DNA of 18,619 nucleotides from Nitrospinota bacterium (GCA_036231405.1 JAZAHK010000035.1:1-18619); one strand, 5' to 3'; positions 1 to 18,619 are shown, counted from the stretch's first letter. Numbers and translations are program-made. Notes: generated from the letters alone by a model not told the origin.

Positions 1-101
1 ATATTACAAAACGAAATTCCTTAATGAGATTCTAAACTTTACACAAAAAAACTTCTCTGAAAATAGTTAGTTTTAATTTAGCTTCCCTAATAACAATAAA
101 G

Positions 102-128
102 TTAGCACTTAGCTCTTTAGAGTGCTAA
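102..128. promoter_or_regulatory. CIRCE element (HrcA operator)
   Basis: TTAGCACTT-agctcttta-GAGTGCTAA matches the CIRCE consensus TTAGCACTC-N9-GAGTGCTAA with one mismatch and the correct 9-nt spacer. It lies directly upstream of groES. Confidence 0.95.
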
Positions 129-134
129 CTTTTG

Positions 135-163
135 TTGACATATATTTAAAAGTTGTCTATAAG
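135..163 (+). promoter_or_regulatory. sigma70-type promoter of groESL
   Basis: TTGACA (135-140), 17-nt spacer, TATAAG (158-163). Shine-Dalgarno GGAGG lies before the ATG at 227. Confidence 0.8.
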
Positions 164-226
164 TCGTTCTTTATTATTTTTTTGTTATAAATTTAGTTTT
201 TATTATACACGGAGGAGACCATAAAA

Positions 227-529
227 ATGGCGAAGCTAAAAGCGAAGGTTAAACCTTTGCAAGATCGCATTCTTGTTAGACGTTTGGATGAGGAGGAAGA
301 AGAAGTTGGGGGTATAATAATTCCTGATTCGGCAAAGGAAAAGCCACAAGAGGGTGAAGTGGTAGCTCTTGGACCTGGCAAAATTACAGACGATGGAAAG
401 CGTCAGTCGATTGAGGTCAAAGCAGGTGATCGAATACTTTTTGCGAAATATGCAGGTACAGAGGTTAAAGTGGAAGGTGAGGAATTGTTGATCATGCGCG
501 AAGATGATGTGTTGGCAGTTCTTTCTTAA
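227..529 (+). CDS. groES: Co-chaperonin GroES
   Basis: [32 protein letters not shown] and KYAGTEVK motifs; 100 aa; immediately upstream of groEL. Confidence 0.99.
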
Positions 530-573
530 ATAAAAAATTAAAAATTTTTTTATACTAAGGAGTTAAAATAATC

Positions 574-2217
574 ATGTCGAAGATCATTTTATTTGATGAG
601 GAAGCTCGTGGGAAGATTAAGAAAGGGGTTGACCAGCTCGCAAATGCAGTTAAGGTAACTCTCGGACCACGTGGTAGGAATGTTGTAATAGATAAGAAGT
701 TTGGTTCTCCAGCTACAACTAAAGATGGTGTGACAGTTGCTAAAGAAATCGAATTAGAAGATCAATTTGAAAATATGGGTGCACAACTAGTAAATGAAGT
801 AGCAAGCAAAACTTCTGATGTTGCTGGTGATGGAACTACGACTGCAACAGTTCTAGCACAGGCAATTTTTTCGGAGGGTCTAAGAAATGTAACTGCTGGT
901 GCTAATCCGATTGATCTAAAAAGAGGTATTGATGAAGCGGTTCAATCAGTTGTAGCGGAACTTAAGAAAATTGCGAAACCCGTAAGAGATAAAAAAGAAA
1001 TTGCTCAAGTTGGTACAATTTCAGCTAATAATGACCCTACTATTGGTGATTTAATAGCCGAAGCGATGGATAAAGTAGGAAAAGATGGTGTTATTACTGT
1101 TGAAGAGGCTAAATCGATGGAGACCTCTTTAGATATCGTCGAAGGTATGCAGTTTGATAGAGGTTACTTAAGTCCGTACTTTGTGACTAACGCTGATCGT
1201 ATGGAAGCAGTATTAGATGATCCTTATATTCTTTTCCATGAAAAGAAAATATCAAACATGCGTGATCTTCTGCCTCTCCTAGAAAAAATAGCAAAAATGG
1301 GAAAACCTCTTTTGCTTATTGCTGAAGATATAGAGGGAGAAGCACTTGCAACCTTGGTTGTTAATAAACTCCGTGGAACTTTGAATGTTTCTGCTGTTAA
1401 AGCTCCTGGATTCGGAGATCGTCGTAAAGCAATGTTAGAAGATATGGCAATTCTAACCGGTGGCAAGATGCTGAGTGAAGATCTTGGTATTAAGCTTGAG
1501 AACATAACTGTCGACGATCTTGGTCAGGCAAAGCGTGTAACGATTGATAAAGACAATTCTACAATTGTTGAAGGAAAGGGTAAGGCGAAAGATATAGAAG
1601 GCCGTGTAAAGCAAATTCGAAACCAAGTTGAAGAAACAACAAGTGATTATGATAGAGAAAAGCTCCAAGAACGGCTTGCCAAGTTAGTTGGCGGTGTCGC
1701 TGTTATAAATGTTGGAGCAGCTACAGAAACAGAAATGAAAGAAAAGAAAGCAAGAGTTGAAGATGCTCTTAACGCAACTAGAGCAGCAGTTGAGGAAGGT
1801 GTCGTTGTAGGTGGTGGTGTTGCCTTAGTTCGAAGTCAGAAGGCAGTTGAGAGTATGTCTTCAAGTGGAGACCGCCAGGTAGGATTAGAAATTCTCGCCA
1901 AGGCTCTAGAGGCTCCACTAAGAGATCTTGCTAATAATGCAGGACAAGAAGGTTCTATTATCGTTCAGAAGGTAAAGGGAGAAAAAGCAAATGTTGGCTA
2001 TAATGCCGCAACGGATAAGTTCGAAGATCTTGTTAAGGTTGGTGTGATTGACCCTGCTAAGGTAACTCGTTCTGCACTTCAAAACGCTGCATCTGTGGCA
2101 GGTTTAATGCTTACTACTGAATGCGTTATCTCTGACAAACCTGAAGAAAACGCAGCTGCTGGTATGCCTCCTGGTATGCCTCCTGGCGGCATGGGCGGTA
2201 TGGGCGGAATGATGTAA
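574..2217 (+). CDS. groEL: Chaperonin GroEL
   Basis: [29 protein letters not shown] and AAVEEG motifs, GGM C-terminal tail; 547 aa; SD AAGGAG upstream. Confidence 0.99.
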
Positions 2218-2234
2218 TTTTACCGTATAAATAT

Positions 2235-2272
2235 AGAGGGGGGGGGAGGTATCCCCCCCCTCTTTTTGTTTT
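2235..2272 (+). terminator. Rho-independent terminator of groESL
   Basis: AGAG(9)-AGGTAT-C(8)TCT hairpin followed by TTTTGTTTT, 18 nt after the groEL stop. Confidence 0.85.
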
Positions 2273-2282
2273 ATGGACAATT

Positions 2283-2311
2283 TTCAAGTATTCTTATACC
2301 TTTGCTATAAT
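2283..2311 (+). promoter_or_regulatory. Extended -10 promoter upstream of the TonB-family gene
   Basis: TGcTATAAT at 2303-2311 is a perfect extended -10. TTCAAG lies 17 nt upstream of the hexamer, just after the groESL terminator. Confidence 0.6.
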
Positions 2312-2374
2312 CGTAATAGTTTAAAAGTTTTTACACGTTGTTTGGTAAAATTTTCTTAATAGAGAATTGAGAAG

Positions 2375-3457
2375 ATGCAGAGGTTAAGATTTGTACGCGT
2401 ATGTAGTTTCTCCTACCTGCTTATAATCTCTTTTTTTGTCCATCTTTTTGTACTTTTCTCTTCCAGTATTTTTTTAAATTTTTCTAAAATATTAAATAAG
2501 AATCCAAAAACTTATCGTTTCGTTTCTGTGAATTGGCTAGAAAACGAGGATGTTAAGTCTTTTAAAAAAGATAAAAAGATTCTCTCTAATATAGATAGAA
2601 ACGAAAAAGGATTCTTTGTAAAAGATAAAAAGATTGAAGTTAAGAAATTTTCAAGGCAATCTAGCAAGGGAATCATTCAAACCCCAAGCGTAATTCCGCT
2701 GGGAATAAAAAGGAAGAAGAGAGTGCAATTAGGTACAATAAAGAAAGAGGGTACGCTCCAAAAAAGTAGAATGGATTTCAGGAAAAATTTTTCGATTGGA
2801 AATACTAAATCTAAAAGGTCTAGAAAATTTATAGTGCCGATAGAAAAAAATCAGAAAAAAAACAGCAATTTAATATCTAAGAAAGAGTCTGTCAGTATTG
2901 GGAGAGGCACTCCAAAAAGAGAGGTGGATTCAAGAAAGGTATCTCGTGAATTACTTGACAGACGTGTTGTAAAACCTTCAAAAAAAACAGATCGATTGAA
3001 ATTATTTAGAATAGTGACAAAGGAGAAGAAGTCTTTTGAAGTGTCTGAAAATGTTTTAAATAAGGTAGCGAGTGCGGACTTTGATTCTGAAAAAAAAATG
3101 AAGGATGATGAACCTATTTCGCTATCAACGAGGAAAACGGAGTTTTTCAGATACTTTAAACATATCAAGGTCAGAATAGAAGAATCTTGGGTTTGGTGGG
3201 CGCCGGAGGCCAGGGGGTTACATGGAAAATTGAAACTTCGTTTTACACTGTTGAGGGATGGTAGCTTAAAAAAACTTGTTCTATTAGAATCTTCAGGACA
3301 TGGAGTATTGGATGACGAAGCGATGTCTGCCGTTACTAGAGCATCAGTTTCTTTTAGGCCGTTCCCTTTAAAAATGAAGCGAAAGTTTTTGAATATTGAT
3401 GGTACTTTTGAGTATGTGTCTGAAAGATTTTTTGTTAGAAAATTTTTAAGAAATTAG
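2375..3457 (+). CDS. TonB family energy transducer protein
   Basis: N-terminal transmembrane helix with SxxxH (SFFVH), a long Lys/Arg-rich linker, and a C-terminal TonB_C-like domain (YFKHIKVRIEESW...G.LKLRFTLLRDGSL...LLESSGHGVLDDEAMSAV...PFP). Confidence 0.85.
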   Translation: MQRLRFVRVCSFSYLLIISFFVHLFVLFSSSIFLNFSKILNKNPKTYRFVSVNWLENEDVKSFKKDKKILSNIDRNEKGFFVKDKKIEVKKFSRQSSKGIIQTPSVIPLGIKRKKRVQLGTIKKEGTLQKSRMDFRKNFSIGNTKSKRSRKFIVPIEKNQKKNSNLISKKESVSIGRGTPKREVDSRKVSRELLDRRVVKPSKKTDRLKLFRIVTKEKKSFEVSENVLNKVASADFDSEKKMKDDEPISLSTRKTEFFRYFKHIKVRIEESWVWWAPEARGLHGKLKLRFTLLRDGSLKKLVLLESSGHGVLDDEAMSAVTRASVSFRPFPLKMKRKFLNIDGTFEYVSERFFVRKFLRN

Positions 3458-3518
3458 ATTTTTGAATTTTTTCCATTTCACATAGAATCTTAAATGTTAC
3501 TTTAATTAGGGGTACGCT

Positions 3519-4184
3519 TTGATTCAAGAAAATAATTTTTTTAGCAATCGTACAGAAGATTATTTGAAAAATATTTTCAAATTAGAGCAGAGTTGCTCGC
3601 CAGTTAAAACAAGTTCAATCGCAACTAAAATGCAACTCTCTTCTGCTTCTGTAACTGGAATGTTGAAAAAATTACATAGAATGAAGTTAGTTGTATATAA
3701 ACCCTACCAAGGAGTCACTCTTACGAAAAAGGGAGAGAAAGTCGCCCTTGAAATAATTAGACATCATAGATTGATTGAACTTTTTTTGAATCAGAAAATG
3801 GGAATAGATTGGGACAAAGTTGATATAGAAGCTGAAAAGCTTGAACATGTTTTGAGTGAAGAGTTAGAGGAAGTTTTGGATAAGAGTTTAGGGTTTCCTA
3901 CGTTGGACCCTCATGGAGATCCCATTCCTTCAAAAGGAGGTAGTATTAAGAAATTGAGCGAAAAGAAATTGTTTGAAATTGAAGAAGGGAAGGAAACTTC
4001 TGTAATTCGAGTAGGGCAAGATAACAATAAAATCCTAAAGTATTTAGGTGAGATAGGACTAATTCCAGGTGTTTCTGTAGAAATTTTAGAAAAATCTGTC
4101 AATGCTGATACAATTACAATTTCTGTTAATGGTATTTCGCATACTTTTAGTAACTCTGTAGGGTCTTCGGTTTTTGTAAGTTGA
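3519..4184 (+). CDS. DtxR/MntR family metal-dependent transcriptional regulator with C-terminal FeoA/SH3-like domain
   Basis: EDYLKNIF, SSASVTGMLKKL (HTH), HHRLIELFL, EAEKLEH and PTLDPHGDPIP motifs; FeoA-like YLGEIGLIPG; TTG start after AGGGG. Confidence 0.95.
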   Translation: MIQENNFFSNRTEDYLKNIFKLEQSCSPVKTSSIATKMQLSSASVTGMLKKLHRMKLVVYKPYQGVTLTKKGEKVALEIIRHHRLIELFLNQKMGIDWDKVDIEAEKLEHVLSEELEEVLDKSLGFPTLDPHGDPIPSKGGSIKKLSEKKLFEIEEGKETSVIRVGQDNNKILKYLGEIGLIPGVSVEILEKSVNADTITISVNGISHTFSNSVGSSVFVS

Positions 4185-4209
4185 AAATTCTTTTCTAAGG
4201 AGTAATCAA

Positions 4210-4725
4210 ATGAGTGCAAGTACAGGGGTGAACAGGAGGAAGATAAAATTTGCAAATAAATTTAAAGCAATACATGATAAAGAAATGCGATGGGAAGAGA
4301 GTGCTGCGGTTAAGTTGTTGACTTTGCCCAAGGGGTTAAAGGTTAAGATATTCAACCACGATCCTATAATGAAACGAATAGATATGAAGGTTAAGTTTCC
4401 TCCCGGCTATGTTGAACCTGAGCATACACACAAAAGCTGGCACTCTATACTCGTGACTAAAGGTAGAATGTGTGTTGCAGGAAAGGATCTTCGTCCTGGT
4501 GATTATGTATTTGGATGGGACCTACCTCATGGTCCTTATGAGTACCCAGATGGATGTGAAGTTTTCTGTGTTTTTATGGGAGATGGAACGCAGCATACTT
4601 GGGATGAAGAAAAACATTTCGTCCACGAAGTTGAGTGGAGCGCAAAGACTAGTTCTGGCAAAAAAGCTGTTGCAAAGGGCGTAACTTCTAGAAGTAAAAA
4701 ACTAGAAAAAATAAGAAAAAAATGA
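4210..4725 (+). CDS. Cupin domain protein with predicted 4-His metal site
   Basis: Cupin motif 1 G-x5-HTH-x3-H-x6-G and motif 2 GDYVFGWDLPHGP; strong SD TAAGGAG. Confidence 0.8.
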   Translation: MSASTGVNRRKIKFANKFKAIHDKEMRWEESAAVKLLTLPKGLKVKIFNHDPIMKRIDMKVKFPPGYVEPEHTHKSWHSILVTKGRMCVAGKDLRPGDYVFGWDLPHGPYEYPDGCEVFCVFMGDGTQHTWDEEKHFVHEVEWSAKTSSGKKAVAKGVTSRSKKLEKIRKK

Positions 4726-4778
4726 AATTAGTCTTAATTTTCATATTGAAAAAAGAGATAGTGTAAATAGGAGTTATA

Positions 4779-5798
4779 TTGAATCCATTACGTGTTGCAG
4801 TTATTGGTGGAGGAGCTTGGGGGACTGCTCTTGCAGATTTTGTTTCTGAGATTGGTCATCAGACAACTCTCTGGGTTTTCGAAAAAGATCTTTGTTCTCG
4901 TATGCAAAAAACGTTCATTAACGATCTTTATCTTCCAGATTTTAAGCTTAATGAAAATCTGGAATTCACATTCGATATAGTAAAAGCTTCATCTTCAGGT
5001 CAGGATGTTATTATCAGTGCGATGCCTAGTCATGTCGTTGGCAAGATATGGAATAACCTATCGCCGACAATTCACGAAGAAACAATTATTGTAAGTGTTA
5101 CGAAAGGTTTTGATCCAGATACATTTTTACTTCCATCCCAGGTGATTGAACTTTCCTTAAAACAGTCAAAAGGTTCTGTTAATCCCATTGTGAGTTTGTC
5201 TGGTCCTACTTTCGCAATAGAATTGGCTAAACGAAATCCAACAGCAATAACCGCTGCTTCTTCAAATTACGAGTCTGCTTTAAAGGTTCAAGAGTCGTTT
5301 TCTGCTTCTGTTTTTAGAATTTATTGTAGTGATGATCCCATAGGCGTTCAACTTGGGGGTGCGTTAAAGAATGTGATTGCCCTTGCAGCTGGAATTGTTG
5401 ATGGCCTTGATATTGGGTTGAATGCGAGAGCAGCTTTGATAGTAAGAGGGTTAAAGGAAATTTCACGTTTAGCTTCCAAGATGGGAGGAAATTCAGAAAC
5501 CCTTTCAGGTCTTTCAGGTATGGGAGACTTAATATTGACTTGCACCGGGGATCTAAGTCGAAATAGGACCGTTGGATATCGATTGGGAAAAGGTGAGAAA
5601 CTCAAGGATATACTAGATTCTATGGTTTCAGTTGTTGAAGGAGTTTCTACTGCTCCTCTAGCAGTGTCCCTTTCAAAAAAGTTTTCTGTTGATATGCCTA
5701 TTTGTGAAGAAATTAATGCCATTTTGTTCGATGGGAAGGACCCTTTTGAGTCATTGAATGAACTCATGAAACGATCCTTAAAAGAAGAGAAAACCTGA
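4779..5798 (+). CDS. gpsA: NAD(P)H-dependent glycerol-3-phosphate dehydrogenase
   Basis: GGGAWGTALA, LSGPTFA, GGALKNVIALAAG and GLSGMGDLILTCTGDLSRNR motifs; TTG start after AGGAG. Confidence 0.97.
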   Translation: MNPLRVAVIGGGAWGTALADFVSEIGHQTTLWVFEKDLCSRMQKTFINDLYLPDFKLNENLEFTFDIVKASSSGQDVIISAMPSHVVGKIWNNLSPTIHEETIIVSVTKGFDPDTFLLPSQVIELSLKQSKGSVNPIVSLSGPTFAIELAKRNPTAITAASSNYESALKVQESFSASVFRIYCSDDPIGVQLGGALKNVIALAAGIVDGLDIGLNARAALIVRGLKEISRLASKMGGNSETLSGLSGMGDLILTCTGDLSRNRTVGYRLGKGEKLKDILDSMVSVVEGVSTAPLAVSLSKKFSVDMPICEEINAILFDGKDPFESLNELMKRSLKEEKT

Positions 5799-5821
5799 GG
5801 TTAAAGTATGCATGGAATGTT

Positions 5822-6523
5822 TTGATTTTAAAAAAAATTCTTTTTCTGATAATAGCTTTCTTATTCTTGCCTCCGTGTTGGGCTATTACAAAAATCTTAA
5901 GTGTTCGGGTTTTTCTGAAGTTCAGATCTTTCGATTTCAGTTCTCTTAGTAATGACCTCGAGTATACACTTCTTTTTTCAGGTGCCTTTTTATTTCTTTT
6001 ATTATATAGATTTTACAAATTTGAATTTTTACACACTTTCCTGCATGAATTTACTCATTTGCTTTTCGGTATATTGTTCTGGAAAAGAATAATTACATTC
6101 AAAGTTTCTAAGCTAAAGGGTGAGGTTGTTCTTAGTGGGAGCAATCTGATAATTTTATTGGCCCCTTATTTTTTCCCACTCTTAACATTTATTATACTTT
6201 CAATAGGTTTCTTGTTGATGAATTTTTTAAATCATAAATCAATCTGGTTTGCGACGGTTCTCCTTGTCGGATTTTCTCTAATGTTGCACATTGTGATGAC
6301 GTTAAGAACTCTTATGGTTAGGCAATCCGATATAAAGTCTGGAGGGTATTTCTTTTCATTAGTTGTAATTTATTTTTTGTCTCTTCTTTTAATTTCTGGA
6401 ATTATTCTTTTAGTCTTAACAGATTTTACGGAAACATTATCTTTCTATAAATTTGTTTTTTCTGAAATTAAAAATTTATATTTTCTAATTTGGGAATTTT
6501 TATTTAGTTTAGATACATCTTAA
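5822..6523 (+). CDS. Membrane zinc metallopeptidase, M50/M50B-like
   Basis: Several hydrophobic helices, a HEFTH zincin motif in a membrane segment, and downstream LAPYFFP and QSD segments typical of M50B-like proteins. Exact start codon uncertain. Confidence 0.7.
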   Translation: MILKKILFLIIAFLFLPPCWAITKILSVRVFLKFRSFDFSSLSNDLEYTLLFSGAFLFLLLYRFYKFEFLHTFLHEFTHLLFGILFWKRIITFKVSKLKGEVVLSGSNLIILLAPYFFPLLTFIILSIGFLLMNFLNHKSIWFATVLLVGFSLMLHIVMTLRTLMVRQSDIKSGGYFFSLVVIYFLSLLLISGIILLVLTDFTETLSFYKFVFSEIKNLYFLIWEFLFSLDTS

Positions 6524-6605
6524 CTAGTTATAAATGCTTAATTGTTATAACATTCTCACTCGGTTTTTTTGTTAAATAGATTTTGCTAATTCATAGGGGG
6601 AAATT

Positions 6606-7604
6606 ATGAGTTCTGAAAAAGTCAGATTGGCTTCTGTAGGATTAGGTTGGTGGGGTGGAATGTTAGTAGACGCTGCTGTACGTAGCGGTTCTTGTGAAAT
6701 CGTTACCGGTTTTGCGAGGAGTAGCGACACACGAAAAGCATTTTCAGAAAAACATGATTGTAACTCTTCTGAAAGTTTGGATGAAATTTTAAAAGATTCT
6801 AGTATTGACGGTTTATTGGTAGCAACTCCTCATTCAACTCATTTAGATATCATTTCCGAAGCCGCTTCTGCAGGGAAGCATGTTTTTGTAGAAAAACCTC
6901 TGACTTTAACTTGCTCTGATGCAAAAGAGGCAATCAAAGTAACTGAGAGTGCTGGAGTTGTTCTTCAGGTTGGTCATCACCGGAGGAGATGTTCAGCGAA
7001 TCGTAAGATAAGAAGTTTTATTGACTCTGGCGAATTGGGTGTTCTCCATCAACTGCAGGCCAATTTATCTTTAGCAGGGGGTCTTGAGCCAAGACCAGGG
7101 TGGAGGAATGACCCTGACGAAAGTCCAGCAGGGTCTCTGTGTGGGTTGGGAGTTCATATGATTGACAATCTTCAGTATCTAGCCGGTCCAGCGAAGCGTG
7201 TCTCTGCATTTAGTAAAAAACTTTTATCAAAGACTAATCTTGACGATGTTACAAGTTTTATTGTCGAGTACGAGAGTGGACCTTTAGGGTATATTGGTAC
7301 GGCTTTTGTGGTACCTAAAATTTGTGAAACTTCTGCTTTTGGAACTGGCATGAATGCGTATAGTGATGTTGAGGGAACGAAGCTTTATATTACTAAGGCT
7401 GGAGATGATAAAAAAGAAGAAGTCACTCTAGACCCTATTGACCCTCTTTCTGATCAGTTAAGTGATTTTGCATCTTGTATAAAGGGAGAAAAATCTGTTG
7501 AAACTGGCGGTGTCGAAGGTTTAGAGGTAGTTGCTGTACTTGAATCAGTTATAGAGAGTGTAAGAACAGGTAATGCAGTAGATGTCTCTACATTTAGGGA
7601 TTGA
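6606..7604 (+). CDS. Gfo/Idh/MocA family NAD(P)-dependent oxidoreductase
   Basis: VGLGWWG Rossmann loop, ATPHSTH, AGKHVFVEKP, LQVGHHRR and LGVHMID motifs. Confidence 0.95.
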   Translation: MSSEKVRLASVGLGWWGGMLVDAAVRSGSCEIVTGFARSSDTRKAFSEKHDCNSSESLDEILKDSSIDGLLVATPHSTHLDIISEAASAGKHVFVEKPLTLTCSDAKEAIKVTESAGVVLQVGHHRRRCSANRKIRSFIDSGELGVLHQLQANLSLAGGLEPRPGWRNDPDESPAGSLCGLGVHMIDNLQYLAGPAKRVSAFSKKLLSKTNLDDVTSFIVEYESGPLGYIGTAFVVPKICETSAFGTGMNAYSDVEGTKLYITKAGDDKKEEVTLDPIDPLSDQLSDFASCIKGEKSVETGGVEGLEVVAVLESVIESVRTGNAVDVSTFRD

Positions 7605-7656
7605 TTAGTATTTGACTCTTTAGAAGATTCATAGTCTTTTAATTATGGAGAACTAA

Positions 7657-9909
7657 ATGCCACAATTAGATTATATTGGTACTTCCCCAACTAAAAGCGA
7701 TGCTCTCGTTAAGGCCGTTGGTGATACAATTTATGGTGATGATTTTCACCTCCCTGGCGAACTTTATGGAAAGGTTGTTCGTGCTACAGTTACTCCTGCT
7801 CGTATAAAAAAAATCGACAAAAAAAAAGCACTTTCTATACCTGGAGTTCATTGCGTTGTTACAGCAGAGGATATCCCTGGTGTGAATGCAGGCAGATATG
7901 CTGATTTCCCATTGTTAGTAGAAAATCTAGTTGTGGACATAGGGGATCCTATCGTCCTTATTGCAGCTGAAAGCCAAGACATTGCAGAGGAGGCTGCTAA
8001 AGCAGTTAAAATAAAATATGAAATATTACCTGGTTCCTACGATTTTAGAGATTTAAAAAATGGAAAAGTTGTCTGTGATTGGAAAACGCTAAAAACCCCC
8101 GATAATTCGAAAAATGTAAACATAGATAAAATTATCCAAAGTGCTGATGTTGTTGTCAGGAACACCTACACTTCGTCATGTGTTGATCCTTCTTTTATTG
8201 AACCTGAAGGCGGCCTGGCTTGGGTGGACGAAAGTGGTTTAGTTAATATTCGAGTTCCTACACAAGAAATAGAGAACTACAGAAGAGTGGCAAGTGCACT
8301 AGGGCTTCCAGCGAGCAAGGTTCGTTATGATTGTCCAATGCTTGGTGGTGCTTTTGGCGGAAAAGAACACCCTCAATTAGGATTTTTTCTGGCTCTTTTG
8401 GCCTTGAAAACTGGGCGTCCAGTGAGGATGGCCTATTCACGTGAAGAAAATATTAATTCTGCCAGTAAAAAACACCCATTTGAAATGCATTATACAACTG
8501 CCGCAAATAGAAATGGTACACTCGTTGCGATTGATGTTGATATTTTGGGAGATGCGGGTGCATACATCTCAAATAGTAAGGGTCTCTTGTTAGGAGCGTT
8601 GTGCGTTAGTGGTGGTCCATATCATTTCCCATATGGGAGAGGTCGAGCTAGAGCAATACAGACAAACAATCCCTTTACCGAGTCTATGCGTGGAGTTGGC
8701 GCGAATCAAGTATGTTTTGCTTACGAATCTCAAATGGATGAGTTGGCAGTAAAATTGAATATGGATCCAGTAGAATTTCGCATGAAAAATATAATTAAAA
8801 AGGGACAGACCTTGATGCAGAATCAACCTGTTCCAAGTCGCGTAATGCTTCCTGAGCTGTTCGAATCTGTTACCGAAAAGATTGATAAAAAGAAAAAATC
8901 AAGAACACGCGTTGTTGTTTCTGCTCCGTGGGTTAGGGGTTTTGGAATTGTTTCAAATATAGCTGGTTACGGAAGACCTCTTAATGCTGGAGATGCGTTT
9001 CTTTCTATAGATGACGACGGCAGCGTTCAACTCCGTGCGGGGGCTTGCGATGTTGGTGCTGGACAAACTCAAACGCTTTGCCAAATTGCTTCTGAGGCTC
9101 TAGGTATTCCACTGTCTAAAATTTCCCCTATTTTGGCAGATACCCATGTTACCCCTCTAGCGGGTGTTACAGCAGGTAGTAGGCAAACTATGGTTTCTGG
9201 AGGTGCTATTTTTGAAGCAGGTGTTCAACTACGGAAAAGACTTTTAAATGCCGCGTCAGATTTACTTGAAGTTTCAGCTGAAGATTTGGAAATTCGCGAT
9301 GATTCTATTTTTGTCATGGGGATTCCCGAAAAAAAAGTAGAGATTGTAGATGCGGTTAAAAAATGTAACGGGATGAATATCCCATTGCATGCAACTGGGA
9401 ATGTGAAGTTTGGTCACCATAAGTATAAAGGAAACGAGATTTATGGTGCTGCAGGTGGTTGGTTGGATTACGTTTTTGGAGTGCACGCTGCAGAGGTAAA
9501 AGTGAATACCGATACAGGAGAAGTACAAGTTTTAAATTATTGGTCAGGTCACGATGTTGGACAGGCAATAAACGTTCAACACGTTGAAGGGCAGTTTGAA
9601 GGTGGTACAATGATGGGCATTGGTCATGGGCTTATGGAAGAGATTTTACTAGAAAATGGAAAGCTTCTAACTGATCATTTCGAAAGTTATCTAATTCCCA
9701 CTGCTTCAGAAACTCCAGAGTGGGAGAATATTATTTTGGAATCTAAGGAAGGACTCGGTCCTTATGGAGCAAAAGGGATAGGTGAACCTCCTTGCACAGC
9801 CGGCGCAGCTGCTATTGCTTGTGCTGTAAGTGATGCGATAGGAAAGCGTGTTAAAAAAATTCCTGTTACACCGGTTCATGTACTTGAAGTTCTAGGAAAA
9901 ATAAAATAG
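7657..9909 (+). CDS. Xanthine dehydrogenase family molybdopterin-binding (large) subunit
   Basis: IPGVHCVVTAEDIPG, GGAFGGK, DAGAY, MRGVGANQ..FAYESQMD, DVGAG, DVGQAIN...VEGQFEGG and GPYGAKGIGEPP (catalytic Glu) motifs; 750 aa. Confidence 0.95.
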   Translation: MPQLDYIGTSPTKSDALVKAVGDTIYGDDFHLPGELYGKVVRATVTPARIKKIDKKKALSIPGVHCVVTAEDIPGVNAGRYADFPLLVENLVVDIGDPIVLIAAESQDIAEEAAKAVKIKYEILPGSYDFRDLKNGKVVCDWKTLKTPDNSKNVNIDKIIQSADVVVRNTYTSSCVDPSFIEPEGGLAWVDESGLVNIRVPTQEIENYRRVASALGLPASKVRYDCPMLGGAFGGKEHPQLGFFLALLALKTGRPVRMAYSREENINSASKKHPFEMHYTTAANRNGTLVAIDVDILGDAGAYISNSKGLLLGALCVSGGPYHFPYGRGRARAIQTNNPFTESMRGVGANQVCFAYESQMDELAVKLNMDPVEFRMKNIIKKGQTLMQNQPVPSRVMLPELFESVTEKIDKKKKSRTRVVVSAPWVRGFGIVSNIAGYGRPLNAGDAFLSIDDDGSVQLRAGACDVGAGQTQTLCQIASEALGIPLSKISPILADTHVTPLAGVTAGSRQTMVSGGAIFEAGVQLRKRLLNAASDLLEVSAEDLEIRDDSIFVMGIPEKKVEIVDAVKKCNGMNIPLHATGNVKFGHHKYKGNEIYGAAGGWLDYVFGVHAAEVKVNTDTGEVQVLNYWSGHDVGQAINVQHVEGQFEGGTMMGIGHGLMEEILLENGKLLTDHFESYLIPTASETPEWENIILESKEGLGPYGAKGIGEPPCTAGAAAIACAVSDAIGKRVKKIPVTPVHVLEVLGKIK

Positions 9910-9923
9910 TTTTTTAAAACTTT

Positions 9924-10406
9924 TTATATTTCTTCAAATTCTGCAGTATGCTCCACTTCTATACCTCTCTGAACGCTTTGGCTGGCAGGGCAACCACGGT
10001 CATGAACTTGAAGGGCTCTTTCTGCCTCTTCTTTTGTTCCTTTTGGAATTTTTACAGTATAGTGAATTTTAATTTTTGTTATCAGAGCCATTCCCTCAAC
10101 ATTTTCTATATATCCTTCAACGTGCCCAACTAAATTATCTGGAGAAGTTGAAATTCCGCGCGCTTCCAGCGCACTGCTCATATTTCCTGTTAGTCAACCA
10201 GCAACAGATGCAACAAGATGGTCTAGAGTTGCTGGTCTTTCTTCCACTGGGTCTACTTTATAAAAATTTTTTATACCTCCATGTACCCCGTAAGGAATAG
10301 GAGTATCAGGGAAAGCTTCAAAAAAACCAGTTTTCATAGCCTTGCCAGGTTCTTTAACAATTTTGGCTCTCGAGGTGTGTATAATATTACCTTCTTTTTT
10401 AGACAT
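9924..10406 (-). CDS. OsmC/Ohr-like redox protein, probable selenoprotein (Sec at codon 71, UGA at 10194-10196)
   Basis: ORFs 10194-10406 and 9924-10181 share a frame and join as ...TLDHLVASVAG-[UGA]-LTGN-MSSALEARG..., giving 160 aa. The UGA is at the first OsmC Cys position, the second Cys is in GCPASQSV, and a SECIS-like hairpin follows the UGA. SD GGGAG precedes the ATG at 10406. Confidence 0.88.
10150..10186 (-). promoter_or_regulatory. Putative bacterial SECIS element
   Basis: mRNA after the UGA reads CUAACAG-GAAAU-AUGAGCA-GUGCGCU-GGA-AGCGCGC-GGA-AUUUC. This gives a 7-bp GC-rich upper stem (10158-10174), a G-initiated apical loop 26 nt after the UGA, and a lower GAAAU/AUUUC stem. Confidence 0.75.
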
Positions 10407-10491
10407 TTAAAGTCTCCCTTAGAGTTTTCTGGAAAATCTTAATGTTAATACAAACGAGAAATATATCTGCAAGGAATCAGAAAGGAAATTT

Positions 10492-11118
10492 CTACTTCTC
10501 TTTAGAATTAATGCACAAAACTGCTTTCCAATAATTGAAAACATTCACACGTTCTTGCGCGACTGAAGTTAAATTATTAGATTTTAAAAGAGGTTCTAAA
10601 TCGAGAGTTGTTTCCCATCCAATCTTTTTGCAAGCTCCGTTAATTAGTTCTTCAAATTTAGCTAGAAGAAAATTCTGGCTCTTGAAGTGGTTTATAAAGA
10701 CAATTCTTCCATCTGGTTTGCAAACTCGACATATTTCTGAAACTATTTTTTGTGGGTCTGGTGCGGCACTAACAACGTAGCAAGCGGTAACACAATCAAA
10801 AGTATTATCTGGAAAATCCATTTCTTCTGCGTTCATTACTGAGAGTTGAATATTATCCATATCAAGTTTTTTTATTTTTTCTCTAGCTTTTTCTAACATC
10901 TTTGAGGAAATATCAATACCTACAATTTCAGAAGAATTAGGGTATAAGGGCAAAGAAAGGCCTGTTCCAACTCCTACTTCAAGTAGGCGTTCGTCGGATT
11001 CGAGTTGTAAAAGTTCCACTCCAACACTTCTCCCCTCATTAAATATTTTTTTGAAGACTATGTCGTAAAATTTCCCCCATCGGTCATAAATCTTCTCTGT
11101 TGTGTATTGACTATCCAA
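10492..11118 (-). CDS. Class I SAM-dependent methyltransferase, PmtA-like (phosphatidylethanolamine N-methyltransferase type)
   Basis: YDRWGKFYDIVF, LEVGVGTGLSLPLY, GIDISSKML, YVVSAAPDP and RVCKPDGRIVFINHF motifs resemble Rhodobacter-type PmtA. TTG start after AAGGA. Substrate is inferred. Confidence 0.8.
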   Translation of the reverse strand: MDSQYTTEKIYDRWGKFYDIVFKKIFNEGRSVGVELLQLESDERLLEVGVGTGLSLPLYPNSSEIVGIDISSKMLEKAREKIKKLDMDNIQLSVMNAEEMDFPDNTFDCVTACYVVSAAPDPQKIVSEICRVCKPDGRIVFINHFKSQNFLLAKFEELINGACKKIGWETTLDLEPLLKSNNLTSVAQERVNVFNYWKAVLCINSKEK

Positions 11119-11344
11119 AGCCTAATTCCTTGAGATTAAAATTCACTAAAACATCCGTAAAAATTATCTTATACTCGGATAAATTTCAAGCAAAATTTAT
11201 TTTGTATTTCTAATTGTTCTACTAAGTTTTGATTCGTATTAAATTGTTATAAAATGTTTTTGCTGTTTTGTTTTTAATAGTAGTTTTATAGAATGACGAA
11301 TTTGCCCGCCTTATATATTTCTCGAATTTTACAGGAATCTATCA

Positions 11345-12274
11345 TTGCATCATCTTTTTGTTCTAAAATTCTGTGTTGGTCTTTTCCTGATTACAAAGGG
11401 TGCTGGTTGGTTCACAGATGCATCTGTGTCTATTGCAAATAAAATGAAAGTTCCAAAGGTAGTAATCGGGGCAACATTAGTGAGTATTTTTACAACTCTT
11501 CCTGAATTTTCTGTTTCTTTTCTTGCTTCTGTAAGGGGGCAACCTGACACCTCTCTTGGTAATGCGGTAGGTTCAGTAATTTGTAATCTGGGTTTAGTTT
11601 TATCTGTTGCGGCAATTATAAGTCCTGTTTCTATCACGAGAGAAATTAAGGGTAAAAGTGTTCTTATGTTCGTAATAGGTATTTTTTTGTTTTCGGTTTC
11701 TTACTTTTTTGGTTATGGTTTTATAAATAGGACTTTTGGTATCGTTCTTTTATTGATTGCGATTTTGTATCTAATTTTTTCTTCTTTAGGGGAAAATTCA
11801 GAGGAGTGTTCTAACGAATATGAACAAGGTTTGTCTAAAACTATTTTATTTTTTGCCCTCGGTGGTTCGTTTGTTTTAATCGGAAGTTCCCTCGTTGTTA
11901 GTAATGTAATTCCGATTGCAAGATATATAGGTGTCCCTGAGATAATTGTCGCTTTGACATTGGTTGCAATCGGCACATCTTTGCCAGAATTGGTCATGGC
12001 TGTTGTGTCTTCGATAAAAGGACATAGTGGGATTGCTCTTGGTAACGTAGTTGGCGCAAATATTTTGAATTTAACGTGGGTTATTGGATCAGCGGCTCTT
12101 TATAGCGCTTTGAAGATAGATACACAAACCTTTCTTTTTGATTTTCCAATTATGATTTTGTTCATGGGTTTGTTTTTGCTTTTTATTTTATTACAAAAAA
12201 ACATAAAAGTTTATTCAGGTTTGTTTCTGTTGGCGTTTTATATCTTTTATGTGGTCGTTTCCTTTTTTTGTTAG
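11345..12274 (+). CDS. Calcium/sodium antiporter (CaCA superfamily, YrbG-like)
   Basis: Two alpha-repeats, TTLPEF...GNAVGSVICN and GTSLPEL...GNVVGANILN, and about 10 hydrophobic helices. Confidence 0.93.
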   Translation: MHHLFVLKFCVGLFLITKGAGWFTDASVSIANKMKVPKVVIGATLVSIFTTLPEFSVSFLASVRGQPDTSLGNAVGSVICNLGLVLSVAAIISPVSITREIKGKSVLMFVIGIFLFSVSYFFGYGFINRTFGIVLLLIAILYLIFSSLGENSEECSNEYEQGLSKTILFFALGGSFVLIGSSLVVSNVIPIARYIGVPEIIVALTLVAIGTSLPELVMAVVSSIKGHSGIALGNVVGANILNLTWVIGSAALYSALKIDTQTFLFDFPIMILFMGLFLLFILLQKNIKVYSGLFLLAFYIFYVVVSFFC

Positions 12275-12390
12275 GTGTAGTTTAATAATTTTCAGTGTAG
12301 AAGTTTTGTCCTTAGTGCATTAAAATAATTTCATGTTTGTCATTTGATTTGTCTTTTTTTTTGAAATTCAGAGATTTATTGAGGAAACGA

Positions 12391-13251
12391 ATGAATAATT
12401 CTTTATGTTTTAAAATTACTCTATTTTTTTTAGTTGCTTCTCTATTGTTTCCAATTTTAGTTGTAAGTGCGAAAGACAAAAAAGATGCCGATAGGTCAAA
12501 GATAGTTGTTGCTACTGTAAACGGATTCAAAATCACATTAGCTGACATAGATTTTCGACTCCAGTTACTGTCTTCTGCAGTGCGGCTTCGTGTAAAAAAG
12601 AATAAAAAAAAGTTTCTTGAATCAATAGTTCGTTCAGAATTACTTTTTCAGGAGGCTGAACGACAAGGATTAGCCTCGAAAGAATATGTTGTCAGGCTAA
12701 TTTCATTGTCTAATCGAAGAATCCTTAAAGATTTTTTTCTAAAAGAAAAAGTCTACTCAGATGTAGGAGTTAGTGACGATGTGCTGAAAAAGTTTTTTTC
12801 TGTTAACAAAGAGAGATTTAAAAGAAAAGAGTCAGTTACTCTAAGTCATATAGTTTTGAGAACAAGAAAAGAGGCTGAGGATGTTCTGAAATTTTTAAAA
12901 AGTGGAGAGATTTTCTCGAAAATTGCACGTTCACGTTCAATTTTTACTCCTACTCGAAATTCAGGTGGAGTTCTAGGAACTGTGGAAAGAGGTAGTTTGT
13001 CTAAGAAGATCGAGAAAATAGTTTTTGAACTACCGGTTGGGCAGGTAACTAAACCTGTAAAAACAAAATTAGGATGGGAAATTTTAAGGGTTTCAGAACA
13101 TATTACAGAGAAAGAAGCAAAATTCGAAGATGTTAAGCAAAATATAAGGATGTTTTTTGTACAATCTAAACATAGTGAAAGATATAGAACACTTCTAAAA
13201 AAATTAGAAAAGAAAAGTGATACAAAAATATTCTTGAAAAATTTTAAATAA
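12391..13251 (+). CDS. Exported PpiC/parvulin-type peptidyl-prolyl isomerase (PrsA/SurA-like foldase)
   Basis: Signal-peptide-like N-terminus ending VVSA, VVATVNG..IT, and SHIV...F.KIARSRS...GGVLG...PVKTKLGW. Start moved from 12337 to the in-frame ATG at 12391, which follows GAGGA. Confidence 0.85.
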   Translation: MNNSLCFKITLFFLVASLLFPILVVSAKDKKDADRSKIVVATVNGFKITLADIDFRLQLLSSAVRLRVKKNKKKFLESIVRSELLFQEAERQGLASKEYVVRLISLSNRRILKDFFLKEKVYSDVGVSDDVLKKFFSVNKERFKRKESVTLSHIVLRTRKEAEDVLKFLKSGEIFSKIARSRSIFTPTRNSGGVLGTVERGSLSKKIEKIVFELPVGQVTKPVKTKLGWEILRVSEHITEKEAKFEDVKQNIRMFFVQSKHSERYRTLLKKLEKKSDTKIFLKNFK

Positions 13252-13286
13252 GTTTTTTCTAAATTTGTTTATTAAAGAGGGGCGAG

Positions 13287-13841
13287 ATGAGTATAAAATC
13301 GGATAAGTGGATTACTAGAATGTCTAAAGAAAAAGGGATGATAGAACCTTTCGAAGAGAAACAAGTAAGGGGAGACAAGATATCTTTTGGGGTTTCCTCT
13401 TATGGATATGATATAAGAATAGCCGACGAGTTTATGATTTTTACGAATGTAAATTCCACAATAGTTGATCCAAAAAACTTTGATGAAAGATCTCTTGTAA
13501 AAATGCAATCTGATACTTGCTTAATTCCGCCAAATTCTTTTGCACTTGCTCGAACTGTTGAATATTTTAGAATTCCAAGAAATGTATTAACCGTTTGTGT
13601 AGGAAAGAGCACCTATGCTAGGTGTGGAATTATAGTTAATGTTACTCCTTTCGAGCCAGAATGGGAGGGTTTTGTCACTTTGGAGGTTTCAAATACAACT
13701 CCGTTACCTGCAAAAATATACGCCAACGAAGGTATCGCTCAAGTCTTGTTTTTCGAGAGCGATGAAGAATGTGAAACTTCTTATGCAGATAAGAAAGGGA
13801 AGTATCAAAGTCAGAAAGGATTAACTTTAGCAAAAATCTGA
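13287..13841 (+). CDS. dcd: dCTP deaminase
   Basis: [44 protein letters not shown] and YANEGIAQ motifs. Confidence 0.98.
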
Positions 13842-13864
13842 ACCAATCTTTTAATGAGGTAGTT

Positions 13865-14377
13865 TTGGAAGATCTAAGTCATGCTGATTCAAAGGGAAGA
13901 GCCTTAATGGTAGGAGTTGCACATAAGGATGAGAGTGTTCGAGAGGCGATTGCATCTTCCTCTTTGAAAATGAAAACTGATACTCTTAACTCTATTATTA
14001 ATATGAATGTGCCGAAGGGTGATGTTCTAGGTTCGGCAAGAATCGCGTCGATTCTAGCTGCCAAAAAATGTTCCAGCTTAATTCCTATGTGTCATCCACT
14101 AAGGATTACTAGTGCTGAAGTTCTATTCAGGTCTGACATTTTAGAAGAAGAATTTTCTCATTTGCGTATTCTTTGTAGAGTTCAAGCTTTTGATAGAACG
14201 GGTGTTGAAATGGAAGCTCTTACTGGCGTTTCTGTGGCTGGTCTTACAGTTTATGATATGTGTAAGTCATTAGATAGAGAGATGATTTTGGGCGAAATTT
14301 GTTTGATTAAAAAAACAGGAGGAAAATCAGGCGACTACGTACGTTCAATTGAGGATATTTCTTCATATGACTTATAA
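13865..14377 (+). CDS. moaC: Cyclic pyranopterin monophosphate synthase MoaC
   Basis: KGDVL, LIPMCHPL, TGVEMEALT, LTVYDMCK and KTGGKSG motifs; TTG start after GAGGT. Confidence 0.96.
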   Translation: MEDLSHADSKGRALMVGVAHKDESVREAIASSSLKMKTDTLNSIINMNVPKGDVLGSARIASILAAKKCSSLIPMCHPLRITSAEVLFRSDILEEEFSHLRILCRVQAFDRTGVEMEALTGVSVAGLTVYDMCKSLDREMILGEICLIKKTGGKSGDYVRSIEDISSYDL

Positions 14378-14443
14378 TCCTTCTTTTATCAATTCTAATC
14401 AAACCTTTTTTATCTAAATGAAACATTCAAAAAGAGAAAAAAA

Positions 14444-15172
14444 ATAGATATAAAAAAAGAAAAATTAAAAAATTTTCCTGATCCTGAAACTGTTGGCGCT
14501 ATTGTTCCTTCTGCAGGTTTGGGTGAGCGTTTCCTAGGAAGAGAAAGGAAACAATTTTGTAATCTTGCTGGAAAACCTGTCATTATCCACGTTCTAGAAC
14601 GTCTGATTCAGTACAGGTTACTTAATTATATTTCTTTAGTACTCCCAAAAACAAAACCAAGTTCAGTAGTAATACCTACAAATTCGGATGTTATTATAAA
14701 AGTAGTCGAAGGCGGAATTGACAGGAATAGTTCTGTAGAGAACGGAATGAAAGCACTTCCAATTGGAGTAAAGTGGGTAGTAATTCATGATGGAGTTAGA
14801 CCTTTATTGACAAAGAATTTGTTGGAGAGATGTTTGCTAGAAGCTGATGATACAGGTGCGAGTCTTGCTGCTTTTCCTGTCTCTGATACTTTAAAACGTA
14901 GTGATGAATCACTATGTACATTTGAGACAATTTCACGGGAAAATCTTTGGTCTGCTCAGACTCCTCAAGTTGTACGAAGAGATCTTTTAGAAAAGGCATT
15001 TAAAGAGGTTGAAAGACAAGAGCCCGAGATAACAGATGAATCTACTTTATTAGAAAAAATAGGAATTAGAACTCGTGTCGTTTTTTCTACTAAAACAAAT
15101 CTTAAAATAACAACAGAAGAAGATTTGATGTTTGCGGAGTTTTATCTTAGAGAAGAAAAAAACGTTGATTGA
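14444..15172 (+). CDS. ispD: 2-C-methyl-D-erythritol 4-phosphate cytidylyltransferase (start codon uncertain)
   Basis: VGAIVPSAGLGERF...KQF, GGIDRNSSV, IHDGVRP, QTPQ, TDES and NLKITTEEDL motifs. The ORF-track start (TTG 14519) falls inside the conserved glycine loop, so the true start is upstream. 14444 is only the first in-frame ATA. Confidence 0.92.
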   Translation: MDIKKEKLKNFPDPETVGAIVPSAGLGERFLGRERKQFCNLAGKPVIIHVLERLIQYRLLNYISLVLPKTKPSSVVIPTNSDVIIKVVEGGIDRNSSVENGMKALPIGVKWVVIHDGVRPLLTKNLLERCLLEADDTGASLAAFPVSDTLKRSDESLCTFETISRENLWSAQTPQVVRRDLLEKAFKEVERQEPEITDESTLLEKIGIRTRVVFSTKTNLKITTEEDLMFAEFYLREEKNVD

Positions 15173-15197
15173 CAACTCCCTAGAGAGGATTTATTAA

Positions 15198-15674
15198 GTG
15201 ATAAGAGTTGGCATTGGATATGATGTTCATAGGTTAGTGTCTGATCGGCCGTTGATTTTGGGTGGAATTCAGATACCTTTTTATAAGGGTCTTGATGGCC
15301 ATTCTGATGCAGATGTTGTAATTCATGCAATGTGTGACGCTCTCTTAGGTTCTGTGGCTTTAGGAGATATAGGATATTATTTTCCGGATACAGAGCCAAA
15401 AAATAAAAATTTAGATAGTTTTATAATTCTTAAGAGAGTGCTGCAAATCGTATCAGATGAGGGATATTTTCCTTCTAATTTCGATGTGGTGATACAGGCC
15501 CAGAAACCTAGAATTTCTCCTTTTGTGCAAGAAATGAGAAAAAAGCTTTCAGAAGGTCTTCTTATTGATATTACTTGTGTTTCTGTGAAAGCCACCACTA
15601 CTGAGGGCTTAGGTTTTGTTGGAAAGGAAGAAGGCATAGCTGCACATGCTATTTGTTTAGTTGTAAAAAGATAA
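15198..15674 (+). CDS. ispF: 2-C-methyl-D-erythritol 2,4-cyclodiphosphate synthase
   Basis: RVGIGYDVH, GHSDADVVIHA.CDALLG, GDIG.YFP and SVKATTTEGLGFVG motifs; GTG start after GAGGA. Confidence 0.98.
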   Translation: MIRVGIGYDVHRLVSDRPLILGGIQIPFYKGLDGHSDADVVIHAMCDALLGSVALGDIGYYFPDTEPKNKNLDSFIILKRVLQIVSDEGYFPSNFDVVIQAQKPRISPFVQEMRKKLSEGLLIDITCVSVKATTTEGLGFVGKEEGIAAHAICLVVKR

Positions 15675-15721
15675 AGTTTTATCATTACTAATAACATGTA
15701 ATATTTTGGAGATTTTCGAAA

Positions 15722-17176
15722 TTGAGTATTCGTATATTTAATACATTATCTAAAAAGAAAGAACTCTTCGAGCCTCTAAAATCAAACCACGTAAGAATTT
15801 ACGTTTGTGGGGTTACAGTATATGACGATTGTCATTTAGGTCACGCACGAGCAGCTGTAGTCTTTGACGTTGTGAGAAGATATTTTGATTTTTCTGGTTT
15901 TAAAGTAGATTTTATTTGTAATTTTACTGATGTGGATGACAAGATTATATCAAGAGCTGCAAGACTTGGAATCTCTATTTCTGATTTAACAACTAAATAC
16001 ATTGAACAGTTCTATGAAGATATGGATACCCTAGGTGTAAGAAGGGCTAATGTAAGTCCTAGAGCAACAGAGCATATCGATGAAATGATAGAGATGATAT
16101 CTACTTTAATAGAAAAGGGTCTTGCCTATTCATCTGACGGAGATGTCTATTTCGATGTTTCTAGGTTCAAAGGCTATGGAAAACTTTCTAATAGAAAAAT
16201 TGAGGAACTTGAGACCGGTCATAGGATTGAGCCAGGAAAGAACAAACGAAATCCTCTAGATTTTTCGCTTTGGAAATCATCAAAGGAAGGTGAACCTTTT
16301 TGGGAAAGTCCTTGGGGACCTGGTAGGCCTGGTTGGCATATAGAGTGTTCTGCTATGTCAAGTAAGTATTTGGGTGAGAGATTTGATATACATGGAGGAG
16401 GAGAGGATCTTGTGTTTCCCCATCATGAGAATGAAATAGCACAGAGTGAAGGATGTTTCGGTCATCATTGGGTCAACTTTTGGATGCACAATGGTTTTGT
16501 TCGGATAAATCATGAAAAAATGAGCAAATCAAAAGGAAATTTCTTCACTCTAAAAAAAATCTATGAAACTTTCCATCCAGAACTTGTTAGATTTTTTATC
16601 TTGAGTGCCCATTATAGGAATCCTATTGATTTTTCTTATCAGGTTATGAGTGATGCCTCTAAGGGGCTTGATCGACTCTATAATTTTTTATTGAAATTAA
16701 ATACTACCTCTACAAAGAAGAATGAGACTGTTTTTTCTATAATTGAAAATTGCACAATGGAGTTTAGAGATGCATTTTCTCAAGCTATGGATGACGATTT
16801 CAATAGTGCACGCGCATTAGGCTATCTATTTGATTATTCAAAAAAAATTAATGGAATACTAAATAAAAACAAGTCAATTATTCCAGAAGATGCCGCTATG
16901 ATTGTTAAGGAACAATTTAAGAACGTTGGTGGAGTGTTTGGTCTTTTTGCTTACTCTCCCGAGGATTGGTTTAAATTAAGGGGTAAAGGAAGTAAATTCG
17001 AAGAAGGAAATCAGACTTTCAGTCTTGATGAGATAGAAAGGTTAATTAAACTACGCGAAGGAGCAAGGGAGAAAAAGAATTATGAACTTGCTGATAAAAT
17101 TCGTGATGAATTAGAGGATTTAGGGGTTTTGGTAGAAGATAGCAACAATGGAACTATATGGAAAATGATGAAATGA
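15722..17176 (+). CDS. cysS: Cysteine--tRNA ligase
   Basis: YVCGVTVYD..HLGH, NFTDVDDKII, GRPGWHIECSAM, DIHGGGEDLVFPHHENE and KMSKS motifs. Confidence 0.99.
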   Translation: MSIRIFNTLSKKKELFEPLKSNHVRIYVCGVTVYDDCHLGHARAAVVFDVVRRYFDFSGFKVDFICNFTDVDDKIISRAARLGISISDLTTKYIEQFYEDMDTLGVRRANVSPRATEHIDEMIEMISTLIEKGLAYSSDGDVYFDVSRFKGYGKLSNRKIEELETGHRIEPGKNKRNPLDFSLWKSSKEGEPFWESPWGPGRPGWHIECSAMSSKYLGERFDIHGGGEDLVFPHHENEIAQSEGCFGHHWVNFWMHNGFVRINHEKMSKSKGNFFTLKKIYETFHPELVRFFILSAHYRNPIDFSYQVMSDASKGLDRLYNFLLKLNTTSTKKNETVFSIIENCTMEFRDAFSQAMDDDFNSARALGYLFDYSKKINGILNKNKSIIPEDAAMIVKEQFKNVGGVFGLFAYSPEDWFKLRGKGSKFEEGNQTFSLDEIERLIKLREGAREKKNYELADKIRDELEDLGVLVEDSNNGTIWKMMK

Positions 17177-17955
17177 AAATAAAGAAAAATGTTCCAGTAC
17201 AATTAGTGTGTGGTTTTCATTCAGTTTGTGCTGCACTTAAATCCGGAAGAGTTGAATCTCTTTATATTTCGGAAACTAAAAACAACAAACAACTCAAAAT
17301 TGCAAAAAATCTAGCAGTAAAATTAAATGTAGATATTCAAGAGTGTTCAGTGGATAAATTGTCTGAAATGACATCAATAAAGGGACATCAAGGATTTGTT
17401 GCTAAAGTATTCCCACCCAAGGTTTTATCCTTGGAGAAATTTCTGGAAAATCAACCCGATACGAGGCCACCTCTTATTATGTTGGATAGAATACAAGATC
17501 CTCGTAATTTTGGTTCTATCATTAGAACTGCTTCTGCTTTAGGTGCTGGTGGTGTTTTGTACACAAAAAATGGTTCTTCGAAATTGACCGCATCGGTTTC
17601 TAAAGTTGCATCAGGAGGGTTAGAATCTTTACCAATTATGTCGGTAAATAACTTAGTTCGAACGGTTGAAAAATTAAAATCTAGAGGGTATTGGATCTTA
17701 GCGGGAGACCCAGAAGGTGATGTTATCCTTGGTAGTCAAGAATTTCCGAATCCTATTGTTTTAATAGTAGGAGGTGAGGGTACTGGAATACGTAGGTTAG
17801 TTTTAAATTCTTGTGATTTCAGGGTTCGTATTTCTTTACAACCTAGGAATGAGATTGCATCTTTGAATGCATCAGTTGCTACAGGTATACTTCTTCATGA
17901 AATAATCGTTAAAAGAAAAGATCGAGCGAAAGCAATGGATAATAAATTTCGTTGA
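17173..17955 (+). CDS. rlmB: 23S rRNA (guanosine-2251-2'-O)-methyltransferase RlmB (SpoU/TrmH family)
   Basis: HQGFVA, LDRIQDPRNFGSIIRTA, VGGEGTGIRRLV and SLNASVATGILL motifs. The ATG at 17173 overlaps the cysS stop (ATGA) and is preferred over 17158. Confidence 0.93.
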   Translation: MKIKKNVPVQLVCGFHSVCAALKSGRVESLYISETKNNKQLKIAKNLAVKLNVDIQECSVDKLSEMTSIKGHQGFVAKVFPPKVLSLEKFLENQPDTRPPLIMLDRIQDPRNFGSIIRTASALGAGGVLYTKNGSSKLTASVSKVASGGLESLPIMSVNNLVRTVEKLKSRGYWILAGDPEGDVILGSQEFPNPIVLIVGGEGTGIRRLVLNSCDFRVRISLQPRNEIASLNASVATGILLHEIIVKRKDRAKAMDNKFR

Positions 17956-17977
17956 TGGTCTGAACCATGATAAGGGG

Positions 17978-18006
17978 TTGACAAATTTTTTAATGGGTCT
18001 TAAGTT
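17978..18006 (+). promoter_or_regulatory. sigma70-type promoter of the tRNA-tuf operon
   Basis: TTGACA (17978-17983), 17-nt spacer, TAAGTT (18001-18006), then a GC-rich discriminator-like CCCGC. The -10 ends 10 nt before the first tRNA. Confidence 0.75.
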
Positions 18007-18016
18007 AACCCGCTTT

Positions 18017-18092
18017 GCTGGCGTAGCTCAGTTGGTAGAGCAGCTGATTTGTAATCAGCAGGTCGGAGGTTCAAGTCCTCTCGCCAGCTCCA
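18017..18092 (+). tRNA. tRNA-Thr(UGU)
   Basis: 76 nt; acceptor GCTGGCG/CGCCAGC; anticodon arm GCTGA-TTTGTAA-TCAGC; GGTTCAAGTCC T-arm; encoded CCA. Confidence 0.98.
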
Positions 18093-18113
18093 TGGAAAAA
18101 TTAGTTTTTATTA

Positions 18114-18198
18114 GGGGAGGTTCCCGAGTGGTCAAAGGGATCAGACTGTAAATCTGACGGCTAAGCCTTCGGAGGTTCAAATCCTCCCCTCCCCACCA
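18114..18198 (+). tRNA. tRNA-Tyr(GUA)
   Basis: 85 nt; acceptor GGGGAGG/CCTCCCC; anticodon arm TCAGA-CTGTAAA-TCTGA; long variable arm GGC-TAA-GCC; encoded CCA. Confidence 0.98.
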
Positions 18199-18210
18199 AA
18201 ATTTTAAGGT

Positions 18211-18286
18211 GCGGGAATAGCTCAATTGGTAGAGCATCAGCCTTCCAAGCTGAGGGTCGCGGGTTCGAATCCCGTTTCCCGCTCCA
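18211..18286 (+). tRNA. tRNA-Gly(UCC)
   Basis: 76 nt; acceptor GCGGGAA/TTCCCGC; anticodon arm TCAGC-CTTCCAA-GCTGA; GGTTCGAATCC T-arm; encoded CCA. Confidence 0.98.
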
Positions 18287-18336
18287 AATTTTGTTATGGA
18301 AGTTGTAAACTGGATTTTGATGAAATGTTGTTGAAT

Positions 18337-18412
18337 GCCCACGTAGCTCAGCCGGCAGAGCGCTTCCATGGTAAGGAAGAGGTCATCGGTTCAATCCCGG
18401 TCGTGGGCTCCA
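18337..18412 (+). tRNA. tRNA-Thr(GGU)
   Basis: 76 nt; acceptor GCCCACG/CGTGGGC; anticodon arm CTTCC-ATGGTAA-GGAAG; encoded CCA. Confidence 0.97.
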
Positions 18413-18505
18413 ATTGTTTTTTTTTGATTTATATATTTTTAAAATTACGAGGATGTGGTAGAAGAATCATTCCCTTTTAATTTTTAATTGGAGATTTAAT
18501 AAATT

Positions 18506-18619
18506 ATGGCTAAGGCGAAGTTTGAGCGTACGAAACCACATGTGAATGTAGGAACGATTGGTCACGTTGATCATGGGAAGACGACCTTGACGGCGGCTAT
18601 TACCAAGCATTTGTCTGAT
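18506..18619 (+). CDS. tuf: Elongation factor Tu (5' part, runs off the window; absent from the ORF track)
   Basis: Translates as [44 protein letters not shown] upstream; follows the Thr-Tyr-Gly-Thr tRNA cluster as in the classic tufB operon. Confidence 0.99.

Follow-up and report, generated by a model that had tools for sequence, protein, structure and literature searches.

OsmC of Escherichia coli and of Thermus thermophilus are Cys-based hydroperoxide reductases, and in the Ohr/OsmC enzymes a catalytic Arg and Glu activate the peroxidatic residue. In E. coli OsmC we take this residue to be Cys59, with the partner Cys acting as the resolving one. Selenocysteine (Sec)-containing relatives have been in print since 2005, when three OsmC-like selenoprotein sequences of COG1765, with the motif UxxT, were reported from the Sargasso Sea (PMC1088965); a preliminary description of the locus studied here also called them a reported class. 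They were found again in GOS in 2008 (PMC2398784) and in an Olavius symbiont data set (PMC1976440), and the main texts of reviews from 2022 and 2026 give a single OsmC-like form, UxxT (PMC9312934, PMC13188914). As far as these main texts go, the attributes of the published family are COG1765/YhfA, PF02566 and the motif UxxT (PMC1088965, PMC2398784, PMC9312934, PMC13188914). It is represented by the NCBIfam model NF041052, which has a cut-off of 95 bits.

The window, that is, the whole stretch of 18,619 nucleotides of Nitrospinota DNA that was analysed, carries on its minus strand a gene for a protein of the same fold. The features needed for what follows are these:

9924..10406, minus: CDS of the OsmC-fold selenoprotein, 160 codons plus TAA stop, with U71 and C139
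10194..10196, minus: UGA, codon 71, almost certainly a Sec codon, aligned with the Cys59 column of E. coli OsmC
10158..10174, minus: SECIS-like hairpin GUGCGCU-GGA-AGCGCGC, starting 19 nt after the UGA, in the S-A-L-E-A-R codons
9990..9992, minus: codon TGC of C139, the sole Cys of the protein, in the second conserved Cys column, G-C-P motif
10414..10418, minus: Shine-Dalgarno-like GGGAG, 7 nt 5' of the ATG at 10406, as read from the sequence
10492..11118, minus: SAM-dependent methyltransferase (Pfam Methyltransf_11), 5' of the selenoprotein gene and on the same strand
7657..9909, plus: molybdenum hydroxylase large subunit (xanthine dehydrogenase/aldehyde oxidase family), convergent

The minus-strand frame from 10406 to 9924 contains the run GCT GGT TGA CTA ACA GGA AAT ATG AGC, and translation from the ATG at 10406 gives, around codon 71, VASVAG-TGA-LTGNMSSALEARG. 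Under translation table 11 the region is listed as two open reading frames (ORFs), 10194..10406 (70 aa) and 9924..10181 (85 aa, from M76). Read-through of the TGA joins them into a protein of 160 aa that ends at a TAA stop (9924-9926), as had been proposed. C139 lies in the context HDRGCPASQSV and the 160-aa protein has no other Cys. A promoter/terminator scan of 9700-11400 showed no excess of sites over shuffled sequence (3 against 4.6 expected and 1 against 0.9 expected, respectively), so it leaves co-transcription with the methyltransferase gene as no more than a possibility.

Relation to described OsmC-type proteins

The earlier assignment of the read-through product to the OsmC/Ohr-like proteins is borne out by both its sequence and its predicted structure. 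The Pfam OsmC domain (PF02566) matches residues 58-153, across the TGA, with 54.2 bits (cut-off 27.5; E 2.1e-14), and an AlphaFold2 model built from a 40-sequence alignment is confident throughout (pLDDT 96.3, pTM 0.88). Searched with Foldseek, this model finds OsmC and Ohr structures over ~150-160 columns with E ~1e-9, the best matches being E. coli OsmC (1NYE/1QWI), Ta0195 (2ONF) and T. thermophilus OsmC (1UKK). When the sequences are aligned, Cys59 of E. coli OsmC (1QWI) and the corresponding Cys of 1UKK fall in the column of U71, and the Cys of the G-C-P-V-S motif of both structures falls in that of C139. The UGA therefore occupies the position of the first catalytic Cys and the only Cys of the protein that of the second, which is how the preliminary description had placed them.

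The similarity to the two OsmC enzymes is one of fold (1QWI, 1NYE and 1UKK: Foldseek E 1.4e-9 to 5.9e-9, TMq 0.63-0.70, ~153 columns) rather than of close sequence. Cys59 is replaced by Sec, no more than 18-20% of the residues are identical, the window protein has a longer N-terminal region with a Y-G-x-H-G-G motif that is conserved in its subfamily, and it scores 27.4 bits against the OsmC subfamily model TIGR03562, for which the cut-off is 85.8. The Ohr proteins (1N2F, 1ZB9, and 6EBG with dihydrolipoamide bound) have the same fold and two-Cys layout, and their lipoyl-dependent reduction offers a model for the reductant of the window protein. However, the similarity to Ohr is weaker than that to OsmC, with 18.6 bits against TIGR03561 (cut-off 88.85) and a Foldseek identity of 12-16%.

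The published UxxT family and the window protein have the superfamily fold in common. In both, Sec takes over from the first conserved Cys, which belongs to the central helix, the second position is still a Cys, and the SECIS lies within the coding region. Beyond this the two differ. The window protein scores only 21 bits against NF041052 (cut-off 95) and is not among the genome-wide matches to that model. Its motif is A-G-U-L-T-G, with U-M-M-G in distant orthologues, whereas that of the published family is UxxT, and its closest curated relative is the OsmC-proper subfamily and not YhfA. The genome also encodes five OsmC-like paralogues of the UxxT type:

C46:89580-89999, plus: UxxT OsmC-like paralogue, one in-frame TGA, GFULLTQ
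C12:2605-3036, plus: UxxT OsmC-like paralogue, one in-frame TGA, GFULLTQ
C3:161247-161675, minus: UxxT OsmC-like paralogue, one in-frame TGA, GFULLTQ
C15:9486-9908, minus: UxxT OsmC-like paralogue, one in-frame TGA, GFULLTQ
C16:25954-26379, minus: UxxT OsmC-like paralogue, one in-frame TGA, GFULLTQ

Each of these scores 138-167 bits against NF041052 (cut-off 95) and they are 43-63% identical to one another; the window protein, in contrast, has no significant BLASTP similarity to any of them (best E 0.006). Together with the window gene they account for all six PF02566 matches in the 2.1-Mb genome, so that every such match is a selenoprotein. Judged by its sequence, the window gene falls outside the published UxxT family. 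Its way of working is that of a known kind, in which Sec replaces the first catalytic Cys of the OsmC fold, but the branch is a different one.

It is possible, though rather less likely than not, that this is a second, as yet uncatalogued Sec branch of OsmC-proper type, and that the marine Nitrospinaceae have moved their whole OsmC-class peroxide defence to selenium. The traits that we propose for such a branch are the motif A-G-U-[LM]-[TM]-G, the N-terminal Y-G-x-H-G-G and a SECIS placed in the A-L-[ED]-A-R codons. The Sec form would be the only form found across the Nitrospinota, recurring in Desulfobacterota and Nitrospirota beside peroxide-defence genes. The main texts found by a literature search hold only the UxxT form, and the word 'OsmC' is absent from the main text of BSepDB (PMC13326102); the supplementary family lists of BSepDB and of the reviews may already hold the branch.

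Active site and gene neighbourhood

By analogy with the OsmC and Ohr enzymes, the protein is probably a Sec/Cys hydroperoxide reductase. U71 would lie on the long central helix at the peroxidatic position, with C139 at the resolving position. In the proposed cycle, the selenolate would reduce a hydroperoxide (ROOH to ROH) and become a selenenic acid, which would then condense with C139 to give a selenenylsulfide. A dithiol reductant, perhaps a lipoyl protein or a thioredoxin-type system as in Ohr/OsmC, would regenerate the enzyme. What the data show directly is one reading frame, the fold, the Sec column, the Cys homologues, the conserved hairpin and the Sec machinery; that Sec is inserted, that the protein reduces peroxides, which reductant it uses and that it forms a dimer are things that we infer. 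Nine residues before U71 lies D62, which at least 90% of the aligned homologues conserve and where OsmC also has an acidic residue. The homologue alignment has no invariant Arg that could serve as the catalytic Arg of OsmC/Ohr, position 42 being mostly His and sometimes Arg.

The genes beside the orthologues in two other lineages point towards peroxide defence. In Desulfobacterales, a rubrerythrin gene begins 24 nt after the orthologue, with a flavodoxin gene next in line, in six of the six loci with enough flanking sequence, and a pyridine-nucleotide disulfide oxidoreductase lies upstream of it in the same loci. In a Nitrospirota locus (L064:2354-6626), a di-haem cytochrome c peroxidase, a DUF488 protein, the Sec-containing OsmC protein, MsrA and a class-I pyridine-nucleotide disulfide oxidoreductase are encoded on one strand. 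The DUF488 ORF of this locus overlaps the start of the Sec-OsmC gene by ~35 nt.

The Nitrospinaceae have a different set of neighbours, namely the methyltransferase, an EamA transporter and the molybdenum hydroxylase, with no obvious peroxide-defence gene among them. By tblastn, the methyltransferase lies 5' of the gene in all 25 near loci (20/20 in L020-L039 and 5/5 in L052-L056), and at comparable identity it was found in none of the 21 distant loci. In some Nitrospinaceae genera the EamA transporter gene is located between the methyltransferase and selenoprotein genes. The molybdenum hydroxylase gene and the selenoprotein gene have their 3' ends 15 nt apart, and the gene upstream of the hydroxylase gene encodes a GFO/IDH/MocA oxidoreductase; no gene for a small Fe-S or FAD subunit was noted beside it. 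Members of the genus share this gene order, but outside the genus the synteny is patchy, and for this reason a selenium link to the hydroxylase (7657-9909) was dropped.

These neighbours bear on the main alternative for function, which is that the OsmC-fold selenoprotein is not a peroxidase and instead serves in the reduction of disulfides, persulfides or selenosulfides, or in the handling of sulfur or selenium. In the Nitrospinaceae the methyltransferase and EamA exporter encoded next to it might have a part in such a role, the former being syntenic in 25/25 near loci and the latter inserted between the two genes in some genera. It would also fit that the protein reaches the cut-off of no curated OsmC or Ohr peroxiredoxin subfamily, as would the lack of an invariant Arg in the homologue alignment and the N-terminal Y-G-x-H-G-G that is the subfamily's own. 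However, the methyltransferase synteny is confined to a family-level clade and may simply reflect inertia, OsmC and Ohr structures are the best fold matches, and genes for peroxide and oxidative-damage defence flank the orthologue in two other lineages. In addition, both OsmC catalytic columns are kept, and two homologues, P0131 and P0147, have lost both together. We consider a non-peroxidase role unlikely, though worth keeping in mind. Since both the fold and the peroxide-defence neighbours in two other lineages argue for it, a Sec/Cys hydroperoxide reductase seems to us more likely than some other redox function of the selenol/thiol pair. The joint proposal, that UGA71 is decoded as Sec and that the protein is a hydroperoxide reductase, is in our view likely, with considerable room for doubt.

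Decoding of codon 71

If the TGA is a Sec codon, homologues should carry either TGA or Cys at position 71, as the preliminary description had anticipated, and this is largely what we observed. A read-through search of related genomes gave 32 matches in 31 of 41 genomes, at 50-99% identity, and each of the 32 has exactly one TGA. In a set covering the phylum, which overlaps with these 41 genomes and contains kin that are not independent, 47 of 51 genomes had matches, 48 in total and each with one TGA; none of the 51 genomes yielded a Cys form of the gene. The TGA is in the same column in 31/31 loci where the site was located, out of 32. The second copy in one genome (L045, in G025) is the remaining locus and is counted through the one TGA of its search match, and L044 is cut by a contig end. 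A scan of species-representative genomes yielded 26 loci, the nearest of which are titled uncultured Nitrospinaceae MAGs; three of the loci (L052-L054) have the same protein and post-UGA sequences as L021-L023 and are not counted as independent. Of the 26, 21 are distant loci at 41-46% identity, and all 21 have TGA at the Sec column, as read from tblastn coordinates. These come from Desulfobacterales, other Deltaproteobacteria, Deferrimicrobiaceae, Nitrospirota and one MAG labelled Limnocylindria, and some are pairs from one MAG.

The Cys counterparts were found in protein databases. An exhaustive search of 1.84 billion representative proteins gave 341 at E <=0.001, and among the aligned full-length homologues 35 of 39 have Cys at the Sec column. 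Nearly invariant residues in the alignment are G40, D62, C71, G74, L80, G98 and C139, the last being at least 90% conserved; P0131 and P0147, mentioned above, are without the first Cys and without the second. Among 75 site-spanning database proteins the column holds 60 C, 4 R, 3 W, 3 S, 2 G, 1 A, 1 D and 1 gap, and close Cys forms of the window protein are represented by P0003 and P0042.

A further mark of bacterial Sec decoding is a signal in the mRNA. Starting 19 nt after the UGA, the sequence GUGCGCU-GGA-AGCGCGC (10174-10158) can form a hairpin with a 7-bp stem and a GGA loop, of -10.7 kcal/mol on its own, and it is found in 31/31 orthologues. The codons that make up this hairpin are under unusual constraint. 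Over 84 aligned codons in 31 unique orthologues, the only positions with a single codon are the TGA itself, GCG at +8, CTG at +9 and GCG at +11. Codon +12 is CGC in 20 orthologues and CGT in 11, so that G-C or G-U pairing is kept, and the loop codon +10 (GAN) is free to vary. In the same 31 sequences, 3-5 different codons are in use at each of the other invariant Gly, Pro, Ala, Thr, Leu and Val positions. The stem codons are also rare in this genome of 36.8% G+C, with GCG making up 12.6% of Ala codons, CTG 5.9% of Leu codons and CGC 4.8% of Arg codons. Comparable hairpins occur only 39 times in 2.09 Mb, which corresponds to ~4e-4 expected per 22-nt window.

In the distant clade, where other residues are encoded, a different hairpin, CUGGCCA-CGGUGC-UGGCCGG, is found at a similar distance from the UGA; its loop contains GGU, and one locus (L067) shows a compensatory change from G-C to C-G in it. 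Within the near clade there is no double compensatory change in the stem, only invariance and the G-C/G-U wobble. Folding of the whole 71 nt after the UGA is no better than that of shuffled sequences (z = 0.00; 95/200 shuffles fold at least as well), and the case for the hairpin therefore rests on synonymous constraint, codon rarity and genomic rarity, not on total folding energy. An Rfam scan of 9800-10600 (E up to 10) gave only chance-level matches of snoRNA type and nothing SECIS-like. This says little, because to our knowledge Rfam has no general bacterial SECIS model. We propose that this G+C-rich hairpin, lying within the coding sequence at 10158-10174 and 19 nt past the UGA, would recruit SelB with Sec-tRNA(Sec), and that the ribosome would then insert Sec at UGA71 and avoid termination.

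In some orthologues (L047-L051, L043, L034 and L037) the terminal stop is also TGA. The two TGAs are ~90 codons apart and the hairpin follows the first only. Since both occur in the same gene, they must be read differently.

The preliminary description had noted that Sec machinery would have to be sought outside the window. Indeed, all four components are present elsewhere in the genome, which is 92% complete. SelA (491.6 bits; C6:38813-39904, plus), SelB (391.8 bits; C6:40842-42728, plus) and SelD (334.7 bits; C3:154791-155753, minus) all score above their curated cut-offs, and selB lies ~1 kb 3' of selA on the same contig and strand. The selD gene has one in-frame TGA itself. A tRNA-Sec scores 75 bits in Rfam, above cut-off, and is called SeC with anticodon tca by ARAGORN. 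A second SelD-like match, of 92.6 bits and below cut-off, is found ~6 kb 3' of selB (C6:48793-49554, plus).

A reading of UGA71 as a standard amino acid such as Trp, Cys or Arg, whether by near-cognate decoding or through a variant code, might draw on the homologues with Trp (P0004, P0041, P0092) or Arg (P0005, P0069, P0073, P0151) at the column. These residues could stem from gene calling under a TGA=W code, from variants in sequencing or from genuine TGG/CGA substitutions. However, TGA serves as an ordinary stop in 208 of the 1040 ORFs of at least 300 aa in the genome, so a variant genetic code is not the explanation. The complete Sec machinery and the synonymous constraint on the hairpin also argue against such decoding, as does the fact that Cys, the usual counterpart of Sec, holds the column in 60/75 homologues. 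We regard it as very improbable. Taken together, the conserved TGA, the Cys homologues, the synonymously frozen hairpin and the presence of selA, selB, selD and tRNA-Sec(UCA) lead us to conclude that TGA71 almost certainly encodes selenocysteine. Our confidence that this is a true selenoprotein gene is very high at the least.

The sequences on either side of the TGA evolve as parts of one gene. Among the 31 orthologues, mean pairwise differences at codon positions 1, 2 and 3 are 0.17, 0.15 and 0.54 on the 5' side and 0.21, 0.16 and 0.49 on the 3' side. This third-position divergence shows that the same frame is under purifying selection both before and after the TGA, in line with the two-sided conservation expected of a read-through protein in the preliminary description. 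That description had also named a read error as a possible source of the TGA. In public contigs assembled independently the TGA is unchanged, both in X1 (from a DNA run) and in X17 (from an RNA library), and 13/14 and 14/14 of the respective differences within the coding sequence fall at third codon positions. Contigs from two RNA libraries, X17 and X19, overlap portions of the gene, that of X17 running across the TGA; they are used here as contigs and not as evidence of expression, and no meaning attaches to uncovered stretches. That the TGA is a true stop, whether in a pseudogene, between two small genes or through an assembly error, would agree with the split made there by gene callers (33 N-terminal and 53 C-terminal fragments among 185 retrieved proteins) and in the table-11 ORF list, but it is scarcely credible in view of a TGA kept in 48/48 phylum matches, in 21/21 distant loci and in independent contigs, purifying selection on one frame on both sides, and a single OsmC domain and single confident fold across the site.

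Annotation and other features of the window

The minus-strand sequence 9924-10406 is a real selenoprotein gene that standard annotation has mis-split. Such splitting had been predicted, and it is plainly visible in the databases: the 33 N-terminal fragments end at the site and the 53 C-terminal ones begin just after it, so that 86 of the 185 retrieved proteins are fragments, one example being an 89-aa record named 'OsmC family protein'. Such a pattern is typical of gene callers that end a gene at a Sec codon. NF041052, the curated model for these selenoproteins, misses the gene, which is widespread, and a dedicated profile would restore it in Nitrospinota, Desulfobacterota and Nitrospirota. 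According to the main text of BSepDB, Nitrospinota MAGs are among the ten bacteria richest in selenoprotein genes (PMC13326102). The present gene adds to a picture in which the marine nitrite-oxidising Nitrospinaceae rely heavily on selenium in their redox defence. Furthermore, the window protein and a Cys form such as P0003 or P0042 make up a natural Sec/Cys pair with which to ask what selenium buys an OsmC-type peroxidase.

A few other features of the window may be recorded. A tRNA cluster (Thr-Tyr-Gly-Thr) is located at 18017-18412 on the plus strand. It is followed by the start of a translational GTPase gene (18542-18607, plus), which runs up to the window end and matches the first 22 positions of the SelB model with 22.8 bits; this gene is probably tuf. 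Towards the other end of the window, a DtxR-type iron-dependent repressor with a C-terminal FeoA domain is encoded at 3519-4184 (plus), adjoining genes for a TonB-C protein (2375-3457) and a ChrR-like cupin (4210-4725).
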